Below are positions 1-64,000 of a DNA stretch of 64,000 bases, piece by piece (within the stretch, counting starts at the first letter, position 1; every line of letters begins with the position of its first letter). This DNA comes from Torpedo marmorata (Eukaryota): contig OZ360220.1 in assembly GCA_977017645.1 (NCBI GenBank), forward strand, positions 287,618,001 to 287,682,000, in the 5' to 3' direction. The position numbers were made by a program, and so were the translations under genes. The notes below the pieces were generated by a model. That model did not search any database. It had not been told where the DNA came from and saw only the letters and a program-made list of their open reading frames with translations.

Positions 1-1322
1 TAGGATGCATCTCTTTTGCCAATTCATGATATAAATCATAAATAATTGTAAGTATCAATAAGAATGATAAATAAGATCAATGACCTGAAACATTGATTCT
101 GTTTCCCACTCTTCGAATGCTGCTTAATCTACTGAGTAAATCATTTTCTGTTTTTATTTAAGTAAGAGATTAAACACTAATTCAATATGTTGAATTATCA
201 TACGAATAATCCATTAATGCTGATAAACGAAAGAATAGTGTTCCAATGTTATTTCTTTCCCTGTCACATTTAATAGTTTATTTCAAATAGTGTACAAGGT
301 CATTCCAATTAACAGACAATCAATAAAAGGCAATTTCTTCACTGCAACCATTTCCAAAGTTTCTTTCAGTTCTTAGATGAAACAATGACAGAGGAACATT
401 AGTTCTCAGGCTTTACAATGCATATTTGGAACTATTTTAAGAATAAAATTACTTCCTTAAAATTAGGAATCAGGTGCCCAACATTCATTTAACAATCCTG
501 AACATATTGGATGAACAGCTGTGAATCCTCAAAGCAGAGTCCAGACACCCCTTTAACATGAAAAATTGTGACCTTTTCACAGAATCAACAGCATTCAAGA
601 AAATTGACCACATGCTCCAATGTCTGTCTGGTATATTAATTTGAACAATTTTCAGCCATTCATTTCTCTGATCACCAGTTAATGTTTTACTATCGGAAGT
701 CACAAATTACGTGACCTGAGTCTTCCTGGATTCACTCCACTTTATCATCGGCGCTGAGCTGGGCAAAAATGTGGCCTGATTTTGTAGACTCATTGTCACT
801 GGCATTTCAACAGGCATATGATTGGGACTTAGTGCTGAAGTTGTACGTCACCTCTAACCTTTAATGAAGGTCTCCAACATTATCAGAATTCATCTACTTT
901 ACAAGCAGAAGACAATTGATTACTGCTGAGTACAATATATGGACATGAAATTTTTAAAAATGGTAATATGTTCAGCATTATATCATGGGACATTTACATG
1001 AAAGTTGCAACTTTGACAAAGAGAAATGTTTCTTACTCAGTTACATTCTCTAAAAATAATCCTCCTTGCTTTTTCTCTCCTAATAATTTTATTGTATCTT
1101 TGTTAGTGGAACACATTCCAATACATCTACCTTTCTCCCACAGTCCATCCTGTCTGACTGCAACACCCTTTTAGTATTGTTTTATATAGACAGCAAGAGA
1201 AAACAACAGTCAGCAGGGAATGGAGGTGCAGAAGAGGAAATTGCAAAGAACAGGTAAAAACAATGTTTGAAAAACCATCATTGTTTTTTGACTGGTTCAT
1301 TGTTTCAGTATTCAACATCCAG

Positions 1323-1801
1323 CATAGGTGTATGAGCAAGGGGTGCAGTCCCCCCCCCCAGATTCGGGCAAAACAGGCGAAAATTCAGGCAAAGCAAGAA
1401 GAAAAATAATCGGATAGAGAAAGCAAAAAGATAAACAAATTAACAATAACGGTGGTCCCGCTCCACCAGGGTCGGCGCCAAGGGGGGGGGCATTCACAGG
1501 CATTGCCCCCCCCAAGCGAGGTACTTTGCACCCCCATACACACGCGGCCATCGCTCGCGGTAAGACCCGCCCCCATCACTAGCGTGTGTCAAGCGTCACG
1601 AGCGTACAGCTTGTCGCACGCTAGTGAATATGCACCCACCCCTTGCGTGCGTCTAGGTATTTACCCCCATTCACACACCTCCTCCCCACGCTTAGCATGC
1701 CGGTTCACGGACGAGGCAGCGGCCTGTGTCTGGCCCCGTGTAAAATTTCAGGCAAATCAACCCCTCTGCCTCCCTGAACCAAAGAGTTCCCTACGCCAAT
1801 G
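1323..1801. mobile_element. Non-autonomous hAT-type DNA transposon (MITE), 479 bp
   Basis: Exact 8-bp TSD ACATCCAG at 1315-1322 and 1802-1809. Imperfect TIRs CATAGGTGTA / CATTGGCGTA (reverse complement of the right end). GC/CpG-rich island in an AT-rich background, with subterminal TTCRGGCAAA motifs and no transposase. Confidence 0.85.
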
Positions 1802-1991
1802 ACATCCAGTGTAATTTGTATTAAAAATCCCTACAATGCAGCCACTAGGTCAAACTTCTTTAAAAGTAAAATAATGAAATATTAATGAGCATTTTCTTTA
1901 TATGTTATCTAATTCCACCATAGGTTACAAAGTTTTATGTGAACAAAAATGCATTTATAACAGACAAAGGCAACTCTCTTGACTTCCGCAG

Positions 1992-2437
1992 TTTCAGATT
2001 TCAGATTTATTGTCAGAGTACATTCATGACATCACATACAACCCTGAGATTCCTTTTTCCTGCGTGCGCGGCAGAATTACCACTAATAGGTAGTGCAAAA
2101 AGTAAACTGTACACAGCTTAAACATGTAAACAATCAAAAGAACTGCTAACAGGTATCGAATGTAAACAACTGACTGTGCAATACAGAGAGCAAAGAAAAA
2201 TCAATGAAGTGCACAAGTAAGTCTTTAAAAGAGTCTCTGATTGACTTTGTCGTTGAGGATTCTGATGGTAGAGGGGTAGCAGCTGTTCCTAAACCTGGTG
2301 GTGCGAGTCTTGTGGCACCTATACCTCTTTCCTGATGGCAGCAGCGAGAACAGAGCGTGTGCTGGGTGGTGTGGGTCTTTGATGATTGCTGCTGCCCTCC
2401 GACGGCAGCGCTCCCTGTAGATGTACTCAATAGTGGG
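1992..2437 (-). mobile_element. Rex1/Babar LINE 3' fragment, (AATCTGA)n tail family
   Basis: Minus strand encodes ...[29 protein letters not shown]. It ends in TGACAATAAATCTGAAATCTGAAA and is closely similar to 57641-58070. Confidence 0.9.
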
Positions 2438-4019
2438 GACACCAGCTACTTCTCTCCATTAATGAATGAGCTTGCATTTCCTGAGCAGGCCTAACCTGGG
2501 CACACATTCAGTGCTCAGCGATAATGCTGGGGAATTGCACACATTTTGAATCTGCCTTTGGACCATCTGTGGAATCAATGCATTCAACGGGTTCAGGATT
2601 CCCATGCTTGGCCTTGCTGTTATGTCATTCCTAAATGGTGGAGCAGTTTGTATGTGGTGATTCAGCCTCTGACAACAGATCATGACCTCAGCCATGAACC
2701 ACTTTTACGGCCCTTCGTCAGGCCTTTTCAACTGCTTCTAAATGGTGGTGAATTTTACCCAACATCTGTTAATCCAGATGTCATACAAACAGATAATGAA
2801 AATGATAGGCACGAGAAGACCGACTGGTCTTTGCAACATGTTTTTCATATATCTAATGACTTACCATTCATAATGCATACACTTCCTATCAACAATGTAA
2901 CTTCTTTGCAAAGGTAATCCAATTAAGAACCAGGCTAGGGAGCAGAAATAATGTTATTAATGGCAATATTAACTAATGTCCTACGGATCAGGAAGAAACT
3001 TTGATCTGTGCTGATAACATAATCTTATTGCTTGAGTTACCATACTGAAATTCTGCAGCAATACATCTCCCCGCTGCTCATAAATTTATAGAGTTGGACA
3101 GCAAGGAACCGGACCCTTTGGCCCACTGCCTTTGTGTTGTCAATCAAGCATGCTTTCACACTAATTCTATTTGATGTTTCCCATGTTCCTATTGAGCACC
3201 CTCCTCCACTGATTCTGCCACTCACCTACATACTACGACCCTGGTTCTCCCACCATTCAATATGCATCATAAAATGACTTGAGAGTACATTTCCAATATC
3301 TAAGTTATCGCCTGGCCAGAAGATCCTTTGGGATCAGAGCTACTCCTCTGTGGTGGGCTAAACATCTCCATCACCCAAGTTGTTCCCCAAGAAGAAGGCC
3401 TGAAAATTTGGATTATAAAATTGATCTGCCAATGCAAACTCTGTCATGCCTGTGATGAGCAGAATTTTGGTGCAAAGAGCTGAGTACTGATGGTATCTTC
3501 CTAATATTGATTAGTTTATCATGAGTGTAAAACAATAATCGTTGCGCAAGTGGATCACGGCAACTCAAAGAGAAACATCATATGCTGGAAGATATCCAGT
3601 CATCTGGTTACAATCCTAAAATCCCATACCAGAAGGTTTCTCAGGAGAAAATGCAGAGTGAAGAAAAGAGTTTATACACTCAATAGGATATTAGCCATTT
3701 GGAAAGCATTAGGGGGGATGCCCATAGAAACAAACAGGATTAGTTTGCTCTGTGGAAAACCAAGCATGTTTATGGAGAAGGATTTGGGTGCACAATTATG
3801 CAATTAATATCAATCAACATAAAATCAGGTTTATTGACCAAAGTGGCATTTTCTTGTTGCCTCTACAATTTCTTGTCGACATCCTCATATACTCACGGTA
3901 ACTAACTATCACTCAATGATTATAGCGTGGTCATTAATGTCAGTGTGAAGTCACAAGCAGGATTAAAAATTCTGACTATTTCAAGAACTTTCTGTTCTAG
4001 AAAATTTTGCATTCAATGT

Positions 4020-4265
4020 GCACCATTGATTTCCTTCATTGCTCTTTTTGTGGCCATGTCTTCAGTTGCCTAAACTTGAAACTCGGGAAGTCTCTTCTAA
4101 ACCTCATTGTGTCTCCTCCTTTAAGATGTTTCTTTATACTTTCCCTTCACCTGTTCTAAATCTTTTTGTGTGGTTTGGAGCCAAATTTTGTCTGAAAGCA
4201 CGCCCGTGACATGCCTTATTATATTTTATTAAGTTGAAGACTATATCAGTTCACATTTTTGCTTT
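4020..4265 (+). mobile_element. Degraded L2-type LINE 3' end
   Basis: Resembles the elasmobranch L2 3' end as I recall it (cttcagttgccta...ctcctcctttaagatg...). Boundaries are approximate. Confidence 0.4.
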
Positions 4266-5164
4266 TGTTGCAATGAACAACATTAGAATTACCTCGTAAT
4301 TTCAATTATATCATATGGTCTTATCAGTCATGAGTTGTTGTGACATTTCAGCTGTGCGTGTTTTTGGGCTTGCTGGCTAGAGAAATGAATTGATTGGTCT
4401 TCAAACCAGAATCACTTGGATTTGTACAGCAACACGATTCATTCGCTTTGCATGCTTTCAGGTCACACTAAGTGATAATTGTGCCTTCAGATGTGCGGAG
4501 TAAACAGGAGAATATAAAATTTGACTAGTGCTTATCAGAGTGCTGCAGCATCTCGTGGATGCCAGTAAATGGAAACAAGAGTCTGTGCTGAATTTAGAAG
4601 ACATTCTGGAGGTGAACTTACACAGGGCTCTCTCACTTAGTTACTGGAATTTCATCAGAAGGCTAAAGGTACTTTAGAAAAATAATGGACAAAAGTATTT
4701 AATGATGTCCACACTTTCCCTTTCTAATCCAAAATAGTGCATTATATATATGTACAATTTCAATAAAAAGGGGTAAAGCTGCTGTGAATATTAATTCTCC
4801 CTTGAAAATAATCAGATTCAGTTTCATCTGATTTTATTGGGTTTCTTTATCATTCTTTGCTTCATCACATTCCAGTTTGTACGCAATGTAGCATCTAATT
4901 ACTTTTGTCAAAAGTTGAGTCAATAACTAATCAAAGAGCATGTTGCTGTGTGAAATTGCACCAGCAAGCATAATGGAAAAAAAATAGTTTATAATTTAGG
5001 TAAGGAAGTATAGAGAAAAAGCGACCATGTACCACAAAAGAAAATTTATTAAAGGTGCCTGACACTTAGTATTCAGACTTAGACTGGACTTTCTTTTTAA
5101 GGTCCAGTTTGATTTTGTGCTGAATTGTGACAGAGAATGGAGAAATTGTGGGCAGTGATGTCAC

Positions 5165-6050
5165 AGAGTCATAGTCATACAGAATGGAAGCAGGCCATTC
5201 TCCCCACTATGCCCATGGTAACCAGTGGGCACCCATCTCTATTAATCCCACTTGACCCATAACCATTGATGCTTTTGCAATTCAAGTGCTCATCGAGACA
5301 CTTTTTAAATACTGTCAACAACCCTGCTTCCGTCACTCCCTCAGGCAGTGTATTTCCAGGGACTCACCTCACTGGGTGAAAAAGTTCCCCATCAGATCTC
5401 CTTACCCTAAATTTCTGTCCTCTAATGTTACTCATCTCCCATATGAGGAAAGGTTTCCTACAGTCTACCCTATTTATACCCCTCATCATTTTATACAACT
5501 AAACCATACCCCCTCTTAATACCCCCTGCACCAGGGAAAAGACTGACCCTCTCCTGTCTCTTCTCATAAATACTTCATCCCAGGTAACCTCCTGGTGAAA
5601 CTCCTTTGCACCCTGCCAAGCGTTATCACATCTTTCCTATCGTGTGGTGCAGTGCTTCAGCTGAGAACTAACCAATGTTTTAGACTAGAGCATACATTGC
5701 TCTTGTATTCAACCTGACTAATGTAAGCCAATATCCCATGTGACATTCTAAGATGTTATTTTCCTTCATTGCTACCTTCAAGGGTGTTTGGACGTACACC
5801 AAGATCTCTCTGTTCCTCAGTATTCTCTAAGATCCTACCATTCATGGTGATTATTCTAGCCTCATTAGTGTTGCCAAACAGCATCAACTCACATTGATCA
5901 GGATTAAACTTCAACTGCCATTACTCAACCCATTTCACCCACACATTGATATCACAATGTCGTCTAAGACTACTCGCCGCACTATCAATAACTCCACCAA
6001 TGTTCGTGTCATCTGCAAATTTGATCAAGCCTCCTACAACAACGTCTAAA
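5165..6050 (-). mobile_element. Degraded CR1 LINE 3' fragment
   Basis: Minus-strand KFADDT motif near 6005-6022, followed by CR1 C-terminal remnants and a CTATGACT-type tail near 5165. Confidence 0.75.
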
Positions 6051-8399
6051 TCATTCTCTCTTAATTCTCCTGTAATGAACATTCTCTCCCCCTGCTACAG
6101 CTACAACCATTTGCTAGCTTCTCTGACCTCCCTGCAGAGTGTAAATATCAACACGAGACAAGGGCATGGTCTTGGGTGGATTTCCATTCTTTCCATTAAT
6201 ACTGGGTTAAAGTTTCTGGAAATGGTAAACTCCCATTTGCCTGCAGAAATTCTACTAGTTGTAGGCGGATGATAAATCCCAATCTACTTTCTGTCAGTTC
6301 TGTGATGTGTGTAGGTGAAATTTTTATCCAGCCACTACATCAATGCTCTGAGGACAAGCATGACCTTGATAAATGTCAGTTTAAAGAGTGATTTCTTTTC
6401 CGATTTCAGCATATGGAAAGTTCTACATTTTATTCTGATCTAAATTCTAATTCAAAAATATGATTTTAATTACATACACAGCCATTACTGGTTTCCAAAT
6501 AATAGAATCATTGAGCAACACCTCAAAACAGAAATTACAAAAACAAAATGCTGCTTGCACTGTAGGAAGATGGTAAATTCAGGAGAAAAGCCAGCTGCTA
6601 GATCCTTGATCGTAAAGTACCAACAAATAAAATTTTATCCTAAGAGGGAATGGGATAGCGCTCTAAATTTTTAATGATACGAGTGTACATATTGCCAAAG
6701 AAACAAAGTGCTAATATTTAATACACATCATTAAACACTAAATAAACCAAACCTACCTCATTTATGTTAAGGAATGGATTACAGATTTAAAAGATTTGGG
6801 GTATCCTTCAACCTCATATGTTTCCTAATCTCAGCCAAGATGCTTTGGGAATCCACCGATGTACTGTCCTATTGGATAAATCAGAAGCTGATCCAAGGTA
6901 TGAGGCACTTACAGTTTGGCAAAAAAGACAGAGAAGCTACAATAGAAATGTGTGTATATGATAAATAAAATACAGTCTCTTGTATGGTTTAATTTGGCTT
7001 TGTAAATGTTTTCAATTTCATTATGCATTGATAATAAGGTGAAGCTTTTATATGAGAGCAGGCACTCATTCAATCTACCCTCCTTTGAATTTTGATCACT
7101 GCAGCAATTTTAATCTCCCTAGCATTGAAGTGGTTTCATATATGAGGCAATAAAATCTGAAATTTCAGATGAAAACTTCTGAGGATGGGGAAATAAATCA
7201 ACTCTTGTTTACTCATTCCATACCTATCAATCCCAGCTCCAGAAAGATATTACAATCAGCTATGTGTTAATGTTATATATATATATATAAATGAAACCAA
7301 TTTCCAATAATTTTCTGCTGCCTCACAAACACAAACAGAGAAATCTGTTGGTAACCAAATCAGGTGAAGATGATTATGCTAACTTTTAAAATTAACAAGA
7401 AGTCTAATTACATTTCAGCATACCTGTGAATGAACAATACTAATACATTTTGTAGTAATTTTGTAGTAATACTATGCAGGTACTGCTCAGATTCAGCCAA
7501 ACCTGTGTGTGTGTGTTTAATTTCACAAGCAAATCAAATAAAAATTGAATAATCCAATTATTCCACTTTGTCTGAGATTCCTAGGAGCAGTTATCAATTA
7601 CAACTGCAGGAGTTCAGCGCTGTTCTCCAGAGGTAAATCAAGAATGATAGATTATGTTTTGCAAATAACATTACTTCTGATTCCAACATATAGCCTCTCC
7701 AATATTTCTTGGATCTTTTCGTTCCCGAGGCAGAAGCATTGTGACTCTGGACAACATGAAGATGAAACAGCAGTTGTGTATCCTAGATCCTTAAAGGTTT
7801 GGGAGTGATCAGATTTACAGGAATACAAAATACACTGTTTGCTTGCTGCTGAGCTGTCTGGATTAAGCAGAGTGAAATGTGCTTTCAGAAAGTATGTCTA
7901 AAGCAGAAAGTCTTAGCAGAATTTTAATAATTCAATCAGATTTCCCTTGAGCCAAATGCACAGATAAAAAATGAAAACCATACATTCAATGAAATTTGTG
8001 TGATTTGTTTCCATTCTTTTATTAACAGTAAGTTACTAATGGATGTGACCAAGTTATTGAAATCTAGCAAGTGCCAAGAAATAGAAATTTTGAAGAGGCA
8101 ATAACTATTCAAGTTTTTTGAATTTAACATTTCTAGAAGATATACTGTATGCATTTCAAGTAAGTTCACCGTTCACCAAGATAACAAAATACAGAAAAAG
8201 AGACTACTAAATAAAAATAAAATCCAAAAGATAATTTAGGATTTGCAGCAAGTTTTTCAAACAGAATATGGAAAGTTAGATATTGTTAATTTACTTATTT
8301 AGGTATTTTTTGCTTATTTTGTATAATTATTGAAACATTCGATCTAATTTTATGATGCTCCACTGCTTATTGTAGAAGAGAGATGCAGGCCTGCAATGT

Positions 8400-8500
8400 T
8401 GGTTACCCTTTACTTCTTATGGATGCTGCATGACCTATTGAGTTTCTCCAGCACGTTTGTGTATTGCAATCGACCCCAGCATCTGTAGACTTTCTAGTTT
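8400..8500 (+). mobile_element. Old Penelope-like pLTR/tail remnant
   Basis: GACCTATTGAGTTTCTCCAGCA...ATCTGTAGACTTTC is similar to the Penelope 3' ends at 12215-12285 and 34885-34955. Confidence 0.55.
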
Positions 8501-9735
8501 AACTAATGCATAGCAGTGTAGGATTCTTCAATTGTGTTCACAATTCTGGGTACAATAGACGACAAGATCCGTGCAAATACAGTTGAATGCAATGCGATTT
8601 GAGATTCACCCCAAATAAAGTACCGTAAGATATTTGACTCGAAAATTAAAAACAAGAATAAAAGTTTGTCCAGTAGTATACCAGTTTGCGTTTGGGTTTG
8701 CAATTTCATCAGTGCTGGAAGCACTCCATTTTACTTAGTTGATTACTCTCAAAGTGTGAGTCTGAACACCGAACATCAGCTTGTCAATCAATTGTCAAAT
8801 CAACACATCTAAGTTCAACCCTGGTTTCAGTCAATGTTTACTGACCAACTTCACTTGGAGCCCATCAGGTTCACCCATTACTCCACTGCCTGTATCTTAA
8901 AGCACACCAAGTATCATTCATATCATCCTGTACTGACTGATCTATGTTAACTCCTGGCCCTGCAAAGTCCTCATTTTAAAATTGCAATTTAGTCTGGTCC
9001 CTCTTTATCTTTGTAACCTCCCTCAGCCTGATAATAGACTGAGATCTTTTCACTTTAGTGTTTCCACTATATAAATGTATGTTCTTATTGCATGTTAACC
9101 TTTCAAATTCACACCAAATGTGAGACCAAATTAGAGACTGCAGGTTTGAATGGCAGTCTCTAATGAGGTTTCTTGTCCGCTCAGGAGAAGGTATTAGTGG
9201 GAATCTTTATATAAAGGGCTACAAAGTAAACTCCAGGCTATGACTGTGGCCTGAGTCCTCCATATTAACCCCACACTGCTGCCTAAACCATGCATCAACC
9301 CCCACTTCATCCTGGTGAACTACATTTAATCCACTTCTAACCTCACCCCACAATAAGTCATATTGTCTGAATGTTCGGGGTGTGTGAGCTCCATAATTTG
9401 GAGATGCTCCCTCTTCCTGGCAATCTAGAAAAGGATAGACATGGAGTTCATTTGAACAAAGGAGAATATGACATTTGAATGCCATGGATTGGTTACTGTC
9501 TGCACTGGCAAACTTCTTGGGGATGACATCGAACCAGCAGAATGCAGCTCAGTATAAATTTCTCTGACCTTTACTGGATCACACATTTAAGGAAGGTATA
9601 ATATTCACCCTAATTACTTAAGTTAGTCAAGTTTTGTATAAAGATAGTTTGCACCTGAGCAATTCAGTTACAAGCAGTTTCCAGTGATTTTCTTGACAGC
9701 GTTCTTTTTCTATGGCGATCATCTGAAATAACTAG

Positions 9736-10601
9736 TGTTACAAACTCAAACCAGCAACGACAGAAGACGCAATGCAAAGGGGTTAAAATTTAAATTTATA
9801 TTTATTAAAGACAATTCAATATATAACTTCTTAACAATTAATCCCATAATAAACATCTATAACCACTATTCAGTTATCAAATACTTATCTAATGTGTGTG
9901 TGTGAAAAGCCCAAACCATTACAGTCTGTGCCCAACCCTCATGTAAAAATGGAAAACCTTCCCCAAAAACCCAGGTCAGTCATAAAAATAAGTCAGTCCC
10001 AAAAATACAGTCCACAAAAGTCACTCTCTATGTTCAGGGTCCAAATTCAGCTCTGTGCGCTGGCACAAAGGACTTCTTAGTGAATGTTGGAGAGAGAGAC
10101 ACTGACTGTTTTAAGCTTACGAATCTTGGTCTGCTATATCCTTCCGATGACTTTCCTTTTGTAGGTGCACGATGGTTGCTGTACAAATCAGTGTTCCACT
10201 GATGAAGGCGTGTACGTGGATCTCACAGCCCGTCTAGCTGATCTCATGCCTGCTATCCACGAAAGTTGCTTTAAATCAGTCTTTTACTGATAAAGGAGGC
10301 CATGTGCTCTTCTCCACAGCCTTTCTAGCTGGAATGCACAAGCCTCTGGTTTTGCTGTTCTCTCTCCAGCCTTTGCAACTCCACTGAATGCTTTTGCAGA
10401 GTTTTGCACCTGCTTTTCCAAAAGTGCAACAAAGTATATTTTTCACAGCCTGTCTCTCCCACTATGTGTGTCTCTCTCTCTGAGCACAGCCAGCCCTGGG
10501 CAAGTTAACTCTTTCAGTACCTGGTCCCAGTGTGTACTCAAAAGACTTCATCCTTCCTGCTGACTGTCCGCAGTCCAAATAGTCAATCATGGTCCATAAC
10601 A
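9736..10601 (-). mobile_element. Solo LTR, family A (probably Gypsy-type)
   Basis: TG...CA termini and 4-bp TSD CTAG (9732-9735 and 10602-10605). Full-length homology to 31963-32855 and 44304-45269. AATAAA lies on the minus strand near the 3' end. Confidence 0.9.
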
Positions 10602-11692
10602 CTAGACAGTGAGTAAACAAGCAAAGCCTTTGCTTTTTTTTGTATAACATTTAACTGCTTCAATATTTGAAAGAAATATGGGTTCATAAAGTTATAATAA
10701 CACAAAAATAGATTAATTAGATGAAAAGAAATATTAACATCTATTTAATTAACTTAATGTACTCAAACTTATTTAGCAACCCGTTTATGATGATTCTGAA
10801 GAATTTGTTTAATGAAACAGGAGAGATTCAAAGTAGATTTGGAAAAAAAAGTCTTGGAGCCTGACAGCAGAATTTTTACACAATTATACTTGTTCTCCAT
10901 AATGACATCTGGTTTAAATGTCTCAAGATAAATTGTTCAAGGGTAATAAGTTCAACATACAAATGTTTGGATATTAATAAATAATGTGAATTAAGTTAAG
11001 GTCACTTCCTAAATCAATCAGCTTATTGATTTTTTTTTGGACAGGTTCTCATTCCACAAACATGCCCAAATTAATTGAATGCTGGTTTGAGCAGTAATAT
11101 ACCAAAGTGCATGATATGCAAAAAAGTAAAGATTAACTGCCAGATATTAAATGTAGTTACAGTTATTCTTGGCATTATGATAATTTACTGGAGTATCATT
11201 TATCTTAGAAAAAATTCTGCTAAATTGCCCATTTCTAATTCCATCAGATTAAAATGTAGGCTGAGTTCTTAATGAGCTACATTTATGACTCTGAAATTAA
11301 TAGATATTTAATACATCCTCTTTCACAGTTAACCTTGACATTATTATATTGAAAGCGCAGGCTAAAAGCAAAAACTTTACTGTTTACTTGCTGGGTTAAT
11401 TATCTTGTACTAATGACTTACTGATCTAATTTTTCTTAGTTTTTAGAAACTCCCTTCATATTAATTAAAAGTTTTTATGAATGTAAAACATTTTTTGTAT
11501 ATTGTTTCTTTTCTGTTTCCAGGCACATAAATATATTCACAAAATGTATAATTTTGAAGTGTTCTAGCCTGAGGGATTTAGGCAGCACCACCACCCACTT
11601 AACCGATGGACAAGTCCAGCATGCTACAGTATCTTGTGGTTCTCCATTTGACTGCCTTCCATTTCTAGTCTAATTTTCCAACATCAATTTCC

Positions 11693-11828
11693 ATGGATAA
11701 TAACGGTTTAGAAAGATGGAGGCTGAATGCAGGTAAATGGGACTAGTTTGAGTAAACAGCTTGGTCGCCGTGGATGTGTTGAGCTGAAGATCCTGCTTCT
11801 ATACTGTAAAACTATGAATCTATAACTC
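11693..11828 (+). mobile_element. CR1 3' UTR fragment
   Basis: ATGGAT...GCAGGTAAATGGGACTAG...GCTGAAG...CTGT...CTATGA layout matches the CR1 end at 51278-51407. Confidence 0.6.
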
Positions 11829-12069
11829 ATACTTTGCTACTCTCTCTTTACAGAAAAATTATAAAAGAATTAAAGAGCCATAGCAAGGCATCCCTCAGCC
11901 TTCATAAACTTTCAGTTCTCCTTCCATTCTTATGAATCTTATTTACATCTGTTCAACTGCCTCTATATCCTTCTTGTAATATGAGCTCAGAAAAATGCAT
12001 TCTAACCAGTATTCCATATATTATTTTGATATTTTATTTCTTTCACATTCATTTTACTTTGTAGTCCCA

Positions 12070-12287
12070 TCTTGCTCCTGCCTTTGCCATCCCCCTTCCC
12101 CCCTCACTCTTTTGTTCGGATGCCTGCCGGCATTTTCTCATACTTTGATGAAGGGCTCAAGCCCGAAACGTCGGTTATGTATTTCTACCTTTGCTACATA
12201 AAATACACTGTTTGACCTGCTGAGTTTCTCCAGCATTTGTATTTTTTACTTCAACTACGGTGTCCACAGATTTTCGTGTTTTACTTC
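12070..12287 (+). mobile_element. Penelope-like element 3' end (pLTR plus tail)
   Basis: Near-identical to 42430-42653, which is physically joined to a GIY-YIG fragment. Ends in the tail ...GATTTTCGTGTTTTACTTC. Confidence 0.9.
12139..12179 (+). ncRNA. Minimal type I hammerhead ribozyme motif in Penelope pLTR
   Basis: CATACT-TTGATGA-A-GGGC(TCAA)GCCC-GAAAC-GTC-GGTTATG gives a U3-variant core, a 4-bp stem II, a loopless palindromic stem III (ACGT) and a predicted cleavage site after 12172. Confidence 0.7.
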
Positions 12288-12699
12288 TCTTTTCTTATAT
12301 CTGTCCTATACTGACCTATATTTCACATACATAGAAACTTCAAATTATTAAAGGTTACTATCATTGTGTGTAAGACTATATCAAGTTTATCATGCTTGGC
12401 TGCAAATTGAGAGAAAAAATAAATAAGATAATAATTTGTTGGTTGACAAAAAAAAAGCAGAATTGTAATTAACTTTTGTTTGTCACTTTCCATCATTTCA
12501 ACTGAATAATTATTGCGCATGACACATGACAAAATCTTCCAGAAACCTCCCAGCTCCAAAACAATCTTGGCTTTACAGCTGAATAGGTTTCATGCTAAAA
12601 GGCATTCTTAGAGGTGTTTATTGAGATTGCATTCATTATTTTCTTGCCTTATTTAATTGGATAAAATAATCCCTTTCATGCCTACTGCTTGTGATAGCC

Positions 12700-12865
12700 T
12701 GGGTATCAGTCATTATTTAGTGACAGCACACTGACTCTGAAAGTCACTGGTTCCAGCCCTATTGAAGAGATGTGAACAGATACTGTATCTAGCCTGACAT
12801 TTCAGTGTAGCATTGAGGGATCACTGTTCTGTTAGAGGTGCTGAATTCTAATTAAATAAAATCTG
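12700..12865 (+). mobile_element. Degraded SacSINE1/DeuSINE-like SINE 5' part
   Basis: CTAGCCTGACATTTCAGTGTAGCATTGAGGGA...CTGTTAGAGGTGCTG resembles the recalled SacSINE1 body. Confidence 0.5.
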
Positions 12866-12874
12866 GACTACCCT

Positions 12875-13000
12875 CAGGTTTCCTCCCACCCTTCTAAAAT
12901 GTATGGGGATTGTAGGTTAATTGGTATATTTAGGGGGGGGGGAGGCAGGGGTTCGTGGGCCAGAAGGGCCTGTTACCATACCATATGTCTAAATTTAAAA
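12875..13000 (+). mobile_element. 5'-truncated HE1/V-SINE-like SINE
   Basis: GGTTTCCTCCCAC...GGGCCAGAAGGGCCTGTTACC...TGTCTAAATTTAAA matches the 3' half of 30350-30576. Confidence 0.75.
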
Positions 13001-13099
13001 TTACAAACATAAGAAACAAGAGCAGCAATAGGCCAGAAGTCCCTTGAACCTTCTCCAACATTCAGTAAACTGGTGGTTGACCATGGTAAAAACTCATGA

Positions 13100-14785
13100 C
13101 TCCACAAGTGATGCAAAGAAATCTGTGTACCTTGGCCTTAAATGCATTCAATTCTCAAGCATTGATTTGCCATCTTCACAGTTGCCATGATGTGATGGTT
13201 CCAGGAGAGGGCTTCTCAAAAATGGACACCCAGGAACTTGAAGGTTCTGACTCTCTCCATCTCTGTTCCATCAATGTGGACAGATATATGGTCTCTCGGA
13301 CTCCCCTTCCTAAAATCAACAATATGGTCCTTGGTCTTGGTGACGTTGAGACCAAGATTGATGATCTGGCACCAAACCAGATTCTCATCAATTCCAGTTA
13401 TTCGACCAACAAGGGTGCTGTCATCAATAAGTTTGTCGATTGAGTTTCTGCCGAACATGTCTACGCAGTCAAGGGTGTACAGGGAGTAGAGCAGGGGACT
13501 AAACACACAGCCTTAGGGTGCCCCTGTGTTGATGGTCAGCGTGGAGGAGGTGATATTGCTGATTCACACCGATTGGGGTCTGCTGATGAGGAAGTTTAGG
13601 ATTTTGTCACAGAAGGATGAATGAAGTCCCAATCCTTTAGTTTGGTCAGAGGTTTGCTGATATAATCGTGTTGAATGCCCAACTTTTGTCAATGAACAAC
13701 AGCTCCAGGTAGGTGTTCCTGTGGTCTAGGTGATCTAAAGCAGAGTGGAGGACCAGCGAGATGGTATCTGCCATTGATCTGTGGTGATGATAGGCAAATT
13801 GAAGTGGGTTCAAGTCCTTCCTGAGATGGGAGTTGATGCACCATAACCAACTTCTCAAAGCACTTCATCACAGTAGATGTCAGAGCCACCGGCCAATAGT
13901 CACTGAGGCAAGTCACCTGCTCTTGGGCACTGGAATGATGGCTGCCCTTTTGAAGCAGGTGGTGGGGTCCTCTGACCATTGTAGGGAAAGGTTCAAAATG
14001 TCCATAAAAACTCCAGCCTGTTGGTTCACACAGCTTTTAAGGACACGGCCCGGTCCACCATCTGAGCTGGATGCTTTTCTAGCATTCACCTACACGAAGG
14101 ATCTGTTTACCTCAGCCTCAGAACCTGGGAGCACAGAATCTCCAGGGGCTGTGGGGGCTTGTGAGGATTCTTGATAGTGTTCACTTTTGAAGTGAACATA
14201 GAAGGCTTTGATTTCGTCTGGAAGACATTTATAACAGTTAATGATATTGTTTCTCCTTATAGGATGTAATGGCATGCAAGCTTGCCAAAGCTGTTGAGCA
14301 TCTGCCTAAGACTCCAGCTTGGTCTGGAATTGTCCCATTGAGTTGGTGATGGCCTTCCGGAACTGGTACCTGATCTTTCTGTATGTTTCTGAATCTCCTG
14401 ATGTAAAAGCCACAGATCAGGTCTTCAACAGTTTATGGATCCCTTGGTTCATCCATGACTTCTGATTTGGAAACACCCAGATAGTCTTAGTCGGAACGCA
14501 CGCATCCACACATTTCTTGGTAAAGTCGGTAACCATTGTGGCATGTAGAGGTAAAGGTTCCATTATTGTCACATGATACTACATTTAGAATGTAACATAC
14601 ATGAAATTCTTTAATTTTTGTCTACTGTAAGGCAAACAGAGGGTCACTATTTTGTCCAGCGCCCCTCACAGAAACCTACAGCACCTGGTGTTCCTTGGCA
14701 GTCTCCCCTCCAAGTACTGACCAGTCCTGTGCCTGCTTAGCTTCCGAGATCAGACAATCCCAGTCGTATTCATTCAGATCCACTT
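13100..14785 (-). mobile_element. Degraded Rex1/Babar LINE internal fragment, interrupted by a SINE
   Basis: Minus-strand peptides PVALTSTVMKCFE, DLNPLQFAY, LFID..AFNTI and SPLLYSLYT are homologous to the 21322-23292 ORF, with many frameshifts. Confidence 0.9.
14545..14772 (-). mobile_element. 5S rRNA-derived SINE (SINE3-type) or 5S-LINE chimera with Rex1/Babar-like 3' tail
   Basis: 14672-14772 on the minus strand is collinear with vertebrate 5S rRNA nt ~20-120 (exact GTCTGATCTCGGAAGCTAAGCAGG; about 80% identity by eye to the recalled human 5S). It is followed by a ~125-bp tail ending AAGAATTTCATG...GTGACAATAATGGAACCTTTACCT. Confidence 0.8.
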
Positions 14786-16717
14786 TTGCATCATGTTTTA
14801 GTTGCAATTCAAGTCAGAAATTGTAAGATAAACATGATGAAGTGATTTTCTGATTCCAGAATATCTTGGTACCAAATGGTGTGAGATCCCCTTGGTGACA
14901 TCTAGATTGTGCCTTATCACCAAGGATGAGCAAGTTCATTGTAGTGTGAGTTCAAGTTTAATTTAGTTGCACTATCTCTGTGACATTTCAAAGAAGTAAA
15001 TACTGCCTCCTATTTATCTCCTAAATTTAAAATAAGAACGCAGATTGGAGGGAGAGCTGGGCATGCAACTACAAACTATCTCTTGGCAGGTAGAGGAGGA
15101 TGTTCAGGTCACAGATGATCACAGCTCCTGCTGACTGCGGTTCAGTCATGCTATTAAGTCGGTAACAGAGGACACCTGCAACCATAGAAGTCAATTTGCA
15201 GTTTTCCTGCCTTCAAAGTTTATCTGGATCACGAACAACACTTGAACCTTGCTAGCCAGGTCTGAACTGCATTGGAAACTCTTTGGTTTTAACTTAATTC
15301 ACTGAATAGTGTGCCAAGCATTTAGAGGGTTAAAATAATCTGCCACTGGATTGTTTAAAATTTTCAAAGCAAAAGTTTTAATAAACTTTGTAATTGTGTG
15401 GGAAAATGCTTATCAAATATACTGCAACAGTAACTGTACAGATTAAATTATATTTAGATCACAAAACCAGTCAAAATTTCCAGCAGGATTAGCTAATTTG
15501 AAGTGCAGCCTACTTGGAAAGATAAGCACATGGTCTATGGTTCTGTTAAGTTAGTTCTGGGTATTGGTATGTTTTTGGTTTCACAGCAATTTTACTGACC
15601 TTGAAGGAAATACACACAGCGGTAAAACAACACCAGTGGGACTTTTGTGCTTAGCTGCAGAACTCAGTTGTGTTTTAACTTCTGAAATAATAGCTCAGAC
15701 GCCACATGTGAAAATAAACAGAGTGCTGCGATGTCGGCAAAGGAAGCAACTGGCATGAGCTGCAGCTGGTTACATGAGAAGGAAGCTTCCACATCCCCCT
15801 TTCCCAGAGGCACCAGCACTTGTTTATTGCTAGCTTACTCAAAGGAAATAATTTCCACATAAATTTAACATGAAATCTGACTTCAAAAAATTGTCTGGAA
15901 AATGTTCCCCATTGTCCATCATTATTTACTCGCATGCATTTTAAAATAATGTTTACTCAGAAAACCAAGTGAGAGACGTCTCTTTAAAAATTTCCAGAGC
16001 TTTTCAGTAAAATGTTCGTCTCTGTCTGAAGAGACTGAAGCAAATGTAAATGTTACTACTTGGGTGGTCACCTTGCAGACACTGTAGAATTTCCCATTGG
16101 GGATCATTTCTACCATTGTCCAATGGATTTTCACTTGGTAGGACAAGCCAGTCCATAGTTAAGCAGCCTGTTGGAAATGCTTCGAAATACATCACCTAGA
16201 TTGTTGCTTGCCCAAGAATGAATCGACCAGTAGGACCATTTTCAGTTCCATTATGTAAGCCAAACTTCTGGCAGAATGGGTGACCTCTTTGATAATTAAC
16301 TTCAGCAAAAATATATCATTATATATTATCTGATCAATCTGATTATTGGTTAGTGGTGATAGCAAAAACAATCCTGTGAGTGATACATACACTATCATCC
16401 ATCTAACAAGTGGAAAGAGCACATAGGTTTCCAAAAAAAAGAACAAACTTCAGGAGCCTGTATATTTTTTTGTATTTTTCTTTAATTTTCTGTTCCTGCA
16501 CTTGGTTACAGAGAGTGGACAGTCCCAATATTTCCATTATCATTATTGTTGCTAGAATTAATCAGGTATTGGAAATGATGCAAATGCTTTTGCAAGTGTG
16601 GTGCTGTTGTAGCTGGGAACCTGATGACATTCAGGAAACAGAAGGTCAACGGTATGACACGCTTTGCCCTCCCTTAAGGCAGCATATTCACTGTCTTAAG
16701 ACAGGTCTACACTTAGA

Positions 16718-17350
16718 GTCATAGATTTATACTGCATGGTAACAGGCCCTTCTGCCCAACTTGTCCATGCTGATCAAGTTAGTCCCATTTTCCTGCATTT
16801 GGCCAATATCTCTCAAAAATGTTTCTATGCATGTACCTGTGTAAATGTCTTTTAAATCTTACAATTTTACCTGCTTCTGCCACTTCCTCTGGCAGCTCGT
16901 TCCACACACCACCACCTTCTGTGTGAAGAAGGTGTTCCTCAGGTCCCTTTTAAATCTTCTCTCTTTCACCTTCAAACTATGCCCTCTAATTTCAGATTCC
17001 ATTACCTGGGAAAATGCCTACGACTATTTACCTTATCTGCTGTATACTGCTCATGATTTGTATAAACCTGTAGAAGGTCCCCGCTAATCCTCCTGCACTC
17101 CAGGAAGAAAAGTCTCAGCCTATCCAGCCACTCCTTATAATTCAAGCCTACCAGTCCCGGTAACATTCTTGTGAAACTTTGCTGCACCCTTTCCAGCTTA
17201 ATGACATCTTTCTGATAGCTTGGTGACCAAGACTGCTCACAATATTCCAAGTGTGGTCTCACCAATATCTTGTACAGTTATAACATAGCATCCCTGCTCC
17301 TGTGTTCAATGTCTTGACCAGTGATGGCAAGTATTCACAACACCTTTTCT
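16718..17350 (-). mobile_element. CR1 LINE 3' fragment
   Basis: ORF 17002-17265 (VRPHLEYCEQSWSPSYQKDVIKLERVQQSFTRMLPGL) is the CR1 ORF2 C-terminus, and the 3' UTR follows. Confidence 0.9.
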
Positions 17351-18622
17351 TAACTGAGAACAAAATGCAGGACTTACACAGTGAATGGTAGGGCCCCAGA
17401 GATTGTAGAACTTGGGAATACAAGTGAATACAAGTCTGTGGACAGGGCTTTAAATTAAATAGTAGTGGGGTGGGGTCAACAGATTGGAGATGGATGGGTA
17501 AAGTAAAAGCAAAAGTTAAAAAAGAGAAAAGCAAGAGTAGAGTGTATAAAAGTCGAGTGCAAAAGAGACAAAAATTACCAGATTTTAAAAGCGCAATGTG
17601 TATAAGGGCACTTTATCTGAATGCCCGTAGTATTTGAAACAAGGTCAGTGAACTTGTTGCACAAATCTGTACAATCGGGTATGATTTAGTGGCTATTACG
17701 GAAATGTGGTTGCAGGGTGGGGAGGATTGGGAATTCAATATCCAAGGATATCAGGTAATACGGAAGGACAGACAGGAAGGTATGGGAGGTGGGGTAGCAC
17801 TCTTAGTTAAGGATGAGATCAGGGCAATCATGAGAGATTATATAAGTTCTAAGGAGCAAAATGTTGAATCCATCTGGGTAGAGATTAGGGAAAAAAATCA
17901 CAGGCAATAAACCAAGAAATATCAGAGGCATGTAAGGATGGAACAGCAGTTATCGTGGGGGACTTTAACATGCACAGAAACTGGGTGAATCAGGTTGGTC
18001 GAGGCAACCTTGAAGAGGACTTCACAGAATGCATCTGTGATAGCTTTCTTGAACAGCATGTTACTGAACCTACAAGGGAACATGCTACCTTGGATCTGGT
18101 CCTGTGCAATGAGACAGGTAAAATTAGCGATCTTGTAGTTTGGGATCTTCTTTGAAAGAGTGATCACAGTATGATTGAGTTTCTCATTGTAACAGATGTG
18201 TTAAAGTTGATATTAATATTTAAAGTTAAGTTATAGAATTATATATCTTAGTAAAGTTAGTTTTTGGGTGCACAGGGCACATTTGCATTTTACAGACACA
18301 ATTACTCTCAGAGAGTCCTTTTTGAAATTGCAGCTGGGAGTTTTCGGAGTCGACGCATCTTGAAAAACAGAGCCATAAAAACTGAAGTGGTTCTTAATTG
18401 AAACTCAAGAACAATGGGTGGTTGCTTAAAAGCATTTTTGTGTACACAGCATTCTGCTGGCTGATGGCAGTCAGACATCACGGAGTCTTAAGTTTCAAGG
18501 AATGCTTTTAGCATATAAGTGTGAAGAGGACATTGGGAACTTCAAAGACAGAAATGAGGTCACATACCATGTGACATGAGAGATGGAAGAAATATATAAT
18601 TGAACTCAAAGACAAAAGAAGT

Positions 18623-19557
18623 AAACATGAAAATCTGTAGACACCGTAATAATGTAGTAAAAAACACAAATGCTGGAGAACTCAGCAGGTCAAACAGTGT
18701 CTTTTATGTAGCAAAGGTAGAAATACATAACTGACGTTTCAGGCTTGAGCCCTTCTTCAAAGTATGAGAAAATGCCGGCAGACGTCCGAACAAAGGAGTG
18801 AGGGGGGAAGGGTGGGTGGGAAAGGCAGAAGATAATAGGTGGAGACAGGAGGGAGGGGACAGTAGCAAAGAGGGGGAGGAGGGATGGCTGGGTAGCTGGA
18901 GAAACACACCAGATAGTTGTGGGAGTTGGAGGGTTTGTAGTAAATGTCGGTGGAAAGCTTGTCTCCCGAGATGGAGACAGAGAGATCCAGGAAGGGGAGA
19001 GTGTTATCGGAGATGGACCAGGTGAGTTTGAGATCATGGTGAAAGTTGGATGCGAAGTGGATGAAGTTGACAAGCTCATCGTGGGTGCATGAGGCAGCCC
19101 CGATGTAGTCGTCGATATACCGGAGGAAGAGATGAGGGGTCTTGCCTGTGTAGGCTTGCAGCATGGATTGCTCCACAAAGCCCACAAACAGGCAGGCGTA
19201 GCTGGGACCCATGCGGGTACCCATGGCTACTCCTTTGATTTGGAGGAAGTGGGATGAGTTGAAGGAGAAGTTATTGAGAGTAAGGACAAGTTCTGCCAGG
19301 CGGAGGAGGGTGGTGGTAGAGGGTGACTGGTCGGGTCTAGCTACCCAGCCATCCCTCCTCCCCCTCTTTGCTACTGTCCCCTCCCTCCTGTCTCCACCTA
19401 TTATCTTCTGCCTTTCCCACCCACCCTTCCCCCCTCACTCCTTTGTTCGGACGTCTGCCGGCATTTTCTCATACTTTGAAGAAGGGCTCAAGCCTGAAAC
19501 GTCAGTTATGTATTTCTACCTTTGCTACATAAAAGACACTGTTTGACCTGCTGAGTT
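18623..19557 (-). mobile_element. Penelope-like element: tail + pLTR + RT fragment + inverted pLTR
   Basis: 18-bp TSD CTCAAAGACAAAAGAAGT (18605-18622 and 19558-19575). Inverted 222-bp arms at 18676-18897 and 19339-19560, with hammerhead motifs at about 18726-18766 (-) and 19470-19510 (+). Confidence 0.92.
18907..19338 (-). pseudogene. Penelope-type reverse transcriptase fragment
   Basis: LTLNNFSFN..HFLQIKGVAMGTRMGPSYACLF...LRYIDD...LPFLDL...YKPSNSHNYL are PLE RT motifs B'-E. Confidence 0.9.
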
Positions 19558-21321
19558 CTCAAAGACAAAAGAAGTCAGTTGTAAGAAAATCTAACACTCT
19601 GGGAAGACAGGGGATTGAAACAGACTGTACCAGACTGGAGAAACTCTGACACTTTGAAGAGCCAAAGATTTGAAGCATTCTGAAGAAATTTGACTTCCTG
19701 GAAAGTCAGGATTATGAGCAGTGATCTCTGAATGGATAGAGGTACTGTCTCTATGTATTATCCTTATCATAGGAAATACATAATAAGTGGCTTTTAAAAT
19801 AAGTAAGACCACTTTCCAATTGCTTCTAAGAAAAGAGGACATAACCGTATGTTACTCATGATTAAGAAAGAAATCATCTTGAAGATCACAGTTCCGTAAC
19901 CCTAACAAGATAGGGAGAAACTTGTGAAAACGCTCGTATGAAGACAATCTCTGAAAGACAACTCATCAAAAGACTTGTGAGTTTGAAAGAAATCGGATGT
20001 TTCACTTTTGCCTTATTTACTTCTGAATCACAATTTAAAGGGATCCTAAAGTTCAACAAGAAGTTGGAAACTGGACTTTAAAATTGACTTTTCAGATTTA
20101 AGTTTAAACTGAAATAGTTTGGACTTCAACACACACACATTTACATTTGTGCATAGTGGGGTTTAAGTTAGAGATAAGTTTAGAGATAAATAAGAAATGT
20201 TATGTTATTAATAGTTTAAATAAAAACTATTTTTCAATTTACCATTGTTTGGTGAATTTTCCATTGCTGTTCCTTTGTTAGTACTAGCAAGGTTTGTTAG
20301 TTCGTAACACTCATACAAATGGAGGGTACAATAGTTTGTTTAAAACTAGTGTATTATGCCTATGAAGGAGGAGTTGGCCATGGTAGACTGGGAAGGTAGG
20401 CTATATGAAGGGACAGTTGAGGAACAGTGGAGGACTTTCAAAGAGATTTTTCATGGTGCTCATCAAAAGTGTGTTCCAGTTGAAAGCAAGGACAGTAAGG
20501 GCGGGGACAGCCAGCCGTGGATAACTAAGGAAATAAAGGAAGGCATCATGCGTACAAAGTCGCCACGGGCAGTGGGAAACTGGAAGATTGGGAAAACTTT
20601 AAAAAGCAACAAAGAACCACAAAGGGAGCAATGAAGAGAGGAAAGGTAGATTATGTAAAAAGATTAGCACAAAATATAAAAATGGACAGTAAAAGTTTTT
20701 ACATTTATATAAAGCAGAAAAGGGTGGCTAAAGTGAAGATTGGTCCCTTGGATGATGAGAAGGGGGAATTGATATTGGGTAATGAGGAAATGGCTGAGGC
20801 TTTGAATGACTATTTTGTGTCAGTGTTCATGGTGGTGGACATGCCAAAGACAGATGTTATGGATGTGATGGGAGGTGAGGACCTGGATGTAATAGCTATC
20901 ACTACATAGGTAGCACTGAGCAAACTTGTGGGTCTCAAGATAGATAAGCCCTCTGGTCCTGACGGAATGCATTCTAGGGTACTGAAAGAAATGGCAGAAT
21001 TTATAGTAGAGGCTTTGGTGCTAATTTACCAAAATTCTCTGGACTCTGGTACAGGTCCTGGTGGACTGGAAGACAGCAAATGTCACGCCTCTATTCAAAA
21101 AACGATGTAGGTAAAAGACAGGGAACTGTCGGCCAGTTAGTTTAACATCTGTGGTTGGGAAAATGCTTGAAGCAATCATTAAAGAAGAAATAGCGAGGCA
21201 TCTGGAATGAAATGGATCCACCAGGCAGACGCAGCATGGATTCAGCAAATGCAGGTCCTGTTTGATGAACTTACTGGAGTTCTTTGAGGATATAATGAGC
21301 ACGGTAGATAGAGGGGAGCAG

Positions 21322-23292
21322 ATGGCTGTACTTCTACTCCCGGCGTACAAGCAGAGACTGAAGACCACAGCACCAGTGGTGAGGACAGCGAAAGTGTGGA
21401 CGAGAGAGGCGGAGGAGTGTCTGCAGGACTGCTTTGAATCGGTGGACTGGAACATATTCAAACACTCAGCCATAGACCTAAATGAATATGCAACAGGTGT
21501 CACCGACTTCATCAAGACCTGCGTGGAGGAGTGTGTGCCCACGCGCAAATACCGGGTGTTCCCCAACCAGAAGCCCTGGATGAATCAAAGAATTCGCAAC
21601 CTGCTGAGGACGAGAACAAGAGCGTTTAAGGCCGGGGACCGGGATCTTTACAAAAAGTCCAGGTACGACCTGGGGAAGGCCATCTCTGAAGCAAAGTGGC
21701 AATTCCGGAGGAAGCTAGAGACAGAGACAGATACACGCCAGCTATGGCAGGGAGTGCAGGCCATTACAGCCTACAAAGTGAGGGCAAACACTATAGACGG
21801 CTGTGATGCTTCACTACCCGATGAGCTGAACACCTTCCATACCCGCTTTGAGAAGAAGAACAAAACAGTGCCTACTAGAATCCCTGAAAAGGCTGAGGTC
21901 CCTGTGATATCTGTCTCTGAGGGCGACGTCAGAACATCATTCAAGAGGGTGAACCCTCGCAAGGCGTCAGGCCCTGACGGTGTACCTGGCAGGGTATTGA
22001 AAATCTGCGGCAACCAACTAGCCGGAGTGTTCACGGACATTTTCAACCTCTCATTGCGGCAGTCAGAGGTTCCCACCTGCTTCAAAAGGGCATCAATCAT
22101 CCAGGTACCCAAGAAGAGCAGTGTGAGCTGCCTCAACGACTACTGCCCAGTAGCACTAACTTCTACTGTGATTAAATGCTTTGAGAGGCTGGTCATGGCC
22201 AGAATTAACACATACCTAAGCAAAGATCTGGACCCACTGCAATTCGCCTATCGCCACAATCGCTCCACAGCAGATGCAATATCGCTGGCTCTCCACTCAG
22301 CTCTGGATCACCTCGAAAACAGCAATTCATACATACGGTTGCTCTTCATCGACTACAGCTCAGCCTTCAATACCATTATTCCCTCAGTGCTGGTCAAGAA
22401 ACTACAAACTCTAGGCCTCTGTACCCCCCTCTGCAACTGGATCCTTGACTTTCTCATTGGAAGACCACAGTCAGTACGAATTGGAAACAACGTCTCCTTC
22501 TCACTGATTATCAACACAGGCGCACCCCAAGGATGCGTGCTTAGCCCACTGCTCTACTCGTTATACACTCATGACTGTGTGGCCAGGCACAATTCCAATG
22601 CCATATACAAGTTTGCCGATGACACCACAGTTGTCGGCAGAATCACAAACGGCAATGAGGAAGCGTACAGGAGGGAGATAGATCAGCTCGTTGAATGGTG
22701 TAATGACAACAACCTTGAGCTCAACGTCAGCAAAACCAAGGAGATAATTGTGGACTTCCAGAGGAAGTCAGGGGAACACGACCCAGTCCTCATCGAGGGC
22801 TCAGTAGTGGAGAGGGTCAAGAACTTCAAATTCCTGGGTGTCAACATCTCCGAGGATCTGTCCTGGAGCATCCACGTGGATGCAATCACAAAGAAGGCTC
22901 GTCAGCGGCTATACTTTGTGAGGTGTTTGTGGAGATTCGGTATGTCAGCAAAGACTCTCGTAAACTTCTACAGGTGTACCGTGGAGAGCATTCTGGCTGG
23001 TTGCATCACTGCCTGGTATGGCGGCGCCAACTCCCAGGACAAGAGTAAACTCCAGAAGGTTGTTAACTCGGCCTGTGACATCACAGGCACCAAACTTCAC
23101 TCCATCGAGGACATCTACATAAGGCGGTGTCTTAAAAAAGCAGCCTCTATCCTCAAGGACCCCCACCACCCAGGCCATGCCCTCTTCACTTTGCTTCCAT
23201 CAGGGAAAAGGTACAGGAGCCTAAAGACGAGCACTCAATGGCACAAGGACAGCTTCTTCCCCTCTGCTGTCAGATTCCTGAATAATCAATGA
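21322..23292 (+). CDS. Uninterrupted Rex1/Babar reverse transcriptase ORF (endonuclease domain largely truncated)
   Basis: Part of the 676-aa ORF 21262-23292 with no stops. RT motifs [47 protein letters not shown] and KFLG, plus a Rex-type C-terminus. There is no evidence of expression. Confidence 0.8.
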   Translation: MAVLLLPAYKQRLKTTAPVVRTAKVWTREAEECLQDCFESVDWNIFKHSAIDLNEYATGVTDFIKTCVEECVPTRKYRVFPNQKPWMNQRIRNLLRTRTRAFKAGDRDLYKKSRYDLGKAISEAKWQFRRKLETETDTRQLWQGVQAITAYKVRANTIDGCDASLPDELNTFHTRFEKKNKTVPTRIPEKAEVPVISVSEGDVRTSFKRVNPRKASGPDGVPGRVLKICGNQLAGVFTDIFNLSLRQSEVPTCFKRASIIQVPKKSSVSCLNDYCPVALTSTVIKCFERLVMARINTYLSKDLDPLQFAYRHNRSTADAISLALHSALDHLENSNSYIRLLFIDYSSAFNTIIPSVLVKKLQTLGLCTPLCNWILDFLIGRPQSVRIGNNVSFSLIINTGAPQGCVLSPLLYSLYTHDCVARHNSNAIYKFADDTTVVGRITNGNEEAYRREIDQLVEWCNDNNLELNVSKTKEIIVDFQRKSGEHDPVLIEGSVVERVKNFKFLGVNISEDLSWSIHVDAITKKARQRLYFVRCLWRFGMSAKTLVNFYRCTVESILAGCITAWYGGANSQDKSKLQKVVNSACDITGTKLHSIEDIYIRRCLKKAASILKDPHHPGHALFTLLPSGKRYRSLKTSTQWHKDSFFPSAVRFLNNQ

Positions 23293-23448
23293 ACCAAAGA
23301 CACTACCTTACTTTTCGTGCACTATTGTTTATAATTTTGTATAGTAATGACGTTAGATGGTTAATATGAATGTTAATTGCACTATGATGCTGCCGCAAAA
23401 CACCGAATTCATGACTTGTTCATGACAATAAATTCTGATTCTGATTCT
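21326..23448 (+). mobile_element. Young 5'-truncated Rex1/Babar LINE, (ATTCTG)n tail family, inserted in CR1 RT
   Basis: 5-bp TSD GATGG (21321-21325 and 23449-23453). Removing it restores the CR1 peptide VDRGEQMDVVYLD. Tail is TGACAATAAATTCTGATTCTGATTCTGA. Confidence 0.95.
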
Positions 23449-24153
23449 GATGGATGTTGTTTACCTGGATTTACAGAAGGCATTTGATAAGGTGCCGCAT
23501 AAAAGACGTACATAAGAAAAGGATGCATAGAGTTGGGGGTGATGTATTAGCATGGGTAGAGGATTGGTTAACCTATAGAAAGCAGAGTTGGGATACAGGG
23601 GTGTTTTTCTGTTTGGCAATCAATAGCGGGGTACCGCAGCGGTCGGTGCTGGGCCCACAGCTGTTCACAATATACATTAATGATCTGGAAGAGGGGACAG
23701 AGTGTAGTGCATCTCAGTTTGCTGATGACACTAAATTGAGTGGAAAAGAAAATTGTGCAGAGGATACGGAGAGTCTGCAGAGAGATATAGATAGGTTAAG
23801 TGAGTGGGCAAGGGTCTGGCAGATGGAGTACAATGTTGGTAAATGTGAGGTTATCCACTTTGGAAGGAAAAATGGAAGATCAGATCATTATTTAAATGGC
23901 AAGCGATAGCAGCATGCTGCCATGCAGAAGGACTTGGGAGTTAATAAGCCTTTGCTCAGACTAATGATCAGCTTCTTGTGCAGCTATTCCTATTAAGTGA
24001 TGTGTGACCCTCGATTTGAATTGTAGACAGCACCAGGGGCCTTTCAAAGCTATTTTGCTAAAATGAAAAAACTTTATTTGGCAAAAGAAGTGTTCCGAGG
24101 CCTTTTGGTGATTGTTTATTTTCTACAAGAGATTAAGCTGCAATTCATGATAG

Positions 24154-24546
24154 TGTAGCGGCCCGCTGCTGCGGTGATCGAGCCGGCGCTCCAGGCAGTG
24201 AGCGCAACCAAAGGCCAGCAGCCCGCGCAGCGGCACTGGTCCCAACAAGCGAACCGGTGGGTGAACGGCAAGGGCAGCTTAAAGGCCAGCGACCCCAAAA
24301 TGGCGCTGGCCTTGCTGCGCAGCCAACAGACAGGGACAGCTCGCGGGGAAGAAGGGTATTGTTATGCAGGAAAGTACCCGCGCGCAGGAAACCCACTTTT
24401 GTTATGCATGTTGTGACATCAGCCAAAGGAGCCCATGGCGGGAACAGTGCAAATATAAAAGTTGGGCCTGAGCCCTAATAAAAACTCAGAGCTTAACCTG
24501 ACTACACTATGTGTGTGTGTCTTCTTTCAAGTAGCGCGCGGCTACA
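24154..24546 (+). repeat. Gypsy 5' LTR
   Basis: TGTAGC...GCTACA. TATA-like TATAAAA near 24455 and AATAAA near 24477. Direct repeat of 28341-28732. Confidence 0.95.
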
Positions 24547-24548
24547 AT

Positions 24549-24560
24549 TGGTGACCCCGA
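24549..24560 (+). promoter_or_regulatory. Primer-binding site, tRNA-Trp type
   Basis: TGGTGACCCCGA lies two bases after the 5' LTR and matches the first 12 nt of the known tRNA-Trp PBS TGGTGACCCCGACGTGAT. Confidence 0.85.
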
Positions 24561-24587
24561 TGGTTTAGATGGCATCTAAACCCAGCG

Positions 24588-25280
24588 ATGAGTGAACAGG
24601 CAGCAGTCAACGCGGTCGCTCTCAAGCTGCCGACCTTCTGGACGAATCAACCACGCGTGTGATTTGACCAGGCTGAGGCACAGTTCCAGATCCGGCAGAT
24701 CACAGCAGAATCTACCCGGTACTACCACGTGGTGTGTGCCCTGGATCGGGACTCAGCAGGCCGGGTGGCCAACTTCATCCAGGACCCCCCATCGGAAGGC
24801 GCGTACACCGCCTTCAAGGACTTGCAAATCGAGACCTTCGGGCTCTCACGGCGTGAGAGAGGGGAATGTCTGCTCCACCTGGACGGGCTAGGGGACAGGC
24901 CCCCGTCAGCCCTCGTGAACGAGATGCTGGCCCTCCTGGGCAAATACGAGCCCTGCATCATGTTCAAGCAGGAATTCCTGGAGCAATTGCCCGAGGACAT
25001 CCAACTGCTCCTGGCTGACGCGGATTTCAGCGACCCCTGGAAAATCGCAGCACGAGCGGATGTTCTGTGGAAACAGAAGAGAGAGTGCTCAGCCTCCGTG
25101 GGGCTCGTCACTAAACCCCACAGCCAGACCCGTGCAGAGCGGCCGATAGAACAGCAGCGCCCCAGAGGAGGTGATCCAGACGACCAGTGGTGTTTCTACC
25201 ACCAGAGATGGGGTGCCGGAGCCCGCCGGTGCAGGCCGCCATGTACATTTCAGGGAAATTCCGGGGCCAGCCGTCGCTAA
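24588..25280 (+). pseudogene. gag: Gypsy gag-like ORF with one premature stop
   Basis: MSEQAAVNAVALKLPTFWTNQPRV*FDQAEAQF continues in frame with ORF 24729-25280. C-terminal CFYH...C...C motif. Confidence 0.85.
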
Positions 25281-25298
25281 TGGCCACGACGGCTGGCC
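25253..25298 (+). promoter_or_regulatory. -1 programmed ribosomal frameshift signal (gag-pol)
   Basis: G_GGA_AAT heptamer in gag phase, 5-nt spacer, and a perfect 12-bp stem GGCCAGCCGTCG / CGACGGCTGGCC. The protease lies in the -1 frame. Confidence 0.8.
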
Positions 25299-28200
25299 AC
25301 CAAGATAGCCTCCTGTACGTTTGGGACCGCCCGTCCGAATGACGCTTCCTCGTGGACACAGGAGCAGAGGTCAGCGTCCTGCCCCCGTCGGGACAGGACA
25401 CCAGGAACAGATAGTCGCGCCCCACGCTGAGGGCTGCCAACAACAGCACGATTCAGACCTACGGTACCCGAAAGGCCCAACTGCATTTGGGAGGCAGCCC
25501 CTTCTCATGGGTATTCACGCTGGCCGCAGTGGAACAGCCGCTCCTCGGGGCAGACTTCCTGCGCACCCACAGCTTGCTAGTGGACCTCAAGGGAAGGAGA
25601 TTGGTCAACGCCAAGACTTTTCAAACCTTCCCCCTCAAAGACGCCCGGCTCCCAGCACTCCACCTGGACTCCATACAGAGATCAGACAATGAGTACGCCA
25701 GGGTCCTGGCCGAGTTCCCTGCAGTGCTTACCCCCAATTCACCATGGTGATGCCCCGACATGGAGTACAGCACCACATCCTGACCCAGGGCCCACCGCTC
25801 CACGTAAGGGCAAGACGCTTTCCTCCGGAGAAGCTCCAGCTGGTGAAGGAGGAATTCATGAAGCTGGAGGAGCTCGGCATCATACGGCGGTCGGACAGCC
25901 CATGGGCTTCTCCCCTGCACATGGTACCCAAAGCAACTGGGGACTGGAGACCATGTGGCGACTACCGTCGGCTCAACGAGGCCACAACACCGGATCGGTA
26001 CCCCGTGCCGCACATCCAGGACTTCGCGGCTAACCTGCATGGGGCAAGGATCTTCTCCAAGGTGGACCTCGTGCGGGGATATCATCAGATCCCGGTACAC
26101 TCCGAGGATATCCCGAAGACAGCCATCATCACCCTGTTCGGCCTTTTCGAATTCCTCCGAATGCCGTTCGGGCTAAAGAACACCGCACAGACCTTCCAGC
26201 GACTCATGGACGCGGTGGGCCGAGACCTGGTCGGCACCTTCGTGTACCTTGACGACATCCTGGTGGCGAGCAGGAACCAACAGGAGCATATGTTGCACCT
26301 CCGCAACATCTACACCCGACTGAACGAGTTCGGCCTGACGATCAACTCAGCCAAATGCCAGTTTGGATTGGAGGCCATCGACTTCCTGGGCCACAGGATA
26401 ACCAGGGAAGGAGCCACACCGCTACCCAGTAAAGTGGAGGCCATCCGGAAGTTCCCCAGACCCAACACGACCAAGGGACTACAGGAGTTCGTGGGGATGA
26501 TCAATTTCTATCACAGGTTCATCCCCTCAACTGCCCGGATCATGCGGCCCTTGTTCGCCCGGATGGCAGGCAAGGCGAAAGACATCACCTGGGACGAGGA
26601 GTCAGCGGAATTCTTCATGAAGGCCAAGGACGCCCTGGCGGATGCCGCTCTCCTGGCACATCCCAGGGCAGATGCTCCAACGGCCCTGACGGTGGATGCC
26701 TCAGGAACGGCGATCGGTGGAGTTCTGGAGCAGCAGATCGAAGGAAGTTGGCGGCCGCTGGCTTTCTTCATCAAACATCTGCGGCCCCCAGAACTGAAGT
26801 ACAGCGCTTTCGACATAGAGCAACTAGCGCTGTACTTAGCCATCTGCCACTTCAGGTACTTCCTAGAGGGCAGGTCTTTCACGGCTTTCACAGATCACAA
26901 GCCCCTGACTTTTGCCTTGGCTAAGATCTCGGACCCCTGGGAAGCCTGCCAGCAGCGACACCTGTCTTACATCTCGGAGTACACCACAGATGTAAGGCAC
27001 GTCTCCGGTAGGGACAACATGGTGGCCGACGCACTGTCCAGGCAAAGTATCCATGCGCTATCAAGGGGAGTGGACTTCGTGGCACTGGCGGAGGCGCAGC
27101 AGAAAGACGAGGAGATGCCCCAGTACAGGACTGACATATCGGGACTGCAGCTCCAGGACATCCCAGTCAGCACAGGTAACACCACCCTCCTGTGCGACGT
27201 GGCCACCGGTCAGGTCAGACCCATCGTCCCGGCGGCTTGGAGACGACAAGTTTTCGACTCCATCCACGGACTGGCTCACCCATCCGTCAGGACCATGGTC
27301 CGGCTGGTGGCCAGCAAATATGTGTGGCATGGATTGTGGAAACAGGTCAGCGGGTGGGCGAAGGCGTGCACGCAATGCCAAACAGCCAAGGTACAGCAGC
27401 ACACAAAGACCCCACCTCAGCACTTCGAGCCCGCAGAACGAAGGTTCGACCACATCCACGTGGACATAGTAGGACCCTTTCCGGTATCCCAGGGTTTCCG
27501 CTATCTGTTCACGATGGTCGACCGCTTCACCAGGTGGCCAGAAGCAGTCCCGCTGGCAGACACATCCACAACCTCGTGCGCCAGGGCCCTCATCTCGTCC
27601 TGGGTGGCACGGTTTGGGTTACCATCCCACATAACATCCGACAGAGGGGCCCAGTTTACCTCCAGTCTGTGGTCTGACCTCGCCAGCCTGTAGGGTGCCC
27701 AGCTGCATCACACAACAGCTTATCACCCACAGTCCAATGGATTGATGGAACGCTTCCACAGGCACCTCAAGACCGCGCTCACGACCAGACTCCAAGGTCC
27801 CATCTGGGTATACGAGCTACCATGGGCGCTGTTGGGCATCCGCACGGCACCCAAGGAGGACCTCAACACCTCTTTGGCCGAACTCGTCTACGTAGCTCCA
27901 CTGGTGGTCCCGGGAGAATTCGTACCATCCCCAGGCGGGCAGCAGGACGACTCTGCAGTGTTCCTCAGCAGGCTAAGGGAAAGAGTCGGCTACCTGGCCC
28001 CGATTTCACCTTCCAGGCATGGACAGGCGAGGACCAACATACCCAGAGACCTGCAGGACTGTGAGTATGTTTTCATTCGCACGGGTCCACATCGTCCACC
28101 GCTTCAGAGTCCATACGAGGGTCCATTCCGGGTCATCCTCAACAACGGGGCCACGTTCGAGCTGGAGGTCAGAGGCAAGATGGAGGTCTTCACCACAGAT

Positions 28201-28340
28201 AGGCTGAAGCCAGCACACCTGGACCCGATGCGCCCGGTCGAGACACCAGCACCACGCCTCAGAGGCAGGCCACTGAAGGCTGCAGAGACTTTGCCTCCGG
28301 GGCACCAAGGACCAGACCACCGGTTCTGGGTGGAGGGTCA
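25280..28340 (+). pseudogene. pol: Gypsy pol (protease, RT, RNase H, integrase)
   Basis: FLVDTGAEVS, MPFGLKN, YLDD, VDAS/TDHKPL/ADALSR, HHCC zinc finger, DIVGP/SDRG/ERFH and a GPF motif. Stops near 25340, 25411 and 27691 and a frameshift near 25740. Confidence 0.95.
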
Positions 28341-28732
28341 TGTGGCAGCCCGCCTCGGCGGCGATTAAGCCTGCGATCTGGGCAGCGAGCGCAACCAAAG
28401 GCCAGCAGACCGCGCAGCGGCACTGGCCCCAACAGGCGAACCGGCGGGTGAATGGCAAGGGCAGCTTAAAGGCCAGCGACCCCAAAATGGCGCTGGCCTT
28501 GCTGCAAAGCCAACAGACAGGAACAGCGCGCGGGGAAGAAAGTATTATTATGCAGGAAAGTACCCGCGCGCGGGAAACTCGCTTTTGTTATGCATGTTGT
28601 GACGTCAGTCAAAGGAGGCCACGGCGGGAACAGTGCAAATATAAAAGTCGGGCCTGAGTCCTAATAAAAACTCAGAGCTTAACTTGACTACACTACGTGT
28701 GTGTGTCTTCTTTAATGTAGCGCACGGCTACA
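28341..28732 (+). repeat. Gypsy 3' LTR, preceded by the polypurine tract GGGTGGAGGG (28328-28337)
   Basis: Direct repeat of the 5' LTR, ends GCTACA and is followed by the TSD. Confidence 0.95.
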
Positions 28733-30349
28733 ATAGTATAGATTTATTATGAATGGAGAGAGTTTGATAAATTGTTCTTGTTTCCTGTTGTCTTTTCTCC
28801 TAAAAGAGCATTTCACTGTCTTTATTTTATTCATATTCAGTAGGGTTGTTGTTGGCTTCTGTAACAATCCTACGTAAAGCCCACTCTCTTCGACCAAAAT
28901 GCCTTTCGCCCTTCCTCAATCATTTTTTTTTATTATTCACTTGTCAAACACTAAATTAAAAGTTACTGATAATGATATGGAGATACATTGAACCTCATGT
29001 ATTGTGAAATAAAGATAGTTTATAAATTGAATAGTAGAATTAAAGACACATTAATTGGACAGTGAGCAATGAATCAAGAAACATTTTGTTCAAGAGCAAG
29101 TAATGTACAGGTCTCAAAGCACCATTTCCTATTGAACAGCAGGCATAGTCAAAGGCTATTTCTTCATATGCTTTCTCACGAGGGTGTATTAAAGAAATGA
29201 TGTAGATCCACGTCATCCACATTTGAAGGCAAGGGTGTGGGACGTGGATCGATATGGTATGTTGGTGGCTGGGCATTGGCAAGGGGATTTGTGGTTGGTG
29301 GCTGAGTCAGTTATGGCAGGAAGACGATTGCGGGCTGAGGATTGCGGAGGGTGAAAGCGATTAAGCTGGCAGATCAGTCGTTCAAGGATGGGTTCTAATT
29401 TGTTGGGTTCATATATTCTAAACAAGGGGCCCTGGCATAATTAAATATATTCTTAAAAAGGCCCAATGTGAAGCAAATTCCCAGCATCGTGGTTTGGGAT
29501 CTGCTCAAGTAAGTCTCCTTGAGGAAGCATCGAAGCAGGTCTCGTAGTGCACTGGAGGCCTCCTGTACATGAAGAACAAGCCTGTGAGATTCAAAAAGAT
29601 GGCAGGTTGTGGACATCATGCATCCTGCAGTATGTTGTGGTTTTCATTTGTGAATGATGTTTCATTGAAATTAAATACACAAAAAACATGATGCAACATA
29701 ATCTAATTTTGAGGCAGCAGTGTTTAGTCTGTCTTTAAAGCTCCTTAAATCATTTTAAAATTGCAGAATACTAGGAGCTATTTTATAGTCTTGGTACACT
29801 AGTTTATGAGTAGAGACTGTAAATAAATGCACGACTCCTAAAGGAACATTTACACCTCGAGTTAAGCGTTAGTGCAGCAACGCTAAACTTGAAACATTAA
29901 TTCAATATGACTCTTTTAAAGGCAGAAGTGAGTGAAGGTGCCAACTCAATAAAGTTGGGAGTGGTCAGTGGAGCCCTGAGAAGTTTCTGGTTCTTGACTT
30001 TCAGGCATTCAAACATATTCTTATAAAAAGGTATTACTGTTTATTAAGGCTATTTAAATCCTACTAAAGTACAGAATAGTACCGCCCAGTGTTGTTTGCA
30101 TGTAGACATATCTTAGCAACAAAACTGCGGATTTGCTAACATTGAGAACACGAGTTCCTGGATTTAGTTTCCTCTCACTGCTTAAATTTAACACCATCTG
30201 GAATAAAAATACAATGTGGTAGAGGAACTGTTTTTCAAACTGATGAGTTTTTGATTCAAATATTTAGAGAGTGAATATTCTTCCCTCCTCTATCTCTAAA
30301 CACGTACATTTTAAAAAAATTCCAGCTGAGAACTCTGCACAATACTGCA

Positions 30350-30576
30350 CGGCACGGTTAGCGTAGCGGTTAGCGCAATGCTGTTACAGCGCCCGCAACC
30401 CGGGCTGAAGAGTTTGCACATTCTCCCCGTGTCTGTGTGGGTTTCCTCCGGTTGCTCCGGTTTCCTCCCACTCTTCTAAACGTACCGGGTTGTAGGTTAA
30501 TTGGGTGTAATTGGGCGGCACAGGCTTGAGGGCCAAAAGGGCCGGTTACCGTGCTGTATGTCTAAATTTAAGTTTA
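30350..30576 (+). mobile_element. tRNA-derived HE1/V-SINE-like SINE (B-box region deleted)
   Basis: A-box-like TAGCGTAGCGG, V-domain TTCTCCCCGTGTCTGTGTGGGTTTCCTCCGG..CTCCGGTTTCCTCCCAC, CR1-like tail and a TAAATT-type end. Confidence 0.85.
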
Positions 30577-30949
30577 CACAAATGAAGTGCTTCCTCTTGA
30601 ACAACATAGTGATAGATCCAACCCAGCAGGAGCCAAGTAAAGTAAGCACTGTGTTTCTGGCCTGAAATCTGAAGTGCATCTGTTACTTTAATACTCCTCA
30701 TATTTATTTATCTGATGAGAATGTGATGATAGTGATATAAGTTTTATAACCATATTAATTATTTTAACCTGTGAATGGAATTTACTGAATGGAATATAAC
30801 AAATTCCAATTTTCTCTAGCAATGTACAGGATGCGCTCATAAATTTACTTCACCTGCAATTTTACCAAATTTTGCACCAAAATAATCACAATTTGCACAA
30901 GGATTTTCATCCAAACTTGTTGAATAATATTACTCTTGACTTGAAAGTC

Positions 30950-31595
30950 TTTCATTTATTTTGTGACTTTTAGCTCCTCCCAGATCTTTTAACATGCAGT
31001 GAAGTACTTTTGCAGTCAATTTACATTGAGTAATCTCACACAAAGTGCAATATGAATATGACCAGAGAATTTGATTTAGGAATGTTGAGTGAGGGATAAG
31101 TATCAAGTCAAGTCACCTTTATTTGTCGTTCATTACCATATACACAGTAAGACGAGATAGCGTTTCTCCAGGACCATGGGCAGATGTACATAAATATCAT
31201 AATACAATAGAAAAACTATAACATGCTAATACACATATATATCTAGGAATTGAGGAGCCTGATGGCTTGGGGGAAAAAACTGTTGCACAGTCTGGACGTA
31301 CGAGCCCGAGTGCTTCGATACCTCCTTCCAGATGGCAAAAGGGAAAACAGTTTACCAAAGGGGTGTGAGAAGTCCTTCACAATGTTTTTAGCCTTCCTCA
31401 TGCATCGTGTGTTCCATCAGAAATAATACTAGAGATTTTGCCTGCTTTTCTCCTGAAATACATCTTGAAATATTTTATATTTGTTTCAAAGATAAAATAG
31501 TTCTTTGGTTTAACATTTCATCTGAATGATGGCATAATTTACTGAATTGCACACCATCAAAACTGCAATGAAGTGCCTGCCTAGATTTTAATGCT
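30950..31595 (-). mobile_element. Degraded SacSINE1/DeuSINE-like SINE interrupted by a Rex fragment
   Basis: 31500-31590 is the reverse-complement homologue of 12785-12860. The Deu-like body continues at 30990-31103. Confidence 0.5.
31104..31412 (-). mobile_element. Rex1/Babar 3' fragment, (GACTT)n tail family
   Basis: Minus strand encodes [49 protein letters not shown]. Confidence 0.85.
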
Positions 31596-31962
31596 TCCAT
31601 GTCTGAGTGTAAAGTCTATTTAAAAGTGATCTCCTCCAGCTTGTCAGATCAATATAACTTTGAAGAGCAGTCTGGTAAATCTACTAACTACACAAAAGAC
31701 AAATTCTGTAAGAAGGAGAATGAAACAACCATCAGAACAGCAGCAAATAGCTTTTTATTTTATTTTATGGGAATTTGGTTAAAGCTGAATTTCCCTTCTT
31801 ATGTTATTCTTATGTTATTCTTTATTACCTTTACAATATTTTAATACAATTCTAAATTTTTAAATAGTGAGAAAAATCAATTTCTAGAAAATGTTTTAAA
31901 TAAATTGTGCTATTAATTTTGCTGAATAATGTTGACATTCTTGTTGTATAAGTACTTTATAT

Positions 31963-32855
31963 TGTTATGGACCATGACTGACCATTTGGACTGCGGACGG
32001 TCAGCAGGAAAGATGAATGAAGTCTTTGGAGTACACACTGGGACCTGGTACTGAAAGAGTTAACTTGCCCAGGACTTCTTGTACTCACAGAGAGAGAGTG
32101 ACACCAGGGGGAGACAGACTGTGGAAAAAGATACTTGGTGGCACTTTTGAAAAAGGCAGGAAAAGACCTCTGCAGGAAGGCCTTGAAGTTCAGTCATGGA
32201 GGACTGAATCAGTGGCAGTTTGGAGTTGAAAAGGCTGGAGAACCCCGCAAAATCCAGGCTTGTGCATCCCAGGGGAAAAGTCTAGGAGAATAACACAGGG
32301 CCTCGTGACTCAGCAAAATCCTGAGTTGAAGACAACTTTTGTGAAGAACAGGCGTGAGATCAGCGAGACAGGCTGTGAGATCCAAGTACACGCCTCAATC
32401 CAAAACGGATTTGGAGTCGCAATCCTTGTGAATCTACCAGAAGGGAAAGTCATCAGAGAAGAAAAGCAGGCCAAGAATTCGTAAGCATAAACAGTCATTG
32501 TCTCTCTCTCCAACGTTCATTAAGAAGTCCTTCTTGCCAGCACACAGAGCTGAATTTGGACTCTGAACATAGAGAGTGAATTTTTGTGGACTGTATTTTT
32601 GGGACTGACTTGTTTTTATGACTGACCTGGGGATTTTGGGGAAGGTTTTCCATTTTTACATGAGGGTTGGGCACAGACTGTAATGGTCTGGGCTTTACAC
32701 ACACACACCTTTTAGATAAGAATAGTGTTTATAGACATTTATAGTGGGGTTAATTGTTGTGAAATTATATGTTTAATTGTCTTTAATAAATATAAATTTC
32801 AATTTTACCCCTTTTGCATTGCGTCTTCTGTCGTTGCTGGTTTGAATTTGTAACA
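31963..32855 (+). mobile_element. Solo LTR, family A
   Basis: TGTTATGG...TGTAACA, 4-bp TSD ATAT (31959-31962 and 32856-32859), and AATAAA near 32785. Confidence 0.9.
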
Positions 32856-34654
32856 ATATGAATATCTAAATGTACCTAAACTCGAGATGAAAAATATGTC
32901 TGAAAATTCTCTGACTTCTGGAGGTTTAATGCAGGGTTGCATGGTCCTCAGGCACCAATTTAAACTGATGCAGTGTAGGTGCAATGTTGGATGACAATCC
33001 TGGTGTAAAGCTGCAGATGCATTTTCCTGTGAAACAGGCAAGGAACTGATAATGAGGCATTGAGTAAGGTTCCAGAACTTCCCAGATTACATCAGATGTT
33101 TGAACACTTAAAAGGCACTTTCATGTTAGAGAAAACAAAGAAAAATAAACCAAAGAAGCTGGAGTCTCAAACAAAACATCTGTATTGCTCAGCTCTATTG
33201 TAACTGTTGAATCCATTATGTTGCTGCAGGAAAATGCAGATACAACGGCCCAGGGTTGATAGCGATCCTGGCCTTTTGCATCAGTGTCCTTCGCCTTTTT
33301 TTCCTCTATGAAAGACGTGGAGAGCAGGAGCCTTTTGGGGAGTGTGGGGAAGAAGGTAACCCAGGGCTACAATGACAATGAAGAAAAGATGACAGGACTA
33401 ACCTCCAGAATCGACTCATCCTATGCAATGGTGCAATGCAGCAATATATTCCAGTGGCCAGATATATGAATGTAATAGCCCTCAAACTTGGAAATGCTTG
33501 GATTGATGCTGCCTTCAACCCCAATACTTTGATCACTCAAGTGCAACCCCCCACGCCCCACACGCACACGCGCGCGCACACTCTTAAAATAGCACTGGTG
33601 TTACATCAGCACCACCCATGCCATATATTTCTATCAGTTAGAAGCTGTTCACCTGTAAATCTCCTCAACCTTACAGTTCCCAGCTCACCTCTGTCCAGAA
33701 AATGCACTGGGCATCATATAAGAACTAATTTTGCACCCTAAAAATGGAACTGAATTTGTTCTACTTCCCTGTTTACCTAATTAATCTAATTCAATATGCT
33801 AAATTATGATGTCAAATGCTAATCATATTCCAGAAAATACAAGCCAATGGAGATTTATTTAAAGTTTTACACAATATTCAGAAGTAACAAGGGGCACACA
33901 CAAAATCATTTTGCCAACAACCATGAATAAATGTTACTGCCCTGTTTGAAACTTACACTTTATATATAATTTTCCCAATGCATATTTAAAAGAAAATGTA
34001 TTCTATTTTATGAGCATTAAAGAATGCCATTTAAATTGATGTTTTGGGCAAATAATGTGGTAGAAGATTTTGTGCATGATAAGTTCCAGTTACACTAATG
34101 ACTATAGCTGTTTTTCAGTCACATTAGTGTTGAATTCCATAGAGTTATAAATGCATCATTAGTATTCATGGCAGCAGTGTTTACGTATGCAAATTATTTG
34201 CACATTAGCATTATTAGTATTAGGTCATAATGTAAGGACAACCACTAAGAATATACATTAAGTAGAAAAAGGATTGAGATTTTACACACAATGTACTGTA
34301 GCTGATGATCACTTGCCCTTTTTAAAGCCAAACGGTTGTACTGAACATTAATTACTTTTACTAACCTTTTGTTTTTATTTGCCTCATACTTTAACAAGTA
34401 TTTGATATGTTTTCTTGTCCATAATATTAAGGATAAACTATTCACCATTTTTATATTCAGAGCTCAGTGAGAGCTCTGAATTAAATTGTTGAATCCGCAT
34501 CAAGTAAAAAAAAAAATCTCTCAGGATACAGAATACCCTAAAATAGATAGAGAAAATAAACTAGCAAAGCTGACAGTACTTAGTAAATGTTGTTCATTTT
34601 AGATGTAACGTGCTCTTGGTTGTTGAAGAAATTAAGAGTAGATATTGTGAAGGT

Positions 34655-34955
34655 GTGAGAGTCAGAGTTTTACAGCACAAACACCAGCCTTCAGCCCTAC
34701 TTGTCCATGGCAACCAAGTTGTCTACCCATCCTGGTCCACGTCTATGTTTGGCCCTTATCCCTCAAAACACTTCCTATCCATCTATCTATTTAAATGTCT
34801 TTTAAATGTTACCATTGTATCCGCCTTGACGAAGGGCTCAGACCCAACACATTGGTTATCCTTTGCTTCCATTTGATGACGTGGGACCTGCTGAGTTTCT
34901 CCAGCACTTTTGTGTACTGCACTACAATCACAACATCTGCAGACTTTCCTGTTTG
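34655..34955. mobile_element. CR1 3' end (minus, ~34655-34822) abutted by an older Penelope pLTR/tail (plus, ~34823-34955)
   Basis: Reverse-complement CR1 3' UTR, then TTGACGAAGGGCTCAGACCC (degenerate hammerhead)...GACCTGCTGAGTTTCTCCAGCA. Confidence 0.65.
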
Positions 34956-35104
34956 ACTGGATTCAACATGAGAATATCTTTCTTATTGCATGGACAGTTA
35001 GATTTTGGAGTTTGTTGTAATGCAGGATGGAAGACGTTTGTAGCTGTGAAGAGGGAATTGGATACATGAGTAATGGATGGATTACCCAATAATGCAGCAT
35101 GTAC

Positions 35105-35965
35105 AACAGCAAAGTACCAGCTGGAAGAACTCAATGGGTCGAGCAGCATCTGTGAGGGGAAAGGGATGGTTGGTGTTTAGATCAGGATGGAGAGTGGAGA
35201 GGGAAGATAGACAATATGGAGGGGGAGGGATGAAATGAGCCAGTAGATGATGAGTGGATTGGGGAGGGGTATAGGCTGATGGCAGATGAAACCAGGCGGG
35301 GGAAAGAGCAGGAAAGCAGTGGAAACCTCAAACTGAAAGGGGGGGGGAGGGTGGGGGCAATGAGAGCCAGAACTCCTGTCAAAGAAAGGAGGAAAACTTG
35401 TTTAAAGTCAGCATACCTTGGAAGAGACTTTATATTGGAGCAGAAAATGGAGACACAAGAGACTGTCGATGCTATAATCTAGAGCAAAACAAACTGTCAG
35501 AGGAAATCAGCCAGTCGAGCAGGACTTGTTTGGGGGGGGGGGGGGGCAGGGAAAGGAATTGTTGACATTTTGGGCCAAGACCCAAGACTGACCATGGAAA
35601 GAAAGCCAGTATAACTAGAAGAGTGGGAGGGACAAGACAGGGGCCAGAAGGAGGGGTGAAGGATGACAAGCAACTGGAGCAATTTGGAGGCTGGCAAATG
35701 GTGCTGCCTCCTCACAGATCTCTCGACCCAGGTTCAATCCTGACCAACTGTGCTGTCTGTGGGATCATGTCCACTTCTTCCAGTGTTCCTGGTTCTTCCT
35801 GGATCTCAAAAGCATGCTAGATGGTAGGTAAATTGCCTACTGTAATTACCGGTCGTGTATGATGGGTGGGGATTTGTTTGAACACGCAAGAGAATATGGA
35901 TGACCAGGAAAAAGTGGATTAATACGATTTCTCTTGTATTCAGCTTAGATTTCATGGCCTCCTTC
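35105..35965. mobile_element. Cluster of old Penelope pLTR remnants (minus) and a degraded V-SINE (plus, ~35690-35965)
   Basis: GCTGGAAGAACTCAATGGGTCGAGCAGCATC and purine-rich tracts resemble the reverse pLTR. B-box-like GGTTCAATCC near 35731. Confidence 0.5.
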
Positions 35966-36126
35966 TGTGTCCGAAAGAAAATTGAAAGATGAAAAAAATT
36001 GTAGCATCATACAGTAATGAGTTGTCACAGCTGGATTGCAACATGAAAAGCAAAAACTAGAAAGACTCCTTCTGAGCAGGAGTATTTTATAATTCCACAA
36101 TTAATGTAGGGGTGTTGCTCACCAAT

Positions 36127-36257
36127 CAAGTTCAAGTTTATTATAATCGAATTGCACAAGTACAACCCGACGAAACAGCGTTCTCCGGTCCTTGGTGCAA
36201 AAACATGCAAACACACAACCAGACATAACACACATCCAGACAAACAATACATATGCA

Positions 36258-36300
<43 letters not shown>

Positions 36301-38885
36301 GTTTGATAAATAGTGGAGTCTCAAAGGTTTAGTATGAGCAGTTCATTCAGAATCAGAATTTATTGTCATGAACAAGTCATGAAATTCGTTGTTTTGCGGC
36401 AGCATCACAGGGCAAACATTCATATAAACCACCTTACAAAAATAAATAAAAATAGTGCACGAAAAGTCACAGTAAGGCAGTGTCTTTGGTTCATTGATTA
36501 TTCAGGAATCTGATGGCAGTGGGGAAGAAGCTGTCCTTGTGCCGCTGAGTGCTCATCTTCAGGCTCCTGTACCCTTTTCCCGATGGTAGCAGAGTGCAGA
36601 GGGCATGGCCTGGGTGGTGGGGGTCTTTGAGGATAGAGGCTGCTTTTTTAAGACACCGTCTCTTGTAGATGTCCTCGATGGAGTGAAGTCTGGTGCCTGT
36701 GATGTCACAGGCCGAGTTAACAACCCTCTGGAGTTTTTTATTGTCCTGTGCGTTGGCACCTCCGTACCAGAGAGTGATGCAACCAGCCAGAATATTCTCC
36801 ACAGTGCACCTGTAGAGGTTTTTGAGAGTCTTCGGTGACATACCGAATCTCCTCAAACACATGGAGGCTCCAGGACAGATCCTCGGAGATGTTGACACCC
36901 AGGAATTTGTAGTTCTTGACCCTCTCCACTACTGAGCTCTCGATGAGGACTGGATCGTGTTCTCCTGACTTCCTCCCGAAGTCCACAATCATCTCCTTGG
37001 TTTTGCTAACGTTGAGTGCAAGGTTGTTGGTGTGACACCACTCAACGAGTTGATCTATCTCCCTCCTGTATACTTCCTCATTGCCGTTTATGATTCTGCC
37101 GACAACTGTGGTGTCATCTGCAAATTTGTAGATAGCATTGGAATTGTGCCTGGCCACACGGTCATAGGTGTATAGTGAGTAGAGCAGTGGGCTACGCACA
37201 CATCCTTGAGGTGTGCCTGTGTTGATAGTCAGTGAGGAGAAGACGTTGTTTTTAATTCGTACTGATTGTGGTCTTCTGGTGAGGAAGTCAAGGATCCAGT
37301 TGCAGACTGGGTGCAGAGGCCCAGTGTTTGGAGCTTCTTGACCAGCACTGAGGGAATAATGGTGTTGAAGGCTGAGCTGTAGTCTATGAAGAGCAGCAAT
37401 ATGTATAAGTTGCTGTTTTCGAGGTGATCCAGAGCTGAGTGGAGAGCCAGCGATATTTCATCTACTGTGGAGCGATTGTGACAATAGACACAATCACTCC
37501 ACAGCAGTCATTCAGCATTCTCACTGCCCGTGGGAAGAAGCTGTTTCTCAACCTGATGGTGCTGGCTCTGGTACTCCTGTATTTCTTTCCCGACAGGAGT
37601 AGCTGAAAAATGGTGTGTGCGGGATGGTAGGGATCCTCAATGATTTTCCGCGCGCTCTTTAAACAACAATCCTGGTAGTTCATGTCGATGGGGGGGAGGG
37701 GAGGGGGGAGGGAGACCCCAGTGAACCTCTCTGCCACTCTTATGGTCCTGTCGATTGACCTCCGATCCAATGTTCTACAGCAATCGTACCACACAGTGAT
37801 GCAGCCGACCAGGACGCTCTCGATAGAGCTCCTGTAGAAAGTTGACAGGATGGTGGCCGGTAGCCTTGCCCGCCTCAGTCTTCTCAGGAAGTGCAGTTGC
37901 TGTTACGCCTTCCTGATACGTGATGAGTCGTTGTGTGTCTAGGATAAGTTAATTGTTAAGTTGTCTCCGAGGAACCTGGTGGTCTCTACTCTCTCCACTA
38001 CCAAGTTATTACTATGTAATGATAGTTGTTCCTGGCCCTCCTGAAGTTCACGATCACCTCCTTTGTCTTGTCCACATTGAGAATCAGGTTGTTATTCCCG
38101 CACCATATCATGAGATTGTCCACCTCTTCTCTGTAGTGCGACTCATTGTTGTTGCTGATGAAGCCAACTACTGTCATGTCGTCTGCAAACTTGACACTGG
38201 TGGTAGGGTGGTAGTCATTGAGGCCTGTTACTCTCGCCCTCTTTGTTATTGGGATGATGGTGGCTGTCTTAAAACCCACAGGTATAATGGATAGCTGCAG
38301 TGACGTGAAGATGTCTGTAAGGACCTCCGTCAGTTGGTCTGCGCTGTCCTTCAGTACCTGACCAGGTATGTTGTCTTGTCCTGCTGTCTTGTGTGAGTTC
38401 ATCTTGGATAGGATTCTCCTCACCTCAGCCACGGGCTATGCAGGGGGCCCATTCATCAGGGAGAAACGGAGCTTTCTTCGGTGTCAGCCTGTTTTTCTCA
38501 TCGAACCGTGCATAGAAGATGTTCAGTCTGTCCGGAAGGGAAGCGTCGTTGTCTTTAACTCGCAAGGTTGACTTGTGATCATTATTGTTCTTCATCCCTT
38601 GCCACATATGCCTCGTGTCACCGGTGTCGCACAGCTGTCTATTGATCTTCTGTGCATCCCCACGTTTTGCCTTCCGGATTGCACAGGAGAATTCAGCCGT
38701 GGCTGATCTTAGTGCCATCTTGTCTCCTGTCCTGAAAGAATCACGAGCTCCGAGAAGTGCCGGACCTCTGCATCCAACCATGGATTCTGGTTAGCCCTGG
38801 TTGTGAAGCCTTTGATCGCGGTGACATCCTTGCTGATGTAGCCAGTCACTGAGCTCGTGTACTCCTCCATGTTTACATGACCGTA
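36127..38885 (-). mobile_element. Rex1/Babar LINE, (AACTTG)n tail family, internally deleted and interrupted by another Rex
   Basis: Minus-strand RT and C-terminal peptides in ORFs 37462-37794, 37998-38432 and 38425-38781. The 3' UTR at 36127-36350 contains a (TA)n run at 36262-36292. Confidence 0.88.
36351..37502 (-). mobile_element. Rex1/Babar LINE, same family as 21326-23448, 5'-truncated
   Basis: High identity to 22250-23445. Flanked by AGCAGT(T)CATTCAG at 36337-36350 and 37503-37515. Confidence 0.92.
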
Positions 38886-41806
38886 GGCAGTACATTTGGT
38901 TGCAGGAGGTACTGACACCTTGCATTGATGTCTTCTACTCACAGCCAACCTCACCCACAAGCCTCCTCGTTCCAGTGCCCACCCTGATCATCTCCCTGAC
39001 CAACCACCCATGGACAGTTTAGTATTGCTACTTGCAAAGACAATGTACAGCTATCAAGACCACATCCTTTATTGATGTAATAATCTCTCAACTAATAGAA
39101 ATTTCCTGTAATTTAATGTATCAGAAGTCTTAGAATCATAGCTAGACACAGTGGGAACGTCCCCTTCAGCCCACTGAGACCATGCGGAAACACTAATCCT
39201 ATAATCAGCACTCTTTTTATTCTCATCACATCCTCATCAATTCCACCTCCTCCTATTTCCTACCACTCACCGATCGACTGTAGGAAATATTCAGAGGCCA
39301 GTTAACCTTCTGATCTGCATGTCTTTGGGATGTCATCGAGGGAGCAGTCATTGTCGGAGTGGTCTGAGTCACAGTGGTAAGGCTTTGGCTCAAGAGGCTT
39401 CAGCAAGAAAAGGCTGAGGTGGTGGTGCAGGAGTTTCAGTAAGTAAGGGTCACTCTATTCGAGGAACAAAAAGGATACTGCAGGTAGGCAAGGGTAAGGG
39501 CAGGTTTTATTTATCTTATATATTTTTTCCTTTAGTCATAGACAGAGGGAATGGCAGCCAGGGCAGGGGAATGCTCCTCTTGCAGAATGTGGGTAGTTGG
39601 GGAAGCCAGCAGTATCCCTAACGACTTCATCTGCGAGAAGTGCATCCAGCTGCAACTCCTTACAAACCGAGTTAAAGAATTGGAACTGGAGTTGGATAAA
39701 CTCTGGATCATTCGGGAGGCTGAGAGGGTGATAGACAGGAGTTATAGAGATGCTATCACACCTAGGAGGAGGGTAGATGGGTGACAGTCAGGAGAGGGAA
39801 AGGAAATATGCAGGCAGTATGGGCCTCCCAAGTACCAGGATCTGAGATATCTCAGATTGAGTTCACGGCATTCTCAGGAGGAAGGGTGAGCAGCCAGATG
39901 TCGTGGTCCATATAGGAACCAATGACGTGGGTAGGAAGGGTGAGGAGGTCCTGCAAGGAGAGTTCAGGGAGTTAGGTTGAAGGACAGGATCTCCAGGATT
40001 GTGATCTCAGGATTGCTACTCATGCCATGTGCTAGTGAGGTTAGAAATAGGAGCAAAATGCTGCTTAACATGTGGCTAAAGACATGGTGCAGGAGGGAGG
40101 GCTTCAGGTTTCTGGATCATTGGGCTCTCTTTCAGGGAACGTGGGATTTGTTCTGATGGGACGGTTTGCATCTGAACTGTAGGGGTCTAATATCCTTGAG
40201 GGAAGGTTTGCCAGTTCTGCTACAGGGGGGTTTAAACTAGATTTTCAAGGGGATGGGAACCACAGTGCCAGAGTAGGTAGGGGAGTGGAGGAGGGAAAAG
40301 ATGATGTGAAAATTGCATGTAACGTCAGAAGTCAAAGGGTTGTACGTGGTGGAAATGTTCTCAGGTGCATCTATTTCAATGCAAGGTGTATTGTAGGAAA
40401 GGCACATGGAATTATGACATTGTGGCCATTAGTGAAACTTGGTTCCATGAGGGGTAGGACCAGCTGCTCAATGTTCCGTGCTTCCGTTCCTTTAGACACG
40501 ATAGAGCAGTGGGGATGAAAGGGGGAGGAGTGGCATAGCTTGTCAAGGAAAATATCACAGCTCAGCTCAGGCAGGACAGACGAGAGGGCTCGTCTACTGA
40601 GACTATATGGGTGGAGCTGAGGAACAGGAAAGGTATAACCCCACTCTTGGGTTTGTATTATAGACCACCCAATCGTCAATGAGAATTGGAGGAGCAAATC
40701 TGTAGAGAGATAGCAGACAGCTGCAGGAAACATATGGTTGTGATAGTTGGAGATTTTAATTTTCCACACGTTGACTGGGACTCCCATACTGTAAAAGGGC
40801 TGGATGGCTTAGAGTTTGTCAAATGTAATTATAATGCCATTAGTTTTAAGTTAATTATGGAGAAAGATAGGTTTGGTCTTCGGGTTAAGATTCTAAACTG
40901 GAGAAAGGCCAATTTTGAGGAAAGGAGAAAGGATCTTGAATGCGTGGATTGGGATAAGTTGTTTTCGGGAAAGGATGTGCGAGGTAAGTGAAAGACCTTC
41001 AAAAGTGAAATTTTGAGAGTACAGATTTTGTATGTTCCTGTCAGGATTAAAGGCAAAGTTAACAGGCATAGGGAACCTTGGTTTTTGAGGGATATTGGTG
41101 ATCTTGTTGAAGAAGAGAGAGGTGTATAGCAGGTAAAGGCAACATGGAGCAAATGAGGTACTTGAGGAGTATAAAAATGCAATGAAAACCTCAAGAAAGA
41201 AATCAGGAAGGCTAAAAGAAGATATGAGGATGCTTTGGCAGACAATGTGAAGGAAAATCCTAAGGGTTTCTACAGGTACTATCAAGGTAAGAGCAAAAGG
41301 ATAATAAGGGACTAAATTGATCCCCTTGAAGATCAGAGTGGTCAGCTATGTATGAAGCCAAAAGAGATGGGGGAGATCTTAAATGGGCTTTTGCTTCAGT
41401 ATTTACTCAGGAAACTGGCACTGAATCAAAGGAAGTTAGGAAAACAAGTAGTGAGGTCATGGAACCTATACAGATAAAAGAGGAGGAGGTGCTTGCTGTC
41501 TTAAAGCAAATAAGAGTGGATAAATCCCCAGGACCTGACAAGATATTCCCTTGGACTTTGAGGGAGACTAGTGTAGAAATTGCAGGGGCTCTGGCAGAAC
41601 TATTTAAAATGTCCTTAGCCACAGGTGTGGTGCCGGAGGATTGGAGGGTAGCTCATGCTGTTCCATTGTTTAAAAAAAGCTCCAAAAGTAACCCTGGAAA
41701 TTATAGGTCGGTGAGGCTGATGTCAGTAGTAGGTAAATTATTGGAAGGTGTTTTAAGAGATCGGATATACAAGTATTTGGATTGCCAAGGACTGATTAGG
41801 GATAGT

Positions 41807-42653
41807 AAAAACACAAATGCTGGAGAAACTCAGCAGGTCAAACAGTGTCTTTTATGTAGCAAAGGTAGAAATACATAACCGACGTTTCGGGCTTGAGCCC
41901 TTCATCAAAGTATGAGAAAATACCGGCAGGTGTCCGAACAAAAGAGTGAGGGGGGATGTGGCAAAGGCAGGAGATGATAGATGGAGAAAGGAGGGAGGGG
42001 ACAGCAGCAAAGAGGGGGAGGAGGGATGGCTGGGTGGTGGAAAAAAAACAGGAAGGACAGGTGAGGGGGGAGGGGAAGGAAACGACAAGCAGGTTTAGTG
42101 GAAAGCAGAAAAGTCAATGTTAATGCCATCTGGCTGGAGAGTGCCCAGACGGAAAAAGAGATGTTGTTCCTCCAATTTGCGGGTAGTCTGGGTGGGATAG
42201 TACATAAGGCCATGGACAGACATGTGAGTGTGGGAGTGTGACCCGGAATTGAAATGATTGGCTACTGGGAGGTCGCTGTTGTTGCGGACGGAGAGGAGGT
42301 GCTCAGCAAAGCAGTCTCCCAATTTATGACCGGTCTCTCCGATGTAGAGAAAGCCACAAAAGGAGCACCGGATGCAATAAATTCCCAATCTACGACCGGT
42401 CTCCCCCTCTTTGCTGCTGTCCCCTCCCTCCTTTCTCCACCTATCATCTCCTGCCTTTGCCACTTCCCCCCTCACTCTTTTGTTCGGACGCCTGCCGGCA
42501 TTTTCTCATATTTGATGAAGGGCTCAAGCCCGAAACATCAGTTATGTATTTCTACCTGTGCTACATAAAAGACACTGTTTGACCTGCTGAGTTTCTCCAA
42601 CATTTGTGTTTTTTACTTCAACCACGGTGTCTACAGATTTTCGTGTTTTACTT
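41807..42653 (+). mobile_element. Penelope-like element: inverted pLTR + GIY-YIG fragment joined to pLTR + tail
   Basis: 15-bp TSD CTGATTAGGGATAGT (41792-41806 and 42654-42668). Hammerhead motifs at 41874-41914 (-) and 42507-42546 (+, mutated). Confidence 0.92.
42095..42382 (-). pseudogene. GIY-YIG endonuclease fragment of a Penelope-like element
   Basis: IYCIRCSFCGFLYIGETG...RF-like FAEH...VANHF...LEEQHLFFRLGTLQPDGIN, with the CCHH motif typical of PLE endonucleases. Confidence 0.9.
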
Positions 42654-43527
42654 CTGATTAGGGATAGTGCATGGTAGGTCATGTTTAACCAATCTGATAG
42701 AGTTTTTCGAGGAGGTTAACAGGAAAGTTGATGAAGGAAAGGCTGTGGATGTTGTCTACATGGACTTTAGTAAGGCCTTAGACGAGGTCCCACATAGGAG
42801 GTTAGTCAGGAAGGTTCAGACGCTCGTTATTCATGGTGAGGTAGTAAAATGGATTCAACATTGGCTATATGGGAGAAGCCAGAGAGTAGTGGTGGATGAT
42901 TGCTTCTCAGACTGGAGGCCTGTGACCAATGGTGTGCCTCAGGGATCAGTGCTGGGACCATTATTGTTTGTCATCTATATTAATGATCTGGATGATAATG
43001 TGGTAAATTCGATCAGCAAGTTTGCAGATGACACTAAGATTGGAGGCGTGGACAGCAAAGAAGGTTTTCAAAACTTGCAGAGGGATCTGGACCAGCTGGA
43101 AAAATGGGCTGAAAAATGGCAGATGGAGTTTAATGCAGACAAGTGTGATGTGTTGCATTTTGGACGGGCAAACCAAGAATGGACATACACGGTTGTAACA
43201 AATGTGTTAAATTTAATATTAATATTTAAAGTTATGTTATAGAAATACCGTATATTTCGGCGTATAAGGCGAGTCTTGAAACCCTCAAAAATCTCTCAAA
43301 AAACAGGGTTCGATTTATACGCCGGATATACTTTTGAGATCTTAAAATCAGCTCAAAAACCACTCCACGCCGATTCGGCGTATAAGTCGACCCTTGAAAA
43401 CCCGATTCGGCGTATAAGTCGACCCTTGAAAACCCAATTCGGCGTATAAGTCGACCCTTGAAAAACCAAAAAAAAACCCGACTGCAACAAATTTTAATTG
43501 ACATTTTTATTGAAAACTACAAGACAT

Positions 43528-45816
43528 TTAGAACCCTTCAAAATCATTTTCGCTATCATCGTCTGAGGCAAAGATCTCGGCAAGCACATCCGGGGTCTCA
43601 CTGTTTAAACAGTCATCATACGGGTCCCAGTCTGTATCTGATGAGGCGGCTTCAGCTTCGTCGTCAGTGTCCCACAATAAATCATCTTCTGTACCATCAA
43701 TTGCACAAGAGATACCGCACTTTTTAAATGATTTTATTATAGTCTCTACTTTCACTTTGTCCCATGCCTTGAGCACGAAGTCACACAGCACATCAAGCGA
43801 TGCAGCACGCATTGCCCCGCATTTTGTAAATGATTTTTCTGCACTCGACATCCATGTATTCCACTCTTCACGCACATGTTCTTTGAATGGCTTGTTCAAG
43901 CAGACATCGAGAGGTTGCAATATAGACGTCAAACCACCCAGGATATGTAAGTATTATGTTGAGCTAATCTACTTTTAGTCTTCTCAGTTAAGTGGCTATG
44001 AAACATATCCCAGACCAGCAAACTCCGTTTCTTGCATAAACCGCCTGGCCGCCTGTTCCACACATTGTCTATCCATAGTTTTACACCATTTTCATCCATC
44101 CATCCTTATTCATGAAAATGTACAAAAATACCCGCAGGGAATTTTATTTTAGGTTTAAATTTATGTTTGAAGATTACCATGGGTCTTAACTTTGTCCCGT
44201 CGGCCATGCACGATAACACCATGGTAAACCTGGTCCTTTCATGGCCTGTACTCCTGGTTTGCACAGTTTTCACACCTTTCCATTCCACTGTTCTATTGCC
44301 TATTGTTACAAATTCAAACCAGCAACGACAGAAGACACAATGCAAAAGGGGTAAAATTGAAATTTATATTTATTAAAGACAATTAAATATATAATTTCAC
44401 AACAATTAACCCCACTATAAATGTCTATAAACACTATTCTTATCTAAAAGGTGTGTATGTGTGTGTAAAGCCCAAACCATTATAGTCTGTGCCAAACCCT
44501 CATGTAAAAATGGAAAAAACCTTCCCCAAAAACCCCAGGTCATTCATAAAAACAAGTCAATCCCAAAAATACAGTCCACAAAAATTCATTCTCTATATTC
44601 AGGGTCCAAATTCATCTCTGTGTGCTGGCAAGCAGGACTTCTTAATGAACGTTGGAGAGAGAGAGAGACAATGACTGTTTATGCTTAAGAATGCTTGGCT
44701 TGCTTTTCTTCTCTGATGACTTTCCCTTCTGGTGTTTTCACAAGGATTGCGAATCCAGATCTGTTTTTGATTGAGGCGTGTACTTGGATCTCACAGCCTG
44801 TCTCGCTGATCTCACGCCTGTTCTTCACAAAAGCTGCTCTCAACTCAGGATTTTGCCGAATCACCAAGGCTTTGTTTTTGTTCCCAACCTTTTCCCCTGG
44901 GATGCACAAGCCTGGATTTTTTCTGATTCAGAAGGCTCTGTGTTCTTCTCCCAACCTTTTCTCTGGGATGCACAAGCCTGGATCCTGCTGAGTTCTTCCG
45001 CCTTTGCAACTCCAAAACTGCCACTGATTCAGTTTTCCACGTCTGAACTTTTAGGCCTTCCTGCAGAGGTCTTCACCTGCCTTTTCAAAAAGTCCAACCA
45101 AGTATATATCTTTTCACAGTCTGTCTCCCCCTGGTGTCTCTCTCTAGTAAGTACAAGAAGTCCTGGGCAAGTTAACTCTTTTAGTACCAGGTCCCAGTGT
45201 GTACTCCAAAAGACTTCATCCTTCCTGCTGACCGTCCGCAGTCCAAATGGTCAGTCATAGTCCATAACGCTATCATGTCAAAATTCATGGGGGTTTCGTC
45301 CATGTTTCCAATATTTGCCAATGCAAACTTGTGTTTCTGCCGGTTACGTAAAATAAACTGGTGAAAACTTACAACTTTATGATCAAGATCTTTTGGTAGT
45401 TTCTGAGCAATTTTTGTTTTTTGTTGTAATTCCAGATTTTTCCTGTTCATGAAACGGTTGCACCAGCCTACTGTAGCTTCAAAATGATTACTGAGTTCTG
45501 GGTGCGACTTTGCCCACTTCAGTGCAAATGTTCTTATTTTATTTCAGGTGACTACGTAGCAATCTTGCCTCTGTTCACGTACCCATGCTGCAACATGATT
45601 TTCCAACTCTGGCCAACGAGTGATTCCTCTTCTCATCGAACATTGCCTTTTTGGTATTTTTCTTAAAGTATCTTCTTTCTTCCTCCAATCTCTTACCAAC
45701 TTCTCATATATATCAAATTTTCTTGCAGCAGCACAGTTGTTGGTTTTCTTGGCCATTTCTATCACTTTTAATTTAAAACTCACCTCATACTTTCGTCGTT
45801 TCAATTGAGCCTCCAT
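43528..45816 (-). pseudogene. pogo transposase (Brinker-like DBD, CENP-B HTH, DDD domain), frameshifted and split by a solo LTR
   Basis: RRKYEVSFKLKVIE...AAARKF..., GNMDETPMNFD, FTMVLSCMADGTKLRPMVIFK, GWMDE, TSILQPLDVCLNKPFK and an acidic tail. Confidence 0.92.
44304..45269 (-). mobile_element. Solo LTR, family A, inserted in the transposase gene
   Basis: 4-bp TSD CTAT (44300-44303 and 45270-45273). Removal restores FDMIGNRTVE. Confidence 0.92.
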
Positions 45817-46547
45817 GATAACAATCACATCCAGCCAACGCCCAGCAGCTCAATCAGCGCGATCGTTGTGGGTCGACCTATACGCCGGTCAACGCTCAGC
45901 ATCTCAGGCATCGCGATTTTTGGGGGTCGACTTATACGCCGGATATACAATAAAACCATTAAAATGAGACTGAAAAAGGGGGTCAACCTATCTGCGAGTC
46001 GACTTATACGCCGAAATATACGGTATATATATTCTTGGTAAGGTTAGTTGTGGGATGGTACAGGATCACACACAGGTCACATCACATTTCCAGATACACC
46101 ACTGCACTAAGAGAAAAAGTGTCAGCTTGGAGTCGCAGAGTCTGGATCTTAATGGATTTCAGGACAATGTGTGGTTCTTAAAAGCATTATGCTAGCAACT
46201 GTTGCAAACTCAAGTGCCATTTGAGTGACATGTGCCAGACTTTCCGGAGACATAACCACTTAAACAGTAATGAGGTCAGATGTTTTTATGGCTATGAAGT
46301 GGTTTTGGAGAAAGGCTGGAGGTTTTGCAGAAATGAAACTGAAACTGTGATGATGTCACGTCACATGATGTCAGAGAACTATATACTGAAGGCAGAGAAA
46401 CATTTTGAATCAGACTGAACCAGACTGAAGAAATTTGACTTTCTGGAAAGACAGAATTTGAAGCAGTGATCTCTGACATAGATAGAGGTGCTATTTTGTG
46501 TATTATCCTTACCATAGGAGACATACAATAAGTGGCTTTTAAAATAA

Positions 46548-49500
46548 ATAAGGTTGGTGACAGAGGACATCCCTGTCTCGTAGAGCATGTTAAAGAAAAT
46601 TTTGGCGAAATTTGTCCTTTTGTAATTACTTTAGCTGATGGTTCTTTATATATAGTTTTAATCCAATTTATAAATGTATTTCCAAAACCAAATTTTACTA
46701 ATACCTTAAATAAAAAATCCCATTCTAATCTATCAAAAGCCTTTTCAGCGTCTAATGTTACAACTAATGGTAGATCTTGTTTCTTTTTATGCAAACTAAT
46801 TAAACTAATTAATCTAGCTATATTATCTTTTGAATATCTATTTTTGATAAAACCAGCTTGGTCTATATGTATCAAATCTGGCAAATATTTAGCTATTCTG
46901 TTTGCTAAAATTTTTGCCATTATTTTATAGTCTACATTTAATAATGAAATAGGTCTATATGATTCAGTTTTTAATACATCCCTATCCTTCTTTGGTATAA
47001 CTGTAATTATAGCATTTTAAAATGTTTTCGGTAATGAATGAGTTTCCGTAATTTGATCTAGTACTTCCATATATGGAGGTATCAATAAATCTTTAAATTC
47101 TTTATAAAATTCTGATGTAAACCCATCATCACCCGGAGATTTACCACTCTTCAGCGAAGAAAAAACTTCACTAACTTCCCTCATTGTAAAAAACACAAAA
47201 GCTGGAGAACTCAGCAGGTCAAACAGTGTCTTTTATGTAGCAAAGGAAGAAATACATAACCGACGTTTCGGGCTTGAGCCCTTCATCAAAGTATGATACT
47301 TTGATGAAGGGCTCAAGCCCGAAACGTCGGTTATGTATTTCTTCCTTTCCTACATAAAAGACACTGTTTGACCTGCTGAGTTCTCCAGCTTTTGTGTTTT
47401 TTACTCTAACCACGGTGTCTACAGATTTTCGTGTTTACTTCCCTCATTGTAAAAGGCAGATCTAAAGAATCTCTACTCTGAATGTTCAATTTAGGTAATG
47501 TAATTTTGGATAGGAATCTATTAATTTTAGAATCATCTTGGTCAATCTGCGATTTATATAAATTCTGATAATAATCTTTAAAAGATTCATTTATCTCTTG
47601 AGGTTTATAAGTTATTTCTCCAGTATTTTTCTTCCTTATAGCATTTATAGTTTTAGAAACTTGTTCTTTTTTCGATTGCCATGCCAAAACCTTATGGGCT
47701 CTTTCCCCTAATTCATAATATCTTTGTTTAGTTTTCTCAATTAATTTTTCCATTTTATATGTTTGTAACAAATTATAATGTAATTTCTTCCCTATTAAAC
47801 GATTTATTTTTTGAATTGATCTATTTCTCTGTAAATCCTTTTCCATAAGTTCAATTTCCTTCTCAAGTTTTTCTGATTCCTTAAGATAATCTATCTTAAT
47901 TTTAACTGAATAGCTTATTATTAGACCCCTTAAATAAGCTTTTAAAGCTTCCCACACAATAAATTTATCATTAATAGAATTAGCATTTATTCGCAAAAAT
48001 TCCTGAATTTCTCTTCTTATGAATTCACAAAAATCTTTCCTTTTTAATAAAGACGGAACAAATCTCCAATTATATATAGTTTTTTCTTTTTCCGGAATTA
48101 TACAAGCCTTATACACCAGCCTTATTTGTTTTGGCGATAGAACCTTTGGCTGAATTAGTTAGAAAAGATCCTAAGATAGTGGGTATTAAAGTTGGTATGG
48201 AAGAACGTAAGATTAGTTTGTTTGCAGATGATGTATTGATATATATGACAAAATCTATTACATCACTTCAACAACTATCTATCATATTAAGAGAATATGG
48301 TGAAATATCTGGATATAAAATTAATTCTGATAAAAGTGAAATAATGGCCTTATCTCAAGGTGATTATACTAGATGTAAAGAAATTACACAATTTAAATGG
48401 GCTAAAGAAGGAATTAAATATTTGGGAGTTAAGGTTGATACAAAATTGGAAAATTTATATAAATTAAACTATCTATAATTATTTGTGAAAATAAAGAAAG
48501 ATTTAGAGAATTGGAAAGATTTACCCATAACTTTAATGGGAAGAGTAAATTGTATCAAAATGAATATTTTTCCAAGAATTCAGTATCTTTTTCAATCAAT
48601 TCCTTTTGGAAATCCTCAAAAAATTTTTAAAGATTTAAATTTTATTATTAGGAAATTTTTATAGAAAGGAAAGTTAGCAAGAGTAAGTACGGAAAAGTTA
48701 ACTTGGAATTATGAGATGGGTGGATTGCAACTTCCTAATTTTCAAAATTATTATAAAGCAGCTCAATTAAAATTTGTTAATGAATTTTTTGATTCAACTA
48801 AATCTTCTGTTTGGATTAAAATAGAATTAAATAATATAGGAGAAGATCTTAAAGAAGAAATTATTTATAAATGGGATTCTAAATTAATATCAGTAAAAAA
48901 GAAAAATTCACCAATTATTAAACATTTGTTAGAAATATGGGGTAAGACGGATAAAGAAATAGGTGGAAAATGATTGATTTCTTCAAATACGCCATTATAT
49001 CAAAATGGACTTATATCATTTACTGTTAATAATCAGTTACTTAAAATTTGGTTTCAAAAAGGTATTAAGAAGATTAGTGATTGTTTTGAAGCTGGAAAAT
49101 TTATTACGTTTCAAAGAATGAAAGATAAATTTAATATATCAGATCATACATTTTTAGCTTATTATCAAGTTAAAGCTTTTTTGACTGAGAAATTAGGTTA
49201 TGCCTTGATTCTACCGAGACAAAATGAATTAGAATTATTAGTTACTAATGGAGATGTCAATAAATTCATTTCTCAAATGTATAAATTGTTTCAGAGGAAA
49301 ATGCCTAAAATAGGATTGCATAAATCAAGATTAAAATGGGAATTAGATTTAAATGTAAATATAGACAAAAATCATCGGAAAGATTGATGTAAATTAAGTA
49401 TGACAAAGATTATCAATGTTAGATATAGACTAGTACAATATAATTTTTTTCATCATTATTTAACACCTAAAAAACTAAAGAAATTTAATCCGATATTATC

Positions 49501-50185
49501 AGGCTTATGTTTTAGATGTAATAGAGAGGAAGGTTCTTTTGTTCATTCTACATGGTTTTGTCCAAAAATTCAAGATTTTTGGTTGAAAGTTAAAAATTTT
49601 TTAGATAAAGTATTTAAGATTGCATTTCCAATGGATCCTATGTTATTTTTATTTGGAGATATTAAAAAAATTAGTATTAAGAAGAAATTAAATATGTATC
49701 AAGTAGAATTTTTGCGAATTGCTTTAGCTGTTTCAAAAAAATGCATTGCTATTACTTGGAAATCTGATTTAGATTTAGGATTAGAAAGATGGCATGCAGA
49801 ACTTTGTTCGTGTATACCACTTGAAAAAATAACTTATAATTTACGTAATAAATATAATTTTTTCTTGAAAATTTGGAGCCCATATATGAGAGCCGTGGGT
49901 TTAAGGATTTGAAGATCTCTGGATATCGGATCTGCTGGCATATTTGACCTCCATAATAGAATTAGTTTAGAAGGTATTCCCCTTATTCTATTCTTTTCTT
50001 TCTTTCTTTTTTCTATTTCACTTTAATTATTTATTTTTATTTTTTTACTAGATTAGTGGGGATGTGGGGGTTGGGGAGGGGAGGGAGGGTGGGCGGGTGA
50101 AAATGTATCACATGTATTTTGATAATTTTATATCTTATCTCATGTATTTTGTGATTTAAAAATTTAAATAAAATAATTTTTAAAA
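46548..50185 (+). mobile_element. L1-clade LINE, 5'-truncated with 5' inversion (46548-48113 inverted)
   Basis: 18-bp TSD AAGTGGCTTTTAAAATAA (46530-46547 and 50186-50203). ORF2 motifs YYELGERAHKVLAWQ, DQAGFI, DAEKAFD and QGCPLSP on minus. FADD, GGLQLPN and the CCHC finger on plus. AATAAA and an A-rich tail. Confidence 0.95.
47192..47436 (+). mobile_element. Minimal non-coding Penelope derivative (fold-back pLTR + tail)
   Basis: 18-bp TSD ACTTCCCTCATTGTAAAA (47174-47191 and 47437-47454). 109-bp inverted arms centred on 47295, with hammerheads at 47255-47295 (-) and 47296-47335 (+). Confidence 0.92.
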
Positions 50186-53100
50186 AAGTGGCTTTTAAAA
50201 TAAGTAAGACAACTTCTGACTGCCTATAAGAAGCAGCCTCGTGTGTCCATGAAAAGATGGTCACTCCTGATTAAAAAAGAAATCATCATGAAGATTACAG
50301 TTCCGTAACGCTAACAAGATAGGGGGAAACTTGTGAAAACACTCTTATGAAGACAACTCATTAAAAGACTCGTGAGTTAAGAAAAGATCTTGAAGTACAA
50401 CAAGAAGTTTGAAACTGGACTTTAAAATTGACTTTTTCAGATTCAAGTTTAAACTGAAATAGTTTGGACTTTAACACACACACATTTACATTTGCGCATA
50501 GTGGGGTTTAAGTTAGAGTTAAGTTTAGAGATAAGTAAGGTATGTTATGTTATTAATAGTTTAAATAAAACTATTCTTTTGAATTTACCATTGTCTGGTG
50601 AATCTTCCATTGCTGTTCCTTTGTTTGTACTAACAGGGTTTGTTAGTTCGTAACACAGTAAATGGTAGGGCACTGAGGAGTGCAGTAGAACAGAGGGATC
50701 TGGGAATACAGATACATAATTCCCTGAAAGTGGTGTCACAGGTGGATAGGGTTGCAAAGAGAGCTTTTGACATATTGGCCTTCATAAATCAAAGTATTGA
50801 GTATAAGATTTGGGATGTTATGGTAAAGTTGTCTAAGACATTGGTGAGGCCAAGTTTGGAGTATTATGTGCAGATTTGGTCACCTAACTACAGGAAAGGT
50901 ATCAATAAAATTGAAAGAGTGCAGAGACGATTTACTAGGATGTTGCCCGGACTTCAGGAACTGAGATACAGGAAAAGAATAAACAGGTTAGGACATTATT
51001 GCCTGGAGCATAGAAAAATGAGGGGAGATTTGATAGAGGTATTAAAATTATGAGGGGGATAGACAGAGTAAATGTAGATAGACTTTTTCCACTGCCACTG
51101 AGGGTAGGTGAGATACAAACCAGAGGACATGGGTTAAGGGTGAAAGGGGAAAAGTTCAGTGGGAGCATTAGGGGAAATTTCTTCACCCAGAGAGTGGTGG
51201 GAGTGTGGAACGAGCTGCCAGCTGAAGTGGTGAATGCGGGCTCAATTTTAACATTTAAGAAGAATTTTGACAGGTACATGGATGGGAGAGGTATAGAGGG
51301 CCATGGACTGGGTGCAGGTCAGTTGAGACAAGGCCGAATAACAGTTCAGCACAGATTAGTAGGGGCGAAGGGCCTGTTTCCGTGCTGTAATGTTCTATGG
51401 TTCTATGTGGGATGTAATCAAAGAGTAAATTAGACATTGACAGCTTTTGCGGACGGAATTAATCCCAGGACTCTGGCACTGAGGCTGTGACTGTCCTACC
51501 TGCAGCATTGTGCCACCCTAAACCACATGGCACATACAGTTCTGACCAATTTGCAAGCCCTTACTCGCAGTCACCCAAACAGCACTGTGAATTCAGGATC
51601 TTTGAGGAATATCTACTTCCATTCTCTGAAGATGTTTTCTCTGTTAATTTTACACACTCATTGCAAATGCACTTCTGAACATTTCTACTACTTCTTCTTA
51701 TCAAATATTCTGTCTCATAACTATTTTGTTAGAGCAGCAGACAGTCTACTGTCTGCTAGTTGAAGATCTCAGTGCCACCTAAGTGGTCTGTTTGGACAGA
51801 GCCAATCCACAATAAGGTGTGAGTGCCTCTTGGGTTTCCTCACTGTCTGATGCTGTGATTCCTCCCAATCCATATGGTTCGATCCAGCCTGGGGCCCTTT
51901 ACTGTTGGTCCGTACTCTTGGACAATAAATGACTAGCCCATCTGTACCCATTGGCGACCCGACAGTTCACTTCCCATAGATTTAAGGGTCCCCTGCCTAG
52001 ATGCTCCAAACTGCTCTGCCTCAACAGGAAGTATTTTGTCAGTAAGCATCTTGGTGTTTGACTGCCTAATGTAACTGCAGTCTCAATATGCATGCTTCTT
52101 AATGCTTCCTCAATAACATGTCACAAGCAGTACTGTCCTATTCCCACCATCCTTACTCTGCATTGTTTGAAGTGCTATTGCTTTTACTGGCAGTTATTTT
52201 CTTTCTAGACAGACCTGGGAAATTTGCCCTAATTATGACAATTATATGATCGAGTCAACTTGATGGCTGGCTTTCCGGGCAAGGCCTTCTGCCTTTTGTA
52301 CTGATGTGACCTGCAGGTTCCCTGTTGAACCCACTTTTTGCATCCATGTGACTCCATTGTGAAGAAGCTTCACCGTTCCATACTGCACCTCAAAATTGTT
52401 CCCTGAATGACATTGCCTCACATTTACACATATCTTCTCAAGCACTGTGTCAAGCATATTAAATATTTTTCACGAATGTTCTCATTTTGTCAGTCATCAC
52501 ACTGAGCAATCCTGCAACGCCCGATCTTAAAAAAAAATCCAGAAATCTCTCCTTTATTGCTGAGCGCAAATTTAGCTAATTTTCTCTGGTTCCTGGTTGC
52601 TCAGTTCCAAATTGCAGTTCCTGAAAATCTCTGATGGTGTAAACATGAAATATAGAACATTGAACATTACAGCACAGTACAGGCCCTTTGGCCCATAATG
52701 TTGTGCCGACTGATAGAAACCTACTCAACAAACGAAACCTTCCCTACCTTACACCTGTAACCCTCCATTTTTATTCCTTCAAAGGTTTTACTGTATTCTC
52801 ACTGTTTACAATACTCATCAAAATCTCAGGCCCCTGGTCCTACCTTCAGCCTTCCATGTTGGCTACACTCACATATGGCCCTGTTCCTCAATATGGTTTT
52901 GACAATATGGTTTGCACCAGGTGCATTTTGACTCATTACATATGCAGAGCAAGTGGCAGAGTGCACTCGTATAATTTGAGCTCATTGACATGCCTGACAC
53001 ATCCGCTACCTGCCATCACCATTGTTTTACTGAGAGAATTCCATCCTCCATGTTCTTTGCACTAAATCACTATTTTGCAACTCACTAATGTGTCAACATT

Positions 53101-54394
53101 TTAAACTTGCCACCAATGTAGTGATTGTAGATTCTTTAGTCTTGTTGCTTGTAAAGCAACCAACAGATTTAGAGCTATCAGCAGAACATCCTTTAATGAT
53201 GACAATGTCTGGTAACACAAGGCATCAAAAGTCATACCACACTCAATGATTTGAAGTATGCTCCATTGCACTCCTTTCCACCAATTGGCTGTACATTGGA
53301 ATTCTCTTTTCCAACCCTGGATCCTCCCTTCTCCAGTTCCAGTCTCAGCTCCAGCTTGCTTCCTCCATGATCTCTTCTCCCCACAGAATGGGAAATTAAG
53401 GAGGAAAGATCTTGAATGAATTGGGCCATGTGTTCATTAGAATACTGTTATCTGTGACCCTGTCCAAACCTGACACAGGTCTTCGTACAGAGAATGCTGC
53501 AATTTTTAGATCACTGGCTTAGCAGCGGTACTTTGCAAGGGACATATTCCCATCTACTAAGATGTACCTACTTATTTTTGGAACCTGGTCAGAAATCTGG
53601 AGGTTGTGAAAAATGTTTAATGCATCCTACAACTACAGGGGTCAAGTCTAAAAATTCCAGCAGTTAATAAAATAAGAAAAGAAATCCAGTCTAATATCTG
53701 ATCTACGCTGGTTTACAAAGGACTGGCAATGTCATTATTCCAAATGACCTTGCATTCTTCAGTAATTTTACAATGTGCGCTTTAATGGAAATTATTTGTA
53801 ATTATATTTCAATAGAGTTGTGAGATCAGATTTTCCAATAACATCACTTTCATATTTCTAAATGGTTCGTCCTAAATGGAGGGAAAGCCTTAGGGTGACC
53901 TAATATAAATTAAACCATACTGATTCACATTCAAGATTATTGGAGCAGTTTCAGATAGCCTCTTGCTGGCTCTACTCAGCAAGAGGCTGAGTGCCTCTTG
54001 TTGCTGCCTGCCTGACATCAGGACAGTATACTGAAGATGAGTAAAGCTGTCAGGAGGTAATGTGATTGTTTCAATTCCTAGGTTACGGTTGACTGATGCT
54101 GGGCCATGGTAAAACCTTCCCACTTTTCTTCCCTTCCTCGGTTAATGAAGTGTGTGGCCCAGATTAGATGCTGGTATTGAATGAGGTTTCCCTAACGGTA
54201 CAAGGTGAGCCAACAGGTCACCACTATTACTGCATTGGGGGCTGAGGCTGAAGTTCGGTTGCCCTCAGAGACTCTTGGTCTGGAGATGCTCAAGACATAT
54301 TTTATCAATAACATCTCATTTAGAGGACCCGAACAAATTTGAACTGCTCCAAATAAAAGTTATCAGTTAGAAATAAATGAATCGAAATGTTTTT

Positions 54395-54502
54395 AAATTA
54401 AAAAAATTTTAAATTTAGACATACAGCACTGTAACAGGCCAATTCGGCCCTACGAGTCCGTGCCGCCCAATTTACACCCCATTAACCTACACCTCGGTAC
54501 GT
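54395..54502 (-). mobile_element. 5'-truncated HE1/V-SINE-like SINE
   Basis: Reverse complement of the 3' part of 30480-30576. Confidence 0.8.
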
Positions 54503-55878
54503 TTTTTTTGTGTTTCTTTGGAGTTGCTGGTTTACATTTGGTAAATTGATATCGGAAATAATATTAATGCTGGAGTACAGGGCTCCTGCTATATTTTGAA
54601 CAGAATTTCAGCACTAGAGTGGAGACAGTTCCAAGGAAATTTCCAGCTGTTGTAATCATAATTTTCTTTTACTTCATATAGAAAAATTATAACGATAGTG
54701 AGTTTATTGTCACATACATTGTACAATACATCAAAAGTCTTATTTTCTGCAGCCAAACAGGTACTTCATGAAAAGAACTACAGCAGTGTACATACATTAA
54801 ATTAAAACTAGATAATAAATACAAAATATGGGTAATTAATAAATACACACAGTCATAGCCTGGAAAAAATCTGGAGGTAAATCGCCATTTACACTGTCAC
54901 TGGCAATTTGATTTTTGCACTGCTCCACCGCAGCTATGACTGAAGAAGTCTTTGACACATTGCTCCTCTTTGATGTCTGCCACCTGCTTCTCTTTCTATT
55001 AACAGGCAACCTTGCTGCTGTTGTGCTTGTAGGCATAGAGGAAGAGCCAACAAGGACCCACATTTAGAAAGAACAAGTTTTTAGCTAAAGCAATCACAGC
55101 ATTCTTGAAAATCTCACATTTTCCAAAACAGAAATTGCACTGTCCCTCTCTAGCCGACCAATCACCAATAAACCTGTAAATGATCCAGAGCCCCTGCCAA
55201 AGATGGCCGAGTCTTTCTTGCAGCATTGTGTTGCAGTTCAAACACATCCTATTGTCTGAATTGTTGAGATCCACTGCTGACAAATCAGTGCCGCATGAGG
55301 TTTGATGTCACAACCTCCCCATTCTTCAGGCTTCCAGAGAGCTGGAGTGTCAGTTACATTCTTAGGCTAGCAGAGACATGAGACATGTGTGGATGTCAGG
55401 GATAAAATCCCATCCAAGTTCATACACATATCCCAAAAAATATATGCCTCAGAACTTAATTTCAAGACGTGCTATTGCAGAAATTCTATAAATTTCATTG
55501 CAGAATCAGGAAAAATACGTGATCATTCAAAACTCATGTGAAAAATAAAATGTAATACAACAGTCTAGATATGGCACAGTCATCAAAAGAACACTCACCA
55601 CCCAGAAGAGTAAACAATGAATCCAAAAATGAACTTCAAGCCTTAATGAATCTAACATTACGACTAATTGAACTACTATTGAACATTATTTCCAAAGTCT
55701 TCTTTTCAACCTACTTTCACATACATGCTGTTTAATCTTTTGTCATTTCAAAGCTTCATTTTTTTTAACAATTTCATATCACTTCTTCTTTAGCCACAAG
55801 GATCTTGCATCCAAGTTCTATCTTGCAAAAAGACTCCCTAACCATTAGTTCTGTCCTTCATTTAATGTCCTTCATTTC

Positions 55879-56108
55879 GGGCGGCACAGTTACCATCGCG
55901 GTTAGCACAACGATGTTACAGCACCAGCGACCGGGGTTCGAATCCGGCGCTGTCTGTAAGGTGTTTGTACGTTCTCCCCGTGTCTGCATGTGTTTCCTCC
56001 GTGTGCTCCAGTTTCCTCCCACCCAGTTGGTCAACTGGGCGTAATTGGGCGGCATGGGCCAAATGGGACTGTTACCGTGCTGTTTGTCTAAATTTAAATT
56101 TAAATTTA
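55879..56108 (+). mobile_element. Full-length tRNA-derived HE1/V-SINE-like SINE
   Basis: Consensus B-box GGTTCGAATCC (55935-55945), V-domain, CR1-like tail and (TAAATT)3. Confidence 0.88.
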
Positions 56109-57159
56109 CTCTCTCAATTCCAGAATGTTGCCTACAAAATCTTGCTACAACTGTTAAAATTCTAATGTAATTTTGCTCCACTTCTGTAATCTTCTGCAAC
56201 ATTAGAACCGAGTGTGCATTCTCCAGTGATGATGTTCAGAATCTGATTGAATGCCTAATCCTTCATTTCCTGAATGTCCATCTATGGAGAATCCTGTACA
56301 GTCCAGCAAATCCTTCTTAAACCTGTCAATATGTTACATATTTATACTCTTTCAAATTACTCTGCAAATGGAACTTTTTGATCATGCCTCTTTTTATTAA
56401 TGCATGACACTCCGTGTCCATTGCCCCAGGTTGAAAAGGACCTTGGTATATTTGTTATCTGACGTCAACTTTCATCTTCTCCATTTCAGAACACTGGCAA
56501 AGACTATTGATGTTTAAGATATATGTTTTATTTTATATGTGGCAAATTAACAAAACTTAACAGCTCCATTAATTCTATTTGCTTCAATTTGCCAATTTTA
56601 ACCTCCGTAATGTTTTCAGACACAATTTGCTCAATTATCAGTGGTGAGGTATTTTCTCATTAGTATGAAGTGTTATGAGCTGTACAAATTTCACATATAA
56701 GCACATTTGCCTTGAATGCACATTTGGGGAATAGAGCATGTCCATAAGTTCTTCAAATTAAAAATTACAATTTTTTAATACAAAAAAATCTTTGCTACTT
56801 TAAACTTATTTAATTTTCAGCTGTTTCTCTTTCATGAGCTATGTATAAAATAAACAAAGGAGAGACCACAAAAAAGAAAAACATCTCACGATTGGCTCAC
56901 CTAGATCTGGTCTTTTGTTAATGCAAAAAATATTGTTTTTCTGTGAATTACTGATTAACAAAGGTTACTTGATATTTGCTACACCTATTTTTTGGTATTA
57001 TCAAATAATATCAAAAGGCTTCAACCCTACACAGAGCTCTAAAACCACAAAACATTGCAACTGCTGGAAATTTAAAATTAAAACAGAAAATACCAGAAAT
57101 ACTGAGCAGGTCAGGCCACAATGAGGGTAGAGAAACTGAGTTAACTTTTCAGGTCAATT

Positions 57160-59340
57160 GTCAGGTTACTATTCATAGACCACAGCTCCGCCTTTAACAC
57201 AATAGTGCCAAGTAAATTCATCCCAAACTCCGTGACCTTGACCTCAGCATCCCCCTCTGCAATTGGATCTACAACATCCTGACCTGCAGATCACAATCAA
57301 TGAGGATTGGAGATTGCGCCTCCTCCACAATCATCTTCAACATGGAAGCCCCACAAGGCTGTGTACGCCCACCCCAACTATACTCCCTGCACACTCATGG
57401 ATGTGTGGCCAAACACTTCTCTAACTCCAACTATAAATTCGCAGATGACACAACCATCATTGGCAGGATCTCACCAATGATGAGTCAGAATATAGAAGGG
57501 AGATAGAGGGTTGAATGGCTTGCTGTCAAGACAACAACCTCTTCTTCAAGAAGTAAAACACGAAAATCTGTAGACACCATGGTTGAAGTAAAAATACGAT
57601 GTTGGAGAAACTCAGCTGCTCAAACAGTGTCCTTTAAATAGATTTCAGATTTATTGTCAGAGTACATACATGACATCACATACAACCCTGAGATTCCTTT
57701 TTACTGCAGACGCAGCAGAATTACCACTAATTTGTAGTGCAAAAAAAAACTGTACACAGCGTAAAACATGTAAACAAACAAAGAACTGTAAACAGATAAC
57801 AAATGTAAACAAACTGACTGTGCAATACAGAGAGAACAAAAGAAAATCAATAAAGTCCTTAAATGAGTCTCTGATTGAGTATGTGGTTGAGGAGTCTGAT
57901 GGTGGAGGGGTAGCAGCTGTTCCTGAACCTGTTGGTGCGAGTCTTGTGGCACCTATACCTCTTTCCTGATGGCAGCAGCGAGAACAGAGTGTGTGCTGTG
58001 GGTCTTTGATGATTGCTGCTGCTCTCCGACGGCAGCGTTCCCTGTAGATGTACACAATAGTGGGAAGGGTTTTGCCTGTGATGTCCAGGGCTGTGTCCAC
58101 TACCTTTTGGAGGGTTTTACGCTCAGGGGTATTGGTGTTTCCATACCAGACCGTGATGCAGCCGGTCAGCACACTTTCCACCACACCTCTGTAGAAATTT
58201 GCCAGGGTTTCTGGTGTCGTACCAAAGCTCCACAAACTCCTGAGGAAGTAGAGGCGCTGACGTGCTTTCTTCACAATGCCATTGGTGTGTTGGGTCCAGG
58301 AAAGATCCTCCGAGATAGTAACTCCCAAAAACTTAAATTTGCTCACCCTCTCCACCTCTGATCCCCCAATGATCACTGGATTGTATACCTCTGGTTTTCC
58401 CTTCCTGAAGTCAACAATCAGCTCCTTAGTTTTGGTGACATTGAGTGCAAGGTTGTTGTTGGTGCACCATTCAGCCAAGTTTTCAATCTCCATCCTGTAT
58501 GCTGACTCATCCCCTTCCTTTATACAACCCTCTACCGTGATATTGTCAGCAAATTTGTAGATGGTGTTATTGTCGTACCGAGCCACACAGTTGTCGGTGT
58601 AAAGTGAGTAGAGCAGGGGGCTAAGAACACAGCCCTGTGGTGCTCTGGTACTAATGGAGATTGTGGAGGAGAAGTTCTTACCAATCTTCTCTGATTGTGG
58701 TCTGGAGGTGAGGAAATCCATAATCCAATTACACAGTGGGGTGTTAACTCCCAGGTCTTGGAGTTTGCTGATCAGTTTTGAGGGGATGATGGTGTTAAAT
58801 GCCGAACTGTAGTCTGGCAGCTTTAATTTACACAGAGTAAACTTCTCCATCAATGGCCAAAAAAAAAACTTCACCAGTGCCTCTACTTTCTCAGAAGCCT
58901 GAGGAAACTTGGCATGTCACCTACATCCCTCAACAATTTCTACAGATGCACCATTGAAAGTAACCTCAGGATACATCACTGAAAGGTATAGGAACTGCTC
59001 TGCCCAAGACTGCAAGAAACTGCAGAGGATTGTGAACACAGCACAGAAGTAGCAAACATAGCCAGGTCCATCACAGGCTCCAACCTCCCATCCATTGAAG
59101 ACAACTACGTGAGGCGCTGCCTCAAGAAGGCAGCTGACATTATAAAGGACCTCCATCACCCAGGTCACAACCTCTTCTCTCTGCTGCCTTCAAAGCCTGA
59201 CGACAAGCACTTCTTGGTTCAAGAACATTTTTTTTCCAACAGCTATCAGGGTCTTGACTCTCCTCTTGTTGCACTAATCATGGACTGCTCCAACATCAAT
59301 AAAGAACTATCTGCACTATTGTAATGTAACTTTTTTTTCC
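57160..59340 (+). mobile_element. Degraded Rex1/Babar LINE interrupted by a Penelope tail (57549-57636, minus) and a younger Rex
   Basis: LLFIDHSSAFNT, APQGCV and KFADDT at 57160-57545, with the C-terminus RRCLKKAADIIKDLHHPGHNLFSLLPS at 58860-59260. Confidence 0.8.
57641..58814 (-). mobile_element. Rex1/Babar LINE, (AATCTGA)n tail family, 5'-truncated
   Basis: ORF 57657-58874 contains [28 protein letters not shown](N) and KFLG. The 3' UTR matches 1992-2230. Confidence 0.92.
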
Positions 59341-62300
59341 TTCAATTAAAATTCAATTGACAGATTCAATGACACGCCCCTCACCCCCAAATTACATGTG
59401 GGAAGTTCGTAAATCTCTCGAAGTACTGTTTTCATGTCTCTGGAATTTGATTACTCCCATTAACCTCAATTGTCATCTTCCATGCTGTCAGACTGTGCTT
59501 TGAAGGTTTCCTGGCCCATGGCACGTAGAAAAGCAACATTTACTTGTCCACTTCACACGCCAGTCTCACAGAGGAAGTCAGAAAACATCTCTGTCAACAA
59601 ATGGCAAGGTATCTAAAGTGACACCCATCACTTATTCCAACCTCAATACACCTTCATTTTTAAGAGGTGCAATAGTTTACTCAAATTGATACTAGCCTTT
59701 CAAGACATTGAGCTCTATGGGAATGTAATAAGGTCATAAGCATTGTAGTTATTGTTGACTAGTCAATGCACTGGGTATAAGGGGCACAGGATCCTGTGCA
59801 CTTAACCAGTTGTACTCCCCTTATTTGACTTTAATTGCTGTAAAGAAACAAAAATAATGTTAAAGAAATACAGAAGAAAGATAGTCATAATATGATGCAA
59901 GATTACAAGTAATCAAATTAAAGGGCAATCTCCTTTTGATCAGGTGATATTAACACTAATGGAAACCATGACATTTATTTTAAAGTGGAGAAAGCATGAA
60001 GTAATCTCTTCCACGATCATCCACCACAACTGCACCCCTATCTCTCCCCTTCAAAAAGCAGATGAGCAAGGACCAGTTGGAGATTAAAGTCATACAAATC
60101 TCAACCTGCCTCCAATACACCCTGAGTGGTTGTTTAAGAAAGAATTTGCTGAAGTATTTCTGGGCTCCAAGGTGAACCTCTATCTATCCTATCAAATGCC
60201 TTTATTTTAAAGTACTGAGGTAGAAATTTGACCTCAGTTGCTTGTGCTACATAAGTCACATGGAAACAGTCTCACATTGTATACCACTTTTGGAATTTGG
60301 TTCTACAGACTTTCATAAATAGAATTGTGAAGAAAAACAGAGTGTAAATGTTATTATGTAATGCATTAGTATGCGACTGTGGACAAATTTAAATTTATTA
60401 CACATTCTTATAATTTCATAATTTAAGATCCAATACCTGGTAAAGCTGAACTCTTCATCCTCCAAGGTCAAAATCTTCTTCCTAAAGTACAGTGTTCAGA
60501 ACTGAAAGCAATGTTTCACACAGAATCTGACCAAACCTCCATATAACTGCCTCCCTTTTGTACTCCTGCCACCCTGAGATAACGTGTCATGTGTCATTCA
60601 TTTGAGCTACTATATTAGCAGAATTTCATACTATTTGACAATGAAGTGATTTGAGTAAATGTGTTAGCAATAACTCATGCACATTAGGTGAATAAAAACC
60701 ATTTGTAGTGCATTGGGCAGAATTGGAATTCATTTTCCTCCTGCCCACTCTTTCAGTGATAAATGAACTGGATCGACTTCAGAAGGTAATTTTCTGCTCT
60801 CTAGCAGTCTCTGGTTACCTTCCTTACAGTTAAATACTTGAACAAGATGAGTGACTATTAGCTTACCAAAAGAAAACAAAGGAACAGATACTGCAGCCTA
60901 TTGAATATCAAAAGGAAAAGAATGCACACTGATTTCATGAAATTTTCAAACAGAAGTTTATCATCAGCAACTGGTTACTTTGCATGATGTGCTGAGATAT
61001 TTTAATGAATCTTCTACTTTTAAGATAAACTTAAAACAATTTTAAGGGATAGTAAATCAGAACAATGTACTCACAAATACAATTCATGTCATTAAAACTC
61101 CACATAAAATGCATGCATTAAGTAGAAAAATATAGCATTTGGGAATTACAACCATGGTATTGAGAATGGATGTTGCCTTGAATTTTCACAAAGTTTATTT
61201 TTGTGATTTATTCACAAAAGTTTTATTGCACAGCACAATGGTTTGCACATTATGCTGTAGAATGTTATCAAAACCTGACTGGTAAGCCAACTGGTAATTG
61301 TGCTGCTGCCCTTAGGCCACATGGGACACTTGAATGAATTAGAAATGGATTTTTGTACATATGGCAAAGATACAGTGGAGGGTGCTAGGTACGTGTAGCG
61401 ATGTCATAAGGTGCACAACACTCATTTTGACATAAATTGCATAAAATTGTATTTTGAAGACTTGTACCACAAATGTCATGAGATAGTAATTGGACGGTTA
61501 AAGTTGCCTTTGCTATTATTCAAAGGATGCGTGGATGGATGCAGTGGAGTCTAGCCCCATCCCATTCCATACAAGTTTTTCTTTAATTGTTCTTTCCTCC
61601 TGATTAACCCAACCCACACTGCTGCTTGTGTCTTCAGGGTCCTCAGACTGCTCCCCAAACACCTTCCCAATCACTCCTTTATTCACTTTGCTCCCTGCAG
61701 TCCTTTTCACCCACACCTCAAATCACTCCAGAACTCCATTTTTATTGCCCACAATAGCAGGAAATTATGAGTGAGTAGCTTGTATATTTTATCCTGTGTA
61801 AGATCTAACACCTTAATTCTGATGCACAGTAGAATATTGTGGGCTAGGGCCTGATGTGCATTACTGTCTTGGTACAATCTCAAGGACAATGGATTTTGCA
61901 CTTGTTTCTTCAATAGTATCTTAAGCCAACTAAGACAGCTATTCAGAACAAATTAAAAGAAAATTGTCCACTAGTTACCCACATGTACTTTACCCATCCC
62001 TATATTTTTGTGAACACCTCGTTCTGTAGTGCAAATGCTTTGTATTTGACTGTGAAAGGAAACATTGATGCGAACGGGGCCCAAATGTATTCAACCAATT
62101 GGGCTGAATGAATGTGACCATCACTGAGCAAGTGAGTGAATGACCCTCCCCCATTAGCTACAAATGATGGTTTCCATCTTCAGTGCTGAAGTGGCAAATG
62201 GATCAGGAGAATCACCACCACATTATAGAAACTGACATACGTTTGGTTTGATTGATTTCAATGGAAATGTCAATTGGGAGGCTTTTGCAATATGTGGGCA

Positions 62301-62969
62301 TCTTTCAAAAATTTTACCGCCCATTTGTTTCCATGGTTAGAACATTAACAGTCTAAAAGATCACAGCAGATACAATACTAAAATAATTTACTTTTGTCTG
62401 TGCAAAATTCTGATCTGGGTGACATATTTAAAAAACTTAGAATTTCTTATTGGTCATTTCAAGTTTGCAAAATCTTATCTCATCAGCAATCATCATTGGC
62501 AATCTCACACATGTTGACTTTGTTGCACCCTTTTGTTATATCCTCTACAGTGTACTGAACTACAAACACGTACCATTTGGTTGAGGATGAAATGATTTTC
62601 TATTATTGTGTTCACAAGACTACAGAGAAAGAAGAGTTACCACTTCTTCTTTTATTGCTTTGATTTGCATGTCTTAAAACAAATCTCAATATTGGCAATG
62701 CTCTATTATATCGTATTTTCAGCCACTCTCCCACTGATCGCTGTCAGTACAGTATTTAAGTTCCACATGAGATCCCTTTAATATTTCAAAATATTAGCAA
62801 ACTTTTGAGGCCATTTCTTCTGATTGCTAAAGTCTAGTTTTCTTTGTTCATTGCTAAGAAATATATATTCATTTCATACAGTTTTTCCTCTTGGATCTTT
62901 TAATTAATCTTTCAAAAGTCAGTAACTAATAAGTTTCATAAGTGATATTTTTGTGACAAGATATTTTCA

Positions 62970-64000
62970 CAGAATGATATGAAGATCAATAGATTTCTAT
63001 CTAAAATCACTTTACCTAAATTGAATGTTCAAAGTAAATATTCTTTGGATTTACCTTTTACGATGAGAGAAGTTACTGAAGCAATATCGACGTTGAAAAG
63101 TGGTAAATCTCCGGGTGATGACGGGTTTCCAGTAGAATTTTATAAAGAATTTAAAGATTTATTGATACCTTTATATATGGAGGTATTGAATCAAGTCACT
63201 GAAACTCATTTATTACCGAAGACATTTTTAAATGCTATAATTACGGTTATACCAAAGAAAGATAGAGATGTGTTGAAAACTGAGTCTTATAGGCCTATTT
63301 CATTGTTAAATGTTGATTATAAAATAATGGCGAAAATTTTAGCAAATAGATTAGCTAAATATTTACCAAATTTAATACATTCAGATCAAGCTGGATTTAT
63401 TAAAAATAGATATTCGAAAGATAATATAGCTAGACTGATAAGTTTGATTAATGTATATAAGAAGAAACAAGATTTACCATTGGTGGTAACATTGGATGCA
63501 GAGAAGGCATTTGATAGAGTAGAGTGGAATTTTTTATTTAAAGTTCTGGAAAATTTGGATTTGGAGATAACTTTATAAATTGGATTAAAACTATATATAA
63601 AGAACCTACGGCTAAAGTAGTTACAAATGGACAAATATCGCAAAAATTTTTGTTATCAAGATCAACACAACAGGGATGTCCTTTGTCACCTGCTTTGTTT
63701 GTCTTGGTAATAGAACCTTTAGCTGAAATGATTAGAGAAGATATAAATATAATGGGAATAAAAGTTGGTAGGGAGGAACATAAGATTAGTTTATTTGCAG
63801 ATGATGTATTAATATATATGACGAAATCTGTTGCATCACTTCAACAATTGGCTACTATATTGACAGAATATGGTGAGATATCAGGATATAAAATTAATTC
63901 AGATAAAAGTGAGATTTTGGCTTTATCTCAAGGGGATTATACTAGATGTAAAGAAGTTACAGACTTTAAATGGACTACAGAGAGTATTAAATATTTGGGA
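62970..64000 (+). mobile_element. L1-clade LINE ORF2 fragment running off the window end
   Basis: KSPGDDGF, YRPISLLNVDYKI, DQAGFI, DAEKAFD, QGCPLSP and FADD. Related to 46548-48480, with a frameshift near 63555. Confidence 0.92.

Follow-up and report, generated by a model that had tools for sequence, protein, structure and literature searches.

SINEs headed by 5S rRNA have already been described in more than one form. The Deu-SINEs, such as zebrafish SINE3-1, AmnSINE1, and OS-SINE1, carry a Deu domain of ~330 bp and a tRNA remnant behind a 5S internal promoter head, and a template-switch model accounts for the exchange of heads, in the order tRNA to 5S (PMC4758252, PMC4824008). Others consist of a 5S head and LINE-derived parts, namely, Ped-1, CoeSINE5, and SINE-1_Pmo (PMC5786205, PMC3747384). 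Sister families with 5S and tRNA heads are found on RTE-derived ends in the coelacanth (CoeSINE5/CoeSINE4) and in a moth (HaSE3/HaSE1) (PMC5786205), and on one LINE-derived tail in the springhare (Ped-1/Ped-2) (PMC3747384). The partner LINEs named for SINE3 elements in the accessible text are CR1, I, and RTE, and Rex1 is not among them (PMC7245038); the partner of OS-SINE1 is RSg-1 (PMC3747384). Rex1 itself has a conserved 3' UTR with oligonucleotide repeats (PMC6274825). The rows shown of a table of 5S SINEs include none from sharks or rays (PMC10946416), and the accessible parts of PMC3123226 and PMC9004415 add nothing decisive.

The window analyzed here, a stretch of 64,000 nucleotides from Torpedo marmorata (assembly GCA_977017645.1, contig OZ360220.1, positions 287,618,001 to 287,682,000), holds one copy of a 5S-headed SINE and no second (Table 1). 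The family is numerous and uniform in structure, is divided into subfamilies, shares its tail with a tRNA-Thr-headed sister, has a tail donor in a GC-rich noncoding retroelement, and inserts with no target-site duplications (TSDs). We consider it probable that this SINE obtained its tail from the GC-rich element, is transcribed by Pol III, is mobilized by a Rex-type LINE, and gave rise to its tRNA-headed sister by a later head swap.

The comparison with described systems places it as a SINE3 family of known kind that is apparently undescribed and uncatalogued. It resembles the Deu-SINEs in its 5S internal promoter head and in head exchange by template switching, but an element of 243 nt has no room for their Deu domain and tRNA remnant, both of which are absent after the 5S head as judged from the alignment of the tail with the GC-rich element rather than from a Deu consensus. 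As in CoeSINE5/CoeSINE4, a 5S- and a tRNA-headed SINE have the same 3' part, which in the coelacanth comes from a nonautonomous LINE derivative (PMC5786205); compared by description, that 3' part is bipartite RTE, whereas here it is a Rex-type end from a GC-rich noncoding element, without TSDs. The HaSE and Ped sisters likewise share one LINE-derived tail, but they have named RTE/BovB partner LINEs, and none is named here (PMC5786205, PMC3747384). A SINE with a Rex1 tail is known from the sea anemone in the pair SINE2-5_NV/Rex1-24_NV, but that SINE is tRNA-headed and its coding partner LINE is known (PMC3747384). The cartilaginous-fish SINEs HE1, SacSINE1, and CmiSINEs differ in having tRNA heads, V, Deu, or CORE bodies, and HER1, L2, or CR1 tails (PMC5499810). 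An earlier reading of the window, made without database searches (the sequence-only reading), held that all described 5S SINEs have a central body, which is wrong in view of Ped-1, CoeSINE5, and SINE-1_Pmo. RSg-1 may be related to Rex1; therefore, any claim of a new 5S/Rex pairing is limited. No description of the 5S-headed family was found in the literature searched, which comprised few subscription journals and neither Repbase Reports nor the original publications on Ped-1, MEG, and the Deu-SINEs.

Table 1. Features of the 5S-headed SINE copy and of its insertion site (window coordinates)
Feature	Position	Strand	Remark
5S rRNA-derived head (5S 20-119)	14673..14772	-	First ~15 nt of the element missing here
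Box A (5S 50-64)	14728..14742	-	2 substitutions relative to the genome's own 5S gene
Intermediate element (5S 67-72)	14720..14725	-	1 substitution
Box C (5S 80-97)	14695..14712	-	Changes at 84, 96, and 97
TTT at head/tail junction	14672..14674	-	Also the junction point in the tRNA-headed sister
Tail hairpin 1, with G.A mismatch	14639..14667	-	Homologous to the GC-rich element
Tail hairpin 2	14619..14638	-	Conserved in both SINEs and in GC-rich element subfamilies
GAATTTCATG, hairpin 3, TGACAATAA	14563..14609	-	Rex-type 3' end architecture
Terminal short repeat (ACCTTT)n, here ACCTTT ACCTCT	14545..14562	-	
Host, downstream side: fragment of an old Rex-type LINE	13846..14544	-	67% to window 21488-21776; reaches at least to 13846
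Host Rex bases upstream of the insertion, with TGAAT(A) microhomology (target/5S head)	14767..14782	-	

The sequence-only reading was correct in recognizing an indel-free stretch of 5S rRNA on the minus strand, as 14772-14673 corresponds to 5S positions 20-119 with zero indels, and box A, the intermediate element, and box C were found where it placed them, with the control region numbered as in vertebrate type 1 Pol III promoters. This stretch matches Rfam RF00001 at 28.9 bits (E 6e-4), under the gathering score of 38, and three full-length copies of the family score 43 to 48 bits. The copy had also been called truncated. Its 5' end is indeed incomplete, but the truncation is slight (~15 nt), as full-length copies mostly begin at 5S positions 3 to 7. 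The reduced 5S terminator likewise proved real: only TTT is left in the window copy, a T4 run is absent from the family majority, and the junction TTT is too short for stopping Pol III. Directly after the head comes a tail of ~128 nt that ends in TGACAATAA plus ACCTTT/ACCTCT units, and its RNA is predicted to fold into three hairpins (z -3.3, with 1 of 200 shuffles as good).

An exact 26-nt pattern spanning the head/tail junction has 14,342 matches in the 6.2-Gb genome, and the exact 17-nt tail end has 25,061; the reversed-pattern control gave 0 in each case. Evenly spaced DNA amounting to 800 kb contains 4 copies of the SINE. From the exact-pattern and spaced-DNA routes, we estimate ~30,000 copies in the genome, dispersed over many contigs; the full element is ~243 nt long plus the repeat tail. 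Among the first 100 tail ends listed, 83 are 5S-headed (48 assigned by junction coordinates, 8 of them sequence-confirmed, and 35 read), 8 are tRNA-headed, 9 are truncated within the tail, and 0 are LINEs. The family is shorter than 1 kb, interspersed, nontandem, and present in at least 100 copies, the properties by which SINEBase delimits SINEs (PMC3531059). Its 5' end has at least 60% identity to 5S rRNA over at least 60 nt (93/114), with substitutions that are common to the copies and absent from the cellular gene, as in SINE3 elements and not in pseudogenes.

The multicopy nature of the element, proposed from the window copy alone, is thus evident from one junction and fixed non-5S substitutions in many copies. 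We regard as refuted the explanations by a single 5S-LINE chimera, by a 5S pseudogene, and by read-through into 5S spacer. Single 5S fusions do occur in this genome, but more than 14,000 identical junctions with common non-5S substitutions exclude a single-copy chimera, and the tail, for which a spacer origin had been named beforehand as a way in which the claim could fail, has no match in the spacer of 20 array loci. The 5S array lies on contig C25 (~86.2 to 86.6 Mb) with a repeat unit of ~3.2 kb. Its units also hold a second, degenerate 5S copy ~1.5 kb downstream of the gene, with the 3' end broken in most.

The 5S-headed copies differ by 2.9% from their own majority (55 near-full copies), and 21 of the 114 head positions in this majority depart from the 5S gene of the same genome. 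These substitutions fall on 5 of 48 positions in the control region versus 16 of 66 outside it (p 0.09); conservation of the control region is only a trend, and box C itself has changes. Through the changes in the head, the terminal helix becomes longer and a novel hairpin appears around positions 28 to 47, and it is likely that the SINE RNA no longer folds as 5S. A second 5S class nearer to the head was not found among the 47 scored of ~215,000 rough candidates, and a variant pattern occurred in 7 places. In several SINE copies, the initial 15 to 30 nt are present a second time just upstream, as though by repeated template jumps at the 5' end. At one locus, a SINE-type 5S head is followed straight after the TTT by unrelated AT-rich sequence, with no tail.

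The relative of the tail is a GC-rich retroelement of ~840 nt (57% GC), with variable 5' truncation in 30 loci of the closest subfamily. It came to light through weak searches of flanking DNA, which gave homologous ends on a repeat other than the SINE. The element itself shows no homology to RT, and no ORF of its majority exceeds 125 codons on the element's strand. The whole length of the SINE tail aligns with the last ~130 nt of this element, 105 of 136 columns being identical to the majority of 30 copies. A conserved central domain is absent from the SINE, as everything outside the 5S head is alignable with the 3' terminus of the GC-rich element, and the SINE junction lies within sequence that continues upstream as the body of that element and not as a LINE. 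The three tail hairpins are kept, and of their 23 predicted pairs, 6 have changed on both sides in a set of 9 sequences; because these sequences are related, the count does not amount to a formal covariation test. Ten long copies of the GC-rich element differ by 11% from their majority, and ~17 pieces occur in 800 kb; the element is older than the SINE. It has several tail subfamilies and starts with an ATGGCG-type hairpin like that of Rex, and some copies lie head to head.

A sister family with a tRNA-Thr head on the same tail was missed by the sequence-only reading. Its head stands on the identical tail type, joined at the same TTT, in 8 of 52 fetched tail-end loci. ARAGORN reports tRNA-Thr(TGT) in 4 of these 8, a mutated anticodon in 2, and nothing in 2, and Rfam tRNA scores are 44 to 68 bits in the 7 loci scanned. 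The exact junction of tRNA head and tail occurs 934 times in the genome, and the tails of the two families differ at 4 of 128 positions. The tRNA-headed copies are 2.6% from their majority (n = 17) versus 2.9% for the 5S-headed copies (p 0.52), an equal age that does not order the sisters. Near-intact copies of 5S (three) or tRNA-Thr (two), with some trailer, are also found fused at five different junctions to one tRNA-derived SINE, presumably HE1/V-SINE-like. These fusions show that jumps between Pol III RNAs and SINEs recur in this genome.

The junction of head and tail falls on the same TTT in the two families, and a replacement of one head by the other is therefore the most likely relation between them. 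Relative to the tRNA-Thr genes of this genome, the tRNA head has changed at 2 of 73 positions, a low rate similar to that between the tails (4/128), against 21 of 114 for the 5S head and its gene (Fisher p 0.001), and therefore we consider it likely that the tRNA head is the later replacement and that the 5S head came first. At 5S positions 96/97, the 5S-headed family has three subfamily states, leading from the gene's own (309 matches) through an intermediate to the main one. Copies with the gene's state there often retain a donor state in the tail, and 5S-headed subfamilies retain donor tail states that the main 5S subfamily has lost. In public runs, with the possible source set aside, the stretch is present under eight other organism codes from nine studies; four were compared, and run X17, with one low-depth contig, was left out of the support. 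None of these runs is listed as RNA, and those suspected of being RNA consist of contigs that are silent on Pol III transcription. The form in organism D is close to that of the T. marmorata genome. In organisms E and G, most of the depth agrees with the gene at 5S positions 62 and 67 and with the donor at three sites in the tail, and contigs that cross or lie on the junction have more 5S-like letters in the head and more donor-like letters in the tail. Other gene-specific letters are not listed for E and G, and thus these are SINE variants and not 5S genes. A duplicated 5S-headed copy (L217/L218) has the gene's letters at 96, 97, and 102 together with donor-like tail letters, and it is possibly a relic of an older subfamily. 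We rejected an old donor-like subfamily as such, as it rests on this one duplicated copy, and 30 of 209 matches to a donor-like motif are ordinary 5S- or tRNA-headed copies.

The opposite order, in which a tRNA-headed SINE came first and its head was replaced by 5S, would require a 5S donor that was already diverged or a head that evolved fast, and we consider it rather unlikely. Its appeal is that the published order in Deu-SINEs is tRNA to 5S (PMC4758252, PMC4824008), that the tRNA head occurs in organism E too (9 contigs, with a loose end), and that the tRNA-type tail retains two donor states lost from the main 5S subfamily. However, 5S-headed subfamilies likewise retain both of these states, the tRNA-type tail has two private changes, and a head at 2/73 is hardly older than a head at 21/114 when the tails differ at only 4/128. 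The counterpoint is that the 5S head may stem from a 5S class that had itself diverged.

Turning to mobilization, the terminal motif suggests that a Rex-type RT likely copies the SINE in trans. A GACAATAA-type motif lies within 350 nt of the ORF end in 32 of 55 Rex, 3 of 57 CR1, and 0 of 46 L1 elements, over a background of 4%, and these counts uphold the Rex-type 3' architecture seen in the sequence-only reading. The Rex-type LINEs here have endonuclease, RT, and PF09004 domains, and on this domain layout we provisionally name them Rex1/Babar. The tail layout had been described as common to the Rex ends at 23400-23450 and 57641-57720. They do share TGACAATAA and a short repeat with it, but they read CCGAATTC and GGAATCTC, not AAGAATTTC, and therefore the shared layout is looser than was stated. 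The SINE shares just this generic terminal layout with the coding Rex LINE and no common 3' sequence, as local alignment of its tail with the last 200 nt of the Rex family is not above shuffles (p 0.45 to 0.70). The best candidate mobilizer is a young Rex family, because it has GAATTTCATG and TGACAATAA in common with the SINE and is of similar age. It is 3.2 kb long with single ORFs of up to ~1,000 codons starting at the very 5' end, its copies are 93 to 97% alike, its start pattern has 1,848 matches, and one member lies at window 21211-23450 (+).

The insertion sites are compatible with priming through the terminal repeat and no long TSD. Among 212 nonredundant SINE copies, 52 have a reconstructable empty site (both flanks in another repeat): the overlap is 1 to 4 nt in 10 and 8 nt in 1, with none longer, 1 is blunt, and 40 have small gaps, many of which are target bases matching the ACCTT repeat. 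The SINE combines a Rex-type terminal motif and short repeat with the lack of a long TSD. The host of the window copy is a 5'-truncated Rex-type copy whose relatives (64 to 74% identical) read ...TGAATATGC... over the insertion site, and uninterrupted relatives read TGAAT-ATGC where the SINE inserted. A TSD of at least 9 nt is absent. As far as relatives of only 64 to 74% identity show, the site would be compatible with a 5- to 6-nt TGAAT(A) microhomology and a duplication of at most 1 nt, in agreement with the proposal of a 5' end on a TGAATA microhomology with no TSD. The same window has, at 24663-28368 (+), consecutive long ORFs resembling gag and pol of a gypsy-type LTR element.

The sequence-only reading had proposed a SINE3/LINE pair with a common tail, and this part was not supported: among the ends sampled, we found no ORF-bearing LINE with the tail and no Rex LINE ending in it, the tail's relative being the noncoding GC-rich retroelement. 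An RT ORF leading into the tail was absent from all of the first 100 listed exact-tail ends, from all 30 GC-tail loci (where adjacent Rex or CR1 copies had their own ends), and from the 15 tail-cluster ends present in 864 kb of evenly spaced DNA. Searches with tail DNA and with a one-base hairpin variant returned SINE copies only, among 30 of 40 and 30 of 77 matches read, respectively. Of the 244 matches to a looser Rex-start pattern, the 30 that were read belonged to the Rex family already found, to GC elements, or to unrelated repeats. The Rex-start pattern matched to the tail occurred in 2 places, both before an apparent L1-type ORF, and these candidates were rejected.

It is unlikely that a dedicated coding Rex LINE with the same tail, now rare or extinct, gave tails to the SINEs and to the GC-rich element. 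Stringent SINE/LINE pairs usually have their 3' end in common (PMC3747384), the sampling is small against 6.2 Gb, and hairpin 1 resembles the Rex 5' end, as a bipartite derivative would; but none of the 100, 30, and 15 ends sampled has an RT ORF, and upstream of the SINE junction the donor continues as GC-element body. As for the resemblance itself, the Rex 5' terminus folds into a hairpin with a G.A mismatch like that of tail hairpin 1. The first 55 nt of the tail compared with the first 60 nt of Rex give p 0.12 and 0.13 for the SINEs and 0.02 for one GC copy, and comparison with the whole of Rex is not significant. We treat a bipartite origin of the tail from a Rex 5' end and a Rex 3' end as a possible lead only.

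A mobilizer other than Rex, that is, another microsatellite-tailed LINE (L2, RTE, or Nimb), is less likely still. The LINE ends sampled are those of Rex, CR1, and L1, and missing TSDs and short-repeat ends also fit CR1/L2-group elements. Against this, all 5 of the GACAATAA end clusters with an RT ORF upstream in 864 kb are Rex-like, with a Rex protein as the sole query, and the motif is rare at CR1 ends (3/57) and absent at L1 ends (0/46).

We return to the Rex-type RT as the probable engine of a 5S-headed SINE, for which the following course may be envisaged. In the founding event, an RT would have copied ~125 nt from RNA of the GC-rich element and then switched to the 3'-terminal oligo-U of a 5S rRNA. 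Transcription by Pol III from the 5S internal promoter is likely, to judge from the promoter elements in the head, and the polymerase would pass the shortened terminator and a tail free of T4 and run on into the DNA beyond. A Rex-type RT would then take up the end composed of three hairpins, GACAATAA, and a short repeat, and would use the repeat for priming at the nicked target. The 5S head would have been exchanged for a near-intact tRNA-Thr by a second jump, again at the junction TTT. On this course, the SINE works like CoeSINE5 or Ped-1, probably with a Rex-type engine. A bolder reading, which we consider doubtful, is that Rex LINEs run a nonautonomous guild through a portable bipartite three-hairpin module, composed of a Rex 5' hairpin and a Rex 3' end, which passed from the GC element to the 5S SINE and on, through a precise swap at three U's, to the tRNA SINE. 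If true, a bipartite Rex module and a replacement of a 5S head by tRNA would each be seen here for the first time, with the two promoters simultaneously active on a shared tail.

Published examples exist both of tRNA/5S sister pairs and of 5S SINEs that lack a conserved central domain, which limits the surprise; what is added here is a noncoding tail donor and a same-tail tRNA sister in which the head swap is likely reversed. The occurrence of the hairpin-GACAATAA-repeat end in families of unrelated sequence points to it as a recognition target of the Rex-type RT. Young insertions without TSDs that are in common between related species would be usable phylogenetic markers. Most of all, the sisters form a natural controlled pair, two families of the same age on one tail with different types of Pol III promoter and a copy number ratio of ~10:1, and they make it testable whether promoter type (TFIIIA dependent versus tRNA type) sets the success of a SINE.
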